Of a stretch of 64,000 nucleotides of DNA, positions 1-64,000 are shown piece by piece (position 1 is the first letter of the stretch; each line of letters starts with the position of its first letter). Location of the stretch: NCBI GenBank assembly GCA_035520515.1, contig DAOROH010000003.1, positions 2,754 to 66,753 of the forward strand, in the 5' to 3' direction. This DNA is from Fervidobacterium sp. (GTDB lineage: Bacteria > Thermotogota > Thermotogae > Thermotogales > Fervidobacteriaceae). A program made the translations under genes and the position numbers. Below the pieces are notes generated by a model that saw only the letters and a program-made list of their open reading frames with translations, searched no databases and had not been told where the DNA came from.

Positions 1-27
1 TTTGCAGGGGGATGCAAAGAGGAATAA

Positions 28-690
28 TTATTTCTGCTCCATTGGTGTGCCCTTTGTTGCTTCTTGCATTACGGCGTTTAGATTCTCGAAGAAATTGACA
101 CCCTGTTTTCCAAGTTCATCTACTGCCTGTTGTACTTGCGCGTCGAGCTCGATTATCTTCACGATTAATCCAGGATCATATACAAGCAAAGAATATGTGT
201 TTGTAATATTTCCACTCTTTACTCTCCAAACTGCAAAGACATATGCGCCGGAGACTCTGCCTTGTGCAAAAAGTTCAGTCACTCTCTTGTACGCATTTAC
301 AGATGCACTGACAATATCGTTCTTGTTTCCGGAAACTTGAACGTTCTGAAGCTGCCCTTCAACTAACTGGGCAAAGGTGCTAACCTGGGCATTCAAAAAT
401 TCTGCGATCTGCGAATATGCTCTCATCTTTGCGACTTCTTGGTCCTGAGCACTTCCAGTTCCTTGTGCCTCACCGACGAATGCAATAAGTTGGTTCTTCT
501 GTTTCAATGTCTTCACAGACTGTGCCTGAGCTTGGTTGATGAACGTTACTTCTGCATCTTTTGGTATCTGCCAAATTTTCACACCATCAACTTCGATGTA
601 CCTGTCCTTTGGTGTTAACAAGAACATACCACCTACAACCAATCCAACAGCAAGTATACCGATGAGAACCCAAGTCATCATGTTATCCAC
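28..690 (-). CDS. Membrane-anchored hypothetical protein, LPP20-like domain
   Basis: ORF 28..729. GGAGG SD upstream of GTG at 690. N-terminal hydrophobic anchor (WVLIGILAVGLVVGGMFLL) with no lipobox Cys. The GxA..A..RAxxxIAxxL pattern resembles LPP20-type domains. Confidence 0.7.
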   Translation of the reverse strand: MDNMMTWVLIGILAVGLVVGGMFLLTPKDRYIEVDGVKIWQIPKDAEVTFINQAQAQSVKTLKQKNQLIAFVGEAQGTGSAQDQEVAKMRAYSQIAEFLNAQVSTFAQLVEGQLQNVQVSGNKNDIVSASVNAYKRVTELFAQGRVSGAYVFAVWRVKSGNITNTYSLLVYDPGLIVKIIELDAQVQQAVDELGKQGVNFFENLNAVMQEATKGTPMEQK

Positions 691-844
691 AAATACCCCT
701 CCCTCTAATAGAGTAGTTGCCACACTCAAGATTTTCCGTGACTACTAATTAGACTACATCAACGGCAAAATAGTTCACAATTCTTGGAATGCGTATTCAG
801 TAAGATCTCAGAATATTCATAAATGATGTATATAACAATGTATA

Positions 845-930
845 TAACAAAGTGTGCACGCCAATAGCGTGCACACCAAATATAAGAAAGCTTGCTCGAT
901 TTCCACCTATCCCCAGTGCCCCCGTTTCAT
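845..930 (-). ncRNA. Candidate small RNA or terminated leader (~85 nt)
   Basis: Bounded by a near-consensus promoter (937-966) and a perfect 10-bp hairpin with U-rich tail (852-876). The only ORF is 7 codons (MKRGHWG). Confidence 0.45.
846..876 (-). terminator. Intrinsic terminator hairpin
   Basis: GTGTGCACGC-caata-GCGTGCACAC perfect inverted repeat, followed on the minus strand by TTTGTT. Confidence 0.7.
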
Positions 931-936
931 AGATAT

Positions 937-966
937 AGTATATCATTTTTTCATCTTGCATGTCAA
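937..966 (-). promoter_or_regulatory. Sigma70-type promoter
   Basis: Minus strand TTGACA-18 bp-TATACT with extended -10 TG. Confidence 0.75.
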
Positions 967-1057
967 TTTTTCGACTAAGAAAATTGTTGATAATCCCTAA
1001 ATCCGCATGAATACATCACTGCGACAACATTAGAAATTCTATCACACATTCAGACTC

Positions 1058-1086
1058 TTGACTTTACTTACTTTTATTGGTAGAAT
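1058..1086 (+). promoter_or_regulatory. Sigma70-type promoter of the pyr operon
   Basis: TTGACT-17 bp-TAGAAT with extended -10 TG. Confidence 0.75.
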
Positions 1087-1112
1087 TTCTTCGAAATATT
1101 GGAGGTGTGTTG

Positions 1113-1346
1113 ATGGTTAATTTGGTCCTGAGAGGCCGAAACCCGTGGGAAAAATTTTGTAATCTTTTTGCTGAAGAGCATCTGAAAAATTTGAATAACT
1201 TTAAATGCAATGTTCTTAACTACTTTGGCTTTTTGAATATCTTGTTAAGTACTTGGACTGTTTTTTCGATGATCACATTCTTTGTTATTCGAGAGCAAAT
1301 ATTGACGAGGGCTTTTTGTTTAAGCCCTCGTTTTTATTTTTGCTGA
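1113..1346 (+). CDS. Putative pyr leader ORF (77 aa)
   Basis: GGAGGTG SD at 1101-1107 and ATG at 1113. The frame stays open through the attenuator hairpin to TGA at 1344-1346. No recognisable domain. Confidence 0.4.
   Translation: MVNLVLRGRNPWEKFCNLFAEEHLKNLNNFKCNVLNYFGFLNILLSTWTVFSMITFFVIREQILTRAFCLSPRFYFC
1121..1141 (+). promoter_or_regulatory. PyrR-binding RNA element
   Basis: TTTGGTCCTGAGAGGCCGAAA closely resembles the PyrR binding-loop consensus ARUCCNGNGAGGYU. It lies in the 5' leader of pyrimidine biosynthesis genes, upstream of a terminator. Confidence 0.75.
1305..1341 (+). terminator. Attenuator terminator upstream of pyrC
   Basis: ACGAGGGCTT/AAGCCCTCGT 10-bp stem followed by TTTTATTTTT. 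Confidence 0.8.
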
Positions 1347-1365
1347 AGCTGAAGAGGTGATTGAT

Positions 1366-2526
1366 GTGCGATTCTATGACCCAATTTCTAATAGTTGGCA
1401 CGAAGATATCGATGGACAATTGAATCTCAACCTACCGGAAAAAGTATCGATGGGCAATCAGTTCTCTGTAACATATCCTTTTGTGGACTTGCATACCCAT
1501 GTAAGGCTAAATGGTGGCGAGGATTATAAATCACTTAGCAAAGCTGCAATTGCAGGTGGTTTTGGAGTACTGAATATCCAGCCGAATACGAATCCACCTC
1601 TTGATGAGTGGGACGTTCTAAGTAACCATGTATCTCTATCCAAAGATGAACTCGTCAAATATCTGTACACAGTGAGTTTTTTTGGAGGGATTAACGATAT
1701 TTCGTCTGGATCTTCAGCTATTCGGATGACAGGATTTTCAACCGACGGAATTAGATACAACTCTCAAGAGATCGTTGAATCATTCCGCAGTAAGAAACCA
1801 ACATTACTTTTTGATCATAGTCAACTGCATGAAGTGGCAGGGGATTTCTATACTGGTACAAATCTACCAAATGCGACAAGGCCATATTCTAATGAGCCAG
1901 TTGCGATAAACAGAACTGTACTATTGGGACTAGAATTCGGCTTCAACAAGTTCCATATTCAGCATATTTCAACAGCCAAAAGTTTAGACGAGATAGAACA
2001 TTTAAGAAAGCTTGCACGTGTTACTTGTGAGGTAACCCCACATCATGTTTTCTTCATTCCGGAGATGATAGACAATGTGAATCAAAAGATCAATCCACCA
2101 ATCTCAAAAGATAGGGATTTACTTATCGATGCTGTGAAGAAAGGCTTCATCGATACGTTCTCAACAGATCATGCACCGCATCCAGAGAAGCCTAACAATT
2201 TTGAAAGAGCACCCTACGGTAGTTCTCATATCGAAGTTGCGTTTTCAGTGTATCACACGGTATTCGATGACCCACAACTTGTAATTAGAAAACTGACAGT
2301 TGATCCTTTGAAAGTTCTCGGTTGGCGCTATGAAGATTTGGGCATGAAATTTCCTGATGATTTGATAATTCTGAACACAGAAGAGGAATATGTTGTTGAC
2401 AACAGTAGGTTTTACAGTATGGGTAAGAACTGTGCGTTCAACGGATACAAATTGAAAGGAAGAATATTTGGAGTCAGAATGAATGGGAAGTGGGTGTATT
2501 GGGATGGAACATTCCTTGATAACTGA
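1366..2526 (+). CDS. pyrC: Dihydroorotase
   Basis: DLHTHVR, CEVTPHH, KINPP and TDHAPH amidohydrolase motifs. GAGGTG SD favours GTG at 1366 (ORF open from 1357). First gene of the pyr operon. Confidence 0.92.
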   Translation: MRFYDPISNSWHEDIDGQLNLNLPEKVSMGNQFSVTYPFVDLHTHVRLNGGEDYKSLSKAAIAGGFGVLNIQPNTNPPLDEWDVLSNHVSLSKDELVKYLYTVSFFGGINDISSGSSAIRMTGFSTDGIRYNSQEIVESFRSKKPTLLFDHSQLHEVAGDFYTGTNLPNATRPYSNEPVAINRTVLLGLEFGFNKFHIQHISTAKSLDEIEHLRKLARVTCEVTPHHVFFIPEMIDNVNQKINPPISKDRDLLIDAVKKGFIDTFSTDHAPHPEKPNNFERAPYGSSHIEVAFSVYHTVFDDPQLVIRKLTVDPLKVLGWRYEDLGMKFPDDLIILNTEEEYVVDNSRFYSMGKNCAFNGYKLKGRIFGVRMNGKWVYWDGTFLDN

Positions 2527-3232
2527 GACGATTAAGAAACACTTGTTCACAAAGAAAGAATGTGTTGATATCACTGAAGATACCTTTCTGATTACCTTCA
2601 ATGAGAGCATTGATTTTCTAACTGGTCAGTTTGTGATGGTAAGTGTAGGCTCTCACGGATTAACGCGGAAACCATTCACAATAGGGAAATTTGGTGGCGA
2701 TTTGGCCATCTCTGTAAAAATCATTGGCGACGGTTCGAAATATATAGTTGAAACAGATACACCCTTAGAAGTGGTTGGACCACTGGGAAATCCGTTTATC
2801 CCGCCATCATCAAACGGCGTTGCAATTGTCGCACCTTCTTGTATCGCTGAAGGCATTCATCTAACGGAGCACTTTGATATCCCACTCCATGTATGTTCGA
2901 AAACCCCATTGAAGAGAGAGTTTGCGGATGCAGTGAGCAACGATAAAATCGAATTGCATATCGGTGATGATGGGTATCTGCAACTACTGGCCAAATTGAA
3001 ATACGAAAAGCACGATTGGGTCTTCATAACAGGTTCGAAGATGATGGAAAAGATAGGTATAAAGGCTCTTGCGGATGTGCCAGGAAAAGTTGTTTACGTA
3101 TCGTACAACGAGTACATGGGATGCGGAATAGGTGCTTGCAAGTCCTGTGCAGTGATAACGAAAGATGGCGTAAAGCATGTGTGCGGCGATGGCCCCATAT
3201 TCAGAGGTGATGAGATATGCTTTCAAGATTAG
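2504..3232 (+). CDS. pyrK: Dihydroorotate dehydrogenase electron transfer subunit
   Basis: GQFVM..RKPFTI FAD-binding motif, GPLGNPF, and MGCGIGACKSC..VCGDGPIF [2Fe-2S] motif. Overlaps pyrC and pyrD. Confidence 0.9.
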   Translation: MEHSLITETIKKHLFTKKECVDITEDTFLITFNESIDFLTGQFVMVSVGSHGLTRKPFTIGKFGGDLAISVKIIGDGSKYIVETDTPLEVVGPLGNPFIPPSSNGVAIVAPSCIAEGIHLTEHFDIPLHVCSKTPLKREFADAVSNDKIELHIGDDGYLQLLAKLKYEKHDWVFITGSKMMEKIGIKALADVPGKVVYVSYNEYMGCGIGACKSCAVITKDGVKHVCGDGPIFRGDEICFQD

Positions 3233-4071
3233 AATTGAAAGTTCCATTGATAATAGCCTCAGGCCCTGGCGGATTTGGTGAGTATGCAAAGATCGATGGC
3301 TTCCCTTGGGAATATGTGGGTGCTTACACATTGAAGACCGTAACTTACAACCAGAAATATGGAAATGTGCCCCCGCGCATGTACACAAGGGATGGCTACA
3401 TGATAAATAGGATTGGCCTTGAGAATCCAGGTATTGAAAAATTCTCAAGCACACTGGAAAATGGCGAATATGACCATCTCTTTGAGAAGACAAAAGTGAT
3501 TCTTAGCCTTGGTGGAGACGATTATCAAGAATACATCGAAGTTACAAAGAAAGCAAAACCATATTTAGGCAAATTCGCAGCCGTTGAATACAATTTCTCT
3601 TGCCCAAATGTCAGTAAAGGTGGACTTTCAATAGTTACTGACATGACTGAATGGCAGAACTTGCTTTTAGAAATAAGAAAGGAGCTACCTGATACATTTC
3701 TGATAGCCAAGCTTGGCATCGAGGGAGGATTTATCGAGAATTTTGCAGAGAAGGCAGCACAAGCTGGATGGGATGGTGTCACTGTTATAAACACAATACG
3801 GGGGCTCATGTTCAACGATAACCGTGAGATGTTGCTTGGCGGGTTATCTGGACCAAACCTACTTCCAATAGCTGCTAGAGCTGTGTACGAAGTACGAAAG
3901 AAATTACCAGACATTTACATCGTGGCTTCCGGTGGGGTTTACAGAGAAGAGGATGCAGAACAGTTATTGAAGGTTGGTGCGGATGCCGTAAGTATTGGAA
4001 GTGCCATATTTCAAGATGAACAAGTGATTTTTCGTATAGGTAAGCATATTTTAGAATACTTGAAAAAGTGA
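3217..4071 (+). CDS. pyrD: Dihydroorotate dehydrogenase (family 1B) catalytic subunit
   Basis: NRIGLENPG, NFSCPNV, INTIRG, GGLSG and SGGV motifs. Confidence 0.93.
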   Translation: MLSRLELKVPLIIASGPGGFGEYAKIDGFPWEYVGAYTLKTVTYNQKYGNVPPRMYTRDGYMINRIGLENPGIEKFSSTLENGEYDHLFEKTKVILSLGGDDYQEYIEVTKKAKPYLGKFAAVEYNFSCPNVSKGGLSIVTDMTEWQNLLLEIRKELPDTFLIAKLGIEGGFIENFAEKAAQAGWDGVTVINTIRGLMFNDNREMLLGGLSGPNLLPIAARAVYEVRKKLPDIYIVASGGVYREEDAEQLLKVGADAVSIGSAIFQDEQVIFRIGKHILEYLKK

Positions 4072-4086
4072 TTGGAGGGATTTGGC

Positions 4087-4797
4087 ATGAAGGGAAGTTA
4101 TGTAGAGGCAATCTCTTGTGATGCGCAGTGTACATCTTCTTATTCACCTTATTCGATACATCAAACGCACCCGGTTTTGAGTTTGGATATGGATAATCCT
4201 GAAGAATTTATAGAGAAGTATGGTGCTTTTGAATATGTCAAGGTAGGTCACAATTTGGCTATCAAAGGTAAAGGTATACTGGATTTTTTGGCAGATAAGG
4301 GATTAAAGGTCATATTAGATTTGAAGTTTTCAGACATACCGAGCACTGTGGCAAGGTCAATCAAGAGTTGGGATCACCCTGCAATAGTAGGATTCACCGT
4401 ACATGCCAACAGTGGAATTCAAAGTGTACTTGCTGCACTTGACTCAACAGATAAATATGTGTTTTCGGTCATAAAACTTACTTCCATGTCTGGCAGATTG
4501 GATGATTACAGACAATTGATAGAGGGGCTTGCGAGACTTGGTTCGTCATTTGTATTACCAGGCAGATGGGCCATTGAATTGAGAAAGAGTATCGGTGGAC
4601 AAATACTCGTCCCTGGCATACGTATGGAGCAGAAAAGTGATGATCAGGTGGATACAGTTAGTCTGTGGGATGTACTTGGAATTGCCAACTTCGCCATACT
4701 TGGTAGAGAGGTGTACAAGTCAAAAGACCCTGCCCAAAAGATCACTGAAATCAAATCACAAATTGAAGAGAAGGTGGCAGCATGGAAGAGCAAGTGA
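4087..4797 (+). CDS. pyrF: Orotidine 5'-phosphate decarboxylase
   Basis: LSLD, VKVG, DLKFSDIPST, VPGIR and LGR motifs. GGAGG SD before ATG at 4087. Confidence 0.92.
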   Translation: MKGSYVEAISCDAQCTSSYSPYSIHQTHPVLSLDMDNPEEFIEKYGAFEYVKVGHNLAIKGKGILDFLADKGLKVILDLKFSDIPSTVARSIKSWDHPAIVGFTVHANSGIQSVLAALDSTDKYVFSVIKLTSMSGRLDDYRQLIEGLARLGSSFVLPGRWAIELRKSIGGQILVPGIRMEQKSDDQVDTVSLWDVLGIANFAILGREVYKSKDPAQKITEIKSQIEEKVAAWKSK

Positions 4798-5357
4798 TGG
4801 AAATACTTGAAAAAACCGGGGCACTATTGAAAGGACATTTCATCCTGTCTTCGGGATTACATTCAGAGTTTTACGTGCAATGTGCAAAGATATTTGAATA
4901 TCCCAAATATGGAGAAATGATAGGGCGGATGATATCAGAAAAGATACTCCAGTCCGGACTTAGACCTGATGTCGTGATTGGCCCAGCACTTGGTGGGATT
5001 ATCGTTGCCTACGAGGTTGGGAAATACAGTGGTGCAAAGGTGATGTTTACGGAGCGAGAAGAGGGAGAAATGAAATTGAGGAGAGGGTTTGAACTTGATC
5101 AAAGTGACAAGGTCATCATAGTGGAAGATGTTGTCACAACAGGTAAGTCTACTTTTGAAGTTGAAGAAGTGGTAAAATCGTTCGGTGCCCAAGTAATTGG
5201 ATATGCGTCCATTATAAACAGGAGTGGTAAAGAAACGCCTTTTGAAAAGCCGTACAGCTATCTTCTCAAGCTTGATTTCCCTACTTACACATCGGATAAC
5301 TGCCCAATGTGTGAGGCAAGAATACCTGCTATAAAACCGGGCTCGAGAAAGAAGTAA
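4782..5357 (+). CDS. pyrE: Orotate phosphoribosyltransferase
   Basis: GHFILSSGLHS and the PRPP-binding IVEDVVTTGKS motif. Confidence 0.94.
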   Translation: MEEQVMEILEKTGALLKGHFILSSGLHSEFYVQCAKIFEYPKYGEMIGRMISEKILQSGLRPDVVIGPALGGIIVAYEVGKYSGAKVMFTEREEGEMKLRRGFELDQSDKVIIVEDVVTTGKSTFEVEEVVKSFGAQVIGYASIINRSGKETPFEKPYSYLLKLDFPTYTSDNCPMCEARIPAIKPGSRKK

Positions 5358-5421
5358 GCGAATGAATACACATATTGTCACTTAGTAATAATTGAGATAA
5401 ACTTTAACTTTATTAATTATA

Positions 5422-6087
5422 TCACTTTTGCTTATAGGATTGCAAATATTTTTCTCGCAATTTTGTGGCATGTTCATGGGGGATTGTAGATAAGTTACCA
5501 AGTTTCAATGATTCGATGTAAATTTGTGCGGTTTTTTCTGCTACTTGAGTAGCAACAAATGCTTCCTGCAAATTTTCTCCAACAGTTACAAGTCCATGGT
5601 TTTTCAGGAAGACGCAGTGGTTGTTTGAAAGTGCCGCTACTGCATTTTGTGCAAGTTCCACGGTTCCAGGCAATGCATATTCACTTACATGCAAAGTCTC
5701 ACCGAGTATCATCACTGCATCTTCGACGATCGGTGGGATAGATGAAAGTGTGATAGAGACAATTGTGGAATAGATTGGGTGAGTATGAAGAATTGCTTTA
5801 ACGTCATTTCTTGATTCGTATATCTTGATGTGCATAGCCGATTCTGACGAAGGTTTATTCTTCGCATATACGACGTTGCCATTTTTCCTTAACACACATA
5901 TATCCTCTAAACTCAGTTTATCGTAGGGTTGTCCAGATGGAGTTATGTATATGTACTCACCATGGAGTACACTTATATTTCCCCACGTTCCTTTGGTAAA
6001 TCCCTCTTTTGAAATCAGTTGCGCATAAGTTATTATTTCTTCAGCTACTGAGAGATTCACATCATCGAACAAGTTATCGCTGCCCAT
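5422..6087 (-). CDS. Class II aldolase/adducin family protein (FucA-like)
   Basis: GTWGNIS, ITPSG, PSSE..MH, HTHP and NHG zinc-binding motifs. Probable start is ATG 6087 after a G-rich SD. Confidence 0.85.
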   Translation of the reverse strand: MGSDNLFDDVNLSVAEEIITYAQLISKEGFTKGTWGNISVLHGEYIYITPSGQPYDKLSLEDICVLRKNGNVVYAKNKPSSESAMHIKIYESRNDVKAILHTHPIYSTIVSITLSSIPPIVEDAVMILGETLHVSEYALPGTVELAQNAVAALSNNHCVFLKNHGLVTVGENLQEAFVATQVAEKTAQIYIESLKLGNLSTIPHEHATKLREKYLQSYKQK

Positions 6088-6130
6088 ACAACTGCCCCCA
6101 CTTTTGATCTTTTTACAATGCATCCTAAGA

Positions 6131-7207
6131 TTACTCTATTCTGTGAACACCATCGCTTGTCTCAACGTCTATAACCTTCGGTTCTATGCCATATTTTATA
6201 ACATACTTCTTTGAAATTTCGTCCATTACTCTTTCAAAACCAGTATCGGCCAATACTATTACACTTCCACCGAAACCAGCACCTACGATCCTTGCACCGT
6301 AGATGTTTGAACTCTTTTCAAACTCACCGATGAGGAAATCAATCTCAGGACAAGATACTTCATAGTTGTCTCTCAAACTATAGTGGGATTCGTAAAGATA
6401 CTTTCCAACAAGCCTAAGATTATCTGCCTCCAATGCTGAAAGTGTCTTGAGTACTCTCTCATTTTCCGTGAGTACATGTAATGCTCGTCTCTTAAGTACA
6501 TCGTCAGAAATCTTCTCAATATCTTCAACTGAAACGCTTCTGAAAGAGATCTTACCCATGATTTTTAGAGCATCTTCACATTCTTTCCTGCGTTTATTAT
6601 ATTCAGAACTTCCGAGTTCGTGTTTAACGCCAGAATTAACAAGGTAAAGTCGTGCACCATCAAGATTTAACGGTACGTATTTATATTCCTTGGTCATTGT
6701 ATCTATGAAAAGGGCGTTATTTTCTCTTGAGAGTGCAACTGCGTATTGATCCATTATTCCACATCTTACACCCACAAACTCAACCTCACAACTGTGTGCA
6801 ATATTTGCAAGTTCTTCCATGGAAATATCGTAATCCATCATCTGACAGATAGCGTATCCAACGCCGACCTCCAATGCAGCAGAACTCGATAATCCCGCTC
6901 CCATAGGCAAGTCGGAATTTATCCTCATGTTGAATGGCTTTACGTTGTAACCCCTCTCTTGAAGTTTCACAATCATGCCGATTACGTAATCTGCCCACGA
7001 ATTGGTGCGATTAAGATTATCGAAGGCCACACCTTTTTTCGTTTGCTCTGAAAATATTTTGAAAGCCTTGGAAGGTTCAATTTCTATCTTTACGTACCGC
7101 TTAATTGCAAATGGTAGGACGTAACCATCGTTGTAGTCTGTGTGCTCGCCTATTAGGTTTGCCCTACCCGGTGAATACACAACAATCTTCCCGTTTGTAT
7201 CGCTCAT
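6131..7207 (-). CDS. galK: Galactokinase
   Basis: PGRANLIGEHTDYN, GAGLSSSAA, CGIMDQ and GAGFGG GHMP motifs. Confidence 0.96.
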   Translation of the reverse strand: MSDTNGKIVVYSPGRANLIGEHTDYNDGYVLPFAIKRYVKIEIEPSKAFKIFSEQTKKGVAFDNLNRTNSWADYVIGMIVKLQERGYNVKPFNMRINSDLPMGAGLSSSAALEVGVGYAICQMMDYDISMEELANIAHSCEVEFVGVRCGIMDQYAVALSRENNALFIDTMTKEYKYVPLNLDGARLYLVNSGVKHELGSSEYNKRRKECEDALKIMGKISFRSVSVEDIEKISDDVLKRRALHVLTENERVLKTLSALEADNLRLVGKYLYESHYSLRDNYEVSCPEIDFLIGEFEKSSNIYGARIVGAGFGGSVIVLADTGFERVMDEISKKYVIKYGIEPKVIDVETSDGVHRIE

Positions 7208-8160
7208 ATGATAACCTCCACACTTCTAAGTTCTGCTGCAGCTTCTTCTGGAAGCTTTGGGTTGATGAACGCCCAAGTACCCGTCTCGACGCTGGCCATC
7301 CACTTGATCTTGTTTTTGTCTCGCTTAACTGGATTGAATTCTATATGGAAATGGAATGCATGTTCGTATCTTACATCGTTCACTGGTGATTGAAATAGCA
7401 TCATCATGTATGGAAACGACTGTTGAAATAGTAAGTCGTATTTCATTGTAACAACTTTTAACACTTTTGACAATAGGTTTCTTTCAGAATTGTTCAGTTC
7501 AACCAAGCTGCTTACATGTCTTTTTGGATAAACGTGTACTTCATATGGCCATCTTGCATAGAATGGAACTAGTGCTACAAAACTCTCGTTTTCGTACACG
7601 AGCCTTTCTCGAATGCTTACTTCATTTTCGACAACATCACAGATGGCACAACGTCCATGTTCATCGTAGTACTTTGCTAACGATTGTACTTTTGCTTCGA
7701 TTCGCTTTGGCAGGAATGGGAATGCATACAATTGACCATGAGGATGCGAGAGTGTTGCACCCACTTCGGCCCCTCTATTTTCAAATATGAATACGTACTT
7801 TATCGTTGGTTGCAACGATAACTCTAAATATCTATCTGTCCACATCTTTATTAGCTTCTCTATTTGATGTATCGGCATCAAACTCATCGCACTGTTGTGA
7901 TCAACCGTGTAAACTACGACCTCGCACTTACCGTTAGATCTTGCCTTTTTGTATAACGAATTTTCTGACTCAACATTTGGTGCGTCGACTTTCATAGAAG
8001 GGAATCTATTATCAAAAGAAGCTAAGTCGTACGGTCTTGAGAATTCATCTCCACCGACACATAACGGGCAAGTAGTTGTAGGATTCGTAGGTCTTTGCTG
8101 GGTAAATGCAGAAATCATGACCCATTCGTCTGTAAGAACATTGTACCTTCTTTCCATCAT
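7204..8160 (-). CDS. galT: Galactose-1-phosphate uridylyltransferase
   Basis: CPLC, FDNRFP and FENRGAEVGATLSHPHGQ (HPH nucleophile). Confidence 0.95.
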   Translation of the reverse strand: MMERRYNVLTDEWVMISAFTQQRPTNPTTTCPLCVGGDEFSRPYDLASFDNRFPSMKVDAPNVESENSLYKKARSNGKCEVVVYTVDHNSAMSLMPIHQIEKLIKMWTDRYLELSLQPTIKYVFIFENRGAEVGATLSHPHGQLYAFPFLPKRIEAKVQSLAKYYDEHGRCAICDVVENEVSIRERLVYENESFVALVPFYARWPYEVHVYPKRHVSSLVELNNSERNLLSKVLKVVTMKYDLLFQQSFPYMMMLFQSPVNDVRYEHAFHFHIEFNPVKRDKNKIKWMASVETGTWAFINPKLPEEAAAELRSVEVII

Positions 8161-8193
8161 CTTAACTCACTCCTCTAATTCAGTCAATTTCAA

Positions 8194-9873
8194 TCAATCG
8201 TTTTCGTTGTAGTAATTGAACCTTCTGCCATCGTCCTGTATCTCTATCGTCTTTTCCAATTTGATATCTCCGGAATCCTTCGAATATGTAAAAACACATT
8301 TTTCCAAATCTGTTATTGACAGCAGATCACATCCATGAACGCCACAACTTGTGATGTTGTATTGTCCAGACATGATTCCACTTAGAAGTACCTTTCTTTT
8401 CCCATATTTTCTGTATTCTGAGACAACATTCCATAGTCCATCATCGATTTCGTAGGAGAGATTATCACTTTGGATGATCATGTTGTCTAATAGCAATGAG
8501 ACCAATGTGTACAACTCTCTTTGCACATCAGAAAGTTGCGTATCAACTTTTCTAAGCATCAAACAATCTGGGTCGTTCCACCACCATATACCGTTGATGT
8601 ACCACCTTGTTAAAGCATTCCTGAGTGCGTAATACGCGTTTGGATGACCAATGTCAGGTCCATTAGCATCCCAATAAGGTGCAGTATCTGGTCCAATGCG
8701 CATTCCATCAACGTAGCCAACGGAGGGAAGCAGAGGTGCACCACAGCCCAAGACAAAAGAGTCGCCAACCGCTTGTCTGATCGTATTCAGCCCTTGAGTA
8801 TACGCTTGAACGGGAGTAACGTTTTCAAATCGTTTACCTTGTATTGCCGCGGCGAATAGAAAATCTATTTTGAAATACTCAAAGCCACAATCTTTCAGAT
8901 GTTCAAAAAGACTTGTCAACCAATCCACAGCTCGTGGCACAGTTGTATCTAAAGCGTATATCTTCTTATTCCAATTTTCGTAAGCCACCTTCGGATTACC
9001 GTTCCCATCTTTTACGAGCCAATCTGGATGTTCCATAAATAATGTAGAAGTTTCAGAAACACTGAACGGTGCAAGCCATATACCTGGTATGTAGCCGTAC
9101 TCCTTTATCTTAGCAGCAACTTTTTCAAGGGATGGGAATTTATTGTTTGGTGTCCAATCACCTATATCAACTTCCCAAGCATCATCGATCTGAAAAACGT
9201 CGTATCCCTTTCCGCGAGCGTTTTCTAAATCAGCGCACATCTTCTCATAATCAAAATCAACAAAATATTGATACCAACTAGACCAACCAATCAATCTTTT
9301 ATCTGATATATTGACTACATTCTCTTTAGCCACTAAGTCTGCATAGTATGGAAGCGTGACCTCCGGCTTATCTAATAAAATAACAATCGTTTCTGTCTCA
9401 TTCCACTCGTTAAAGTTCATTCCGAAATACTTGAGTTTGACTGAAACTTCGTCTCCATCTATTTGGAAATATGGATGTGCAACTTTGCTAGATAGGCAAC
9501 CAACAAAGAAACGGTCAGATGCTACGTAATAATCACTTAAAAGATTATCGAAGTACGATTCTGGCATGATCGATGCACTGAAACCAAATTTCTGGATAAG
9601 CTCTTTCGGAAAGTTAAGCTGAAAATCCTTTTGAATGACCTTCGATGGCCCCCAAGATTGCCAATTGTTCACCAACAACTTATCTGGTCTCTTGAACTTG
9701 AATACTTCAACCTCATCAACGTACCCTTTAAGGTAGCCTTTAATCTTGAAACCAAGGTGCAGTTTCTCTATTTCGACAATCAATTCAAAGCCATCTTCTT
9801 TTCTGTATCCTGCAATCTTTTTCATGTCGATATCACTGAAATTCTCAAGGTCTATGATTTGCGAAATGTTCAT
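8194..9873 (-). CDS. Alpha-galactosidase, GH36 (Thermotoga GalA type)
   Basis: NNWQSWG, GWSSWYQY, FQIDDAW, YFKIDFL (nucleophile), MRIGPD (acid/base) and NDPD motifs. Confidence 0.92.
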   Translation of the reverse strand: MNISQIIDLENFSDIDMKKIAGYRKEDGFELIVEIEKLHLGFKIKGYLKGYVDEVEVFKFKRPDKLLVNNWQSWGPSKVIQKDFQLNFPKELIQKFGFSASIMPESYFDNLLSDYYVASDRFFVGCLSSKVAHPYFQIDGDEVSVKLKYFGMNFNEWNETETIVILLDKPEVTLPYYADLVAKENVVNISDKRLIGWSSWYQYFVDFDYEKMCADLENARGKGYDVFQIDDAWEVDIGDWTPNNKFPSLEKVAAKIKEYGYIPGIWLAPFSVSETSTLFMEHPDWLVKDGNGNPKVAYENWNKKIYALDTTVPRAVDWLTSLFEHLKDCGFEYFKIDFLFAAAIQGKRFENVTPVQAYTQGLNTIRQAVGDSFVLGCGAPLLPSVGYVDGMRIGPDTAPYWDANGPDIGHPNAYYALRNALTRWYINGIWWWNDPDCLMLRKVDTQLSDVQRELYTLVSLLLDNMIIQSDNLSYEIDDGLWNVVSEYRKYGKRKVLLSGIMSGQYNITSCGVHGCDLLSITDLEKCVFTYSKDSGDIKLEKTIEIQDDGRRFNYYNEND

Positions 9874-9955
9874 GTCATTGCGAGCACTATCAACTTCTTC
9901 TCATTCGAAATTTGAGAAGGACGTGCTCTCCCCTCCTTCCGATTTTAGTCAAGAT

Positions 9956-10957
9956 TCAAGCAGATTTTCTTTCAATGAGTTTAACATCAAGTACGATTTC
10001 CTTTGCTGTCATCTTTGCTTTGGATTTTACACTTTCCAATAGTAGTTCAAACGCAGTCTGGCCCTCTAATATTTTGTCGATGGCAACCGTTGTCAGTGAT
10101 GGTGAGATATACTTTGCATAACTTATATCATCATATCCAACTACTGAAACATCTTCTGGAATTCTCTTACCAAACTCTTTCAACGCTTCGATGGCACCGA
10201 TGGCAAAGATATCATTGAAACAGAACATCCCATCAAATCTTAAACCAGAAAGAAGAAGTTCCTTTGTTTTGTTGTATGCACTCTCAACCCCTTCAGGAAT
10301 TTCGTACACGAGTTCGTCAAGGTATTTAATGCCATTATCTTTCAAAGCGTTTACATATCCTTCAAATCTCATTTGAGCAACAGATTTGTACGATAAACCA
10401 TTTAAGAGTACTATGCGCTTTCTGCCCTTTTTTATGAGGTAATCTGTAGCCAAAAATCCACCTGTTACATCATCTGTGTGCACTTCTGGCAACTTCAACT
10501 CCTTGAAATGAACACCAAGAATAATCGTTGGAATGTTTAGATTTGCAAGAGATTCTATATCTTCAAATCTTTCTTGTGTTGGAGTAATTATGAGCCCGTC
10601 AACCCTCCGGCTGATCATCGTCTTAATTGCATCCTCTTCGATATCGTAATCTTTTTCCGTGTTCATCAGTATGACATTGAAATTATGCTCTCTTGCTTTC
10701 ATCTCTATGCCTTTGAATACCTCTGAAAAAAACGGATTTGAACTATCCTCAAAGATGACTCCAATAACTCTTGTGAGTCCGTATCTAAGAGAAAGCGCGG
10801 TTGCATCTCTCACATACCCTAACTCTCTTGCAACTTTAAGTACTTTCTCTTTAGTCTCTTCATTTACATCCGGTTTGTCATTAAGTGCCCTGGAAACAGT
10901 ATTTATCGAAACACCCGCAGCGTTTGCAACATCTCTAATCGTGACAAATTTCTTCAA
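9956..10957 (-). CDS. LacI-family transcriptional regulator (GalR-like)
   Basis: TIRDVANAAGVSINTVSRALN HTH followed by a periplasmic-binding-protein-like core (IPEDVSVVGYDD). GGAGG SD before TTG. Confidence 0.93.
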   Translation of the reverse strand: MKKFVTIRDVANAAGVSINTVSRALNDKPDVNEETKEKVLKVARELGYVRDATALSLRYGLTRVIGVIFEDSSNPFFSEVFKGIEMKAREHNFNVILMNTEKDYDIEEDAIKTMISRRVDGLIITPTQERFEDIESLANLNIPTIILGVHFKELKLPEVHTDDVTGGFLATDYLIKKGRKRIVLLNGLSYKSVAQMRFEGYVNALKDNGIKYLDELVYEIPEGVESAYNKTKELLLSGLRFDGMFCFNDIFAIGAIEALKEFGKRIPEDVSVVGYDDISYAKYISPSLTTVAIDKILEGQTAFELLLESVKSKAKMTAKEIVLDVKLIERKSA

Positions 10958-11001
10958 CGTTCTCTACCTCCAATCGATCTGAAACCATCCTCCATTTGAA
11001 T

Positions 11002-12846
11002 CTATTTTATCACTTTTCTCAACTCAAATGGCTCTAATTTCAGTTTCTGCGAATTGAGGTAGATTACGTTTGGTGAGTTTCTTAAATTTAGGATATACAT
11101 ATTGTCACTATCTTCTGCAAACTGAACATCGCTTCCGACTATTCTCAAAGGCAATTTATCATGCAGAATTTCAATCCAAGTATTTTCATCGAGAACTGAT
11201 GTTACGTAAAATCGCTCCTTTCCACTCGATGTGTTTAATGTCAAAGCTGGTGTTCCATCGACGAAGGCACTGACCACCTTCGCACCGTTTAATTCTACCT
11301 CGTCTTGCCAGTACCTTGCACGATGTGGCACATTGTTTAGCAACATTTCCTTGTCATCTATGGCACCAAAATCGACAACTTCTATGCCAAATTCTTCTGT
11401 CAAACCTTCGGGCGCATTCTCAACGATCCAATTCTTTTCATCCTTAAGGCCACTCATGCAAGTCATGTAGACAGGTCCTTTAAAATCTTTGATTTTATTG
11501 ACAAAGGTTTTTTCAATTTTGAATGCATACGGTACTATCAATACATCATACTCTTCAAGGTCGTCATCTGAAAAGACAAAGTCAACGTTGGAACCGATTC
11601 TTCTCACTGCCTTGTAGATTTCAACAACACTATCCCAATATCTGAAATCTCTGTTTATGTGGTTTATTCTGTGAATCCATTCATTTTCATAGTCAAAATA
11701 TATTGCCACTCGCCTAATGGGATTTACTACCCCACACGTTTCCTCTCTTGCCTTTGAAAATTCCACCAGTCTTTTGGTCGGTCTTGAAGCGTAATCAAGC
11801 AGACCACCGTGATACTGCTCAGCACCGAATCTTATTTGATCAAATCGAAAAACCATTACACCAAGAGCACCGTCGACGTACGCCTGCTTAGTCCACATCC
11901 CAAGATACTCGCCTGGATAATTCTCATTCCTCTGTCTCCAATTAACGCGTCCGGGCTGCTGTTCCATCACCAAAAATGGGGATTTCTTTAGTGACCTCAT
12001 CATTACATGATTTGCAGATTGACGCAACGGGTCATAATCATCGGTAGCAACGTAGTTATCCCAAGAAACGATGTCAATATATCTCGCCATCTTTTTATAA
12101 TCAAGATCCATGAAGTCTACCATGAAATTGTGTGTAATTGGTTTGTCGGAATACTTTCGGATGATTTCTATCTGTGCATTCATGAAATCAATAGTGCTAT
12201 CTGACATGAATCTGTGGATATCGAGCATTTGATGAGGGTTTTCAAACGTTGGTGTGTTCAATGGAAAAACTATCTCATCCCAATCATCGTAAGTCTGACT
12301 CCAAAAGATAGTGCCCCATGCAGCATTCAAGTTTTCCAGAGTACCATATCTTTTTTTCAACCATTCGATGAATGCCTTTCTATCATTTTCCGTAAACGAA
12401 AATTTTGTGCCATGGCAGCCAAATTCGTTATCCACTTGCCACATATCTGCAGCATCTGCATAATGCTGTACATATTCTCCAACCAATCGCATTGCATACT
12501 GCCTAAATATCGGAGAATTCGGCGTATAGTGACGTCTACTGCCAGGTTCTCTGACCCTACCCGAACGATCCATTGGCAAAATTTCAGGATACTTCTTGAC
12601 AAGCCATGCAGGTGGTGTTGCGGTAGGCGTGCCAAAAATGATCTTAATGCCATTATCACGTAATTTATCAACCGCCCTATCGAGGATTGTAAAATCGAAA
12701 ACGCCATCGATGGGCTCAATCAAAGCCCAATCGAATTCCCCGATTCTCACCCATTCAATACCATACTCCTTCATTATCTTGATATGCTCATCCCACATAC
12801 TTTGACTCCAATGCTCTGGATAATAATCTGCACCATATACATGCAT
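11002..12846 (-). CDS. Beta-galactosidase, GH42
   Basis: YGADYYPEHW, RIGEFDW, TPTATPPAW, WQVDNE (acid/base) and VMEQQPG (nucleophile). Confidence 0.94.
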   Translation of the reverse strand: MHVYGADYYPEHWSQSMWDEHIKIMKEYGIEWVRIGEFDWALIEPIDGVFDFTILDRAVDKLRDNGIKIIFGTPTATPPAWLVKKYPEILPMDRSGRVREPGSRRHYTPNSPIFRQYAMRLVGEYVQHYADAADMWQVDNEFGCHGTKFSFTENDRKAFIEWLKKRYGTLENLNAAWGTIFWSQTYDDWDEIVFPLNTPTFENPHQMLDIHRFMSDSTIDFMNAQIEIIRKYSDKPITHNFMVDFMDLDYKKMARYIDIVSWDNYVATDDYDPLRQSANHVMMRSLKKSPFLVMEQQPGRVNWRQRNENYPGEYLGMWTKQAYVDGALGVMVFRFDQIRFGAEQYHGGLLDYASRPTKRLVEFSKAREETCGVVNPIRRVAIYFDYENEWIHRINHINRDFRYWDSVVEIYKAVRRIGSNVDFVFSDDDLEEYDVLIVPYAFKIEKTFVNKIKDFKGPVYMTCMSGLKDEKNWIVENAPEGLTEEFGIEVVDFGAIDDKEMLLNNVPHRARYWQDEVELNGAKVVSAFVDGTPALTLNTSSGKERFYVTSVLDENTWIEILHDKLPLRIVGSDVQFAEDSDNMYILNLRNSPNVIYLNSQKLKLEPFELRKVIK

Positions 12847-12890
12847 ACTAAAGCTCCCTTCTGTGTTTGTATTACCGTTGACATTGTGAT

Positions 12891-12904
12891 TGGTAACGTT
12901 ACCG
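12891..12904. promoter_or_regulatory. LacI-type operator of the galactoside operon
   Basis: Perfect palindrome GGTAACGTTACC (12892-12903) with central CG, ~45 bp upstream of the first gene of an operon that encodes a LacI regulator. Confidence 0.7.
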
Positions 12905-13065
12905 GTACTGTTACTATTTAATCAGAAAATCGGAATACCTCAAAACACGGAAATCTGTCTATTTTTGCTCTTTTAATCGTGTGTCGGCAATGATTTGAAT
13001 ATATCACCGTATTTTAACGTTTTTTTCACTTGCATAACCCAAATGATGTGGTAATATTAGTTCGT

Positions 13066-14304
13066 ATGGCTAAATATATGAACCCTTATAGGGCACTTAA
13101 AAATAAAGGATATCGGAATTTCTGGACGGTACAAAGTATATCGCTTATAGGCTCGTGGGTTGATACCACTCTGAGAGGGTGGGTAGCTGTTAATTTGTTT
13201 TCAGAGGACAAAGCCGCTGGTTTTATTGGGCTGATCGCCTTTCTAAAAGGGTTCCCATCTGTTTTCTTCTCACCAATTGCCGGTGTATTTATAGATTGGT
13301 TTGGTGCAAAATCCATTCTCTTCATGACTCAACTTGTGGATGCCATAAATGCGTTTATAATGGCCTTCTTGGTTTGGAAAGGCATACTTTCTCCAATTCA
13401 GCTCATGATTTTAAGCCTTTTGATGGGGGTAACATCGGGATTTTATCTTCCTTCGAGGAATAATTTCATTGCCGGTATTGTCAATAGAGATTTATTACCA
13501 AATGCCTTGGCACTCCATGCAATGATTTTCAACGTTGCAAGGATGGTCGGGCCTACATTGGCAGGTTTCATTGTAGAATCATATGGTTTAGAATTTGGAT
13601 TTTTGGTCAATGTGATTTCCTTTGTTCCATTGTTGATAGTTCTGCCATTCATAAAGGAAGATTTTCAAAAAAGTGCAGAAAGGAAGTCTTTTGGCGATTT
13701 CTTTTCTGACCTGAAGGAAGGTTTTTATTACACTTTCAACAATGCAACGTTGCGCAATACGTTGTTGTCTCTTTCCATCTATTCGGTCTTTGGAATGCCT
13801 TTTGGCCAACTCATGCAGGCTTTCGTAAAGAATGTTATGCATTCAGACATAACCGGATACAGCTTTATCATGGGTGCGATGGGGGTTGGTGCATTCATAG
13901 GTGCGAATTTGGTCAGCATGCTGCCACCAGAAAGATTGATAACTCTCCATGAAGAGTATCTACTGCTAATAAACGGCATAAGTATCACCCTTGCGTCTAT
14001 CTTTCCCAACTTTACGCTTGTTGCCTCTTTAATAATTGGTGCAGCTCAATCATCGTTTTTCAATATAACCAACAGTAGAACACAACTTACATCTCCGAAC
14101 AACATGCGCGGTAGAACGATGGCAGTTTATTCGTTTGTCAACAACGGTGGTTCTCCGATTGGTAGCTTTGCCTTAGGTCTGCTCTCAAATGCCATCGGCA
14201 CACGTGTTTCGTATCTGCTTTCTGGTTTGATAATAGTTGCTTTCTGCACTTGGAAAATGATGCCAGCAATCCAAAACATAGTGAGCAAACAAAGCAAGAG
14301 TTAA
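13066..14304 (+). CDS. MFS transporter (DUF894/H+ antiporter-like)
   Basis: About 12 hydrophobic segments. ALKNKGYRNFW..QSISLIGSW, FNVARMVGP and MRGRTMAVY motifs. Start uncertain (13066 or 13078). Confidence 0.85.
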   Translation: MAKYMNPYRALKNKGYRNFWTVQSISLIGSWVDTTLRGWVAVNLFSEDKAAGFIGLIAFLKGFPSVFFSPIAGVFIDWFGAKSILFMTQLVDAINAFIMAFLVWKGILSPIQLMILSLLMGVTSGFYLPSRNNFIAGIVNRDLLPNALALHAMIFNVARMVGPTLAGFIVESYGLEFGFLVNVISFVPLLIVLPFIKEDFQKSAERKSFGDFFSDLKEGFYYTFNNATLRNTLLSLSIYSVFGMPFGQLMQAFVKNVMHSDITGYSFIMGAMGVGAFIGANLVSMLPPERLITLHEEYLLLINGISITLASIFPNFTLVASLIIGAAQSSFFNITNSRTQLTSPNNMRGRTMAVYSFVNNGGSPIGSFALGLLSNAIGTRVSYLLSGLIIVAFCTWKMMPAIQNIVSKQSKS

Positions 14305-14444
14305 TAAACCGCATAGACATTATTTTTCTTGTGTCAACTCTTCGTTTACTTCCATATCCGACTACCTAAAGAAAATAGTTGTCCTTTTCTCTTCCATTCC
14401 TTCTGAAGCTTAATCAACTATAGCTTGAGTATTATTTGTATAAA

Positions 14445-14463
14445 CTACTATGTATGGTATAAT
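14445..14463 (+). promoter_or_regulatory. Possible NrdR box overlapping the -10 of nrdJ
   Basis: CTACTATGTATGGTAT resembles the NrdR consensus acaCwAtATaTwGtgt and overlaps TATAAT (14458-14463) upstream of an RNR gene. Confidence 0.4.
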
Positions 14464-14566
14464 ACAGAACGTGGTAGAGGGGATATTCTACAAGAATTAC
14501 GTCTAACTGGTCTTATATTGTCTTTGCCAATTTAGTCAATTTTTTGAATTTCAAGGAGGGAAGTTT

Positions 14567-17098
14567 ATGAAACAGTTTAGTGCTTTGAGTGCTTTGGTAA
14601 ATCATTGGTCACATGTGGACCCGTCTATGAATGCTTACAAGATACTTACGGAACGTTATTTTCTCAAAACACCTGAAGGAGAATTTCTCGAAAAGGAATG
14701 GTCTGACGTATGTAGAAGAGTTGCTCGAGTCGTTGCAACTGCTGAGCTTGTTAACAATCCATCGCTGCAAGATGCAACAGATGACGAGAAGCTTGGCACA
14801 GTAAAATCCTGGGAGGACACTTTCTACAATTTTATGCTCTCTAGAATCTTCATCCCAAATAGTCCAACGCTCTTCAATGCAGGTATGGGGGTTAGGCACG
14901 AATTACTCTGGAAGCCTATCGATGAGATGAATCTTGAAGATTATTGGGAGATATACAATTCCAGAAATCACCTCCACATGTTATCAGCTTGTTTTGTTGT
15001 TCCTATTGAAGACAGCATAGAGAGCATTTTTAATTCTGTGAAAGAGTATGCACTGATAACAAAGGCCGGCGGCGGAATAGGTAGCAACTTTTCAAGGCTT
15101 AGACCAAAGGGGAGCTTTGTCGCTGGGACTCATGGCCAAGCAAGTGGTCCTGTTTCTTTTATGCATGTCTTTAATTCAGCAGTAGGTGTTGTTGAACAAG
15201 GTTATAGAAGGCGTGGAGCGTTAATGGGAATATTGAACATAGACCATCCGGATATTGAAGAATTCATCACCGCAAAGGAAGGCAACGATGGTGAAAAGGT
15301 CTTGAAATTCTTCAACATATCTGTTGGAATTCCAATGGATAGGCAAGAATTGTTGAAGCTCTACATGGAAGATGGTGAGATAGAGCTTCATCATCCAAAG
15401 TATGTTGGAGAGAGACGTATAAAGGTGAGAGAGATAATCAATAGAATGGCAAGGAATGCTTGGAAGACCGGAGACCCGGGACTTGCTTTCCTTGGTGAGA
15501 TGAACAAGTACTATGCAATGTACCCTGAGATGAAGATTGAAAGTACCAACCCATGTGGCGAGATTGGGCTTGCACCATACGAGGCATGTAACTTGGGTTC
15601 TATAGATGTTGCAAAGTTTTACATGAATGGTGAATTCAATTGGGAAGCATTTGCTCAAGCTACTAGGTTGGCGGTGAGATTCTTAGATAACATCATAGAT
15701 GTCAATGTATTCCCACTCGATAAAATAACCGAAGCGGTTAGGAATAGCAGGAGAATTGGTTTGGGTATCATGGGTTTCGCGGACTTGCTTTATCAACTTG
15801 ATATCCAGTATGACTCTCTAGAAGGGCGTCAGTTTGCAGCAGATATGACTGCATTCATGGCGCTGCATGGTCACGATGAGTCAAATAAGCTTGCACATGA
15901 GAAGGGTAGTTTCCCACTATTTGAGAAGAGCAGGTATGCAAGGGAGGAAGATTTCGCCCCATTTGCAATGGGTATGAGTAGATTTGATGAAGAATTGAAG
16001 CAAGTTATGAAGGAATCTAAGAATGGTAAGAGAAATGTCGCGGTTCTAACGATTGCACCAACAGGCTCTATTTCAAATATAGCTGATACGAGTAGCGGAC
16101 TTGAGCCAAATTTCTTGATTGCTTACGTTAGATATATGAACAAACATGACGGGACAAAAGAAGCACTCTTTTACATAAATAAAATCCTTGAATCAAAACT
16201 TGAACCAACAGTGCTCGAGAAGATAAAAGATAAGCTTGTTGAGATTGGTAGTGTGAAGAATTTTGAAGAGATACCCGAAAATGTAAGAAAAGTATTTGTG
16301 ACCGCCATGGATATCTCACCTATGGATCATTTATTGATGCAAGATGCATTCCAAAGATATGTAGACAACAACATATCAAAAACAATAAACATGTCCAATT
16401 CTGCAACGGAAGAAGACGTACTGAACATATATCTCGAAGCTATGAAGCTCAACATCAGGGGACTTACAATTTACAGAGATGGCTCATTGCAAACTCAAGT
16501 CTTAACATCTACAAAAACGCTGAAAACGAAAGATGCACCGAAGGTACAGTTTTTTGTACTCGATGAGAAACACAAGTTGAGACCAAAACCTAGAAAAGAT
16601 ACACTGCGTAGTGTAACTAGAAAATTAAAAACTGAGACTGGTACAACATACATTACCGTGAGTTTTGACGACAACGGCGAGGCGGTTGAAATCTTCTTGT
16701 CAAATGGAACAGAACTGGCAGAGGCTATCGGAAGGTTATCTTCTATAGCACTTAGAGCTGGCGTTTCGGCAGATGAGATTTTGGAGCAACTGAGGAAGGT
16801 AAAGGGCACTTATACACCAACTTTAGCTAAAGAGATTAAAAGCGCAGTAGATGATTTTGTAGAACTTTGGGGCGAAACTACGTCTGAAAATTACGACACA
16901 TTCGTAATAGATGGAACGGTGAAAAGTGCAGAAGAGATAGAGAAATTTGTTACAGCCAATGGATTACAATGGAGCGAAGGATTCTACGTAGATAGTGATG
17001 GTAACACCTACTGCCCATCATGCCTATCGAAGAACAGTATACTAAAACAAGAAGGGTGCACGAGTTGTAAGAAATGCGGATGGAGTAAGTGCAGCTGA
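14567..17098 (+). CDS. nrdJ: Adenosylcobalamin-dependent (class II) ribonucleotide reductase
   Basis: PNSPTLFNAG, SACFV, RRGALM, TNPCGE and IAPTGSIS motifs. TSCPD-like domain and C-terminal CPSC..EGCTSCKKCGWSKC. No small subunit nearby. Confidence 0.93.
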   Translation: MKQFSALSALVNHWSHVDPSMNAYKILTERYFLKTPEGEFLEKEWSDVCRRVARVVATAELVNNPSLQDATDDEKLGTVKSWEDTFYNFMLSRIFIPNSPTLFNAGMGVRHELLWKPIDEMNLEDYWEIYNSRNHLHMLSACFVVPIEDSIESIFNSVKEYALITKAGGGIGSNFSRLRPKGSFVAGTHGQASGPVSFMHVFNSAVGVVEQGYRRRGALMGILNIDHPDIEEFITAKEGNDGEKVLKFFNISVGIPMDRQELLKLYMEDGEIELHHPKYVGERRIKVREIINRMARNAWKTGDPGLAFLGEMNKYYAMYPEMKIESTNPCGEIGLAPYEACNLGSIDVAKFYMNGEFNWEAFAQATRLAVRFLDNIIDVNVFPLDKITEAVRNSRRIGLGIMGFADLLYQLDIQYDSLEGRQFAADMTAFMALHGHDESNKLAHEKGSFPLFEKSRYAREEDFAPFAMGMSRFDEELKQVMKESKNGKRNVAVLTIAPTGSISNIADTSSGLEPNFLIAYVRYMNKHDGTKEALFYINKILESKLEPTVLEKIKDKLVEIGSVKNFEEIPENVRKVFVTAMDISPMDHLLMQDAFQRYVDNNISKTINMSNSATEEDVLNIYLEAMKLNIRGLTIYRDGSLQTQVLTSTKTLKTKDAPKVQFFVLDEKHKLRPKPRKDTLRSVTRKLKTETGTTYITVSFDDNGEAVEIFLSNGTELAEAIGRLSSIALRAGVSADEILEQLRKVKGTYTPTLAKEIKSAVDDFVELWGETTSENYDTFVIDGTVKSAEEIEKFVTANGLQWSEGFYVDSDGNTYCPSCLSKNSILKQEGCTSCKKCGWSKCS

Positions 17099-17126
17099 TA
17101 CGATGAAAATCCTCTAAGAGTAAGAA

Positions 17127-17171
17127 GAAAAGGAGTACTTATCACACAAGATGTGAAGTACTCCTTTTTTT
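17127..17171. terminator. Bidirectional terminator between nrdJ and rex
   Basis: AAAAGGAGTACTT...AAGTACTCCTTTT inverted repeat with A and T tracts on both sides, between convergent genes. Confidence 0.75.
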
Positions 17172-17206
17172 CAAAACTCTTGCCAGATAGATGATAAATA
17201 AAGTAA

Positions 17207-17851
17207 TTAGTCATTTGATGTATCAAGTAAATCAAGGGACGATTTTTTCACAACGTTGTAAGCAATTGTTTCGAAAGAAAGTGTAATGTCAACATCCTCA
17301 ACAGGCACATTGGTGCGCAATCTCACCGGTGCAAAATTTACGATTCCCTTTATACCTGATTTCTCAAGTAACTCCGCAACATGTTGAGCTGCAAATTCTG
17401 GTACCGCTATAACACCTATCTCTATCTTTAGTTCGTTAACTGTCCTTTCAAGATCACTTATATCGTAGACTGTTATACCTGAAACCTTCTTTCCAATCTT
17501 CTGTTGGTTGTTGTCAAACAGTGCTACTACACGGAATTTATGCTTGCTTAATCCCGGATAACTAGTCAATGCACTCCCAAGATTTCCTGCACCGACTATC
17601 GCAACGTTCCATTCTTTATTCACACCTATGATGTGTGCAATCTCATTGAGAAGTTTTTTTACATCGTATCCAAGTCCCCTCTTACCGAATTCCCCGAAAT
17701 ATGAAAGGTCCTTCCTAACTTGGCTTGGCTTTATATTCAATTTTTCAGCTATGTCCTGTGATGACACAAAATCAACGCCGTCTTCCCTGTAATTTGATAG
17801 ACAACGATAGTAGAGTCCTAATCTCTTCACAGTTGGTCTTGGTATTTTCAC
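17207..17851 (-). CDS. rex: Redox-sensing transcriptional repressor Rex
   Basis: IPRPTVKRL..Y, QVRKDLSYFGEFGKRGLGY, VGAGNLG Rossmann motif and NFAP. G-rich SD before GTG at 17851. Confidence 0.96.
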   Translation of the reverse strand: MKIPRPTVKRLGLYYRCLSNYREDGVDFVSSQDIAEKLNIKPSQVRKDLSYFGEFGKRGLGYDVKKLLNEIAHIIGVNKEWNVAIVGAGNLGSALTSYPGLSKHKFRVVALFDNNQQKIGKKVSGITVYDISDLERTVNELKIEIGVIAVPEFAAQHVAELLEKSGIKGIVNFAPVRLRTNVPVEDVDITLSFETIAYNVVKKSSLDLLDTSND

Positions 17852-17892
17852 GGTACCCCCCCTTTCGTCATTTTCTGTCTGGTATTTGATGT

Positions 17893-17910
17893 TAGTGATG
17901 TTATTCACAA
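17893..17910 (-). promoter_or_regulatory. Rex operator (autoregulation)
   Basis: TTGTGAATAACATCACTA has 2 mismatches to TTGTGAAnnnnTTCACAA and sits directly downstream of the promoter TTGAAA-18 bp-TAGAAT (17939-17910). Confidence 0.75.
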
Positions 17911-17956
17911 TTCTACCATAACTTACATTGTTTTTTCAAGTTCACATTTACATATG

Positions 17957-17985
17957 AAAAATCGGGACCTTAACAAGGTCCCGAT
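17957..17985 (-). terminator. Intrinsic terminator after tRNA-Asp
   Basis: ATCGGGACCTT/AAGGTCCCGAT stem followed by a T run on the minus strand. Confidence 0.8.
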
Positions 17986-17993
17986 CTCACTTG

Positions 17994-18072
17994 TGGCGGG
18001 GACGACGGGATTTGAACCCGCGGCCACCGGTGTGACAGACCGGCGTGCTAAACCAGGCTGCACCACGTCCCC
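17994..18072 (-). tRNA. tRNA-Asp (anticodon GTC)
   Basis: Cloverleaf with GGGGACG/CGTCCCC acceptor stem, CCGGT-CTGTCAC-ACCGG anticodon arm, GGTTCAAATCC T-arm and encoded CCA. TTGACA promoter upstream at ~18136. Confidence 0.97.
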
Positions 18073-18182
18073 ACTTCTCTAGTCGCATTTCATTGCTGAC
18101 CGGTGTCTATTGTGCCATAAATTCTTGGATTTGTCAATAGTATTTTTTCCTTTTCATCCCTAATAGTGAGAATTCTACGTGA

Positions 18183-19367
18183 TTAGACTATTGTGCGGAA
18201 GAGATCATCAATAGTCTCTCGACGCCTTATTAGTGTAATTTTGCTGCCATTCTCACTTACTAAAACCTCGGCAGGTCTCGGATATGAATTGTAGTTGCTT
18301 GACATAGAATACCCATATGCCCCAACGTTTTCAAAAACAACATGACTTCCGACTTTGGGAATTTGAATCTCTCTATCTCTCGCCAATAAATCTCCTGACT
18401 CACACAAAGGTCCAACTACATCAGCTTTGGCAATTCCTTCAGTTGGGGTTAGTACTATCATATTGTGATATGCATCATACATTGCAGGCCTTATCAAAGT
18501 ATTCATACCGGCATCGACAACTACAAAAGTTTTATGCGAGGTTCTTTTTACGTATTGAACAGTTGCTACAAGTAATCCTGCAGGTGCTATTAGATATCTA
18601 CCAAGTTCAAATAGAACCAATTCAAAACCCTCTAAGTGGGGGATGATCTTCCTCTTGTATTCCTCAAGGTTCAATTCCTTATCTTCGTATTTTATTCCCC
18701 ATCCTCCGCCAATATTTATTTTCGAAAATCCGTATCTACGAGATAGGTTAGCTACCGAAGACAAGGCCTCATCAAATGGTTCAACGTCGACTATTTGGGA
18801 ACCTATGTGGACATGAAAACCAGAGATTTTCGGACCGTTTTTGTCGTTGAGTATCTTATCTATCTCCTCCACTGGTATACCAAATTTGTTTTTCTTAAGA
18901 CCTGTTGATATGTGATGATGCGTCATTGGGTCAACATCTGGGTTAACTCGCAAGAAAAATGTTGCGTCAGTTTCATATTCTTTCCATCTTTCATATTCTT
19001 CGACGGAATCTATGTTTACGTATCCAACACAGTTACTTAGAACCTCTATTTCATGTCTCGACTTTCCATTTCCATTCCACACTATCTTTTGATCATCGAC
19101 ACCCGCCTTTTTCGAGACATAATATTCGCCAATTGAGACAATATCAGTCCCAAATCCATTTCGAGAGAAGTGCTCCACGATGTGCGGATTGTTGTTGGAC
19201 TTGCAGGCAAAGGTCGGTAGGATATTGATACCTTCGAAGATGGATTTAACCTTTTCTATCCTTTCATTTATTTCGTCAGCAAAATAGACATATACAGGTG
19301 TACCATAAGTTTGCGCAATTTCTTGTATAATCTGCTTTCTGTCGTTGTTGAGAATTAGACTAGACAT
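18183..19367 (-). CDS. lysA: Diaminopimelate decarboxylase
   Basis: GTPVYVY, FACKSN (PLP lysine), KFGI, HVHIGSQI, NIGGG, IRPAMY, VGPLCESGD and GAYGYSMSSNYN. Start ATG 19367 overlaps the upstream stop. Confidence 0.95.
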   Translation of the reverse strand: MSSLILNNDRKQIIQEIAQTYGTPVYVYFADEINERIEKVKSIFEGINILPTFACKSNNNPHIVEHFSRNGFGTDIVSIGEYYVSKKAGVDDQKIVWNGNGKSRHEIEVLSNCVGYVNIDSVEEYERWKEYETDATFFLRVNPDVDPMTHHHISTGLKKNKFGIPVEEIDKILNDKNGPKISGFHVHIGSQIVDVEPFDEALSSVANLSRRYGFSKINIGGGWGIKYEDKELNLEEYKRKIIPHLEGFELVLFELGRYLIAPAGLLVATVQYVKRTSHKTFVVVDAGMNTLIRPAMYDAYHNMIVLTPTEGIAKADVVGPLCESGDLLARDREIQIPKVGSHVVFENVGAYGYSMSSNYNSYPRPAEVLVSENGSKITLIRRRETIDDLFRTIV

Positions 19368-20070
19368 CGAATACGTTCCCCCTTTCAACAATCTTACCAG
19401 AAGATACTTTGAAGATTTCACCATTTTGCATGGGTCTATACTCGCTTGAAGGTATCTTCGAATAATCATTTACTGGCCTTTCGGAAAAGACAAAGAAACG
19501 CTCGTCGTCACAGCCATAGAAGAGTGTAAAATAGTCTTTTCGATCTTGGCCAGGCGTGTAATAACAACCAACGTACAATTCATCGGTTAAGTCGTCTATC
19601 ATCAGAAAATTCATTCCAGAAAACTCATTCTCTTCTCCATATTCTCTTACTAACTTTACGATGTGACCAAAGTTGTCAAAAGATGCCACATGTTTAAAAA
19701 AGTCGTACGTGTCACTGTCGTACGGATTCTGCCGATTTGCCGTTATAATAGTTCCATTGTGGGCGAAATATTTTCCATCTTTGTAGAATGGATGAAGTTG
19801 CAGCCTTGTTTTGTCGAGTCCATCAGATGCCAACCTTGCATGCACAATTCCCATTTCAAACTTTTCGTCATTTAAGTTCGGTGATTTGTTATCATCGTAT
19901 GCGGGTGAAATAGATTTGTATTCAACCTTCTTGTTCGTATTGAGAAGGACATATCCCCAACCATCACAGTGTGGTCCCTTTTTCCCAAAACGCGCCATCT
20001 GCTTTACGTATTCTATAACCCAAGAGATATCCTCAACCTTTTTTAAAGAAAACGCTGCCATTCTACACAT
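19360..20070 (-). CDS. Class II glutamine amidotransferase (Ntn hydrolase, EgtC/YafJ-like)
   Basis: Met-Cys-Arg N-terminus (Cys nucleophile) if started at 20070. HCDGWG, HARLAS, HPF, AHNG and SDT motifs. Confidence 0.88.
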   Translation of the reverse strand: MCRMAAFSLKKVEDISWVIEYVKQMARFGKKGPHCDGWGYVLLNTNKKVEYKSISPAYDDNKSPNLNDEKFEMGIVHARLASDGLDKTRLQLHPFYKDGKYFAHNGTIITANRQNPYDSDTYDFFKHVASFDNFGHIVKLVREYGEENEFSGMNFLMIDDLTDELYVGCYYTPGQDRKDYFTLFYGCDDERFFVFSERPVNDYSKIPSSEYRPMQNGEIFKVSSGKIVERGNVFDV

Positions 20071-20219
20071 TTGTATCATCTCCTATCAAATCATTCAATT
20101 TACCATATCATTGTATCCGTGGCACTTTGTCATAGTTTTCATGATATAATATTCAATAGCTGTGGAATACATAGTGTCTCTTCTATCGTTAACATTCCAC
20201 TTAGAGGACGTGACATTAC

Positions 20220-21808
20220 ATGATGGGTTATATAAAATACTACATCAAATCATTCTGTTTTGCAATCTTGATATTTCTGTTGATATTTGGGTTGTTCAAG
20301 TATTCCATGACTCCAAACGGATACAAGATACAGTCTTGGACAGTTGTTAGCGATCTGGAAAATGCTATCGGGAGAAACAATCTTGGTTCGGAGTTCTACA
20401 AAGTAACTAAAAAACCAGCAACAATAATTATATCATCTAGTGTGGATGCAGGGCACTTACTTTCTCTAAAAGAAGGTTCCACAAAGTATCTTTATATTCC
20501 ACAAATAGATAACTCTTACTTTGCAGTTTACATCGATGGAAAACAAATAGGTACCTTAGGATTTAAAGACAAAAGGACTGGTCATTTTTGGTATCAGCCG
20601 GTTATTTTTGAGCTTCCTGAGAGTTTTAGTAACATTACATTAGAAATCAGTGGTATTTATGAAATTGGGATAGATTTTGGTGCGTACATCATCGATAGTT
20701 CTCAGTTGCCCAAATACAACGTTCTCCTTTTCTTGACAAATTCGTTACTCCACATCACCATAGGGTTGGCACTGACAATTTCCATAATTTTATATGCGAT
20801 TTCAAAAAATCTGATACCAGAAAAAAGAGAGCATACCTATATCTTGGATTAGGCAGTTTTCTTGGCAGCATCTGGATGTTCGATTTAGTTGGATTCCCAA
20901 GTTTGGGTTCTCAAACCACCTTCCTTTTATTCAGGAAGATATTTCTTAGTTCTGCGTATTTTGGCTTATCGGCATTCATCACAGGATTTTCAAATATATA
21001 TTTCGAAAGGAAAACCAACTCGGACAAGATTTTCGCATTGTTAACCTTTATTACGGGGCTTTCTCTTACAATTCCTACGACTTCCTACGTATTCAAGACT
21101 TTCACAAACGTTGCTTCTCTGATTCTGTCACTTACCGCCATTTATATCCTTTTGAGGTCATTTAAGATTTACTCAAATATACTGTTTGGTTTCATAACAT
21201 TCTTTGCAACATGTGTGGTTTACGATGCAGTTGTCGTGATGTTTTCGTTCAATCTGAAACTAATGTCTAATTATGGTATTGCTGCGATTTTTGCGGGGCT
21301 TGCTTACTCTGTAGTGTTTGAGTACAAAGAGATGTTTGTGAAAGTTACTTTAACACACATGAAGGGTATTACTGACGAGCTGACAGGTGCATACAACAGA
21401 GGAGTACTTCCCGAAATAACAACTAGCAAGAACGATACTTTTGTATACATCGACTTGGACAACTTGAAAGGCATAAACGACATCTACGGACATGACGTTG
21501 GAGATGAAGTCCTGAAGTTACTTGTTGAGAACATAAAGAGTCATTTGAGAAGCACTGATTTGATTATTCGAATGGGAGGAGACGAGTTCCTCGTTATCTT
21601 GAAGGATTGCACAAAGGATAAGGCAAACGAAATCTTCGAAAGACTTTGCTTGACATTTATGACTAATCATCCACTTCACCCAACCTTTTCATATGGCATA
21701 TTGACGTTTGAAAAGTCATTTTCTGAAACACTGAAAACTGTCGACATGTTGATGTACAAAATGAAAGAATCAAAGAAAATAGAAAACTTGAACGATACTG
21801 AAGAGTGA
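20220..21808 (+). pseudogene. Membrane-bound diguanylate cyclase (extracellular domain, multi-TM, GGDEF) split by a frameshift at ~20821-20830
   Basis: ORFs 20220..20852 and 20876..21808 become one protein (..PEKKRAYLYLGLGSFLGSIWMFD..) if one A is added to the A6 run at 20821-20826. The C-terminal part has TDELTGAYNR, DLDNLKGINDIYGHDVGD, an RxxD I-site and GGDEF. Confidence 0.75.
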
Positions 21809-21907
21809 AAATGCATATGAAAAATAGTAAAAATGTGCTATAATCTGAATTTGTAAGCAATCAGAAGAATTAGAACCCAAAGAAGACGCGAGAGGAGGAA
21901 TGAGTGC

Positions 21908-23722
21908 ATGAAGAGTTTTGTTATGAACATATGGCTAACGACATGGAAGAAATTGTACGGGGACAAAGTTGTAGACTCTTTGGTCTCCGAGTTTAACATC
22001 GAGACAAGTAAGTTGATAATTCCAACGAACGATGTCCCAGATGATTTAGTCGTAAGGGTCAGTAAATCATTGGCACAAAAGGTTGGAAAAACTTACGAAG
22101 AACTTTGGGAGGAGACAGGTTATCAAAACATTTGGTCTTTCCACTCTTTCTATCCAAGCTATTTTAGAAAAGAAGGAGTCTTGTCGTTTTTGAGCGCCAT
22201 GGACATGGTCCACAGGTCCCTTACAAGACGTATAAAAGGTGCAAAACCACCGAGAATCATATACAATTACGTTGATGAAAAGACGGCAGTTGTACGTTAT
22301 GAATCGAACAGAGATTTTAGAAGTTACTTTTTGGGACTACTCAGAGGTTCAGCCGACTTTTTCAAAGATCCAATGAAGGTTGAAATACTAAACCAAGGTA
22401 CGACTGGTAGCGGTTCTTTCCTTGAAGTAAGAATCGTTGCAACAAAACCTTATGGGAAAAAGGTCACTCTAAGCCTTTTCAAAACACTTTCCCTTGGATT
22501 AGTTAGGAAAATCATGACAACATATACTGTTATCTTTCCCGTTATTGTATTTGTTCTGTCGCTTGTTTTTACAAGCTTCTTAAGTCCTATGTTTAGCTCA
22601 CTGCTTATTGCTGCGGTTACCTTTGTGGGAATGTTTTTAGGCTTATCAGACTTCAAGAAAGGCCTTAATGCAACGAAAGAAATATCCTCCATCTACAAGA
22701 CTAAGGATTTCAACAATCTTGTGATAATATCAGGTGAGAAAGACTTTGAGGAAATTTCGGAGGGAAATGCTGAAGCGACAATGTCACTTAGAGAATTTTT
22801 GATAGGACTTCAGGGCGATACTGAGGAACTAATGAATTTTTCCAACAAGACCTTGGAATCTGCAAATACAGTGCAAGAGCAGATAGATACAATGAAAGAA
22901 TTATCAACACAAATTGCAGATACGGCTGTTCAAATTAGCAACGATGCCGAAAGAATTTCTGAAGCGGTCTCTTCAAATGTTGACACAATTTCAAGAACGA
23001 TAAACGAACAAAATCAGATTATTCAGAATTTGAACAGCGCTGTAGACAAGATCAGAAATGCCGCAAAAAGCGTAGAAAACTCAGCAAATGGTATGAGAGT
23101 AATGAGTAATGATTTTGAGGCCATAGCAAAAGAGAGTCAAGAGTTGAGGAGCCAGGCAAGTGCGATACAAGATATTGCAAATACGGTCATGAGTATTGCA
23201 GAACAGACAAATCTACTTGCTTTGAATGCTGCAATAGAAGCTGCCCGTAGTGGAGAAGCTGGAAGAGGATTTGCAGTAGTTGCCGATGAGATAAGAAAGC
23301 TCGCGGAGGAAAGTAAAGAGTCGGCAAACAAGATATCGCAATTTCTCTCGAGCGTCTCGAATGGTATTGCAGAATTGAGCAAAGGGGTCTTAAAAGGTTA
23401 CGAAGAGCTAAAGAAACAGTCAGTTGAGCTATCAAGCAGTGCAGATGATAGTAAAGAGTCAAGTGAGATTATATCGCAAATTACAGGGCAGCTCAACACA
23501 CTCATCGATAATCTGAACAACGAAACGGAGAAACTTGAGAATATAACTACAAGTATACAGAATCTACTTGCAATATCTGAAGAAAGCTCGGCTACTGCTG
23601 AGGAAATAAGTGCTTCAATTCAGAGGTTCTTAGATGAGCTTAACACAGTCTTTGGAAACGTGCGTCAGACGATAAATCTGCTAAACGTAATCCAAGAGAA
23701 TTTCAAAGACGTGAAAATATAA
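21908..23722 (+). CDS. H-NOX (heme-NO/O2-binding) methyl-accepting chemotaxis protein
   Basis: N-terminal H-NOX domain with H102, P115 and YxSxR (131-135). Two TM segments. MCP tip motif [38 protein letters not shown]. Confidence 0.93.
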
Positions 23723-23800
23723 TACTTGAAAAGTATTGAAAAAAGTGATATCATATAACTTGATTTAATTAGCTGAAAATTTTTTAGAGAGGTGAGTGGG

Positions 23801-24013
23801 TTGAAGAAGGGTATTCACCCGGAAATGAAACTTTTAACGGTTAGATGCGCATGTGGCACTGAACACAAGATCTGGACAACAAAGGAACAACTCAAAGTTG
23901 ATGTCTGTTCGAATTGTCATCCACTTTACAAAGGAAGTGGAGGTGCTGGGCTGATAGTTGACACCGAAGGACGCGTTCAGAAGTTTAAGAAAAAGTACGA
24001 AGGAAAGTATTGA
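23801..24013 (+). CDS. rpmE: 50S ribosomal protein L31 (zinc-binding type)
   Basis: [20 protein letters not shown] and [10 protein letters not shown] motifs. Confidence 0.96.
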
Positions 24014-24058
24014 TAAATTGGTATCGCCCAATCTAATTTCTCAGGAGGGTTCTATTTT

Positions 24059-24418
24059 ATGGAAGTTGGTCAAGTAGTGAAGGGCAAAGTAGTTGAAGTG
24101 CTAAAGTTTGGTGCAAATATCGAGTTGGAAAATGGTGAAAAGGGTTTTGTTCACATTTCAAAGATTTCGAATCAATATGTTCAAAAAGTTGATGATTTCC
24201 TCAAAGTTGGTCAAGACGTTGAGGCAAAGATAATAGGTAAAGGTAAGGATGGTAAGTGGGAACTTTCCTTGAAAGAGGAAATGAAAGGAAACGACACTGA
24301 AGTAAAGAAAGAGGATTTCGAAAAGAAACTTGCGAAGTTCCTTAAAGATAGCCAAAGAACGTATTCGGAATACAAGAGAAGACTGGACAAAAAGCAAGGT
24401 ATAACCAAGAGACGATAG
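24059..24418 (+). CDS. S1 RNA-binding domain protein (YabR/GSP13-like)
   Basis: VGQVVKGKV..FGA..GFVHISKIS single S1 domain with FEKKLAKFLKDS tail. Confidence 0.9.
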   Translation: MEVGQVVKGKVVEVLKFGANIELENGEKGFVHISKISNQYVQKVDDFLKVGQDVEAKIIGKGKDGKWELSLKEEMKGNDTEVKKEDFEKKLAKFLKDSQRTYSEYKRRLDKKQGITKRR

Positions 24419-24446
24419 TTTTATTTTAAAACTTACACAATAAAAC

Positions 24447-24480
24447 TAAGGGGTGTGTGAAACACCCCTTAATTTTTCTT
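24447..24480. terminator. Intrinsic terminator
   Basis: TAAGGGGTGT/ACACCCCTTA stem with a T-rich tail, between convergent genes. Confidence 0.75.
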
Positions 24481-24518
24481 TTTCATGATATCTATACTCT
24501 TATGTTATTGATATTTTG

Positions 24519-25703
24519 TTATGCCTTCTTAGTTAAATAAGTAATTCTGATGAGTATAATAAATGCACAGAGCTCTGAAATGACAGACACGGTCATTAGA
24601 GCGACAAGATTGATGGAATAAAGTAAACCGATCAATGCACTACCAGCAAACCAAGCAATGCCGAATATAGCATTGAAAAATCCGTATGCAGTTGCCCTTA
24701 CCTTTTTGTCTACCAACTTTCCTATTGCAGCTTTAAGTATCGATTCTTGTGCCCCCATACCAATACCCCAAAGTACGGCACCAAGTATTATGGCAGATGT
24801 GCTATTTCCGAACGCAAAAATCGAATAGAATGATGCAACAAATGTCGATAAAGATAGAGCCAAGAATCCTTTCTTATCAAATAATCTGCCAAAAATCAGT
24901 GCAGATACAGCATCAACAATCATAGCAATCATGTACGCAATTGGTATTAGCACAGGAGTTAGTAGTGCATTTTTCTGTGCATGAAAACTTATCAATGCGA
25001 AATCTGCAAACCCAAAGGCTATAAGTGCTATTGCGGCAATGTAGAGATAAAATAACCTATCGAACTTTACTGCACCAGTACTTTCCTTCTTTTCATCGAA
25101 ATGTTCTGGATTTGGTACCAATACACGAGTTATGATTAAAAGGCCGAGCGTAATTATAGCTGGAAATATTAGTAATGCAAATGATTTTCTGTATGCAGTT
25201 ACATCGCCAACCGATATATTGTTGGCAACGGATATGCTCATGAAAAGTGGTCCTATGGTAGCGCCCAGTTGGTCCAAAAGTTCTTCCAAAGCAAATGTTG
25301 TACCATATCCGAGTTGAGCCCCAGCAAACGATGTAAGCGTATCCTTTGCAGGTTTCCTAATAGACTTACCAATGCGCTCCAATATAATTAGCAGTGCTGC
25401 AGCTTGCCAGTTATTTGTCAGAGCGAGTGACGGAATCACCAAAAGATTGACCGTATAGCCAATTATAGCAAACAACCAATATCTTTTCGTCTTATCGACT
25501 AATCGACCAAAGAAATATCTGAGCGTATAGCCAATTAACTCTCCCAAACCTGCAACTGTACTAACTACAAGTGCTGATGCACCGAGCAAACCCAAATACG
25601 GGCCCGTTAAACTCCTGGCACCTTCGTATGTTAAGTCACTGAAAAGACTGATGATTCCCATTATTATGACAAAATAAAATGCCCGCCTTTTCAGATCGGC
25701 CAT
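24519..25703 (-). CDS. MFS transporter
   Basis: About 12 TM segments. SLFSDLTYEGARS, GRLVDK, ERIGKSIRKPAKD and RATAYG motifs. Confidence 0.88.
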   Translation of the reverse strand: MADLKRRAFYFVIIMGIISLFSDLTYEGARSLTGPYLGLLGASALVVSTVAGLGELIGYTLRYFFGRLVDKTKRYWLFAIIGYTVNLLVIPSLALTNNWQAAALLIILERIGKSIRKPAKDTLTSFAGAQLGYGTTFALEELLDQLGATIGPLFMSISVANNISVGDVTAYRKSFALLIFPAIITLGLLIITRVLVPNPEHFDEKKESTGAVKFDRLFYLYIAAIALIAFGFADFALISFHAQKNALLTPVLIPIAYMIAMIVDAVSALIFGRLFDKKGFLALSLSTFVASFYSIFAFGNSTSAIILGAVLWGIGMGAQESILKAAIGKLVDKKVRATAYGFFNAIFGIAWFAGSALIGLLYSINLVALMTVSVISELCAFIILIRITYLTKKA

Positions 25704-25755
25704 TGTATCACCTCATTTTAGGAATAGTATATATAAGTGCTTGTTCGTATCATCG

Positions 25756-26328
25756 TCAATGTTCTGTTTTTTCTTTTAGGATGACTTTCATGAGGAATTC
25801 TTCGATATTTTTCAATACACTCTTCTTTTGTATGGAATCAACTGTGGATATCATCTCTGTAGCGGCAGATGGTTCTATGTCATTGAGTACGTCTTCTTGC
25901 TTACCTTTCTCAAAAACGTTTTCGATTCTTTTCATCAATCCAACGTACTTTGATTTCGCATTGTCAAGCTGACTATCTCTACCTAGAACATTCATTCTCT
26001 CTCTTGCTATGAGCTTACTTATCTCGGATTTATTCATAACGAACTCAATGTACTTCTTTATAAGCTTTTTGATACTCCTTGCTATATTGCTTTCTCCTTC
26101 TACTTCAGAAAAAATATCATTCTCCAATTCATCTATCACATTTATCCATATTTCTTCAAAGAGGACTTCCTTGCTTGGAAAATAATAGTAAATAAGGGAC
26201 TTGCGCACGCCTGAGGCCTGCGCAATGTCCTCCATACTAACGCCATCAAATCCCTTTTCTGAGAAAAGCTTTCGTGCTGCATTTATTATCTTTGTTTTTG
26301 TTTCGTTCTCTTTTATTTCTTTACTCAA
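25756..26328 (-). CDS. TetR/AcrR family transcriptional regulator
   Basis: IINAARKLFSEKGFDGVSMEDIAQASGVRKSLIYYYFPSKE HTH. GGAGG SD before TTG at 26328. Confidence 0.92.
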   Translation of the reverse strand: MSKEIKENETKTKIINAARKLFSEKGFDGVSMEDIAQASGVRKSLIYYYFPSKEVLFEEIWINVIDELENDIFSEVEGESNIARSIKKLIKKYIEFVMNKSEISKLIARERMNVLGRDSQLDNAKSKYVGLMKRIENVFEKGKQEDVLNDIEPSAATEMISTVDSIQKKSVLKNIEEFLMKVILKEKTEH

Positions 26329-26366
26329 ATCAAGCCCCTCCAAAAAGTTTCAACGTTTGGGAAACG

Positions 26367-27815
26367 TCAGACGTTCAACTTTTTGTCAACTTTCAACGCT
26401 TCTTCTTTGTTTGCGTATCTCTTCATCCTTGTTTCGTAGTTGTACAGGCCTCTGTTAACTGGGTATCTTTCAACATATCCGTATTCATACCAAAGTTTAT
26501 CTGCATATTCTTTCCATTCATCGGCTAGTTTATCTAGTTCTGGAGCCAGTTCTGTAATAGTCTTCTCACAACCTTCATGCTGTGGTATAGCGTTGAAATT
26601 CTTAACCATTGCTCTGAACACCTTTGGATTATCTATGATTGGACAAGGCCTGAATAGATTGTTTGAGAAAGGTATTGCCCTCTTGTATGCTTCAAAGAAC
26701 GGCGACTTAAATATCTCTATTAGGCTCTTTTCTCTTATACTGTCGGTTGCAAATTGTTGGAAAACACATGGCTCAACGTAACCTTTTGCGTTGACATGGA
26801 AGTACTTAGCACCCGCAGATAGGCATCCGTGAGTCAAGAACCCGTGATTCCAGAAGTCTGCAACGAATGCAAATCGCCCGCTAAGTCTCATTTCATCAGT
26901 TTTGAAGAACCTTTCATACCTTTGTTGCGGAGTGGGGACCAAATCCATCATTGGATCCTGACCAACAGGCATGAATTGGAAGACCCATGCATATATTACC
27001 CCATTCTCTTCCAAGAAATTCCAAAATTCGTCTTTCATTAAAATTTCGTGGTTAACACGCGTTGCAGTTATACTTGCACCAAATGGTACACCGTATCTTC
27101 TCAGCCTTTCCCACGTATTCAAAACCGACTTAAATACGCCGTGTCCTCTTCTCCAGTCTGTTTCTGCTTCAAAGCCCTCAACCGATATAGAAAGTGTGAC
27201 ATTTCCAAGTTCTGCAAGCTTTTTAGCCTTTTCTTCAGTTATTAGTATACCGTTTGAGTAGACCATGAAATAGTGATTGTTGAACTCTTCGAATATATCC
27301 ATTATGTACGGCCAGTAGAATGGCTCTCCACCAGTGATGATCCAGAAGTATATTCCAAGTTCTTCTCCTTGCTTGAGAACACTTCTAACCTCATCTTTTG
27401 TCAGTTCATACTTTCTTCCATACAATCCAGCATAACATCCGATACAATTGAGGTTACATGCATAAGTTGGACTAATAACACCGAGTTTTGGAAGGACGAC
27501 TTGGTACTCGTGCATCATCTTCTGCCTCATCGGTTCACCAATCGCAAATTCATTTATGATGAGGTTGTTGATTATCTTTTCAACTGCTTTTGGAGATGCC
27601 TTTTGGAATACATCCATCCACTTCTTGATCATTGGATGGCCTTCTTGAGCCATAAGGCCAAGTTTTTTAAGTCCGCTCTTTGCTGGTTCTTTGCTCACCG
27701 CACTTACGGTATACAAGAGCTTTGAGAATGTATCTGTATCTGCCTTCCTGACAACATTTGCCACCAATTTACCTGCTTGGTGGTAAACCATACCCTTCAA
27801 TCCGCCTGTAGCCAT
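26367..27815 (-). CDS. Radical SAM protein with C-terminal SPASM/twitch-like domain
   Basis: CNLNCIGC (CxxxCxxC) and TGGEP. C-terminal GCLSAG..YFHVNAKGYVEPCVF..RPCP. Strong GGAGGAGGAG SD. Confidence 0.9.
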   Translation of the reverse strand: MATGGLKGMVYHQAGKLVANVVRKADTDTFSKLLYTVSAVSKEPAKSGLKKLGLMAQEGHPMIKKWMDVFQKASPKAVEKIINNLIINEFAIGEPMRQKMMHEYQVVLPKLGVISPTYACNLNCIGCYAGLYGRKYELTKDEVRSVLKQGEELGIYFWIITGGEPFYWPYIMDIFEEFNNHYFMVYSNGILITEEKAKKLAELGNVTLSISVEGFEAETDWRRGHGVFKSVLNTWERLRRYGVPFGASITATRVNHEILMKDEFWNFLEENGVIYAWVFQFMPVGQDPMMDLVPTPQQRYERFFKTDEMRLSGRFAFVADFWNHGFLTHGCLSAGAKYFHVNAKGYVEPCVFQQFATDSIREKSLIEIFKSPFFEAYKRAIPFSNNLFRPCPIIDNPKVFRAMVKNFNAIPQHEGCEKTITELAPELDKLADEWKEYADKLWYEYGYVERYPVNRGLYNYETRMKRYANKEEALKVDKKLNV

Positions 27816-27919
27816 AATTCTCCTCCTCCTTTTTCTATTTGCAATAATGTAGATGATAATAGTCGTCTAATAGTGATAAACAAACCTACAAATTGCAGAG
27901 TTACCCCAACTGTTTTTAC

Positions 27920-27933
27920 TGACCGTTCGGTCA
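27920..27933. promoter_or_regulatory. Putative TetR operator
   Basis: Palindrome TGACCG-TT-CGGTCA ~100 bp upstream of the radical SAM-TetR-MFS unit. Confidence 0.6.
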
Positions 27934-28022
27934 AATTTTACACCTATTTTTGAGTATATGTATTTCGTTAAAGTAACAATTATGAAACAAATTATGTGTG
28001 TCTACCACATTTGGAAAGATTA

Positions 28023-28040
28023 TGACTATAATAGTAGTCA
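28023..28040 (+). promoter_or_regulatory. Palindromic operator over the -10 box of the Phd-msmK unit
   Basis: TGACTA-N6-TAGTCA inverted repeat overlapping TATAAT, just upstream of the SD. Confidence 0.6.
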
Positions 28041-28052
28041 AGGGGGCGTTAT

Positions 28053-28334
28053 ATGAAAAGAAAAACGGAGTTTTATTCACTGGCAGACGCGAAGGCAAAA
28101 TTTTCTAAAGTGATTGAGGATTCGATTAGTGAGGATATTGTGATAACCAAAAATGGTAAACCAGTATCTGTTGTTATGAATTATAATACGTACTCTAAGA
28201 TTTTTGAATTCATGGATAAGGTGTGGGATCTTTATCTGTTAGACATTGGCGATCCATCTCTTTTTAAGCAATTAAAACTCGAAGATATTTTTGGAGAAGA
28301 TTCTAACATTACTAGAGATGAAGGGGAGGTATAA
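28053..28334 (+). CDS. Phd/YefM family antitoxin-like protein (no adjacent toxin)
   Basis: YSLADAKAKFSKVIE...IVITKNGKPVSVVM is the Phd/YefM DNA-binding signature. Acidic C-terminus. Confidence 0.85.
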   Translation: MKRKTEFYSLADAKAKFSKVIEDSISEDIVITKNGKPVSVVMNYNTYSKIFEFMDKVWDLYLLDIGDPSLFKQLKLEDIFGEDSNITRDEGEV

Positions 28335-28338
28335 AGAT

Positions 28339-29448
28339 ATGGCGCAGGTTGTTCTCGAGCATGTTTGGAAAGTATACGAAGGTAAGGTAGAGGCTGTAAA
28401 GGATGCGAATTTCGTAGTTGAAGACAAAGAGTTTCTCGTATTACTTGGTCCATCTGGTTGTGGAAAAACAACGACACTTCGTATGATTGCAGGGCTTGAA
28501 GAGATCACAAAAGGAGAAATAAAGATTGATGGGCGTGTAGTTAACGATGTTGAACCAAAAGATAGAGATATTGCATTCGTGTTCCAAAACTACGCTCTAT
28601 ATCCACATATGACTGTGTATGATAACATGGCATTTGGTTTGAAGTTAAGAAAGGTACCAAAAAATGAAATAGACGAAAGAGTCCATGAAGCTGCAAAGAT
28701 ACTTGAGATTGAGTCTTTGCTCGATAGAAAGCCTAGACAACTTTCCGGTGGTCAAAGGCAAAGGGTCGCAGTCGGACGTGCAATCGTTAGACATCCAAAG
28801 GTGTTCTTGTTTGACGAACCTCTTTCGAACCTTGATGCAAAGTTACGTGTTCAGATGAGATCAGAATTAAAGAAACTACATGCTAGGCTCGAAGCAACGA
28901 TTGTCTACGTTACGCACGACCAAGTTGAAGCCATGACAATGGCCGATAAGATAGTTATCATGAAAGATGCGGTCATCCAGCAGATTGGAACACCTTACGA
29001 AGTGTACAATAGACCGGCCAATATGTTTGTTGCAGGATTCATTGGAAGTCCAGCAATGAATTTCATAGAAGGTAAGATAATTAAGGGTGAAGGTGGTCTA
29101 TGGGTTAAGACAAGTGGGTTGAAGCTCAAAGTTCCTCAAGAATACGAAGACAAACTTGTTCAATACATTGATAAAGACATAATCTTTGGTATAAGGCCAG
29201 AAAACGTGTACGATAAGATGTTTGCCATTGCTCCAAGGCCGGAAAACACAGCAGAAGTTACAGTTGACGTTGTGGAACCTCTTGGTAGTGAGACGTTACT
29301 TCATGTCGTTGCAGGAGACGATAAGATAGTTGCAAGGGTTAATGCAAAGAGTCAGGCACAAGATGGGCAGAAGATCGACCTTGTCTTTGATATGACTACC
29401 ATGCATATATTCGATAAGGCAACAGAGAAAGAATTACTGCACTGGTAA
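28339..29448 (+). CDS. Sugar ABC transporter ATP-binding protein (MalK/MsmK/UgpC type)
   Basis: GPSGCGKT, FQNYALYPHM, LSGGQRQR, FDEPLSNLD, VTHDQ and a C-terminal TOBE/OB region. GGAGG SD lies inside the upstream gene end. Confidence 0.95.
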   Translation: MAQVVLEHVWKVYEGKVEAVKDANFVVEDKEFLVLLGPSGCGKTTTLRMIAGLEEITKGEIKIDGRVVNDVEPKDRDIAFVFQNYALYPHMTVYDNMAFGLKLRKVPKNEIDERVHEAAKILEIESLLDRKPRQLSGGQRQRVAVGRAIVRHPKVFLFDEPLSNLDAKLRVQMRSELKKLHARLEATIVYVTHDQVEAMTMADKIVIMKDAVIQQIGTPYEVYNRPANMFVAGFIGSPAMNFIEGKIIKGEGGLWVKTSGLKLKVPQEYEDKLVQYIDKDIIFGIRPENVYDKMFAIAPRPENTAEVTVDVVEPLGSETLLHVVAGDDKIVARVNAKSQAQDGQKIDLVFDMTTMHIFDKATEKELLHW

Positions 29449-29487
29449 TTTGATTTCTCTTTATAAAAGACAATGTCAGTTATTTTA

Positions 29488-29520
29488 CCCCCCAAATTTT
29501 GGGGGGATTTTTCGTTTTTT
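29488..29520 (+). terminator. Intrinsic terminator
   Basis: CCCCCCAAA-T-TTTGGGGGG stem followed by ATTTTTCGTTTTTT. Confidence 0.75.
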
Positions 29521-29708
29521 GTGTTAGAATAGTTATGATATGGTTTTCGTTAGTTATACTCTTATCGAATGATACCCACTTTGAAATTAACAGGATGTTT
29601 TTGAATAAATGGACAGGGAATCAATCGGTAAAATTGACTAATTTTGTAAGATAGCGGATTATTGAATTTCTAAAGTGGTATATCGAATGAAGCAAGGAGG
29701 AACGTATT

Positions 29709-30386
29709 TTGCCAAATATCTTTTATGGAGTACCCGGTGATAGTTTCATATCGTTCGATGAACATGAAGTAACTCACATGAAAGTGATGCGGATAAAGCA
29801 GGGAGAAATAATTGATGTTACCGATGGTAATGGTGGAAAATACAAGATAATAGTTGATGTAATAGGGAAGCAATCTGCACAGGGAAAGGTATTGTCTCAT
29901 GAGTTTGTTGAACCTTCCGATGGTAGGTTGGTGCTTTTTGCACCGTCCGGCCGCTGGGAGAGGTTACGCTGGACGATAGAAAAGGCCGTAGAACTTGGTG
30001 TAGATGAGATATATATTTTTAACAACGAAAGGGCATCTCGACATTACGATGATAAGCAAGAAAAACTTGAAATAGTCGTTAGAGAAGCATCGAAGCAATG
30101 TGTGAGATACCATTTCCCCGATATAAAGAGTATCGAGTTTCTAGACATATTCTCTTTGGCGCCCGAAAGTACTTACATGCTGGATTTTAAAGGGCGAAAG
30201 ATACCGAAAAGGATATCGAAGAATGTAGGTATAATCGCTGGTCCCGAAGGAGGCTTTTCAAAAAAGGAAACTGAACTTTTGAAGGGAAAGTTTAGAAGTA
30301 TATGCCTTGGAAAGAAAATTCTACGCTTTGAGACCGCCATAATCCTATCGATGGGTGTTTTCAGTATGAAACTTGGAAAGATATGA
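29709..30386 (+). CDS. rsmE: 16S rRNA m3U1498 methyltransferase
   Basis: HMKVMR, EKAVELGV, EASKQC, GPEGGFS and LGKKILRFETA SPOUT motifs. Confidence 0.92.
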   Translation: MPNIFYGVPGDSFISFDEHEVTHMKVMRIKQGEIIDVTDGNGGKYKIIVDVIGKQSAQGKVLSHEFVEPSDGRLVLFAPSGRWERLRWTIEKAVELGVDEIYIFNNERASRHYDDKQEKLEIVVREASKQCVRYHFPDIKSIEFLDIFSLAPESTYMLDFKGRKIPKRISKNVGIIAGPEGGFSKKETELLKGKFRSICLGKKILRFETAIILSMGVFSMKLGKI

Positions 30387-30390
30387 ATAT

Positions 30391-31794
30391 TTATTTTTTC
30401 ATAAAATTCTCTTTGATGAATTCTATGGTCTCGATTCCTTTCAGTCTTGATATTTGATATTGCATGAAACTTTCTTTATAGCTTTCAGCATATATTTTTG
30501 CTTTGTCTTGCAGATTTTTCTTTATGTACTTTATCCTTTCTTCGTAATCTTTTCGATCTATCATTTTTCTATATTCAAATGGTGTCTTGGGTTTAGGGAC
30601 TAATGGGTTTATACTCAACGTAATTTTTCTGTACCCCATTTTGTTTACCTCATCTATAAACCAGAAAAATTCACGATAATCCTCCGATGTCTCCTCCGAA
30701 AAACCAATTATGTAGTATAGCTTTACATGTTCAAAGCCGACATTTCGACCTAATGTTAATCCATTGAAGATCCCTTCTTGTGTTATGTCTTTGAGCATAA
30801 TTTCCCTTATTCTCTGTGATATTCCTTCCGGTGCCACTGTAAATGACTTGTGATCAGTCACTTTCAACATCTTTAGCAGTCTTTCATTTACATCATCAAC
30901 TCTCATCGAAGAAACTGAGAATTTGATATTCTCTCTTTCCATGTGATCTAGTAAAGTGTTTAAATACGGATAGTCTGTTATTGTAGCACTTATTAGACCG
31001 AATTCCTCAGTCTTATACTTTCGGAATATTTCGATAACACTTTCTGCATTTGCAAATTTTACAGGTTTTTTGGTGTATCCGGTTACGCAAAATGCACATC
31101 TTCTTATGCAACCCCTACCAATCTCTACAAGTAATTTGTTCTTAAATACCGAATGTGGAGTTGTAAAATGTGAGAATGGTACGATATCTAGGGTACCTTG
31201 GCAGTTCTTGAAATTCTCCTTTCCATGTACCTTGGAATAAACCTGAGGTATCTTAAGCATTTCTTTTATGCTCTCAAATTTGTTATCGTTCATCAGAGCT
31301 TGCGAGACTTGATCTATGGCACACTCCAAATCCCCCACGAATAGAAGATCAGCAATATCACTAAGTATCTCGACGTTGAACAAATTCACTGGCCCGCCAA
31401 TTATTATCAGTGGATGGTAATTCTCTCTATCTGAAGCATTCAATGGTATACCACGTTTAATAAGCAAATCAGCGATATTTCTCAAATCATTTTCAAATTG
31501 GAATGTAAAAAGCCAAGTCGAAAACTCATCTATTGGTCTTTGCTCTTCGACGGAATAAAATCGCTTAAACCATGGTTCATAGAAAAATCGTTCAACTCCA
31601 ATACCTCTGTTTGCCAATAATTGCTCTATCCAGCTCCAAGCGAGTGAGCTACTGGCTACTTCGTAATCGTTTGGGAAAATAAGGGCAACCTTTGGAAGGT
31701 TGCCCGGAATTTGGCTAATCAATTTTTCATCCTTGAAAATTTTGGAAACGTAGTTAAATTCCTTAAAAGATTCTTCGTCTCGTGGTCTTCTCAT
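30391..31794 (-). CDS. Radical SAM protein (B12-binding-like N-terminal domain)
   Basis: FPNDY, IIGGP, EIGRGCIRRCAFC, SSMRVD, TVAPEG, KLYYIIG and PKPKTPF motifs. Confidence 0.85.
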   Translation of the reverse strand: MRRPRDEESFKEFNYVSKIFKDEKLISQIPGNLPKVALIFPNDYEVASSSLAWSWIEQLLANRGIGVERFFYEPWFKRFYSVEEQRPIDEFSTWLFTFQFENDLRNIADLLIKRGIPLNASDRENYHPLIIIGGPVNLFNVEILSDIADLLFVGDLECAIDQVSQALMNDNKFESIKEMLKIPQVYSKVHGKENFKNCQGTLDIVPFSHFTTPHSVFKNKLLVEIGRGCIRRCAFCVTGYTKKPVKFANAESVIEIFRKYKTEEFGLISATITDYPYLNTLLDHMERENIKFSVSSMRVDDVNERLLKMLKVTDHKSFTVAPEGISQRIREIMLKDITQEGIFNGLTLGRNVGFEHVKLYYIIGFSEETSEDYREFFWFIDEVNKMGYRKITLSINPLVPKPKTPFEYRKMIDRKDYEERIKYIKKNLQDKAKIYAESYKESFMQYQISRLKGIETIEFIKENFMKK

Positions 31795-31826
31795 ACGACA
31801 AACACATTCCTTCAAGAACAGTATAA

Positions 31827-32228
31827 TTAAATATTTTCTACAGATTTTCGGTGCAAGTAATTTCTGGAGACTACCGCGCGTTTTACCGCACCTTCAGCTA
31901 CTTTATCTGCGTCCTTCATGATAACTACCCTGAATGTAAACTGATTTGCAATGACCTCACTGATCCTTATACCTATTATGAGCCTCTCACCAACTACAAC
32001 GGGCCTAATGTGAGAAAACTGAACTTCTGTTACAACAGATATAACATTCTCATCTAAGTACTGTGATAGGAACTCACCAATTAGTCCATTTACTTCTTTA
32101 ATGAGCCCCGAAGTTGACACAAAACGCAACTGAGCCATTTCTTCATCTTCATCCCAAATCATTCCATCGTCTGGTATTAACTCCACCGACTTATTCATTC
32201 CAACCATGTTTTCAAAATTGTTCAGCAC
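31827..32228 (-). CDS. Hotdog-fold thioesterase family protein (FlK-like)
   Basis: VSTSGLIKEV..SVVTEVQFSHIRPVVVGE..VAEGAVKRAVV pattern. G-rich SD before GTG at 32228. Confidence 0.7.
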   Translation of the reverse strand: MLNNFENMVGMNKSVELIPDDGMIWDEDEEMAQLRFVSTSGLIKEVNGLIGEFLSQYLDENVISVVTEVQFSHIRPVVVGERLIIGIRISEVIANQFTFRVVIMKDADKVAEGAVKRAVVSRNYLHRKSVENI

Positions 32229-32259
32229 AGCAATCCCCCCAGTAAACATCAATGATAGT

Positions 32260-34107
32260 TCAGTTGATCGTCTTGTTTTGTGGTGGTAGTACTTCTTCAT
32301 TACCATTGAGCATTGCCCTTAGTTCCTCACCACTCATGACTTCTCTTTCCAACAATACTGCAACGATTTGATCCATCTTTGCTCTGTTTCTCACAAGTAT
32401 CTCTCTTGCACGTTCGTAACATGTTTTGATTATATTCTCAACTTCTTGGTCTATCAGCTTGGCCACTTCTTCACTATAGTTTCTGATCCTTGTTAATTCC
32501 TTACCCAAAAATACTTCTTGTTCTGTCTTGCCCCATGCCAACGGACCAAAGGTATCGCTCATCCCATACTCACAGACCATTTTCCTTGCAATTTCAGTCG
32601 CACGTTCGATATCGTTTGAAGCACCACTTGTAAAATCCCCAAAGACGCTCTCTTCTGCAGCTCTACCACCCAACAGAGTCGTTATATTGTCGAGAAGTTC
32701 ATTCTTGCTCACTAAATACTTATCCTCCGCAGGTAGATGGAGTGTGTAACCTAACGCAGCGTAACCACGTGGCGTTATAGAAATTCTGTGTACTGGGTCT
32801 GAATTTGGCAAAGAAGAACCAATTATAGCGTGTCCCACTTCGTGATATGCAACTATTCTCTTTTGCTTTTCAGATATCACTTTCGACTTTCTAGCTGGAC
32901 CTGCAATCACTCGGTCTATTGCTTCTTCAAAATCGTCCATCTTTATGATGTTTCTTCCATTTCTGACCGCCAATAGCGCTGCTGTGTTTACAAGATTTTC
33001 GAGATCAGCACCGACAAACCCCATCGTCCTCTTGGCAAGTACACCTATGTCCACATCTCTGTCGATTGGCTTATTTCTTAAATGAATTTTCAAAATCTCT
33101 TCTCTACCTTTTACATCTGGTGGATCAACCACGACTTTTTTGTCAAATCTACCAGGCCTCAACAAAGCAGGATCTAGTATGTCAGGTCTATTCGTTGCTG
33201 CCATAACCACTATGGCCAAATTGACGTCGAAACCGTCCATCTCAACGAGCAACTGGTTTAGTGTCTGCTCTCTTTCATCGTGACCTCCGCCAAGGCCAGC
33301 TCCTCTGTGTCTTCCAACTGCATCAATTTCATCTATAAATATGATGCATGGTGTATTTGCCTTCGCCTGTTCAAATAGGTCACGAACCCTTGCAGCACCA
33401 ACACCAACAAATAATTCAACAAAGTCAGAACCGCTGATATGGAAAAATGGCACATTTGCCTCACCTGCAACTGCCCTTGCAAGTAGCGTCTTACCCGTAC
33501 CCGGAGGCCCTACCAACAGTATACCTTTTGGCATTCTAGCGCCGATCTTGGTAAATTTACCGGGGTTCTTGAGAAATTCAACGGTCTCCTTTAACTCTTC
33601 GACTGCTTCATCTACACCAGCAACATCTTTGAAGGTTACCTTCATCTTGTTTGGATTAACCTTCTCAGCTCTACTCTTCGTAAATGTAAAGGCCTGATTA
33701 TTGTTCCTTCCAAGGCCTCTAATTATGAAGGCAAAGAGTAGAAGAGTGATTACGAAAATAGCTATGTTTCCAATCACGTTTATCCAAAAGTTACTGTCAA
33801 CACTTTTCTCGCCTTCTACTATGACACCGTAAGAAACAATGTTATTTATGTTTTCTACATCGTACATAAACCACGGGGCATAAACAGAGTACGCTCTTCC
33901 TTGCTTGGTCTCCACTCTCAAATTGCCATCGTCTTTTATGACGACTCTTGCAATATCTGTTTCTCCATTGCCTATACGTTTCATAAACTCGCTATAGCTC
34001 ATGTTGACTTCAATTGCGCTTTTAGAGCTTACAAAACCTTCGTAAACCCAGAACAGAGAGAGTGCAATCAGTATAAGAAATATGACAGATCCGATGTTAC
34101 GATTCAA
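32260..34107 (-). CDS. ftsH: ATP-dependent zinc metalloprotease FtsH
   Basis: Two N-terminal TMs, [20 protein letters not shown] motif [19 protein letters not shown] and HEVGH. Confidence 0.98.
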
Positions 34108-35437
34108 AGCAAAGACCTCCTTTCACCTGAACTTCAATATCGATACTCTTAAGAGTCTTTTTGTCTTCATATAAATAAGGGGCAAAAATAATTCTGTTAT
34201 CGAAAACTACAAGTGGCATTAGCTTTCTCACAAATGTTGGGACCTTCTTAGAATTAAATAAGTCCTTAATCTTTCTACCATCAGTCAATCGATCACCCTC
34301 AATCCAATTTCTTATTTCTATATCACCACTAAATCGTGAATTGATTATACCACCAAAATTTATTTTTATAAAGTACCCATTGAATTCATATTCAAAATTG
34401 TTTGTATTATTGCCGTCAAAGCCACTATAGCATGGCATCAACTTTATACTTTTTCTAAGGTAATTATCAATGGGTCCCATCATTACCCAATTGTATGAAA
34501 CTTCTATACCCAAATTCCTCCAAAAAGAGACCTTGAATGATTGCGAATTGCATGCCTCAAAACGTTCAAGTTTTTCCATATCCAAAGGTCTCTTAAAGAA
34601 CTTTAGGGCCATACGCCTAATCTGTTCAGTTTGAAGATACTTATCTTCAACGAGTTTGAAGATGATTCTATCTTCTAGATTAGTCATGTTAATTTGACTT
34701 GACGCTAGGACCCTGTCGATATATTCATCCATCTTCCAGATATTCTTTGAAAGGTGCAGAGCTGACCTTTCCAAACTCGGATTGATACTTTTCAACAGAG
34801 GAACTATTTCATGCCTAATGAAATTTCTTTGATACTTGACATCAAAATTCGATTTATCAACAACATAGTGCAACTTTCTACTTTGTGCGTATTTTTCTAT
34901 CTCCTCTCGACTGAAAAAGATCAATGGCCTTATGTATTGATCATGTGCTGGCTTGATACCGGCAAGTCCAAATGGTCCTGTACCCTTTGCAAATCTAAGC
35001 AAAATGGTTTCAAGCAAGTCATTTGCGTTGTGCGCTGTTGATATGTAGTTGTATCCGTTCTTTTGAGCGATCTCATTTAGGAAGGAATATCTGAGAAACC
35101 TTGCAGCTTCTTCAGTAGAATACTTATTGCTCTGTGCAAATTTGGCAACATCACCCGATGAAGTGTAAAATGTAAGATTCCTTGACTCACATACCTGCCT
35201 TACAAATTCTACTTCTGAATAAGCTTCTTCGCGCAGTTTGTGGTTAAAAGTTGCTACGCCGATATCGATTCTCCAGTCGCTCTTTAGTGATTTCAATCTA
35301 TCAAAAAGATCAAGCATCACAATTGAATCCACACCACCGGAGACGGCAAGAAGAATCTTTTTCGTATTGCGGCCTGTAGCTACATAAGTATCAATTACTT
35401 GTACAAACCTTTCAAATAAATCAAAATCGTTTTGCAA
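34097..35437 (-). CDS. tilS: tRNA(Ile)-lysidine synthetase
   Basis: PP-loop AVSGGVDS, EEAARFLRY, TAHNANDLLET, IRPL and DKSN..RNFIRH. Directly upstream of ftsH. Start approximate. Confidence 0.93.
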   Translation of the reverse strand: MQNDFDLFERFVQVIDTYVATGRNTKKILLAVSGGVDSIVMLDLFDRLKSLKSDWRIDIGVATFNHKLREEAYSEVEFVRQVCESRNLTFYTSSGDVAKFAQSNKYSTEEAARFLRYSFLNEIAQKNGYNYISTAHNANDLLETILLRFAKGTGPFGLAGIKPAHDQYIRPLIFFSREEIEKYAQSRKLHYVVDKSNFDVKYQRNFIRHEIVPLLKSINPSLERSALHLSKNIWKMDEYIDRVLASSQINMTNLEDRIIFKLVEDKYLQTEQIRRMALKFFKRPLDMEKLERFEACNSQSFKVSFWRNLGIEVSYNWVMMGPIDNYLRKSIKLMPCYSGFDGNNTNNFEYEFNGYFIKINFGGIINSRFSGDIEIRNWIEGDRLTDGRKIKDLFNSKKVPTFVRKLMPLVVFDNRIIFAPYLYEDKKTLKSIDIEVQVKGGLCFES

Positions 35438-35441
35438 CCAA

Positions 35442-38400
35442 TCACATCCCGCTGATCTGAAGTGTACCAGATGTAGGTTCAAAATAGAAGAACTTATCGG
35501 GCATATCTGTTAACCTGAATTTGAAGTAAATTTTATCTAACATTCCTAAAATATCAGCACCTGACCTGTAAGAAAATTCTGCACCAAGTGAGAATACCCA
35601 ACAATGCAAAGACTTGTCAAAGGCCATCTTTAGATTTGTTAATACTACTTGTTGTGGGTCGTATGTCAGTGATATATTCGTGTTCGGATCTATATTTTTC
35701 ATGTCGGCACTAAGTGTGTATCTGTTATCACCATTGGTGTTGTACGATAAAGAATATTTTTCATTTTTCTTCTCCATAGTATACGCAAATCTCCAGTTTG
35801 GTATTGCATCTTTAGCACTCTTTGTAAAATTTGCGCTCACGGTATTTTTGTAATCAAACATGTAGAAATATCCTGATGCGATGAGGTTTCTTATGTAGTC
35901 TTGAGATTGATAAATCGAAGCAGTAAAATTCGAGTATTTTAGACTGTGAACGTATAAATCAATTTCCGAACCAGGTCTTACAGTAAAACTAAGCGTATAA
36001 GCTAACTGAACTGGTAATACATTAAGACCAAATGATATGTTTTCGTTTCCGAGTTTGTTCTGAACATTATCGTATGTCGTCGAAAGTGACCCTGATAGTC
36101 CCATAATTCCAATATTATTTGCGAATTTTAGTGTGTATGTATCAGGTACTTGCTGGTTTTTCAAAAGGTCCCAACCACGTTTTGTACTTAAGGATAAAGC
36201 ACTTGTAGAAATCTGTGCATTAAGTGTGATTAGGTTCGATTTCGTACTTATTGATTCGTCAACAAATGGGTAGACTTGGTCCCAGTTTGCGGAGATACTG
36301 AATGGCCCTATTGTGTATTTGCCTTCCAACTTATATGTATCTGTCATGTTTATGGCTTCTTTTCGGCTAGTACCTGTAATGTTTAGAATATCCCTTACAT
36401 CGAATAGATATTGGAAATTCAAGCTGAAAGGTCCTGATGAGAACTTCCGAGGTAATTGATAATTGTACGTTATCACTTGATTTTGACTGTTTTCGTACCT
36501 AGTACCTTGTATATTCAATCTGTAATTCCATGGAACGTTTGTTAGAGATAAGCTGTAATTTGCCTGATAGTAGGGTGTCCATGTCTTGTCTAGTCTCGTT
36601 AAATATCCATCAGTCTGAGTGCGCATGATGATGTCTAAACTATTAATTGAAAAAGTATTATCCGGCACTGGCACAAATGAGATGTTCCTAAAGCCCCCGT
36701 TTAGATAAAGAATACTGTCGGTTTGCGCTCCATCGTATGAAAGATAAGGTCTCAAGTACATTTTTCCATCCTTTGATTGGTAATTTAACCCGACTTTCTG
36801 TGAGAAGTTGTTATCGTTTATGTAATTTGATTCTAAATATATGAGCCCATCGTATTTGAAGTAAAGTGTGTTTCTAGAGTAATTGTATCTATAAGTGAGG
36901 GGTAAAATAGAGAATTCAAGCATTCCATTCTTTTCCGAGTAAGTAATTCTATTCTTATTTGTATCTTTCGCATCTACACTTATACCATCTGTCGATGATA
37001 ATCCCAAAGTGAGCGCCCAGTTTTCTATAGCGAATGAAAATGTCTGAGAAACACTGAGCGTGTTGCTAAAAACTATAGAAAAGGTATAAGGAACAGTACC
37101 TTCAAGACCTGTTATGAATAGTGGGTAAGGAAATAAAGGTACATTTAGAACAGTTAAGAACGCACTCTCAGCAATGATGTATTTGTTCTCTATTACGTAT
37201 ATTTTCGATGCCAACACAGTATAGTGTGGCTCATCCAAATTGCATGTTGTTATGTGTGAATTAGTTAGTTCCGCGTTTGTACTGCTTGCATCGTATTCTA
37301 TTGTTGAACCGTAAACGTATATCGGTACATTCTTGTTTTGATAAGTGTAGTTATAAGTAGTCGTTGCGTTAAGGATTAGACTTCTCTCCGTTTCAAATTC
37401 ATATGAAAGATATTTGGAAACATATTTTTGATCATCGAATTTGAAGACTACATTTCCTTCGGCTTCAACAATCTTAATTTTTCCATCAAGAAGTGTTGCT
37501 GTAGCCGTATCACATTCTATTTGATATTTGTCCCAGATAATCTTCACGTCGTCTTTTGCAACGACTTGATCATCATAGAACATAGCGTTGGATGAACTCA
37601 CGTTCACGTCTGATGCCTGTGCAGTTGTACCAATCAACAGAAAGCAAAAGATAGCTATCACAAATAACCTACTCAACAACTCTCTGATTCTGTATGACAA
37701 AGGAGTGTCTAACATCAGGTAAAGTATAAGACCAGTAAGAGCAAAGACTATGTTTGGCAACCAAGTGGCAAGTACTGGATTCATGAGACCTTCCTTTCCC
37801 ATTCCAGATAGCCAAGCACCTGAACCTTGATATAACACAACTATGAGAAATGTGATCACAACACTCCACGACCGACTTGTAAATCCAAAAAGTAAAGATA
37901 CAGGAATACCAATCAATACGATCACTAAAGACCCGAGTGCATTTGCATAGCGCTGATTTAGTTCAACTACTAAGCTTGCCGTATTTACACCGAGTTTTTC
38001 ATAAGTCTGCAGTTGCGCTCTTAGCTCACGAGAAGTCTTGTCTTGTATCGTTCTAGAAGACCTTAGCATGTCCTCTATCTCTCCGGCAACATCCAACTTC
38101 ATCTCTTTGAACTGCATTTCAATCGACATGAAGCCTGTTTCAAGGTCCATTATGTACATGCTACCATCTGTCAAATACCAGCCATCTTTTCTCTTTTCAA
38201 CCTTGCTTGAAGTCACGATCTGCTCATTACTATCTTCATTTCTGAATAAGACAACATCGTACAATTCTCCCTTTGATTGATCATATTCTTTTACATAGAA
38301 ATAGAGATCTTTTTCCAACTCGACAAGCATGTTTGTCTTTACAACACTTTCAGGAGATTGAAGAATGTATTGATTAAGTATTTGAGATGATTTGTAGTTC

Positions 38401-38774
38401 GCTTTCGGAACGACGTAATCTGCGAGGAATAAGGATAATGTCGATAAGACAACTGCCAATATAAAAAATGGTGTAACCAATTTTTTTGAAGATACACCGT
38501 GTACTAACAATGCAGTTATTTCTCTATTAGAATAGAGATCGCTGATAACCCAGAAGATGGCAAAAAGTACCCCAACCGGAATTCCAAGAACGGCAAAATA
38601 TGGGATGTTGTATGCAATGAAGACTAGCAGCTTTGAAAAGCCAACACGGTTTCTAATGATGTAATCTGAGATCTGATACAACCATTCAACACTTACAAAG
38701 ACTATAAAGCCAGCCAGTCCCATGAAAAAAGGTTTCAAAGATAACTTTAACGTGTATTTTGTCAGTATCTTCAA
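35442..38774 (-). CDS. LptF/LptG-family permease fused to an LptD/OstA-like outer-membrane protein
   Basis: N-terminal ~360 aa has 3 TM, a periplasmic beta domain and 3 TM, with EITALLVHGVS..LVTP and WLPNI motifs. This is followed by a signal-peptide-like segment ending AQA, an OstA-like beta region, TTCNLDEPHY, VPLFPYP, ~550 aa of amphipathic beta-strands and a C-terminal LHCW motif. Confidence 0.82.
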   Translation of the reverse strand: MKILTKYTLKLSLKPFFMGLAGFIVFVSVEWLYQISDYIIRNRVGFSKLLVFIAYNIPYFAVLGIPVGVLFAIFWVISDLYSNREITALLVHGVSSKKLVTPFFILAVVLSTLSLFLADYVVPKANYKSSQILNQYILQSPESVVKTNMLVELEKDLYFYVKEYDQSKGELYDVVLFRNEDSNEQIVTSSKVEKRKDGWYLTDGSMYIMDLETGFMSIEMQFKEMKLDVAGEIEDMLRSSRTIQDKTSRELRAQLQTYEKLGVNTASLVVELNQRYANALGSLVIVLIGIPVSLLFGFTSRSWSVVITFLIVVLYQGSGAWLSGMGKEGLMNPVLATWLPNIVFALTGLILYLMLDTPLSYRIRELLSRLFVIAIFCFLLIGTTAQASDVNVSSSNAMFYDDQVVAKDDVKIIWDKYQIECDTATATLLDGKIKIVEAEGNVVFKFDDQKYVSKYLSYEFETERSLILNATTTYNYTYQNKNVPIYVYGSTIEYDASSTNAELTNSHITTCNLDEPHYTVLASKIYVIENKYIIAESAFLTVLNVPLFPYPLFITGLEGTVPYTFSIVFSNTLSVSQTFSFAIENWALTLGLSSTDGISVDAKDTNKNRITYSEKNGMLEFSILPLTYRYNYSRNTLYFKYDGLIYLESNYINDNNFSQKVGLNYQSKDGKMYLRPYLSYDGAQTDSILYLNGGFRNISFVPVPDNTFSINSLDIIMRTQTDGYLTRLDKTWTPYYQANYSLSLTNVPWNYRLNIQGTRYENSQNQVITYNYQLPRKFSSGPFSLNFQYLFDVRDILNITGTSRKEAINMTDTYKLEGKYTIGPFSISANWDQVYPFVDESISTKSNLITLNAQISTSALSLSTKRGWDLLKNQQVPDTYTLKFANNIGIMGLSGSLSTTYDNVQNKLGNENISFGLNVLPVQLAYTLSFTVRPGSEIDLYVHSLKYSNFTASIYQSQDYIRNLIASGYFYMFDYKNTVSANFTKSAKDAIPNWRFAYTMEKKNEKYSLSYNTNGDNRYTLSADMKNIDPNTNISLTYDPQQVVLTNLKMAFDKSLHCWVFSLGAEFSYRSGADILGMLDKIYFKFRLTDMPDKFFYFEPTSGTLQISGM

Positions 38775-38917
38775 AAAATTCCACCCCAACTCGCGATTGT
38801 CATGTGAATTACAACTCTCTTACTTCATCGACTAGACTTCTACTTGGAAGTAATCTTGCTAAAAGAGTTTTAGCTTCCACAAGCATACTCTTTTGATTTT
38901 GATATTTACTCCGATAT

Positions 38918-39616
38918 TTATTGATATTCATCAAATATTTCTAAAGAGAATTCATGGAGCTCATCATCGTAACATTTATAGTGTTTGGCCATGAGTATAT
39001 AACAAGTGGTTTCTATAATTTGAGTTGCGAAATCCGATATTTCCTCTATAGACCTTGAAATATCCAACAGCATAGATCCCCTGTTTATCAACCTTGGATT
39101 GTCCTGTACGATTCGAATGATCTCTTCTTTAAAACTACTGTACGCTTCGTCTATTTTTGCATCTTGAGTGCATACACCTGCGGCTCCTTCAATGTTTTGA
39201 TCCACGTATATTCTCAGAGACCTACGTAACATCTTTTGCGAGAAAGAAAACATCTCGGGTAGCATGATACTCTGATTGATTTCGGGTTCCTTAACCAAGT
39301 ATATGATGTTCTCAGCTATATCCTTCAATCTATCCGTTATATCTAAGAGTATTTTCGATACTATGACAGAACCAGATATGAAGCGTAGATAATAAGAATT
39401 TGGCGCAAAAGTCCCAAGAAGAACCTGTGAGAAGTCAAGAATCTCCAAGTACGCATCGTAGACGTCCCAGTAGTCATGCTTTACTTGTTTTGCCAAGTCA
39501 GTGTTCCTTTCCTTGAAAGATTCGGCAGTTATTCTCAATATATCTTCAACGTACCAACTTTCTTTTGTTACCATCTTTTTCAATTCTTCAGATTTATCAG
39601 TTACCATCCATTTCAC
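38918..39616 (-). CDS. phoU: PhoU-domain protein
   Basis: Two helical PhoU-like repeats (..RLKDIAENI..; QDAKIDEAY..IEEISDFATQIIETTCY). Divergent. Start GTG 39616 after GAGGG. Confidence 0.7.
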   Translation of the reverse strand: MKWMVTDKSEELKKMVTKESWYVEDILRITAESFKERNTDLAKQVKHDYWDVYDAYLEILDFSQVLLGTFAPNSYYLRFISGSVIVSKILLDITDRLKDIAENIIYLVKEPEINQSIMLPEMFSFSQKMLRRSLRIYVDQNIEGAAGVCTQDAKIDEAYSSFKEEIIRIVQDNPRLINRGSMLLDISRSIEEISDFATQIIETTCYILMAKHYKCYDDELHEFSLEIFDEYQ

Positions 39617-39617
39617 T

Positions 39618-40472
39618 TTAATCACCCTCGTTCTTTGATGAATTTCCATTCATCAATCCAAAAACATTTCTTCCATAACCGATCTTTTCCTTTATGGAAG
39701 TTGAAAAATCGTATCCTACAGGTCTAAGGATGGAAACCTTCTTACTGCTCTTCTTGATATTGATCTCCTTAACTTTTTTTACAACATCACCATCGATAAC
39801 CAAATTCACGCTGTCGTTCACAGTTATTTTGATGTTCTCACTACTTGGTATTATGAGACTCCTGGTTGCAAGAAATTGTGGTGCGATTGGAGTGATAACA
39901 AACGCTTCGACGTTTGGAAGCATTATTGGACCACCAAGTGCAAGTGAATAGGCTGAAGACCCTGTTGGAGTACTCACTATCACGCCATCTGCATGATAGT
40001 AAAATTCTCCATCGGACATTTGAACATCAAAATCTAGGATCTTTTGATTTGGATCTCTTTGAAGTATCGCATCGTTGATTGCGTGGTAATACTTGCCTTC
40101 AGCTTCAATTACCAATATCCATCTTTTATCTTCTACAAAATTCCATTGTTCCAAATCGGCAACAAGCTTGTCTAACTCGTCAAGACGATATCCAGAGAAA
40201 AAGCCTAATCTTCCTGCTTTGATACCTATAACCGGCTTTGAACTCTTTTTCAAAGTTCTCAAAACAGTGCCATCACCACCGACAACGATGATAATATCGC
40301 ACTGTGGAAGATTTGTGAAATCACTTGATGATTCGACGAAAAACGTTATATTAACATGGTTATTATGATTGTTAAGAACATCCAAAACCAATTTTGCAGA
40401 ACTTTCATAATCTCTTCTGTAAGAAACTCCAACTTTAATGCGGTTATCAATGCATTTATCTGAAATCCTCAC
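39618..40472 (-). CDS. nadK: NAD(+) kinase
   Basis: GGDGTVL, GRLGF, AIND and ADGVIVSTPTGSSAYSLALGGP motifs. Confidence 0.95.
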   Translation of the reverse strand: MRISDKCIDNRIKVGVSYRRDYESSAKLVLDVLNNHNNHVNITFFVESSSDFTNLPQCDIIIVVGGDGTVLRTLKKSSKPVIGIKAGRLGFFSGYRLDELDKLVADLEQWNFVEDKRWILVIEAEGKYYHAINDAILQRDPNQKILDFDVQMSDGEFYYHADGVIVSTPTGSSAYSLALGGPIMLPNVEAFVITPIAPQFLATRSLIIPSSENIKITVNDSVNLVIDGDVVKKVKEINIKKSSKKVSILRPVGYDFSTSIKEKIGYGRNVFGLMNGNSSKNEGD

Positions 40473-40765
40473 CTTAGTCTCAATCCCAAATCTATGAGTG
40501 TTTGTGCCAAGAACTGATCAATAAATATCAAAATCAAAATTGCTATGATCGGCGTTATGTCTACGTAACCGATATTCGGAATGAAACGTCTAAGTGGCCT
40601 TTCAATGAGATCTGACAATCTTCTGAGAAAATGGTAAAAACCAAATTGTTGTATTCCAGGTATCCAACTCAGTATAGCACTAATTATGATAACTGCTGTT
40701 TCAATATCGATGAATACTCTTAAAACTATTCCTATTGCCGAGAAAAGGTTCCCAAGTACAAACAT
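40469..40765 (-). CDS. yggT: YggT family membrane protein
   Basis: IIISAILSW..PLRRFIP..DITPIIA. Follows yggS. GAGGTG SD before ATG at 40765. Confidence 0.9.
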   Translation of the reverse strand: MFVLGNLFSAIGIVLRVFIDIETAVIIISAILSWIPGIQQFGFYHFLRRLSDLIERPLRRFIPNIGYVDITPIIAILILIFIDQFLAQTLIDLGLRLR

Positions 40766-40787
40766 ATCATCACCTCTTATGCTCTCT

Positions 40788-41489
40788 TTATGCCTTCGTA
40801 TATTCTCTCTCTCCAAATATCGCAGTACCTATCCTAACCATCGTACTTCCTTCTTCAACCGCTACTGTGAAATCATTCGTCATTCCCATTGAAAGTTCCT
40901 TTATTTCTGGATAATCGTTCCTCAATTCTTCTCTGAGTTCAAACAATTTTCTGAAATACGGCCGAGTATCTTCTGGCTCAATAAATGGTGCCATTGTCAT
41001 TAGTCCTACCACATTGACATTCTTGTAACTCGAACATTCTTTGATGAACTGCCTAATTTCTTCAGGTCTTAGCCCACCTTTAGTCTCCTCATTGGAGACA
41101 TTGACTTCTATGAGAACTTTTTGGATTTTTCCAAAGCGTACAGCAAGCTTTTCTATTTCTTCCATTTCTTCTATTCTGTACACAGAGTGTATGTACTCGG
41201 CAACCGGCACTACATATTTCAATTTGTTCGTCTGTATTCTACCTATAAAGTGCCACTGAACATCTTCAGGCATATTTTTGGCCTTGTCTCTAAGTTCTTG
41301 AGCGTAGTTTTCTCCAAATACTCGCATACCAATTTCATAGGCAGCTCTTACAACTTCAATTGGATGGGTCTTGGTGACTGCCACAAGCTTGATCTCATCA
41401 GGTTTTCTACCAACCTTTTCAGCATGAAATCTGATCTTCTCAAGAACGTTTTGAAAATTCTGGCGTATATCACTTTGAGAAAGGTTCAT
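40788..41489 (-). CDS. yggS: YggS/PROSC PLP homeostasis protein
   Basis: LVAVTKT, FGENYAQE, WHFIGRIQTNK, GLMTM, LSMGMTND and VRIGTAIFG motifs. Confidence 0.95.
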   Translation of the reverse strand: MNLSQSDIRQNFQNVLEKIRFHAEKVGRKPDEIKLVAVTKTHPIEVVRAAYEIGMRVFGENYAQELRDKAKNMPEDVQWHFIGRIQTNKLKYVVPVAEYIHSVYRIEEMEEIEKLAVRFGKIQKVLIEVNVSNEETKGGLRPEEIRQFIKECSSYKNVNVVGLMTMAPFIEPEDTRPYFRKLFELREELRNDYPEIKELSMGMTNDFTVAVEEGSTMVRIGTAIFGEREYTKA

Positions 41490-42534
41490 CGAACAAACCT
41501 CCCGATAGATTTGAAAAGCCTAAGTATCTGTATGCCTTTTCAGTAGCTATTCTTCCTCTAGCACTCCTCGCTACAAATCCGCACTGAACCAAGAATGGTT
41601 CGTACACTTCCGAGATCGTGTCTTCTGTCACACCGATCGATGCGGCCAAAGCTTTAAGGCCTACCGGTCCACCCTTGTACGTTTCAATAATTACTTTAAG
41701 TAGTTTTCTGTCCATATCATCAAGCCCAATTTCATCTACTCCAAGTAAATTCATAACTTCTTCAACCATCGCAATATCAATCTCTTCCTTACCTCTGACA
41801 GTACTGAGATCTCTTACTCTTTTCAACAACCTGATGGCAATTCTCGGAGTACCGCGTGCCCTCTTTGCCAAAGATAGCGAAGCATCTGGAGTTATTCCTA
41901 CCCCCATGACTTCTGCAGCCCTTGATATTATGAGTTGAAGCTCTTCTTGCGAATAGAAACTCATCTCGAAGATCATACCAAATCTATTACGCAAAGGTGA
42001 TGTCAACAAACCACTTCGCGTAGTTGCCCCCACCAGTGTGAATGGCTGAAGTTCAACCCTTATTGATCTCGCCGCAGGACCTTTTCCGATCATTATGTCA
42101 ATTTGATAATCTTCCATAGCAGAATAGAGTATCTCTTCAACATTCCTGTTCATTCTGTGGATTTCATCGATAAAAAGTACATCACCGTATTCCAAATTGG
42201 TCAACATTGCAGCCAAGTCGCCTTGCTTTTCCAATATCGGCCCACTTGTTATGTGGATGTTTGCATTGAGTTCGTTTGCAACGATCGTTGCCAAAGTAGT
42301 CTTTCCAAGTCCCGGGGGCCCTGCCAAAAGTATGTGGTCTAATTGTTCATTACGCATTTTCGATGCCTGTATGGAAAGTTTCAATCTCTCCTTTATATTG
42401 TCTTGGCCTATGTATTCTGACAGAAGTTTAGGACGAAGCGAATAAGTATCATATCCTGTTCGTTCCGGAGAAACTATCCTTTCTTGTATGTTCGAAATAA
42501 CTTGTTCGCTATCCGGATATTTTTCTTCAGTCAA
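41470..42534 (-). CDS. ruvB: Holliday junction branch migration helicase RuvB
   Basis: LRPKLLSEYIGQ, GPPGLGKTT, FIDEIHR, GATTRSG, RGTPRIA and EVYEPFL motifs. Confidence 0.97.
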   Translation of the reverse strand: MTEEKYPDSEQVISNIQERIVSPERTGYDTYSLRPKLLSEYIGQDNIKERLKLSIQASKMRNEQLDHILLAGPPGLGKTTLATIVANELNANIHITSGPILEKQGDLAAMLTNLEYGDVLFIDEIHRMNRNVEEILYSAMEDYQIDIMIGKGPAARSIRVELQPFTLVGATTRSGLLTSPLRNRFGMIFEMSFYSQEELQLIISRAAEVMGVGITPDASLSLAKRARGTPRIAIRLLKRVRDLSTVRGKEEIDIAMVEEVMNLLGVDEIGLDDMDRKLLKVIIETYKGGPVGLKALAASIGVTEDTISEVYEPFLVQCGFVARSARGRIATEKAYRYLGFSNLSGGLFDEPFSK

Positions 42535-42535
42535 T

Positions 42536-43045
42536 TCATCCTTCCTTTCCAAAAGTTGACACCTCAGCTTTCAACGGTATATCTAACTTCATTCCGTATC
42601 TTCCAATATCAAACTTGACCTTTACAAACCCTTCAAGGTAAACTTTGGAATCACCATCTCTAAACTCTTCGAAAATCTGCACGTCAGAAATCTTGATTAA
42701 AAAGCTCTTACCTGCGTCCCTGACATAATCAGCAGTCCAGCTACCCATATCTTTCCCTTCTTCATTGCTCATACTTAGTTGTATCAACTCTATCTCGTAC
42801 GGTATAGTGGAATCAATAGTAATATTTCCATAGCATTCAACTGTCATACCATTTATCGAACAATCACTTAGCGCAAGTCTTGCGTTAACTTCCTTTAATG
42901 ATAAAAAGCTATGCTTCAGATTATCGAGTGAAGCAATCAACAGAAATAATGAAGTTGCAAAAATGACAACTAAGATCAAAGTGTAGAGATAAAACCCCTT
43001 AGAATTACTATTCGCCGTGATTTTCATAGATGTAGTCAGCCTCAT
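42536..43045 (-). CDS. Hypothetical membrane-anchored protein
   Basis: 169-codon ORF overlapping the ruvB start region. One N-terminal TM followed by a beta-rich domain. Confidence 0.65.
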   Translation of the reverse strand: MRLTTSMKITANSNSKGFYLYTLILVVIFATSLFLLIASLDNLKHSFLSLKEVNARLALSDCSINGMTVECYGNITIDSTIPYEIELIQLSMSNEEGKDMGSWTADYVRDAGKSFLIKISDVQIFEEFRDGDSKVYLEGFVKVKFDIGRYGMKLDIPLKAEVSTFGKEG

Positions 43046-43159
43046 CGATCTAAGATTTCAAGAGTATTATATCACATTGAAGATTCATTTTGTAGTTATC
43101 AATTTACGTTTCGTAATTTCTTGAAAGATCACTTAACAAACGATTCTTCAAAAATTATA

Positions 43160-43216
43160 TTGACAAATTTTCACTCGATGATAATATTGTTATACATCTA
43201 ATAATTATACATCAAA
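43160..43216 (+). promoter_or_regulatory. Promoter and tandem repeat (putative MarR operator)
   Basis: TTGACA (43160) with TGATAATAT as extended -10, followed by two TTATACATC copies 15 bp apart. Confidence 0.55.
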
Positions 43217-43248
43217 CCTTATTTGAGTTTGAATGGAGGAGGTGAATT

Positions 43249-43713
43249 ATGAAGGATTTTGCTGATGAAAGGAGTGTCTTGTACTATCTTTCATCGATTC
43301 AGAAATACGTTTTCAAGATAGTATACGAAACAACGGTAAAGGAATACGATTTGCATCCAGGGCAGATACCAATATTGTTCTTGCTCGAATATAAGCCAGG
43401 GGCAATTCAGCGAGAGATAGCAACATCGATAAATGTCGAACCTGGTACAGTCGCTGTTATGCTAAAGAGGATGGAAAAGAAAGGCCTTATCTTTAGAAGT
43501 GTGGATGAAAAGGATAAGCGCATATCAAGGGTATATTTGACGAGTAAAGCTGAAGATATACTAAAGCAAATTAAGGATTTCACAAAAGAGATGGAGAACA
43601 TCATCTTGTCAGGATTATCGGATTCCGAGAGGACAAAACTCATGGAATTATTAACCAAGATAAGAAAACACCTCTCAACTTATTATGGAGAGAAAGGAGG
43701 ACCAGAATGTTAA
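43249..43713 (+). CDS. MarR family transcriptional regulator
   Basis: QREIA..TVAVMLKRMEKKGLIFR..DEKDKRISRVYLT winged helix. Confidence 0.93.
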   Translation: MKDFADERSVLYYLSSIQKYVFKIVYETTVKEYDLHPGQIPILFLLEYKPGAIQREIATSINVEPGTVAVMLKRMEKKGLIFRSVDEKDKRISRVYLTSKAEDILKQIKDFTKEMENIILSGLSDSERTKLMELLTKIRKHLSTYYGEKGGPEC

Positions 43714-45521
43714 CGAAGTATTTTTCGAGGTATTGGTTATTGATAACGGTTACAGTATTACTTGTAGTCGTCCAAGCTGTAATAAGCCTTTATCTGCCTG
43801 ATCTTATGTCAAATATTGTTGACAAAGGTATCACTAAAGGTGATGTTGACTACATATGGAAAGTTGGCGGTCAGATGCTACTTTACTCGCTCATCTCTGC
43901 TATCGCTGCAATCGTTGGCAGCTATACTTCTTCGATTGTCAGCATGGGGATTGGTAGAGACCTCCGAGGTGCAGTGTTCGAAAAGGTTAATTCTTTTTCG
44001 CTAGAAGAGATAAATAAGTTCAGTACTGCATCTTTGATAACTAGGACAACAAACGATGTTACTCAAATTCAACAGGCAACAATGATGATGTTAAGAATGG
44101 TTGCGATGGCACCTGTGATGGCAATAGGTGGTATAGCCATGTCTGTAAATAAGGATGCACAATTGACGAGCGTCTTGTTCATTTCGATACCGATAATGTT
44201 TATAGGACTCGGCTTGATAACTTGGATAGTAGTTCCATGGTTCAGAAGTATGCAAACAAAGATCGATAGACTAAGCCTCGTGTTGCGTGAAAGGGTCACG
44301 GGTATACGAGTGATAAGGGCATTTAACAAAGAGGAACACGAGAAGAAGAGATTTACTGAAGCAAACAATGATTTAACGAATACTGCATTGAAGATAAACA
44401 GGGTTGCGTCGCTATTGTTCCCGTATATGATGATCGTGATGAACTTCACGACGATATTGATAATTTGGTTTGGAGCTAAGCAGATAGATATCGGCAAACT
44501 TCAAGTCGGCCAGATGATGGCTGTTATGCAATACGTTATGCAGATCATGTTCTCATTTATCATGATTTCTGTCATCTTCATCATGCTTCCAAGGGCAAAC
44601 GTATCTGCAAATAGGATCAAGGAAGTATTAGCTGTAGAACCGAAAGTAAAGGATCCATACCTATCATCATCAACTTCAGATTCAAAGAATGGTAAAAATG
44701 CAAGAAATACAAGAAGTGCAGAAGATGAAAGACTTGTAAATTCGGCTTGGTACATGAAAATCGGAAAAAGTGAGAATATTAAAGGTGAAGTTGAATTTGA
44801 TAACGTCACTTTTTCATATCCCGGTGCGGGTGAGCCTGTGTTGGAGAACATTTCATTTAAAGCCCTGCCAGGGAAGGTTACGGCAATAATTGGTTCTACT
44901 GGTTCTGGGAAAAGTACTTTATTGAATTTGATACCAAGATTCTACGATGTTACAAGCGGTAGCGTTAAGATAGATGGTATCGACGTTAGAGAATTCCCAT
45001 TGGAAACGCTAAGGAAGAATATAGGTTATGCCACTCAGAAAGCAATGATCTTCTCTGGAACTATAAGGGACAACATCAGATTTGGTAGAGAGTGGATCAC
45101 TGATCAGATGGTGGAGCATGCTGCGGATATTGCACAGGTAATGGAATTTGCATCAAAGTATCCTGAAGGGTTAGACTATTACATTGATCAATCAGGTTTA
45201 AATCTTTCCGGTGGTCAGAAACAACGTGTCTCGATTGCACGGGCAGTAGCCGGAAGACCTAAAATTTACCTCTTCGATGACACATTCAGTGCACTGGATT
45301 TCAAAACGGATGCAAATGTTAGATTGAGATTGTTCAAAGAGACGTCTGACGCTACGGTGATAATAGTTGCACAGAGAGTTGCCACGATTATGTACGCGGA
45401 TCAAATAATAGTCTTAGAAGATGGAAAAGTGGTTGGAGTCGGCACTCATGCTGAACTTATTGAAAACAATGAAATATACAAGGACATCGTCAATTCTCAA
45501 TTATCAAAAGAAGAGATATGA
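43707..45521 (+). CDS. Heterodimeric ABC exporter subunit (TM287/EfrA-like, degenerate site)
   Basis: TMD plus NBD. GSTGSGKST and LSGGQKQR, but non-canonical Walker B (FDDTFS) and H-switch (AQR). Confidence 0.93.
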   Translation: MLTKYFSRYWLLITVTVLLVVVQAVISLYLPDLMSNIVDKGITKGDVDYIWKVGGQMLLYSLISAIAAIVGSYTSSIVSMGIGRDLRGAVFEKVNSFSLEEINKFSTASLITRTTNDVTQIQQATMMMLRMVAMAPVMAIGGIAMSVNKDAQLTSVLFISIPIMFIGLGLITWIVVPWFRSMQTKIDRLSLVLRERVTGIRVIRAFNKEEHEKKRFTEANNDLTNTALKINRVASLLFPYMMIVMNFTTILIIWFGAKQIDIGKLQVGQMMAVMQYVMQIMFSFIMISVIFIMLPRANVSANRIKEVLAVEPKVKDPYLSSSTSDSKNGKNARNTRSAEDERLVNSAWYMKIGKSENIKGEVEFDNVTFSYPGAGEPVLENISFKALPGKVTAIIGSTGSGKSTLLNLIPRFYDVTSGSVKIDGIDVREFPLETLRKNIGYATQKAMIFSGTIRDNIRFGREWITDQMVEHAADIAQVMEFASKYPEGLDYYIDQSGLNLSGGQKQRVSIARAVAGRPKIYLFDDTFSALDFKTDANVRLRLFKETSDATVIIVAQRVATIMYADQIIVLEDGKVVGVGTHAELIENNEIYKDIVNSQLSKEEI

Positions 45522-45562
45522 AGAGCCCGAGAATGTGAAATGTGTATAATGAGGTGATATGA

Positions 45563-47482
45563 ATGGACGAAAAGAAAGAGAATACAAAACCAACGACAGT
45601 TAGTCAAGATAACTCCAAGGTAAGTAAAGCCTCCAAAAATAGAGAAAGAAGAATGGGTGGTGGCCCTGCATTTGCACGTGGCGGGGAAAAACCGAAGGAT
45701 TTTAGGAAAGCACTGAGATTTCTATTTTCGTACTTAAAGCCATACGTAATTCCCATAATCATAGTCTTTGCCATAACAATCACTGCAACGATACTTACAA
45801 TAAGGGCACCAAAGATATTGGGACAGGCAACAACTGAGATATTCAGAGTCATAATGTTGAGACAGTCACCTTTATCAAGATTTTTGAATACAACGATGAA
45901 TTTTGATAAAATCTTCCAAATTCTCTTAACCGTGGGTATCCTATATGCATTTGCAGCAGCTTTGAATTTCTTCCAAGGTTTTATGATGGCAGGAGTTACC
46001 CAGAGAATAGTGCGAAAGATGAGGGAAGATATAAACGAAAAACTGAGAAAACTTCCGCTGAGTTTCTACGATAACACATCTCACGGTGATATTATCAGTA
46101 GAGTAAGCAACGATATTGACCTAATAAGCAACACATTGCAGCAAAGTTTGGTTCAGTTTATCTCTGGTATTGTCACAATAGTTGGTATTACATACATGAT
46201 GATAACGATAAACGGATGGTTAACACTTTTGACAATAGCCACACTACCGTTGAGTATAATAGCAACGATGATTGTCGCGAAAAATTCACAAAAGTATTTC
46301 GCACAACAGCAAGAGAACATCGGATTATTGACGGGGCAAGTTGAAGAAGTGTACGGTGGACACATCGTAGTAAAAGCATACAATCGTGAAAAGGATGAAA
46401 TCAAGCAATTTTCCGAAACCAATGAAAAGCTGTACCGCTCTGCATATATGGCACACTTTGTTTCAGGTATCATCATGCCTATAATGAATTTCATAGGAAA
46501 TTTGGGATACATATTTGTTGCCGTGGCTGGTGGAATCTTGGTTACAAGAAACGCAATTACCGTAGGTGATATACAGGCGTTTATACAGTACTCACGACAG
46601 TTCAATCAACCAATCGTCCAAATTGCAAACATCGCAAATATGATCCAATCTACGCTTGCAGCAGCTGAAAGGGTTTCAGAAATTATGGAGAAGGAAGAAG
46701 AAACTCCAGATAGACCAGATGCTATTGAATTAGACAGAGTTGAAGGTAATGTCAAATTTGAATCTGTGAGGTTCAGTTACGTTCCAGAGAAGCCACTCAT
46801 AGAGAACTTAAACATAGATGTCAAGAGTGGACAAAAAGTAGCCATCGTAGGTCCAACAGGTGCTGGAAAGACTACACTCGTAAATCTACTAATGAGATTC
46901 TATGAAATTCAAGGTGGATCAATAAAAGTTGATGGAATAGATATTCGGGATATAAAGAAGTACAATCTCAGAAAGCATTTCGGTATGGTTTTGCAAGACA
47001 CATGGCTGTTTTCAGGGACAATAAAGGATAATATTGCATACGGTCGCGAAAATGCTACAGATGAAGATGTGATAAACGCTGCAAAGGCTGCCCATGTGCA
47101 TCATTTCATAACTGCTCTGCCGGATGGGTACAACACATTGATAGGTGAGGACTCCTCAAATATCTCACAAGGTCAACGACAGCTATTAACCATAGCAAGG
47201 GCTTTTTTGGCTGATCCAGACATACTCATACTCGACGAGGCAACGAGTAATGTTGATACATTGACGGAAATATACATTCAAAGGGCAATGGACGCTTTAA
47301 TGAAAGGTAGAACATCATTCATAGTAGCACATAGATTATCCACTATAAGAGATGCGGACATGATACTTGTCATGAACGAGGGAAGAATTGTGGAAATAGG
47401 TAAGCATGAAGAACTCTTGGAAAGAAACGGTTTCTACGCAGATATGTATAAGAGCCAATTTGCAGGTGCACTTGTCGATTGA
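45563..47482 (+). CDS. Heterodimeric ABC exporter subunit (TM288/EfrB-like)
   Basis: TMD plus NBD. GPTGAGKTT, degenerate signature ISQGQ, canonical LDEATS and AHRL. Confidence 0.93.
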   Translation: MDEKKENTKPTTVSQDNSKVSKASKNRERRMGGGPAFARGGEKPKDFRKALRFLFSYLKPYVIPIIIVFAITITATILTIRAPKILGQATTEIFRVIMLRQSPLSRFLNTTMNFDKIFQILLTVGILYAFAAALNFFQGFMMAGVTQRIVRKMREDINEKLRKLPLSFYDNTSHGDIISRVSNDIDLISNTLQQSLVQFISGIVTIVGITYMMITINGWLTLLTIATLPLSIIATMIVAKNSQKYFAQQQENIGLLTGQVEEVYGGHIVVKAYNREKDEIKQFSETNEKLYRSAYMAHFVSGIIMPIMNFIGNLGYIFVAVAGGILVTRNAITVGDIQAFIQYSRQFNQPIVQIANIANMIQSTLAAAERVSEIMEKEEETPDRPDAIELDRVEGNVKFESVRFSYVPEKPLIENLNIDVKSGQKVAIVGPTGAGKTTLVNLLMRFYEIQGGSIKVDGIDIRDIKKYNLRKHFGMVLQDTWLFSGTIKDNIAYGRENATDEDVINAAKAAHVHHFITALPDGYNTLIGEDSSNISQGQRQLLTIARAFLADPDILILDEATSNVDTLTEIYIQRAMDALMKGRTSFIVAHRLSTIRDADMILVMNEGRIVEIGKHEELLERNGFYADMYKSQFAGALVD

Positions 47483-47527
47483 GCATAATTAAGGAGACAG
47501 TTAATAAAATTAACACCTAAAAAAATT

Positions 47528-47560
47528 AAATCCCATCGCTTTTCAGCGATGGGATTTTTC
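47528..47560 (+). terminator. Intrinsic terminator
   Basis: AAATCCCATCGCT-TTTC-AGCGATGGGATTT stem-loop with T tail. Confidence 0.85.
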
Positions 47561-47733
47561 TGTCAATGTATTGAACAAAGAGAAATTACAAGTGTAAAAG
47601 ACTTGAAATAATGTACTGATATATGATATAATAAAATTGTTAGTTAAACTTTGTTTTTCATCTTCAATTGAATGTGACTTCTACATTCGTAAGCCTAATG
47701 AATTGCAAGGTTTGTTAGGTCAGGGGGACAACA

Positions 47734-48333
47734 ATGAAAAAAGAGGATTTAATGGCTGTTATTGAAGGAAGAATAGCACAATGTCAAATGTGTCCATTAG
47801 GTTTACTTAGAAAGAATACCGTACCAGGTGAAGGGAATCTATATTCCCCAATACTTTTTGTTGGTGAAGGACCGGGCGAGGAAGAAGACAATCAAGGGAG
47901 ACCGTTTGTAGGAAAGGCTGGTCAACTTCTTACTAAAATCCTTGAATCAGTAAACATTGCTCGAGAAGATGTGTACATAGCAAACATGGTAAAGTGTCGG
48001 CCACCAAACAATAGAGTACCAACAAGCTTAGAAATTCAGTCTTGCTCTCAGTATCTACTGGCACAGATAGAGGTCATAAATCCGAGGATGATTGTACCAC
48101 TTGGGAGTACTGCATTGAATTTCTTTTTAGGAGAAGATCAACAGATAACAAAAGTTCGCGGGAGAGAATTCATTTGGAAAGGAAACATAATAATCTTTCC
48201 GATGTTTCATCCAAGCTATCTATTAAGAAATCCATCGAAAGAAAAGGGAAGCCCAAAAGATCTAACGTGGCAAGATATAAAGAAGGTAAGAAAGTATTAC
48301 GATGATTTTATGCACGGTGATACTCAGAAGTAA
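47734..48333 (+). CDS. Uracil-DNA glycosylase, family 4
   Basis: CQMC, GEGPGEEED..GRPFVGKAG, NMVKCRPPNNR and FHPSYLLR motifs. Confidence 0.95.
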   Translation: MKKEDLMAVIEGRIAQCQMCPLGLLRKNTVPGEGNLYSPILFVGEGPGEEEDNQGRPFVGKAGQLLTKILESVNIAREDVYIANMVKCRPPNNRVPTSLEIQSCSQYLLAQIEVINPRMIVPLGSTALNFFLGEDQQITKVRGREFIWKGNIIIFPMFHPSYLLRNPSKEKGSPKDLTWQDIKKVRKYYDDFMHGDTQK

Positions 48334-48384
48334 GTAGAATCATCATAGAAACATACAATGTTCCACAGAGGAGGTATAGGAAAA

Positions 48385-48912
48385 GTGAAAAGAGAACAAC
48401 GAGATTTAAAGCATGAAACAAAATTAACACCAACAGTTATGAGCTATATCTCATCAATTTATTCCCTTATAGAAACCGATGGTGTCGCAAGGATATCAGA
48501 TATAGCAAAGCTAAAGAATGTTTCGTATGCAAGCGTTACAAACGCAGTGAAAAAGCTTGTGGAACTTGGAGTCGTGGACCACAAGAGATACGGATTTGTA
48601 AAATTAACGCAGCGTGGTCTCAAAATAGCACAGATGCTGAAATCTGGAGAATCTCGTATAAAGTATTTCTTCATATATGTCGTTGGCTTACCAGAAAAAA
48701 AGGCACAGCAAATTGCGAGTCTAATGGTATACGACTTAGATGCTGATACAAGGAGAAAGTTGAGAAAGTTTTACTCTATATTGATCGATTTTTCTGACAA
48801 GAAGACGAAAGAATTGGAAGAATTTATTAGAGAGAACAGAAAAGATCTTGAAATTCCTGATGAAGTATACAGACTAAAAGACAAGATTAAGGAGGATGAG
48901 CTTGATGAGTAA
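48385..48912 (+). CDS. DtxR/MntR-like winged-helix regulator (metal ligands degenerate)
   Basis: IY..ARISDIAKLKNVSYASVTNAVKKL..GVVDHKRYGFVKLTQRG matches the DtxR DNA-binding domain. GGAGG SD before GTG at 48385. Confidence 0.8.
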   Translation: MKREQRDLKHETKLTPTVMSYISSIYSLIETDGVARISDIAKLKNVSYASVTNAVKKLVELGVVDHKRYGFVKLTQRGLKIAQMLKSGESRIKYFFIYVVGLPEKKAQQIASLMVYDLDADTRRKLRKFYSILIDFSDKKTKELEEFIRENRKDLEIPDEVYRLKDKIKEDELDE

Positions 48913-49840
48913 AGTACTTGTAACTGGTGGTGCCGGATTTATCGGCTCACACATTACAGATAAGCTTGTTGAATTAGGCAACGACGTGGTCGTTGTGGAT
49001 AACTTGTCAACTGGTAAACGTGAGAACTTGAATCCTAATGCGAAATTTGTGGAAATGGACATATCGCAAAGTGACAAAGTTAATGAACTATTTGCCGCTG
49101 AGAATTTCGAATATGTCTTCCATCTTGCAGCTCAAGCAAGTGTCTCCATCTCCGTTAAAGATCCAGTTAAGGATGCTACTTGGAATATAATTGGTGGACT
49201 GAATTTGATAAAAGCATCTGTAGAACACAAAATCAAGAAGTTCATATTTTCATCTACCGGGGGTGCGATGTACGGTGAAGATGTAAAGGTTTTTCCAACT
49301 CCTGAAAGCGTCTATCCGCAACCCATGTCTCCGTACGGCATCGCAAAGTTTTCTGTCGAGAACTATCTTAGGTTCTTCAGCAAAGAATTCGGACTGAATT
49401 ATACTGTGCTAAGATATGGTAACGTTTATGGTCCAAGGCAGGATCCGTACGGCGAGGCAGGTGTAATAGCGATATTTACATCGAGAATGTTGAAGGGTGA
49501 AGACTGTACAATATTTGGTGATGGTGAGTACACGAGAGATTACGTCTACGTGGAGGATGTCGTTGATGCAAACATCAGAGCTATGGAAAAAGGAGATAAA
49601 CTGGTCATAAACATAGGTACTGCAACCGGTACAACTACAAATGAGTTATTCAAGGTATTGAAGAAGTTAACGGGTTATAAGAAAGAACCGATTTATGGAC
49701 CACACAGACCTGGCGATATACGGAAGAGCCTACTTTGCTACAACAGAGCTTGGATCGAGTTGAAATGGGAACCGAAATATTCTCTTGAAGAAGGACTGAG
49801 GAAAACTGTCGAATGGTTTAAACGAAATACTAAGGCCTAA
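48905..49840 (+). CDS. galE: UDP-glucose 4-epimerase / NAD-dependent epimerase
   Basis: VLVTGGAGFIGSH, HLAAQ, SSTGGA, YGIAK (YxxxK), RYGNVYGP and RDYVYV motifs. Confidence 0.85.
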   Translation: MSKVLVTGGAGFIGSHITDKLVELGNDVVVVDNLSTGKRENLNPNAKFVEMDISQSDKVNELFAAENFEYVFHLAAQASVSISVKDPVKDATWNIIGGLNLIKASVEHKIKKFIFSSTGGAMYGEDVKVFPTPESVYPQPMSPYGIAKFSVENYLRFFSKEFGLNYTVLRYGNVYGPRQDPYGEAGVIAIFTSRMLKGEDCTIFGDGEYTRDYVYVEDVVDANIRAMEKGDKLVINIGTATGTTTNELFKVLKKLTGYKKEPIYGPHRPGDIRKSLLCYNRAWIELKWEPKYSLEEGLRKTVEWFKRNTKA

Positions 49841-51104
49841 TTCGTTTGAAGATTTCATAGGTCAGCAGCACTTGATGGCCCCCGGTGCACTGCTTCGTAC
49901 ATCGATCGAGAATGATCAGCTATTCTCCGCAATACTCTATGGACCTGCCGGGTGTGGAAAGACTTCATTGTTGAGTTTGATAAAGAAGTATACGACCTAT
50001 GAAGTCGTTCATCTAAATGCTGCATTTGCTTCAGTAGATGAGATTAAACAGTGGGAAAAGTATGCCTATAACATGAAAGGCATAAAGAAAGTATTACTGT
50101 TCATAGATGAGATTCATAGGTTCAATAAGAAGCAGCAAGATATATTTTTGCCCGGTGTTGAAACCGGGCTTTATGTTTTGTATGGAACAACAACCGAAAG
50201 TCCTCAACATGTACTAAATCCGGCGCTGTTGTCCAGATGTCGTGTGCTCAATTTCAGAAAACTTTCAAATACTGATCTTGAGAAAATATTGAATAGAGCT
50301 GTAAAATACTTGGGAATAAATGTTGGAGTAGAGGCAAAGCAGTTTATCATAGATTCCGCAAATGGGGATGCAAGATACATGATAAGTACGTACGAGATGC
50401 TTGCCAACACTGCTTCCATCAATGGTAAGGACATTGTTGACTCTTCTATTTTGGAGTTATATCTGGGTGAAGAGTTGACAAAGTATACAGACACAGAACA
50501 TTACAATTTGGCATCTGCATTCATCAAGAGTGTGCGTGGAAGTGATCCAGATGCTGCATTGTACTACATGTCAAGGATGATAGAAGGTGGCGAGGATCCG
50601 AGATTCATAGCAAGGAGGCTTGTGATACTCGCAAGTGAGGATGTAGGGTTGGCAGACCCATTTGCACTTGTGCTTGCTACGTCAACTATGCAGGCAGTTG
50701 AGATGGTAGGAATGCCAGAATGCTTACTTAATCTCTCCGAATGTACTGTATATCTCGCACTTGCACCAAAGAGCAATTCCTCTTATGAGGCAGTAAATAG
50801 AGCACGCGATATGGCAAAAAAGACTATGAATATACCTGTTCCAAGGCATCTGCTCAATGTGTCTGGTAGTGGATACAAGTATCCGCATGAATTTGGTGGT
50901 TTTGTTAAGCAAGATTACTTGCCAAGAGGTATAAAAGGACCATTTTACATACCAAAGAATATAGCAAGAGAGTCGAAAATTGCTGAAGTGTATAGTAAAC
51001 TTTGGAGTGACAGATTCAAAGATCTAAAAAGTAAGACATCATACGATGAAAATCGAGGTGAGCAACATGGCCTGGGAGACGAAGATCAAAACAAAGAAGG
51101 ATAG
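49806..51104 (+). CDS. rarA: Replication-associated recombination protein A (MgsA/RarA)
   Basis: LRP..DFIGQ.HL, GPAGCGKT, FIDEIHRFNK, SAFIKSVRGSDPDAA, ASEDVGLADP and PKSN motifs. The conserved N-terminus lies upstream of the first canonical start (49872), so the start is uncertain. Confidence 0.92.
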   Translation: MSNGLNEILRPNSFEDFIGQQHLMAPGALLRTSIENDQLFSAILYGPAGCGKTSLLSLIKKYTTYEVVHLNAAFASVDEIKQWEKYAYNMKGIKKVLLFIDEIHRFNKKQQDIFLPGVETGLYVLYGTTTESPQHVLNPALLSRCRVLNFRKLSNTDLEKILNRAVKYLGINVGVEAKQFIIDSANGDARYMISTYEMLANTASINGKDIVDSSILELYLGEELTKYTDTEHYNLASAFIKSVRGSDPDAALYYMSRMIEGGEDPRFIARRLVILASEDVGLADPFALVLATSTMQAVEMVGMPECLLNLSECTVYLALAPKSNSSYEAVNRARDMAKKTMNIPVPRHLLNVSGSGYKYPHEFGGFVKQDYLPRGIKGPFYIPKNIARESKIAEVYSKLWSDRFKDLKSKTSYDENRGEQHGLGDEDQNKEG

Positions 51105-51630
51105 AGAGTTAGTGCTGCAATTCATCTGTGAAGACATCACAGAACTTGAAGTCGATGCAATTGTAAATGCTGCAAATTCTTACTTAAAACATGGTGGTGG
51201 AGTGGCAGGTGCGATTGTGCGAAAAGGCGGGATGATAATGCAGAAAGAAAGTGATCAATATGTACAAAAGTACGGTCCTGTGACACCTGGTAACGTTGCA
51301 GTCACAGGACCGGGTAATTTAAATGCTCGATACATTATTCACACAGTAGGCCCCATTGGAAACAAGGCTGGGAATGACGAAATACTATCAAAGTGCTTAA
51401 TCAATACGTTTAATAAAGCATCGGAGCTAAATCTGAATTCAATTGCACTACCTTTCATTGGTACGGGAATATTCGGATACCCATTGGAACTGTTCATACA
51501 AACAACGTACAAGACTGTTATTAGTTATTTCTCAGATTATCAAGGCAGCTTAGAAAAAGTAGTATTTTGTGATATAGATAGACAAAAGATTGAAAAGCTC
51601 TGGCAAAAGTTTCAAACTTTAAAACCATGA
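51067..51630 (+). CDS. Macro domain protein (MacroD-type ADP-ribose binding/hydrolase)
   Basis: EDIT..VDAIVNAANSYLKHGGGVAGAI, IIHTVGP and GTGIFG. GAGGTG SD before ATG at 51067. Confidence 0.92.
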   Translation: MAWETKIKTKKDRELVLQFICEDITELEVDAIVNAANSYLKHGGGVAGAIVRKGGMIMQKESDQYVQKYGPVTPGNVAVTGPGNLNARYIIHTVGPIGNKAGNDEILSKCLINTFNKASELNLNSIALPFIGTGIFGYPLELFIQTTYKTVISYFSDYQGSLEKVVFCDIDRQKIEKLWQKFQTLKP

Positions 51631-51656
51631 TTCATTTGATGCATTATTAGACATTA

Positions 51657-53591
51657 TTAGAATTTCCATTCACCCGGCGTCAATTTCAGATCAATTTTCT
51701 TTCCAGACCTATCAACGGTTATCGTCACTGTAGCCTTTCCAACGATGGATTTTGCTACATCGTCGATAGTCTTAACAATTTTCCCATCTACTGAGACTAT
51801 GATATCTCCAGCTTTAAGGCCAGCTACTTCAGCTGGGGAGTCTTTTTCCACATACGCTACATACAATCCATCTGACTTTACTTTGTACGTCTGTTTTACT
51901 AAGTCATTAACAACAAACCAAGTTACGCCAAACGCTTTGTTGTTCAACGGCTTCTTGACAATATCCATAGCATCATCAGCATCGATAACTACTCTAAACG
52001 TGAAATCGTTTCTCTTTTCTTTTGGATCCACACTTATTCTATCTGTGATTCTACCAGCAACAGCACCACTACGTCCAACAACAAGTGTACCTGAAGCATT
52101 GAAAGGATTCTCTGCCGGGAGTTTCTTATATGCTGATTTATCGTAGTAATCACGGCAAAACTCTATTGGTAGACCGTACATATTTACAACACCGTACGGT
52201 GAGAGGTCTACCCTTTCAAAATCGTAGATGGTGTATTCCTTTTTTCCATCGTTAAAACCGGTTGAGAGCATCTCATTTCCCCATGGATACATCCTGCCGT
52301 CTTTACCCCTCGCTGCCTTTTCCCACTGTGCTTCTGTTGGCAATTGATAACCTGCCCAGTTACAATATTCCTTCGCAGAATTCCAGTTTATTCCAGTGAT
52401 AGGAATGCTGTAGAATTTTTCATCTGCTGTATAACCGGCAATCAGCTTTGTCTTAAGAAATTCTACCTCTACTGTATCAATATGATTGCCCAATGCTACA
52501 TTTGACGTCTGGGCTGCTCTCAAAAAGTCCAGGTATTGCTTTGTAGTAATTGGGTACTTCGATATGTAGAAACCAGAAACGTACACTTGACGCATCGGCA
52601 ATTCATCTTCATCTGCACCCTTCCAATCCTTACTTGCACCCATAGAAAAAGTTCCACCTGGTACAAATACAAAGGTTATACCTGTACGAGGATCAGTAAT
52701 CTCTTTTGGATAGATTTTTATCGTATTTACTTCTTTACCATCTACAGTTAAAGGAGTTGCTGTTGCAAGAACTGCAACAGCAGCCTTATCGTATTCCAAT
52801 TGATTGAGCAACGAATCTAATCCTTTAGTTTTTGTACTATCAAACGTAGTAAACACAACATTTGACGCCTCCACTGTTGTACTACCCCAACTACCTGAAA
52901 TTTGCATCATTCCAGAACTGTCGATCGATACTTTGCCGTAAACTCTCTTACCATCTTTTGATACGACAAGGTCATATCCCGATGCATATTTATATGGAAT
53001 GTAGATATCTTCAATGAGTATCTTTTCTATGTAGAATTCGTTGCCGTGTTGATCAACTACAACCAAAAAAGGATCACTTGAGTAGATATCTTTCCCAATG
53101 AAAACATCTCCGGTATATAGTACACATACATAATTCTCACTCGAAGAAAGTTCCATGCGGAAAAGTCCAACACTCTGGTTTGCCGGAAAATCCTTCTGTT
53201 CAAATCCTACATAATCGAGCGTTTGAAACGAATGTACAACTATCTTGCCAAACCATGTCGAAACAGTCATTACTCCATCCTTCAAATCTTTGAAATATCC
53301 TGTATATTTCCTACCGTTTATCGATATTTCAGAACCATTTGTCGGAAAATTCTCGGTATCATCAAAGACGACACTCCTTACTTGATCTAAAGGAATGAAT
53401 ATCTTCCCTATAGTTGAGTCGACAACAAGATACTTGTCAGTTGATTCAACAATCGTTCCAGTGATTACCTCACCGGTCTTATATTGGACAACTTGTGAAA
53501 ACACGTATGTTGAAAAGACACTGCAAAACATTACAAATATTACAGCCAGAAAGAATACACGTCCTCTAATCACGGAAAAAAAGTCTTTCAC
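51657..53591 (-). CDS. Exported protein with FGE-sulfatase (SUMF1-like) and C-terminal PDZ domains
   Basis: Signal peptide (..VFSQ). FVPGGTFSMG, ISKYPIT..QY, LPTEAQWEKAARG and YPWG motifs. PDZ motif GLYVAYVEKDSPAEVAGLKAGDIIVSVDG. GGAGG SD before GTG at 53591. Confidence 0.85.
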   Translation of the reverse strand: MKDFFSVIRGRVFFLAVIFVMFCSVFSTYVFSQVVQYKTGEVITGTIVESTDKYLVVDSTIGKIFIPLDQVRSVVFDDTENFPTNGSEISINGRKYTGYFKDLKDGVMTVSTWFGKIVVHSFQTLDYVGFEQKDFPANQSVGLFRMELSSSENYVCVLYTGDVFIGKDIYSSDPFLVVVDQHGNEFYIEKILIEDIYIPYKYASGYDLVVSKDGKRVYGKVSIDSSGMMQISGSWGSTTVEASNVVFTTFDSTKTKGLDSLLNQLEYDKAAVAVLATATPLTVDGKEVNTIKIYPKEITDPRTGITFVFVPGGTFSMGASKDWKGADEDELPMRQVYVSGFYISKYPITTKQYLDFLRAAQTSNVALGNHIDTVEVEFLKTKLIAGYTADEKFYSIPITGINWNSAKEYCNWAGYQLPTEAQWEKAARGKDGRMYPWGNEMLSTGFNDGKKEYTIYDFERVDLSPYGVVNMYGLPIEFCRDYYDKSAYKKLPAENPFNASGTLVVGRSGAVAGRITDRISVDPKEKRNDFTFRVVIDADDAMDIVKKPLNNKAFGVTWFVVNDLVKQTYKVKSDGLYVAYVEKDSPAEVAGLKAGDIIVSVDGKIVKTIDDVAKSIVGKATVTITVDRSGKKIDLKLTPGEWKF

Positions 53592-53838
53592 ATCTGATCC
53601 CTCCCTAATAGATTGAGACTCTATCATTTTTTGTAACACACAAATCCAAAAATGGTATATTATACAAGGGTAATAGACACTATATTTATATTATACCAAA
53701 AATTGTAAAATCTTTCTTCACGATTCTATCAAATTTATGGTAAAATAATTGTTGACGTAAAACTAATTTCAACGAATAGTTTTCTGTATTTTTCTCATAT
53801 TGAATTATACCAAATCATGCGCTCAGGAGTAATATTGA

Positions 53839-54312
53839 ATGAGGAGATATGTTGTATTCATTTTATTTTATTCAATTTGCCTATTTTCATGGGTTATCAG
53901 CTTGCAAGGTAATCAGGTAATAGAGGAAAATAATACCAAAAAAGAGGACGATTATTGGTTTTCGATATATTATGATGAACGTTTTTGGAAGGTAAATACT
54001 GATGAAAAGGTGTATGACGTATATCCCGTAGATTATTTGAACGTAAGTCCGTTAGTAACAGGGGTTAATTTAGATGTGTTAGAAGGGAAGATCAATGACA
54101 ACACCTTGATCTATTTACCTTCAAAAATCCCGGATTTTGTTTTTGAAATAAATATCGCGGAGAAATACATTACCACTCAAAATTCTGCTATAGTCTATGT
54201 TACGGATCTTTCAGATATAATTCCCTGCATAAACACACTCAAGATGACTTTCAGATATCTCGATTTTGGGAAGATTTATTTGTACAGAAATGGAAGGATT
54301 TATATATTGTAA
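53839..54312 (+). CDS. Hypothetical membrane-anchored protein upstream of ftsA (possible divergent FtsQ/DivIB)
   Basis: 157 aa with an N-terminal hydrophobic segment and AGGAG SD. First gene of the ftsAZ operon. Confidence 0.7.
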   Translation: MRRYVVFILFYSICLFSWVISLQGNQVIEENNTKKEDDYWFSIYYDERFWKVNTDEKVYDVYPVDYLNVSPLVTGVNLDVLEGKINDNTLIYLPSKIPDFVFEINIAEKYITTQNSAIVYVTDLSDIIPCINTLKMTFRYLDFGKIYLYRNGRIYIL

Positions 54313-54329
54313 ATATAAGGGGTGAGAGT

Positions 54330-55604
54330 ATGCCAAAGGCTCGCGAAATCGTTTCTTTTGATATCGGGAACGATAGCATAAAGGCGGTAGTTGTTGACTA
54401 TTCTGAAGGGTATGGGAAGGTAATCGCATTTTCAAACGTCAAGACAAGAGGCGTGGAAAGTGGCGAGATAAAGGATGTCATAGCTCTAAATGAATCCATG
54501 AGCCAAGTTATAGATGATCTTGAAGATCAAGCGGGTAGAGAACTCAAAGGTCAGATACTGGTCTCATCTGGTTGTGGAGATTTCACTCTTACAGAGATAA
54601 GGGAAGAGATTTTGTTGAGCGAAAAGGAAGGCAGTGAAATATCAGAAGAACACGTTAACAAGCTCACTGACAACTTACTCAACGATATCTTCCAGTCCAA
54701 CGAGAGAAACTCTTTGCACCTGTTCGTAAAAAAATACATACTAGATGACAAAAAGATAGTTGTCAATCCAGTCGGAATGAAGGCAAATAAGTTAGAAGCT
54801 GTGTACTCTATAGTCATGGGCAACGAAACTTACAAAAATGTTGTAGAATATGCAACGAAAGATATTTTAGGTGAGGCAGAATATTATATATCATTTATAT
54901 CAACTGCCGAAGCGGTTTTATCAAATGAAGAAAAGGACATGGGAGTGCTTCATGTGGATCTTGGTTACAATACAACTTCCGTTACTCTCTACTATGCAAA
55001 TACACCTGTAGAACTTCAAAGAATGGATATGGCAATGAAAAACGTCATAAAAGATATAAAGGAAGTACTGAAGACGTCTTTTCAAGAAGCGGAACGCTTG
55101 TTAAAGACGTATGGTGTTGCAGTTTACTTAGATGTAGAACCAACTCCTATAGAATACAAAGGACTTGATAAAAGAAGTATTCAAAAAACTGACAGAGAGT
55201 ATCTCGCCAAGATAATATATGCACGACTGCGCGAGATTCTTATGAGAGTAAAGAAAATGTACAAGGACATGATTGCTAATCATCCAGAAATGGGAGAGAT
55301 GGGAATTCCTGGTGGAATAGTATTGACCGGTGGAGGTGCAATGCTTCAGAGAATTGAATCTTTAGCAGGTGATGTTTTTAAATATCCTGTGAGGATAGGC
55401 ACTCTCTCGGATCTTGAAAGATTTCAGATTGAAGAAGAAAACATGTTAATGTCAACTCCGCTTTTTGCTCCAGTGTTCGGAAACATCATGGTCTATCAAA
55501 GGGAGCAAAATATATACTCTCCAGGTATAAATGAGAAGACAAAGAGACAAAGTGGGGGGTTTTTCAAGAAAATATCGGATACATTTGGTAAGATATTCGG
55601 ATAA
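54330..55604 (+). CDS. ftsA: Cell division protein FtsA
   Basis: FDIGNDSIK, VNPVGM, VDLGYNTT, AERL, IIYARLREI and VLTGGGA motifs. C-terminal amphipathic helix FFKKISDTFGKIF. Confidence 0.93.
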   Translation: MPKAREIVSFDIGNDSIKAVVVDYSEGYGKVIAFSNVKTRGVESGEIKDVIALNESMSQVIDDLEDQAGRELKGQILVSSGCGDFTLTEIREEILLSEKEGSEISEEHVNKLTDNLLNDIFQSNERNSLHLFVKKYILDDKKIVVNPVGMKANKLEAVYSIVMGNETYKNVVEYATKDILGEAEYYISFISTAEAVLSNEEKDMGVLHVDLGYNTTSVTLYYANTPVELQRMDMAMKNVIKDIKEVLKTSFQEAERLLKTYGVAVYLDVEPTPIEYKGLDKRSIQKTDREYLAKIIYARLREILMRVKKMYKDMIANHPEMGEMGIPGGIVLTGGGAMLQRIESLAGDVFKYPVRIGTLSDLERFQIEEENMLMSTPLFAPVFGNIMVYQREQNIYSPGINEKTKRQSGGFFKKISDTFGKIFG

Positions 55605-55663
55605 TATAGCATGAACTATTCTGTAAATATTGCTGATACATTTTATAATGAGGAGGGAGAAAT

Positions 55664-56728
55664 ATGCCATTTATGATAGAAAAGGAGTCAAAGCAAGTAT
55701 CGTCAGAAAGAATTCCAGGCGTACCAATACTAAAAGTAATAGGAGTCGGTGGTGCTGGTTGTAACGCAATAAATAGGATGGCAGAGGTAGGGATAAAAGG
55801 TGTGACTCTTATCTCTGTTAATACAGATGCTCAGGTTCTCGAAGTGAGTAAAGCGGACATTGTTGTCCAAATTGGTGAAAAACTCACAAAGGGGCTCGGT
55901 GCTGGTGGAAATGCGAAAGTTGGAGAAGAAGCTGCGTTAGAAGACAGAAAAAAATTAGAAGATATCTTGCATGGTACTGACATGCTCTTCATAACTGCTG
56001 GATTTGGTGGCGGAACAGGCACTGGAGCTGCACCAGTAATAGCTGAGATAGCAAAAACCTTAGGCATACTGACAGTTGCGATCGTAACAATGCCTTTCTT
56101 TTTTGAAGGTACTCCGAGATGGAATACCGCACGTGAAGGAATAGCGAAAATGGCAGGCAAGGTAGACACACTCATAAAGATTAGCAACAATAAATTACTC
56201 GAAGAGCTATCACCATCTACAACAATTGTTGACGCATTTAGCACAGCAGACGAAATACTTCACCAAGGAGTGAAAGGAATATCTGATCTAATAATGAAAA
56301 GAGGTTACATAAACTTAGATTTCGCCGATATAGAGTCTGTCATGAGAAATGCTGGAAACGCTATGCTTGGAATAGGAATTGGCAAAGGAGAAAAGAGAGT
56401 TTATGATGCAACAAGAAAGGCCTTGGATAACAAGTTCTTAGATTATCCGATAGAAAATGCAAAATCGTTGATACTGAACATATCAGCCCCAAGAAATTCA
56501 ACACTTCAAGAAATGCAGGAAGCTGCGATGATTGTGAAACAAACTTGTAGTGAAGACGCCGACATGAAGTTTGGGATGGTAATAGATGATGAACTATCTG
56601 ATGATGAGATGAGAGTAACCGTGATAGCAACGAAATTTGACACTGAAGATTATTCTGAAAAACAGGCTGAAGATATTCCAGCAATATACAAATTTGGCTT
56701 GGAATACAAAGGTAATGTTGGTGAATAG
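55664..56728 (+). CDS. ftsZ: Cell division protein FtsZ
   Basis: VIGVGGAGCNA, NTDAQ, GGGTGTG, INLDFAD and the C-terminal DIPA peptide. Confidence 0.98.
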   Translation: MPFMIEKESKQVSSERIPGVPILKVIGVGGAGCNAINRMAEVGIKGVTLISVNTDAQVLEVSKADIVVQIGEKLTKGLGAGGNAKVGEEAALEDRKKLEDILHGTDMLFITAGFGGGTGTGAAPVIAEIAKTLGILTVAIVTMPFFFEGTPRWNTAREGIAKMAGKVDTLIKISNNKLLEELSPSTTIVDAFSTADEILHQGVKGISDLIMKRGYINLDFADIESVMRNAGNAMLGIGIGKGEKRVYDATRKALDNKFLDYPIENAKSLILNISAPRNSTLQEMQEAAMIVKQTCSEDADMKFGMVIDDELSDDEMRVTVIATKFDTEDYSEKQAEDIPAIYKFGLEYKGNVGE

Positions 56729-56771
56729 TTAGGCATTCTTGAATTTTTGTTGTGTAGTGGAGGGGAAGGTT

Positions 56772-58472
56772 TTGGACGCTGAAAGGAAACCTAAGAAACT
56801 TGGGGACATACTCATAGAGCAAGGTATAATAACTCAATATGAGTTAGAAAAGACTTTGGAACTCCAAAAGGAAGCTAAACGTCCCTTGGGAGAATTATTG
56901 GTACAGATGGGTTATTGTACTTGGGATGATATCGTAAAAGTCCTTGCCGAACAATACGAAGTACATGCATGTATCGGTGAGGTAAAAGTAAATGAAGAAT
57001 TCTACAAAAATTTCCCAAAAGATATCTTAAACGAGCTTAGGATAGTACCGATAGACGAAAAAGATGGGAAGATATTTCTTGGCATCGATAATGTTTACGA
57101 TATACCGGTTATAAAGAGAAGATTAAAATTTAGGATGGGAAAAGATGTAGACTTTTGCTTGATGCCACCGAATCTTTTTGAAACTATGTACAACAATGTT
57201 ATCCATGGCCTTTCTGCGGATGTGTTCTCTGAAAAGATGGGAGAAATTACGATACAAGAACAACCAAAAGAGGTCCCTGAAGAGCAAATATCGATGGAAG
57301 AAGAAACACCTGTTGTTAGACTTGTATCAAATATCGTTGACCATGCCGTAGAACTTGAGGCAAGCGATATCCATATAGAACCACAACGAAGGAATGTTAT
57401 CGTAAGGTATAGGGTAGACGGCGTATTGAGAAAGATAACAGAATATCCGAGAAATTTACATGCTGCGGTAGTCTCACGTATAAAAATACTCTCCGGACTT
57501 GATATTGTGGAACGTAGAATGCCACAAGACGGCAAGTTTTTCATAAAAAAGGGTGACGAGCAGTATGATTTACGCGTTTCTACGATGCCTTCAGTAAATG
57601 GAGAAAAGGTGGTTATGAGACTTCTAAAGGTGTCATCTTCAAAGAAGAAACTCGAGGACTTGGGTTATTCAGCGTACAATTATGAAAGAATACAAAAGTT
57701 GATAGAGCATCCTTACGGAATAATACTTGTCACCGGACCGACGGGAAGTGGTAAGTCAACAACACTCGTTGCTATGATAAACTCGTTGAATTCTGACAAT
57801 GTTAATATAGTAACTGCAGAAGATCCTGTAGAATACACGGTTGAAGGAATCACGCAGTGCCAAGTCAACACTGAAATCGGTCTGACATTTGCGAAATATC
57901 TGAGATCTTTCTTGAGGCAAGACCCTGATATCATAATGGTTGGTGAGGTGCGTGATAGGGAAACAGCACAGCTTGCCGTTGAAGCATCATTGACAGGACA
58001 CTTGGTCTTGTCAACGTTGCATACCAACACCGCTGCCGGTGCCGTTGATAGACTCGTGAACATGGGCGTTGAACCATCTTTGATATCGGCGTCACTGATA
58101 GGAATAATGGGGCAAAGACTCGTTAGGAAAGTTTGTCAAAAATGCAAAGTCGAAACTGAATTTCCACCCAAATTTGCTGAAAGGGCAAAAAGATATTTTC
58201 CAGATATGAAACTTGTCCAATATGTAGGTAAAGGTTGTCAAGAATGCAACAACACTGGATACAAGGGCAGAACTGCAGTTGCCGAAGTACTGATGATAAA
58301 CGACGAGATTAGAAAGCTAATCCAAAAGGGTACCACGACAGCTGAGATAGAAAAAGTTGCTAAACGACACGGTATGATTACAATGTTCCAAGATGGACTT
58401 TACAAGGTTCTTAGCGGAGAGACCACCGTCGAAGAAATCCTTGCAACTGTCGGTGAAGAAGAGGAGGAGTAA
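56772..58472 (+). CDS. pilB: Type IV pilus/type II secretion assembly ATPase (PilB/GspE)
   Basis: MshEN-like KLGDILIEQG..PLGELLVQMG, ASDIHIEP, PQDG, GPTGSGKST, EDPVE, LRQDPD, TGHLVLSTLH and a tetra-Cys motif. Confidence 0.9.
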   Translation: MDAERKPKKLGDILIEQGIITQYELEKTLELQKEAKRPLGELLVQMGYCTWDDIVKVLAEQYEVHACIGEVKVNEEFYKNFPKDILNELRIVPIDEKDGKIFLGIDNVYDIPVIKRRLKFRMGKDVDFCLMPPNLFETMYNNVIHGLSADVFSEKMGEITIQEQPKEVPEEQISMEEETPVVRLVSNIVDHAVELEASDIHIEPQRRNVIVRYRVDGVLRKITEYPRNLHAAVVSRIKILSGLDIVERRMPQDGKFFIKKGDEQYDLRVSTMPSVNGEKVVMRLLKVSSSKKKLEDLGYSAYNYERIQKLIEHPYGIILVTGPTGSGKSTTLVAMINSLNSDNVNIVTAEDPVEYTVEGITQCQVNTEIGLTFAKYLRSFLRQDPDIIMVGEVRDRETAQLAVEASLTGHLVLSTLHTNTAAGAVDRLVNMGVEPSLISASLIGIMGQRLVRKVCQKCKVETEFPPKFAERAKRYFPDMKLVQYVGKGCQECNNTGYKGRTAVAEVLMINDEIRKLIQKGTTTAEIEKVAKRHGMITMFQDGLYKVLSGETTVEEILATVGEEEEE

Positions 58473-58475
58473 GTC

Positions 58476-59642
58476 TTGCCTTTCGATCCGAAAAAGTTTC
58501 GCGAAGAGAAGGAAAGAGAAATATCCGAAAAGTATGGCCAGATGAGAAAGAGGAGTTTTCGATTCCTTTTTTTGAACATAATGATGGTTCTTGCAGTCTT
58601 TGCACTACTCTTCTTTTTGAAAACTTCCTCTCCTGAAACTTATTCAAACATAGTTGAAAACTTACAAATTGTGATTGAATTGAAAAAGTTGGAATACATA
58701 TCTCCAGATAAAGTGGGGGCTAAGGTGTACATCGTAAACACCAAACGGACGGATAAAGATTTTACCATCAGTGATTTCTATTTGAAAATATACTCTGATT
58801 CAACCACAATTTACGAATATTCATTTCCCAATGCCGTTGAAGGAAGCGTTTCTAGTTTAGGTAAGAGGCTTGTTTACGATGTTGAAAGAGAGGTTTCATT
58901 GGTTAATCTTGTCCCAAATGACTATACGATATATGTAAAGTGCAAGATAAACGGTCGACAAGTTGAAACTTCTAGGACTTTTACGTATAAGGAGGAAATA
59001 TCATACATCTTAGTAAGTGACCCATTTTACGTACTTGGTGAAGAAATCAATCCAGGAGTTGCGATCATCAATAGTACCGCAAGAAAGCAAACGTTCGATA
59101 TAGAGAAAATAGAGTGGACACTCAATGAAGAACGCATTACTGAGAACTTCAATCAACAAATTGTTTTGTTGTCCGGAGAATCGTATATTATAAAATCAAG
59201 ACACAAGTTCAAGGCTAGCAAAGTGGGTCAACAAGAAAGTTCTGCATCTGTGTATTTAAAGGGCGGAATTATTAAAGAGGTCAAGGGGATAATACCCGTT
59301 ACCGAAAAAACTGAAGGTAGTGTTTCAAATGTTGATTTCGTCATCGAAGCTCAAGATGCAGTCGTAGTTGATAAAGATGCAAACATCAATCTGTACATCG
59401 TAAATAAGATTAGGGAAAATAGATTTCTAAAAGTGGATAAAATACAGATAAGCATTCCAGCAATAGGTTACAATTTTGAGATTGGGAACAGGAGAGTTTT
59501 CTTAATACCTTTTGGTAGATACCAAATCACAAAACTCGAAAGGCTAAATTTTGATCAAGCGGGTGTTTACACAATGATAGTACAAGCTTATTCTGGAAAG
59601 TCTACAATAAAGAAAGAAATACCTGTGGCGGTAAGTAAATAG
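58476..59642 (+). CDS. Hypothetical membrane-anchored protein with beta-sandwich domains
   Basis: 388-codon ORF with GAGGAGGAG SD. Basic cytoplasmic N-terminus, one TM, beta-rich remainder. Confidence 0.75.
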   Translation: MPFDPKKFREEKEREISEKYGQMRKRSFRFLFLNIMMVLAVFALLFFLKTSSPETYSNIVENLQIVIELKKLEYISPDKVGAKVYIVNTKRTDKDFTISDFYLKIYSDSTTIYEYSFPNAVEGSVSSLGKRLVYDVEREVSLVNLVPNDYTIYVKCKINGRQVETSRTFTYKEEISYILVSDPFYVLGEEINPGVAIINSTARKQTFDIEKIEWTLNEERITENFNQQIVLLSGESYIIKSRHKFKASKVGQQESSASVYLKGGIIKEVKGIIPVTEKTEGSVSNVDFVIEAQDAVVVDKDANINLYIVNKIRENRFLKVDKIQISIPAIGYNFEIGNRRVFLIPFGRYQITKLERLNFDQAGVYTMIVQAYSGKSTIKKEIPVAVSK

Positions 59643-59718
59643 TGCTTTTGTGATTTTGAACGCATCAGGTAACTCATCGAAAATGTTATGAATCACTGCA
59701 AAAAAGGAGAGAAAAAAC

Positions 59719-60939
59719 ATGGGAAATTTGGATGAATTAAAAAAATCAGGTCATCAAAAAATCGAATGGGTTTCAAAACACATGAAATTATTGAACACAA
59801 TACAAAAGTCAGGGTACTCATTGGAAGGTCTAAGAGTTGCGATGTCGATACACTTGGAGGCTAAAACAGCATATTTGGCTGTTACATTAAAGAGACTTGG
59901 TGCAGATGTTGTTATTACTGGTTCAAATCCGTTGTCTACCCAAGACGATGTGGCAGAAGCGTTGAAGGATTTTGGTATAGCAGTTCATGCTAAAAGGACA
60001 ACAAGCGAAGAAGAGTATTTTTCGTTTTTGCACGAAGTTCTAAATTATGAACCGGATCTGATCTTAGATGACGGTGCTGACCTAACTGTTTTGGCGCATA
60101 TAGAGAGAAAAGACGTACTGAAGAAACTTAAGGGCGTTTCGGAGGAAACTACAACCGGAGTGAGAAGGTTAGAGAATCTCGAAAAGAGTGGCATACTGCG
60201 TGTTCCAGCTATAGCTGTTAACAATGCTAAGATGAAATTCATGTTCGACAATAGGTATGGCACTGGACAATCTACTTTGGATTCGATTATGAGAAATACT
60301 AATCTGCTTATCGCAGGAAAGAACTTCCTTGTCGCAGGGTATGGATGGTGTGGCAGAGGTATAGCGATGCGTGCTCATGGCCTTGGCGCAAAGGTCATGG
60401 TTACTGAAGTAGATCCGATAAAAGCTATCGAAGCTGTCATGGATGGATTTGAAGTCGGCAAGATAGAAGAACTTGCACCGAAAGCTGATTTCATAGTAAC
60501 GGCAACAGGAGTTAAGGATATACTGTCAGAGGAAGTTATCAAGAACCTCAAAGATGGTGTCGTACTTGCAAATGCAGGACATTTCAATGTTGAAGTACCG
60601 ATGGATAAGATAGAAAAGATGGCAAATCAAAGCTACGAGATAAGAAAAAATGTGACATGCTATAAGATAAATGGAAAAGACATATACGTCATTGGCCTCG
60701 GAAGATTACTAAACCTTGCAGCTGGAGATGGGCATCCTGTTGAAATAATGGATATATCTTTTGCCTTACAAGCTCTTTCGATACTGTACCTTGCACAAAA
60801 TCATGAAAAGCTCTCCAACAAAGTCTACAGTTATCCTGAAGAACTTGATAGAAAGGTTGCATTGCTCAAGCTTGAGTCTCTTGGAATATCTATAGATACT
60901 TTAACGAAAGAGCAAGAAGAATACCTTAATGAATTCTAA
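59719..60939 (+). CDS. ahcY: Adenosylhomocysteinase
   Basis: HLEAKTA, SNPLSTQD, DDGAD, EETTTG, FDNRYGTGQS, GYGWCGRG, NAGHF and GHP..MDISF motifs. Confidence 0.97.
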   Translation: MGNLDELKKSGHQKIEWVSKHMKLLNTIQKSGYSLEGLRVAMSIHLEAKTAYLAVTLKRLGADVVITGSNPLSTQDDVAEALKDFGIAVHAKRTTSEEEYFSFLHEVLNYEPDLILDDGADLTVLAHIERKDVLKKLKGVSEETTTGVRRLENLEKSGILRVPAIAVNNAKMKFMFDNRYGTGQSTLDSIMRNTNLLIAGKNFLVAGYGWCGRGIAMRAHGLGAKVMVTEVDPIKAIEAVMDGFEVGKIEELAPKADFIVTATGVKDILSEEVIKNLKDGVVLANAGHFNVEVPMDKIEKMANQSYEIRKNVTCYKINGKDIYVIGLGRLLNLAAGDGHPVEIMDISFALQALSILYLAQNHEKLSNKVYSYPEELDRKVALLKLESLGISIDTLTKEQEEYLNEF

Positions 60940-60956
60940 TTTTTCTGAGGTGAAAA

Positions 60957-62348
60957 ATGTTATTGCTATTGAACAAAACTTCCGAATCTAAAGAAACAAG
61001 GGCTGCTCTACTTGAAAATGATAAATTAATTGAAGTTTATTTGGGAGAAGAAGAGGAAGAGAGCATTGCTGGAAGTATTTACTTGGGAAAGATAGAAAAG
61101 TTCATTCCAGCTTTAGAAGCTGCCTTTGTTAAGTTGCCCAATGGAGAAAATGCATTTTTAAGGATGAGAGATATAAAGCAAGATTACCTGGATTCTTTCT
61201 CGATAAAGAAACTTCAAGAGGGTCAAAAAGTACTCGTACAAATAAAAAAGGAAAGTGTGGGTACCAAAGGGCCACAAATAACTACCAATATAGGTATAGC
61301 CGGACGATATGTGGTACTCCTACCATTTTCGAAATCTGTTGGTATTTCCAGAAAAATTCTGAGCGAAGAAGACAGAGAAAGATTGAAGAAGATCGGGAGA
61401 CTACTCAAGGAAAAATATAGTACTGGTCTCATCATAAGAACGGCTGCAGCTGAAATAAGTGAAGAGTTCATATACAATGAAATGGAGAATTTATACGGCA
61501 AATGGAAAGAGATTGTGAACAATTTTAAGAAGGCAAGAAAGCCTAAACTACTTTACAAAGAATCCGATAGCGATGAATTCATAATAAGAGAATTCCTCAG
61601 ACCCGAAGTTACCGAAGTAGTGACCAATGACGAAAACCATAGAGAAATCATCAGAAGATTCCATCAAAAAGCAACCGTAAAAGTAATAAGTGGGGATGTA
61701 TTTGAGAATTTCGAAATAGACGAGAAATTGAGAGAAGTACTTAAAAGAAAAATGACATTACCATCTGGCGGAGAGATTGTTATAGATAAGGCAGAGGCTA
61801 TGACTGTGATAGACGTAAATTCAAGTCATTACATTGCTACCGAAAGTCACGAACAGCTTTCTGAAGAGATAAATCTGGAGGCTGCAAGAGAAATTTGCAG
61901 AATTTTGAGACTGAGAAATATCGGTGGTATCGTCATAATAGATTTTATAGACATGAAAGATGAGAAAAGCAAGGAACAGATTTTGAAGACTGTTAAGTCA
62001 GAGATTCTCAGAGATAGGAATAGGGTTGAGATATATGGTTTTACACACCTTGGACTCCTTGAGATGGCTCGCAAGAGAACTAGCAAGTCATTGGATGAAA
62101 AGTTCACCTACGTGTGCCCTACTTGTGAAGGCAAAGGGCGGGTCTTAAATCCAAAGATCGTTCTTGAGAGACTAAAAAAGGAAGTTGAAAAGAAACCAAA
62201 TGGGGCTAAAGAAGTAATAATTAAAATGCATCCAGAGTTCAAGAATTTTGTTGAGAAAGAGGAATTGAAAAAATTCTTCAAAGTAGAGGTTCATATTCAC
62301 TACACGCACGTTGATCCCAATACTTACGAAATATCTTGGAAGATATAG
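60957..62348 (+). CDS. rng: Ribonuclease G / RNase E-G family
   Basis: S1 domain (GSIYLGKI..AAFV), GLIIRT, VIDVNS, LRLRNIGGIVIIDFIDM, GLLEMARKR and CPTCEGKG. No long RNase E C-terminal tail. Confidence 0.92.
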   Translation: MLLLLNKTSESKETRAALLENDKLIEVYLGEEEEESIAGSIYLGKIEKFIPALEAAFVKLPNGENAFLRMRDIKQDYLDSFSIKKLQEGQKVLVQIKKESVGTKGPQITTNIGIAGRYVVLLPFSKSVGISRKILSEEDRERLKKIGRLLKEKYSTGLIIRTAAAEISEEFIYNEMENLYGKWKEIVNNFKKARKPKLLYKESDSDEFIIREFLRPEVTEVVTNDENHREIIRRFHQKATVKVISGDVFENFEIDEKLREVLKRKMTLPSGGEIVIDKAEAMTVIDVNSSHYIATESHEQLSEEINLEAAREICRILRLRNIGGIVIIDFIDMKDEKSKEQILKTVKSEILRDRNRVEIYGFTHLGLLEMARKRTSKSLDEKFTYVCPTCEGKGRVLNPKIVLERLKKEVEKKPNGAKEVIIKMHPEFKNFVEKEELKKFFKVEVHIHYTHVDPNTYEISWKI

Positions 62349-62386
62349 TCGGAATAGCTATATTGGTGTTTTGTTACCACGGTACC

Positions 62387-62415
62387 TTTGACACCGAAGT
62401 TGATATATATGATAT
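62387..62415 (+). promoter_or_regulatory. Sigma70-type promoter
   Basis: TTGACA followed ~16-17 bp later by TATGAT, upstream of the kinase gene. Confidence 0.6.
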
Positions 62416-62488
62416 ATACAGAACTGTTTGAATGCACTTCATACTTGAAAGTATTTCAGAATATTTGAAAGGGGAGAAGAGCTTACCA

Positions 62489-64000
62489 TTGTGCTCGCAA
62501 ATTGTGGAGATAGAAAAGAAAGAAAACTTGAAAATACGAATAGAATCTGAAGAATACGAAATACCTTTTGGTGGAACACTCGAGGAAATTGCGAAGGCCT
62601 ACCAAGAAAAGATCGGGAAAATCATTTTAGGGGCTCGGCTGAACAATTCTATAGTTGAACTCTTCAGACCGATAGCGCGATCTGGCGAGGTTTCATTCAT
62701 AACTTTGGACTCACAAGATGGATTGAGCATATATCAACGTGGACTTTTCTTCATATTGCATGCTACGGTGAGAAAACTTTACAAAAATCGTACTATAAAA
62801 GTGCTTCATTCGATAGGCCACGGTGTATATTGCGAGATAAGAGAAAACGGAAAAAACGGAAAAATAGTTGAGCCTAGTATCAGTGATATAGAGGACATAA
62901 TTTCTGAGATGAACAGATGGATTGAAAAAGACCACAAATTCAAAAAGAGTGAGTTACTCAAGAGCGAGGCTATTGAGTTATTTGGAAATACTGGAATGTA
63001 CGACAAGGTGAAGCTTCTGAAATATAGGAAGAAAAAAACAGTCAAAGTGTATGAGGCTGACAATCATTTCGATTACTTCTATGGATATATGCCACCGAGT
63101 ACTGGCTATCTTAAATGGTTCAAGATAGTTAGATATGGCCAAGGTTTTGTGATGCTTCTTCCAAGAGTTGTGGATGGTCAAGTTGTCGTTCCTGACTTTA
63201 AGCCACTTCCAAAACTCTCTGGTATATTTTTGGAATACTCCCGCTGGTTGGAAATCATGGATATCGATAATGTCGGTGATTTGAACGAAGTCATATCAAA
63301 GGGTGAGAGATCAGTAAATGATTTGATAATACTCACCGAAGCATTGCATGAAAAGCGTATTGCGATGATTTCAGAAGAAATCAAAAAGAGGAAGAGTGTC
63401 AGACTCGTTTTGATTGCAGGGCCATCATCGAGTGGAAAAACGACGTTCTCTAAAAGATTGATGATTCAACTGAAGGCAAGTGGTTTCAGACCTATAACTA
63501 TCTCTTTGGATGACTATTTCGTAGACAGAGAAAAGACGCCGAGAGACGAGAATGGTAATTACGATTTTGAGGCATTGGAAGCAATAGATGTTGAACTATT
63601 CAACGAAAATTTGGTAGATCTGTTCAAAGGCAAAGAGGTAGAAATACCAAAATTCGATTTCGTGGCTGGCAAGAGAGTGCGTGGCTCAAGATTGAAGATA
63701 GACAGAGATCAGATAATCATTGTTGAAGGAATACATGGATTGAATCCCAAACTAACGGAATTAGTAAAGGAGAACTTGAAATTTAAGATATATGCAAGCG
63801 CATTGGCGCAACTAAACTTAGACAACGTAAACAGATTACATACAACAGATGTAAGACTATTCAGAAGAATGGTTAGAGACAGCAAATTTAGAGGACACGA
63901 TGCGTTGTCAACGTTGCAGATGTGGGATAGTGTTAGAAGAGGTGAGGAGAAAAACATATTCCCATATCAAGAGAATGCAGATGCAATGTTCAACAGTGCA
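62489..64000 (+). CDS. Uridine kinase-family nucleoside kinase with ThrRS-like N-terminal domains (truncated by window end)
   Basis: Not in the ORF track because it has no stop in the window. Hand translation gives GARLNNSIVEL, HSIGHGVYCE, DYFYGYMPPSTG, LIAGPSSSGKTTF (P-loop), ISLDDYF, EGIHGLNP and TTDVRLFRR. Start approximate. Confidence 0.85.
   Translation, partial: MCSQIVEIEKKENLKIRIESEEYEIPFGGTLEEIAKAYQEKIGKIILGARLNNSIVELFRPIARSGEVSFITLDSQDGLSIYQRGLFFILHATVRKLYKNRTIKVLHSIGHGVYCEIRENGKNGKIVEPSISDIEDIISEMNRWIEKDHKFKKSELLKSEAIELFGNTGMYDKVKLLKYRKKKTVKVYEADNHFDYFYGYMPPSTGYLKWFKIVRYGQGFVMLLPRVVDGQVVVPDFKPLPKLSGIFLEYSRWLEIMDIDNVGDLNEVISKGERSVNDLIILTEALHEKRIAMISEEIKKRKSVRLVLIAGPSSSGKTTFSKRLMIQLKASGFRPITISLDDYFVDREKTPRDENGNYDFEALEAIDVELFNENLVDLFKGKEVEIPKFDFVAGKRVRGSRLKIDRDQIIIVEGIHGLNPKLTELVKENLKFKIYASALAQLNLDNVNRLHTTDVRLFRRMVRDSKFRGHDALSTLQMWDSVRRGEEKNIFPYQENADAMFNSA

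What the first reader, a model, noticed from the sequence alone, without database searches (positions are those of the whole stretch)
35442..38789. LptF/G + internal signal peptide + LptD: a candidate self-splitting envelope-transport polyprotein
Seen in sequence: one uninterrupted ORF. Residues ~1-360 have LptF/G topology (3 TM, periplasmic beta domain, 3 TM; coupling-helix-like EITALLVHGVS). Directly after TM6 is a Sec/SPase I-like signal: basic n-region (YRIRELLSR), h-region (LFVIAIFCFLLIG) and c-region TTAQA|SD, with the A-X-A at 37622-37614 (A392 in ORF-track numbering). After it come an OstA-type beta region, the LptD hallmarks TTC..P.Y (~37242) and VPLFPYP, a long run of amphipathic beta-strands, and a C-terminal HCW (~35601). 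These Cys positions match those that form the inter-domain disulfide in LptD. Established knowledge: LptF/G (inner membrane) and LptD (outer membrane) are normally separate genes, and Thermotogota lack canonical LPS and have a toga. Inference: TM6 ends in the cytoplasm, so the seventh helix is correctly oriented to export the LptD part. Signal peptidase would then release it, giving an inner- and an outer-membrane component at fixed 1:1 ratio from one polypeptide. If uncleaved, the protein would be a covalent bridge between the two membranes. In either case the cargo is probably a non-LPS lipid or glycolipid. No lptA, lptB or lptC is visible in this window.
Basis: partly seen in the sequence, partly recalled or inferred. 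Interest (0 to 1): 0.88.

Follow-up and report, generated by a model that had tools for sequence, protein, structure and literature searches.

The report
Self-splitting LptF/G–LptD lipid-export precursor
One gene in toga-bearing bacteria encodes both the inner-membrane pump subunit and the outer-membrane pore of a likely lipid-export machine; the gene is already published as a single membrane-spanning protein, but the evidence here says it is most likely cut in two at a built-in export signal.

Summary
The ORF is real: LptF/G (residues 11-358), a seventh helix, then an LptD-like jellyroll and barrel. It is no artefact and is fused in 42 of 47 Thermotogota genera sampled. The fusion is published (Sexton 2023, T. 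maritima G4FGC1), drawn as one envelope-spanning protein.

The cleavage reading was not found in print and has support:
- In that paper's peptide table all 41 rows map past the predicted cut (0 of 11 detectable LptF/G peptides, 23 of 47 LptD-part, p=0.002).
- The junction carries the phylum's x-F-[S/A/G] signal-peptidase motif.
- Two lineages have split genes whose LptD keeps an ordinary signal peptide.
- The periplasm is about 70 nm, too wide for an uncut chain.

lptB and a free lptA-like gene lie elsewhere; lpxC is absent. The cut itself and the cargo are not shown. This scan noted the same design earlier in other genomes.

The parts
35442..38789 (-). Whole ORF, LptF/G-signal peptide-LptD precursor (1115 aa from the first TTG; 1110 aa from the likelier TTG at 38774)
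38772..38787 (-). Shine-Dalgarno-like GGGGTGG (38787-38781) and probable start codon TTG (38774-38772)
   Evidence: sequence; most orthologue starts align here; inference
37716..38759 (-). LptF/LptG permease domain, residues 11-358 (3 helices, periplasmic beta domain, 3 helices)
   Evidence: Pfam PF03739 E 4.6e-73; model and Foldseek matches to LptF and LptG chains, best E 2.4e-14
37668..37709 (-). Conserved C-terminal helix of LptF/G (residues 361-374), basic, doubling as n-region of the internal signal
   Evidence: also present at the end of unfused LptF/G proteins
37629..37667 (-). h-region / seventh helix (residues 375-387)
   Evidence: helix in model; 21% mean identity across 48 orthologues versus 42-79% for TM1-6
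37614..37628 (-). c-region T-T-A-Q-A (388-392); predicted SPase I cut between 37614 and 37613
   Evidence: sequence; low-confidence loop in model; orthologues carry x-F-[S/A/G] at this place; the cut is inferred
37104..37613 (-). LptD N-terminal beta-jellyroll (about residues 393-562) with T-T-C (C516 at 37244-37242) and V-P-L-F-P-Y-P
   Evidence: profile aligns to N. gonorrhoeae LptD including this Cys and the V-P-L-F-Y motif; rmsd about 3-4 A over about 175 residues to the LptD N-domain
35445..37088 (-). LptD-like all-beta C-terminal region, predicted outer-membrane barrel, with L-H-C-W (C1063 at 35603-35601)
   Evidence: model pLDDT 89; Foldseek and VIA-align top hits are LptD

Best explanation
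The gene encodes an LptF/G permease joined to an LptD-like protein through a signal-peptide-like seventh helix, and signal peptidase I likely cuts there, which would release a free LptD for insertion into the toga and leave a seven-helix LptF/G in the inner membrane. The steps are as follows. (1) Shown: one ORF, with this domain order, and one LptF/G gene in most genomes. (2) Inferred: Sec inserts six helices and helix 7 exports the C-terminal 723 residues. (3) Inferred, with indirect proteomic support: SPase I cuts after A392 (after L-F-S, residue 382, in T. maritima). (4) Inferred: BamA folds the 82.6 kDa piece into the toga; two 44 kDa pieces form a homodimer with the separately encoded LptB. 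(5) Inferred: the separately encoded LptA-like protein, probably in several copies, links the two non-covalently across the wide periplasm. (6) Inferred: the cargo is a non-LPS lipid, most plausibly the glucose-headed glycolipids enriched in the toga. The fusion would be an old lptF/G-lptD gene join that kept LptD's own export signal.
For: Peptide map. In Sexton 2023 Dataset S4 all 41 G4FGC1 rows (27 distinct peptides, two toga samples) start at residue 411 or later. Of in-silico detectable tryptic peptides, 0 of 11 in the LptF/G part and 23 of 47 in the LptD part were seen (Fisher p 0.0018; p 0.0007-0.0018 over four filters). Jellyroll against LptF/G part alone is 4 of 9 versus 0 of 11 (p 0.026). 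Polytopic inner-membrane permeases do give peptides in the same samples with fewer spectra (TM_0503 7-9 spectra, TM_1836 27, against 38 and 77 for G4FGC1). Motif. A motif learned from 111 candidate N-terminal signal peptides of this genome has F at -2 (0.69) and A/S/G at -1. The junction reaches 5 bits in 23 of 48 orthologues; TM1-TM6 do so in 0, 1, 5, 4, 0 and 0 of 48; the training set does so in 86 of 111. The distance from the last K/R to the cut has median 16 in both. The measured T. maritima SPase I motif is L-F-A, n=16 (Payne 2012). Natural fissions. In 3 of 3 genomes of genus g46, LptF/G stops right after its last helix; in L040 LptD starts 4 nt later, and all three LptDs have an ordinary signal peptide ending in F-S. 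g46 nests inside a fused clade in both trees. Stand-alone LptDs of family f7 also carry such peptides and nest among fused ones. Geometry. The periplasm is about 70 nm, a whole minimal E. coli bridge is about 16 nm, and the first jellyroll strand starts 3-4 residues after the site. Partners. lptB is over the cut-off in this genome and in 5 of 5 others tested; an LptA-like gene with its own signal peptide is at G000:C27:3703-4386, and its T. maritima orthologue TM_0714 is in the toga samples; lepB is present. Precedent: SPase I cuts the polytopic protein LtaS between its membrane and external domains.
Against: No direct observation of the cut: the Mascot search was fully tryptic, so the mature N-terminal peptide could not appear. 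The LptF/G piece was not seen in any fraction. The 'IM' samples hold none of the 27 permease rows, so the data show an excess of the LptD part, not where the other part is. The file lists only 16 of 25 and 25 of 37 unique peptides; the unlisted 111 and 122 residues could include LptF/G peptides. In sample TM3 the LptD jellyroll also gave 0 of 9, so detection falls off towards the N-terminus. The proteome is from T. maritima, not from this organism. This ORF's own site is A-Q-A, not the F-type, and my learned motif preferred a site five residues earlier (4.6 bits). 25 of 48 junctions score under 5 bits. A plain -3/-1 rule does not discriminate (48 of 48 at helix 7, but also 48 at TM5 and 45 at TM2). 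Low identity of helix 7 (0.21) is matched by the adjacent jellyroll (0.22). TM_0714 has only 4-5 spectra, which does not look like a long LptA chain per LptD. The orthologues are related, so the counts are not independent.
Confidence: 0.8

Rival explanations
1. The protein stays whole and is a covalent bridge: helix 7 is a permanent inner-membrane anchor and the jellyroll runs straight into a barrel in the toga (the model drawn by Sexton et al. 2023), possibly at local contacts between the membranes.
For: Published hypothesis. The fusion is kept in 42 of 47 genera sampled. No cut product has been directly seen. Unlisted low-confidence peptides could lie in the LptF/G part.
Against: 0 of 11 LptF/G-part peptides against 23 of 47. 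A 70 nm periplasm against one jellyroll of about 170 residues. Two lineages have split genes. A conserved free LptA-like gene exists. The model gives no fixed orientation of the two parts (pTM 0.56) and a low-confidence loop at the site.
Confidence: 0.08
2. The precursor is cut, but slowly, partly or conditionally (as LtaS is), or by a protease other than SPase I, so that full-length and cut forms coexist and the cut controls when LptD is released for assembly.
For: Same peptide asymmetry. LtaS cleavage by SPase I is regulated. Many junction c-regions score lower than ordinary signal peptides (median 4.5 versus 7.8 bits).
Against: Motif and spacing match ordinary SPase I substrates of the phylum. 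In split lineages a signal peptide of the same form serves at the N-terminus. No full-length form is evident in the listed peptides.
Confidence: 0.1
3. The system is processed as described, but its main cargo is surface lipoproteins or lipid-anchored proteins, as reported for LptD homologues of LPS-free Borrelia, and not free glycolipid.
For: No lpxC in 0 of 119 genomes. Search listings report lipoprotein export through LptD homologues in Borrelia and Bacteroidota (titles and abstract starts only). The model has about 39 strands after the jellyroll, more than LptD's 26, which could mean a wider pore.
Against: My crude scan found few lipoprotein signals in this genome (5 of 116 candidates). The toga holds lipid patches enriched in glucose-headed lipids that need a route. 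Barrel closure and width could not be checked.
Confidence: 0.2

Closest known systems
Thermotoga maritima 'pABC permease' G4FGC1 / Q9X257 (Sexton et al. 2023 PNAS, PMC10160955)
   Same: Orthologue: same architecture, found in toga samples, reported as conserved in the whole phylum and proposed to move lipids to the toga.
   Different: The paper draws one envelope-spanning protein and counts an LptA domain inside it. Here the jellyroll matches LptD's own N-domain best, LptA is a separate gene, and the junction is read as a cleaved signal peptide. The main text lists G4FGC1 among proteins with 'Sec-dependent signal sequences' without placing the signal or mentioning a cut. The SI Appendix PDF could not be read.
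Canonical Lpt system (LptB2FGC-LptA-LptDE of E. coli and relatives)
   Same: LptF/G fold, LptD jellyroll plus barrel, LptB ATPase and LptA-like bridge protein are all present.
   Different: One LptF/G gene instead of two in most genomes; fused to LptD; no LptE by Pfam in 0 of 86 genomes; no separate LptC found (the LptC hits mostly fall on the LptA-like gene); no lpxC.
Acetonema longum Lpt with a single homodimeric LptF/G and no LptE (PMC13018214)
   Same: Single LptF/G subunit, atypical barrel, no LptE (passages read).
   Different: Separate genes, and it carries LPS.
Staphylococcus aureus LtaS cut by SPase I SpsB (PMC12260438)
   Same: A polytopic membrane protein whose external C-terminal domain is released by type I signal peptidase (passages read).
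   Different: There the cut inactivates one enzyme; here it would yield two working subunits bound for two different membranes.
Viral polyproteins cut by signal peptidase at internal signal sequences (flavi-, bunyaviruses)
   Same: One precursor, internal signal peptides, several membrane products (established knowledge, recalled; only search listings seen).
   Different: Eukaryotic ER enzyme and viral genes; no homology.

Membership tests
LptF/LptG permease (PF03739) | HMM match over the curated cut-off across the whole domain | tested here: met
   246.7 bits against cut-off 27.9, profile 1-352 of 353
LptF/LptG permease (PF03739) | 3 helices, periplasmic beta-jellyroll, 3 helices | tested here: met
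   model DSSP; Foldseek to LptG and LptF chains, target TM-score 0.6-0.7
LptF or LptG equivalog (TIGR04407 / TIGR04408) | Score over cut-off for one specific subunit | tested here: not met
   134.8 of 230 and 127.8 of 240 bits; it is a single undivided F/G subunit
LptD | N-terminal OstA-type jellyroll | tested here: met
   rmsd about 3-4 A over about 175 residues to LptD chains; LptD_N at E<=0.01 in 14 of 39 orthologue C-parts; this protein itself is just under the Pfam cut-off
LptD | Overall fold nearest to LptD | tested here: met
   the first 14 listed Foldseek rows are LptD, E 4.6e-19 to 9.7e-14; VIA-align top three are LptD, Z 17.7, 17.2, 16.4, rmsd 9-14 A
LptD | Closed 26-stranded barrel | tested here: inconclusive
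   about 39 strand elements follow the jellyroll; pTM 0.54; query TM-score to LptD only 0.28-0.37; coordinates not available to check closure
LptD | Barrel HMM match (PF04453 or PF19838) | tested here: not met
   0 of 39 orthologue C-parts match; 3 of 15 nearest stand-alone relatives scanned do match PF04453 and/or PF19838
LptD | Cys pair joining jellyroll and barrel end | tested here: inconclusive
   the T-T-C Cys is invariant in 39 rows and aligns with the Neisseria LptD Cys; a C-terminal Cys is present in 41 of 46 and clearly lost in 4; the bond itself was not tested
LptD | LptE plug partner | tested here: inconclusive
   PF04390 in 0 of 86 genomes, controls positive; a diverged partner is not excluded
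Lpt system as an LPS exporter | Lipid A pathway present | tested here: not met
   lpxC in 0 of 119 genomes, 4 control genomes positive
Sec/SPase I signal peptide | Basic n-region, hydrophobic h-region, lineage-typical c-region at the usual spacing | tested here: met
Sec/SPase I signal peptide | Actual cleavage with a new N-terminus | not testable with these tools
   the published search was fully tryptic; indirect support only
Thermotogota pABC permease (G4FGC1 family) | Orthology and same architecture | tested here: met
   the G138 ORF carries the published peptides at the published indices and mass (1061 aa, 122.16 kDa) and has all three profile regions built from this protein's family

The most novel reading that the evidence does not exclude
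A whole bacterial phylum builds both ends of its trans-envelope lipid transporter from one polyprotein that signal peptidase I cuts at an internal signal. The inner piece forms a homodimeric LptB2(F/G)2 pump, the outer piece is an LptE-free barrel that may be larger than LptD's 26 strands, and a chain of free LptA spans a 70 nm periplasm. The arrangement has reverted to separate genes at least twice, and a similar fusion occurs in a Bacillota lineage with an Ala-rich cut site. This would replace the published covalent-bridge model.
Probability: 0.6. Interest if true: 0.7.

Novelty: new variant of a known kind. Interest (0 to 1): 0.55.

Why it matters
How Thermotogota, which lack LPS, supply lipids to the toga is open. 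The paper I found that describes this gene treats it as one protein spanning the envelope. If it is cut, the machine is a conventional non-covalent Lpt bridge made by an unusual route: a chromosomal bacterial polyprotein whose products go to two different membranes. The claim can be tested at once by re-searching existing mass spectra. It also warns annotators: these 1100-1470 aa proteins are named only 'LptF/LptG permease' in databases, which would hide LptD from presence-absence surveys of outer-membrane evolution; one such survey says Thermotogae lack nearly all outer-membrane genes besides bamA. The gene itself and its phylum-wide presence are already in print, which limits the score.

Tried and rejected
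Assembly artefact or recent stop loss: rejected (48 fused of 59 informative loci).

A-X-A as the conserved signal: rejected; the plain -3/-1 rule does not separate helix 7 from other helices.

An LptA domain inside the fusion: the jellyroll matches LptD's N-domain better (E 4e-10 against 2e-4).

Search for the predicted mature N-terminal peptide and five LptB peptides in Dataset S4: 0 hits. This is uninformative for the first because the search was fully tryptic, and the file is cut near its end. Dataset S5 gave no rows for TM_1054, TM_1053, signal peptidase, SecY or Lpt; the two locus tags were my guesses.

Petrus 2012 toga band tables: no hit for the locus tags I guessed, so no apparent-mass test was possible.

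Literature searches for a cleavage or polyprotein reading found none. The library lacks most subscription papers, and the Sexton SI Appendix could not be read.

Word-based searches for fusions outside the phylum gave almost only Thermotogota. The full HMM search found P0212 (Bacillota-labelled) and P0225. The alphaproteobacterial fusions noted by earlier agents were not checked.

The careful LptF/G tree did not finish; the quick tree was used. The f7 split LptF/G copies sit on long branches, so whether their two-gene state is ancestral cannot be read from that tree; no outgroup or clade test was run.

No complex prediction was run. SignalP was not available.
Full report
OBSERVATION. The ORF at 35442-38789 (minus strand) is open for 1115 codons. 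It lies between phoU and tilS. Pfam LptF_LptG covers residues 11-358 (E 4.6e-73). LptD_N covers 407-529 just below its cut-off. The A-Q-A codons are at 37622-37614. The start is probably the TTG at 38774, behind a Shine-Dalgarno-like run. Contigs from two other runs span the whole ORF with no indel, a third covers the junction, and a fourth laid nothing. Named close relatives are Fervidobacterium.

WHAT THE TWO PARTS ARE. A model of residues 393-1115 (39-row alignment) is almost all beta, pLDDT 89, pTM 0.54. The first 14 listed Foldseek rows are LptD (E 4.6e-19 to 9.7e-14). The three best VIA-align matches are LptD (Z 16.4-17.7, rmsd 9-14 A), followed by LptH and LptA. The family profile aligns T-T-C and the V-P-L-F motif to Neisseria LptD. 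The barrel is atypical: about 39 strand elements follow the jellyroll, no barrel Pfam matches in 39 orthologues, and closure could not be checked. The nearest relatives outside the fused set are mostly stand-alone proteins of about 600-800 aa. The 15 I printed begin with signal-peptide-like stretches, most have a C-terminal L-H-C-type motif, and 3 match LptD barrel Pfams. A model of residues 6-570 gives the LptF/G fold, a seventh helix, a low-confidence three-residue loop at the c-region, then the jellyroll.

DISTRIBUTION. PF03739 is found in 148 of 151 genomes of the phylum, in most as a single match in a frame of about 1050-1490 codons. I fetched 60 regions, chosen as about one per genus plus the short frames I noticed, so this is not a random sample; one region was an empty placeholder. 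Of 59 informative loci, 48 are fused, 2 run off the contig past helix 7 without a stop, and 9 are split. That is 47 of 48 genera sampled, with the fusion in 42. A scan of named records from the same collection, which overlaps this set, gave 66 fused, 6 truncated and 7 split of 79.

WHAT IS PUBLISHED. Sexton et al. 2023 (PMC10160955; I read sections 5, 6 and 7, term passages, and rows of Datasets S2, S4 and S5; the SI Appendix was not readable) found the T. maritima orthologue G4FGC1 in toga samples. They recognised LptF/G, LptA and LptD domains, called it a fusion permease spanning the envelope, and noted that it is conserved across the phylum. So the fusion is known. Six searches found no cleavage reading in print. 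Earlier agents of this scan noted the same design in Bipolaricaulota and in gut Alphaproteobacteria; those notes are leads, not evidence.

TEST 1, THE PUBLISHED PEPTIDE MAP. The ORF in G138 reproduces the published peptide indices and mass (1061 aa, 122.16 kDa). All 41 rows, 27 distinct peptides, lie at residues 411-1020; the predicted cut is after 382. Among tryptic peptides of 7-25 residues and moderate hydrophobicity, 0 of 11 before the site and 23 of 47 after it were seen (p 0.0018). An intact chain would supply both sets equally (inference). As controls, inner-membrane permeases with fewer spectra yield loop and periplasmic peptides in the same samples. Limits: the table omits 9 and 12 unique peptides per sample, probably those below the 95% threshold, as it does for the control proteins. 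One sample also lacks LptD jellyroll peptides (0 of 9); the fairer comparison, 4 of 9 against 0 of 11, gives p 0.026. The 'IM' samples contain none of 27 permease rows and no G4FGC1 spectra, so the LptF/G piece was not located. The search was fully tryptic.

TEST 2, THE MOTIF. After helix 6 the fused orthologues have the conserved helix that also ends unfused LptF/G proteins, then basic residues, a hydrophobic run and a short polar stretch. 38 of 48 have [F/Y][A/G/S] there, against 17 of 48 after TM3 and 0-12 after the other helices. A motif learned from 111 crude signal-peptide candidates of this genome, with no prior at -2, has F at -2 and A/S/G at -1. Helix 7 reaches 5 bits in 23 of 48 orthologues, and helices 1-6 in at most 5 of 48. 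Spacing from the last basic residue has median 16 in both sets. Proteomics gave L-F-A as the T. maritima SPase I motif (Payne 2012, passages read); its junction reads L-F-S. This ORF's A-Q-A is a local variant; the two closest aligned relatives also end in Q-A. In the Bacillota-labelled fusion P0212 the site reads A-A-A.

TEST 3, NATURAL FISSIONS. In genus g46 (3 of 3 genomes) the locus holds a 387-aa LptF/G and, directly after it (4 nt in L040), an LptD with an ordinary N-terminal signal peptide ending in F-S; in L040 phoU lies upstream as in the window. g46 lies inside the otherwise fused family f10 in both the LptF/G tree (SH-aLRT 99) and the LptD tree (support 100). Four genera of family f7 have two LptF/G genes and an unlinked LptD with such a signal peptide; those LptDs nest among fused f7 proteins. 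The covalent link is therefore dispensable in those lineages. The trees are unrooted, and the direction of change in f7 is inferred.

TEST 4, GEOMETRY. The T. maritima periplasm is 70 +/- 10 nm on the cell flanks. A complete minimal E. coli bridge is about 16 nm (PMC5575297, one passage read). An uncut chain offers one jellyroll between helix 7 and the barrel, with no linker.

THE REST OF THE SYSTEM. lptB scores over the TIGR04406 cut-off in this genome (contig C20, cut by the contig end) and in 5 of 5 other genomes. A 227-aa LptA-like gene with a signal peptide ending in I-F-A is on contig C27. Its T. maritima orthologue TM_0714 is in the toga samples with 4-5 spectra. lepB is present. lpxC is found in 0 of 119 genomes and LptE in 0 of 86. 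LptC hits, in 18 of 86 genomes, mostly fall on the LptA-like gene. The window's genome is 83% complete.

MECHANISM. Most likely (0.8), the precursor is inserted by Sec, SPase I cuts after helix 7, the LptD piece goes to the toga, and the LptF/G piece works as a homodimer with LptB and hands a non-LPS lipid to LptA and LptD. The ORF, domains, gene counts and splits are shown. The cut, the homodimer, the LptA bridge and the cargo are inferred. SPase I is known to cut a polytopic protein, LtaS, in this way (PMC12260438, passages read). The rivals are an uncut bridge (0.08) and a partial or non-SPase I cut (0.1); lipoprotein cargo (0.2) is a separate question.

VERDICT. The gene is known; the processing model and the evidence for it were not found in print. 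New variant of a known kind, interest 0.55.

Noticed in passing
PMC10160955 Dataset S5: All 27 rows named 'permease' and both YidC rows are in the toga samples and none is in the IM samples, whose first listed rows are cytoplasmic enzymes and ribosomal proteins. The fractions do not look cleanly separated, which bears on that paper's protein and lipid enrichment claims.
   Followed up: partly
G000:C27:586-4386; L108:82-1869: The lptA-like gene lies directly after (L108) or three genes after (C27) a gene that by eye looks like an Omp-alpha-type SLH/coiled-coil toga anchor; not checked with an HMM.
   Followed up: no
L097:995-2202; L100:988-2202: lptB directly follows a small gene that by eye looks like skp/ompH in both genomes examined.
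   Followed up: no
L036, L037, L038, L039, L044, L045 (family f7): Where LptD is a separate gene in f7, LptF/G occurs as two diverged tandem copies on long branches, which may be a return to an F/G heterodimer.
   Followed up: partly
L075-L080 (family f9): Orthologues are 1426-1466 aa, about 350 residues longer than here, all in the barrel region.
   Followed up: no
L052:5596-9048 (G078): The fusion is broken inside the barrel into ORFs of 755 and 378 aa; sequencing error or a real split was not resolved.
   Followed up: no
L137: A 1-kb contig in a record titled Candidatus Bathyarchaeota encodes a piece 66% identical to this protein; probably binning contamination.
   Followed up: no
P0212, P0225, P0100: Divergent LptF/G-LptD-like fusions; P0212 is labelled Bacillota and has an Ala-rich A-A-A site after its seventh helix. 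The other two carry no taxon label.
   Followed up: partly
P0034: An 809-aa protein that by eye looks like two LptF/G domains in tandem; not related to this fusion beyond the permease domain.
   Followed up: no
L056, L057, L064, L065: The C-terminal Cys is replaced (L-H-H or L-H-K) while the T-T-C Cys is kept, so the LptD-type disulfide is not universal in the family.
   Followed up: partly
window 42536-43045 (-): 169-aa ORF just upstream of ruvB with no Pfam match at E<=1.
   Followed up: no
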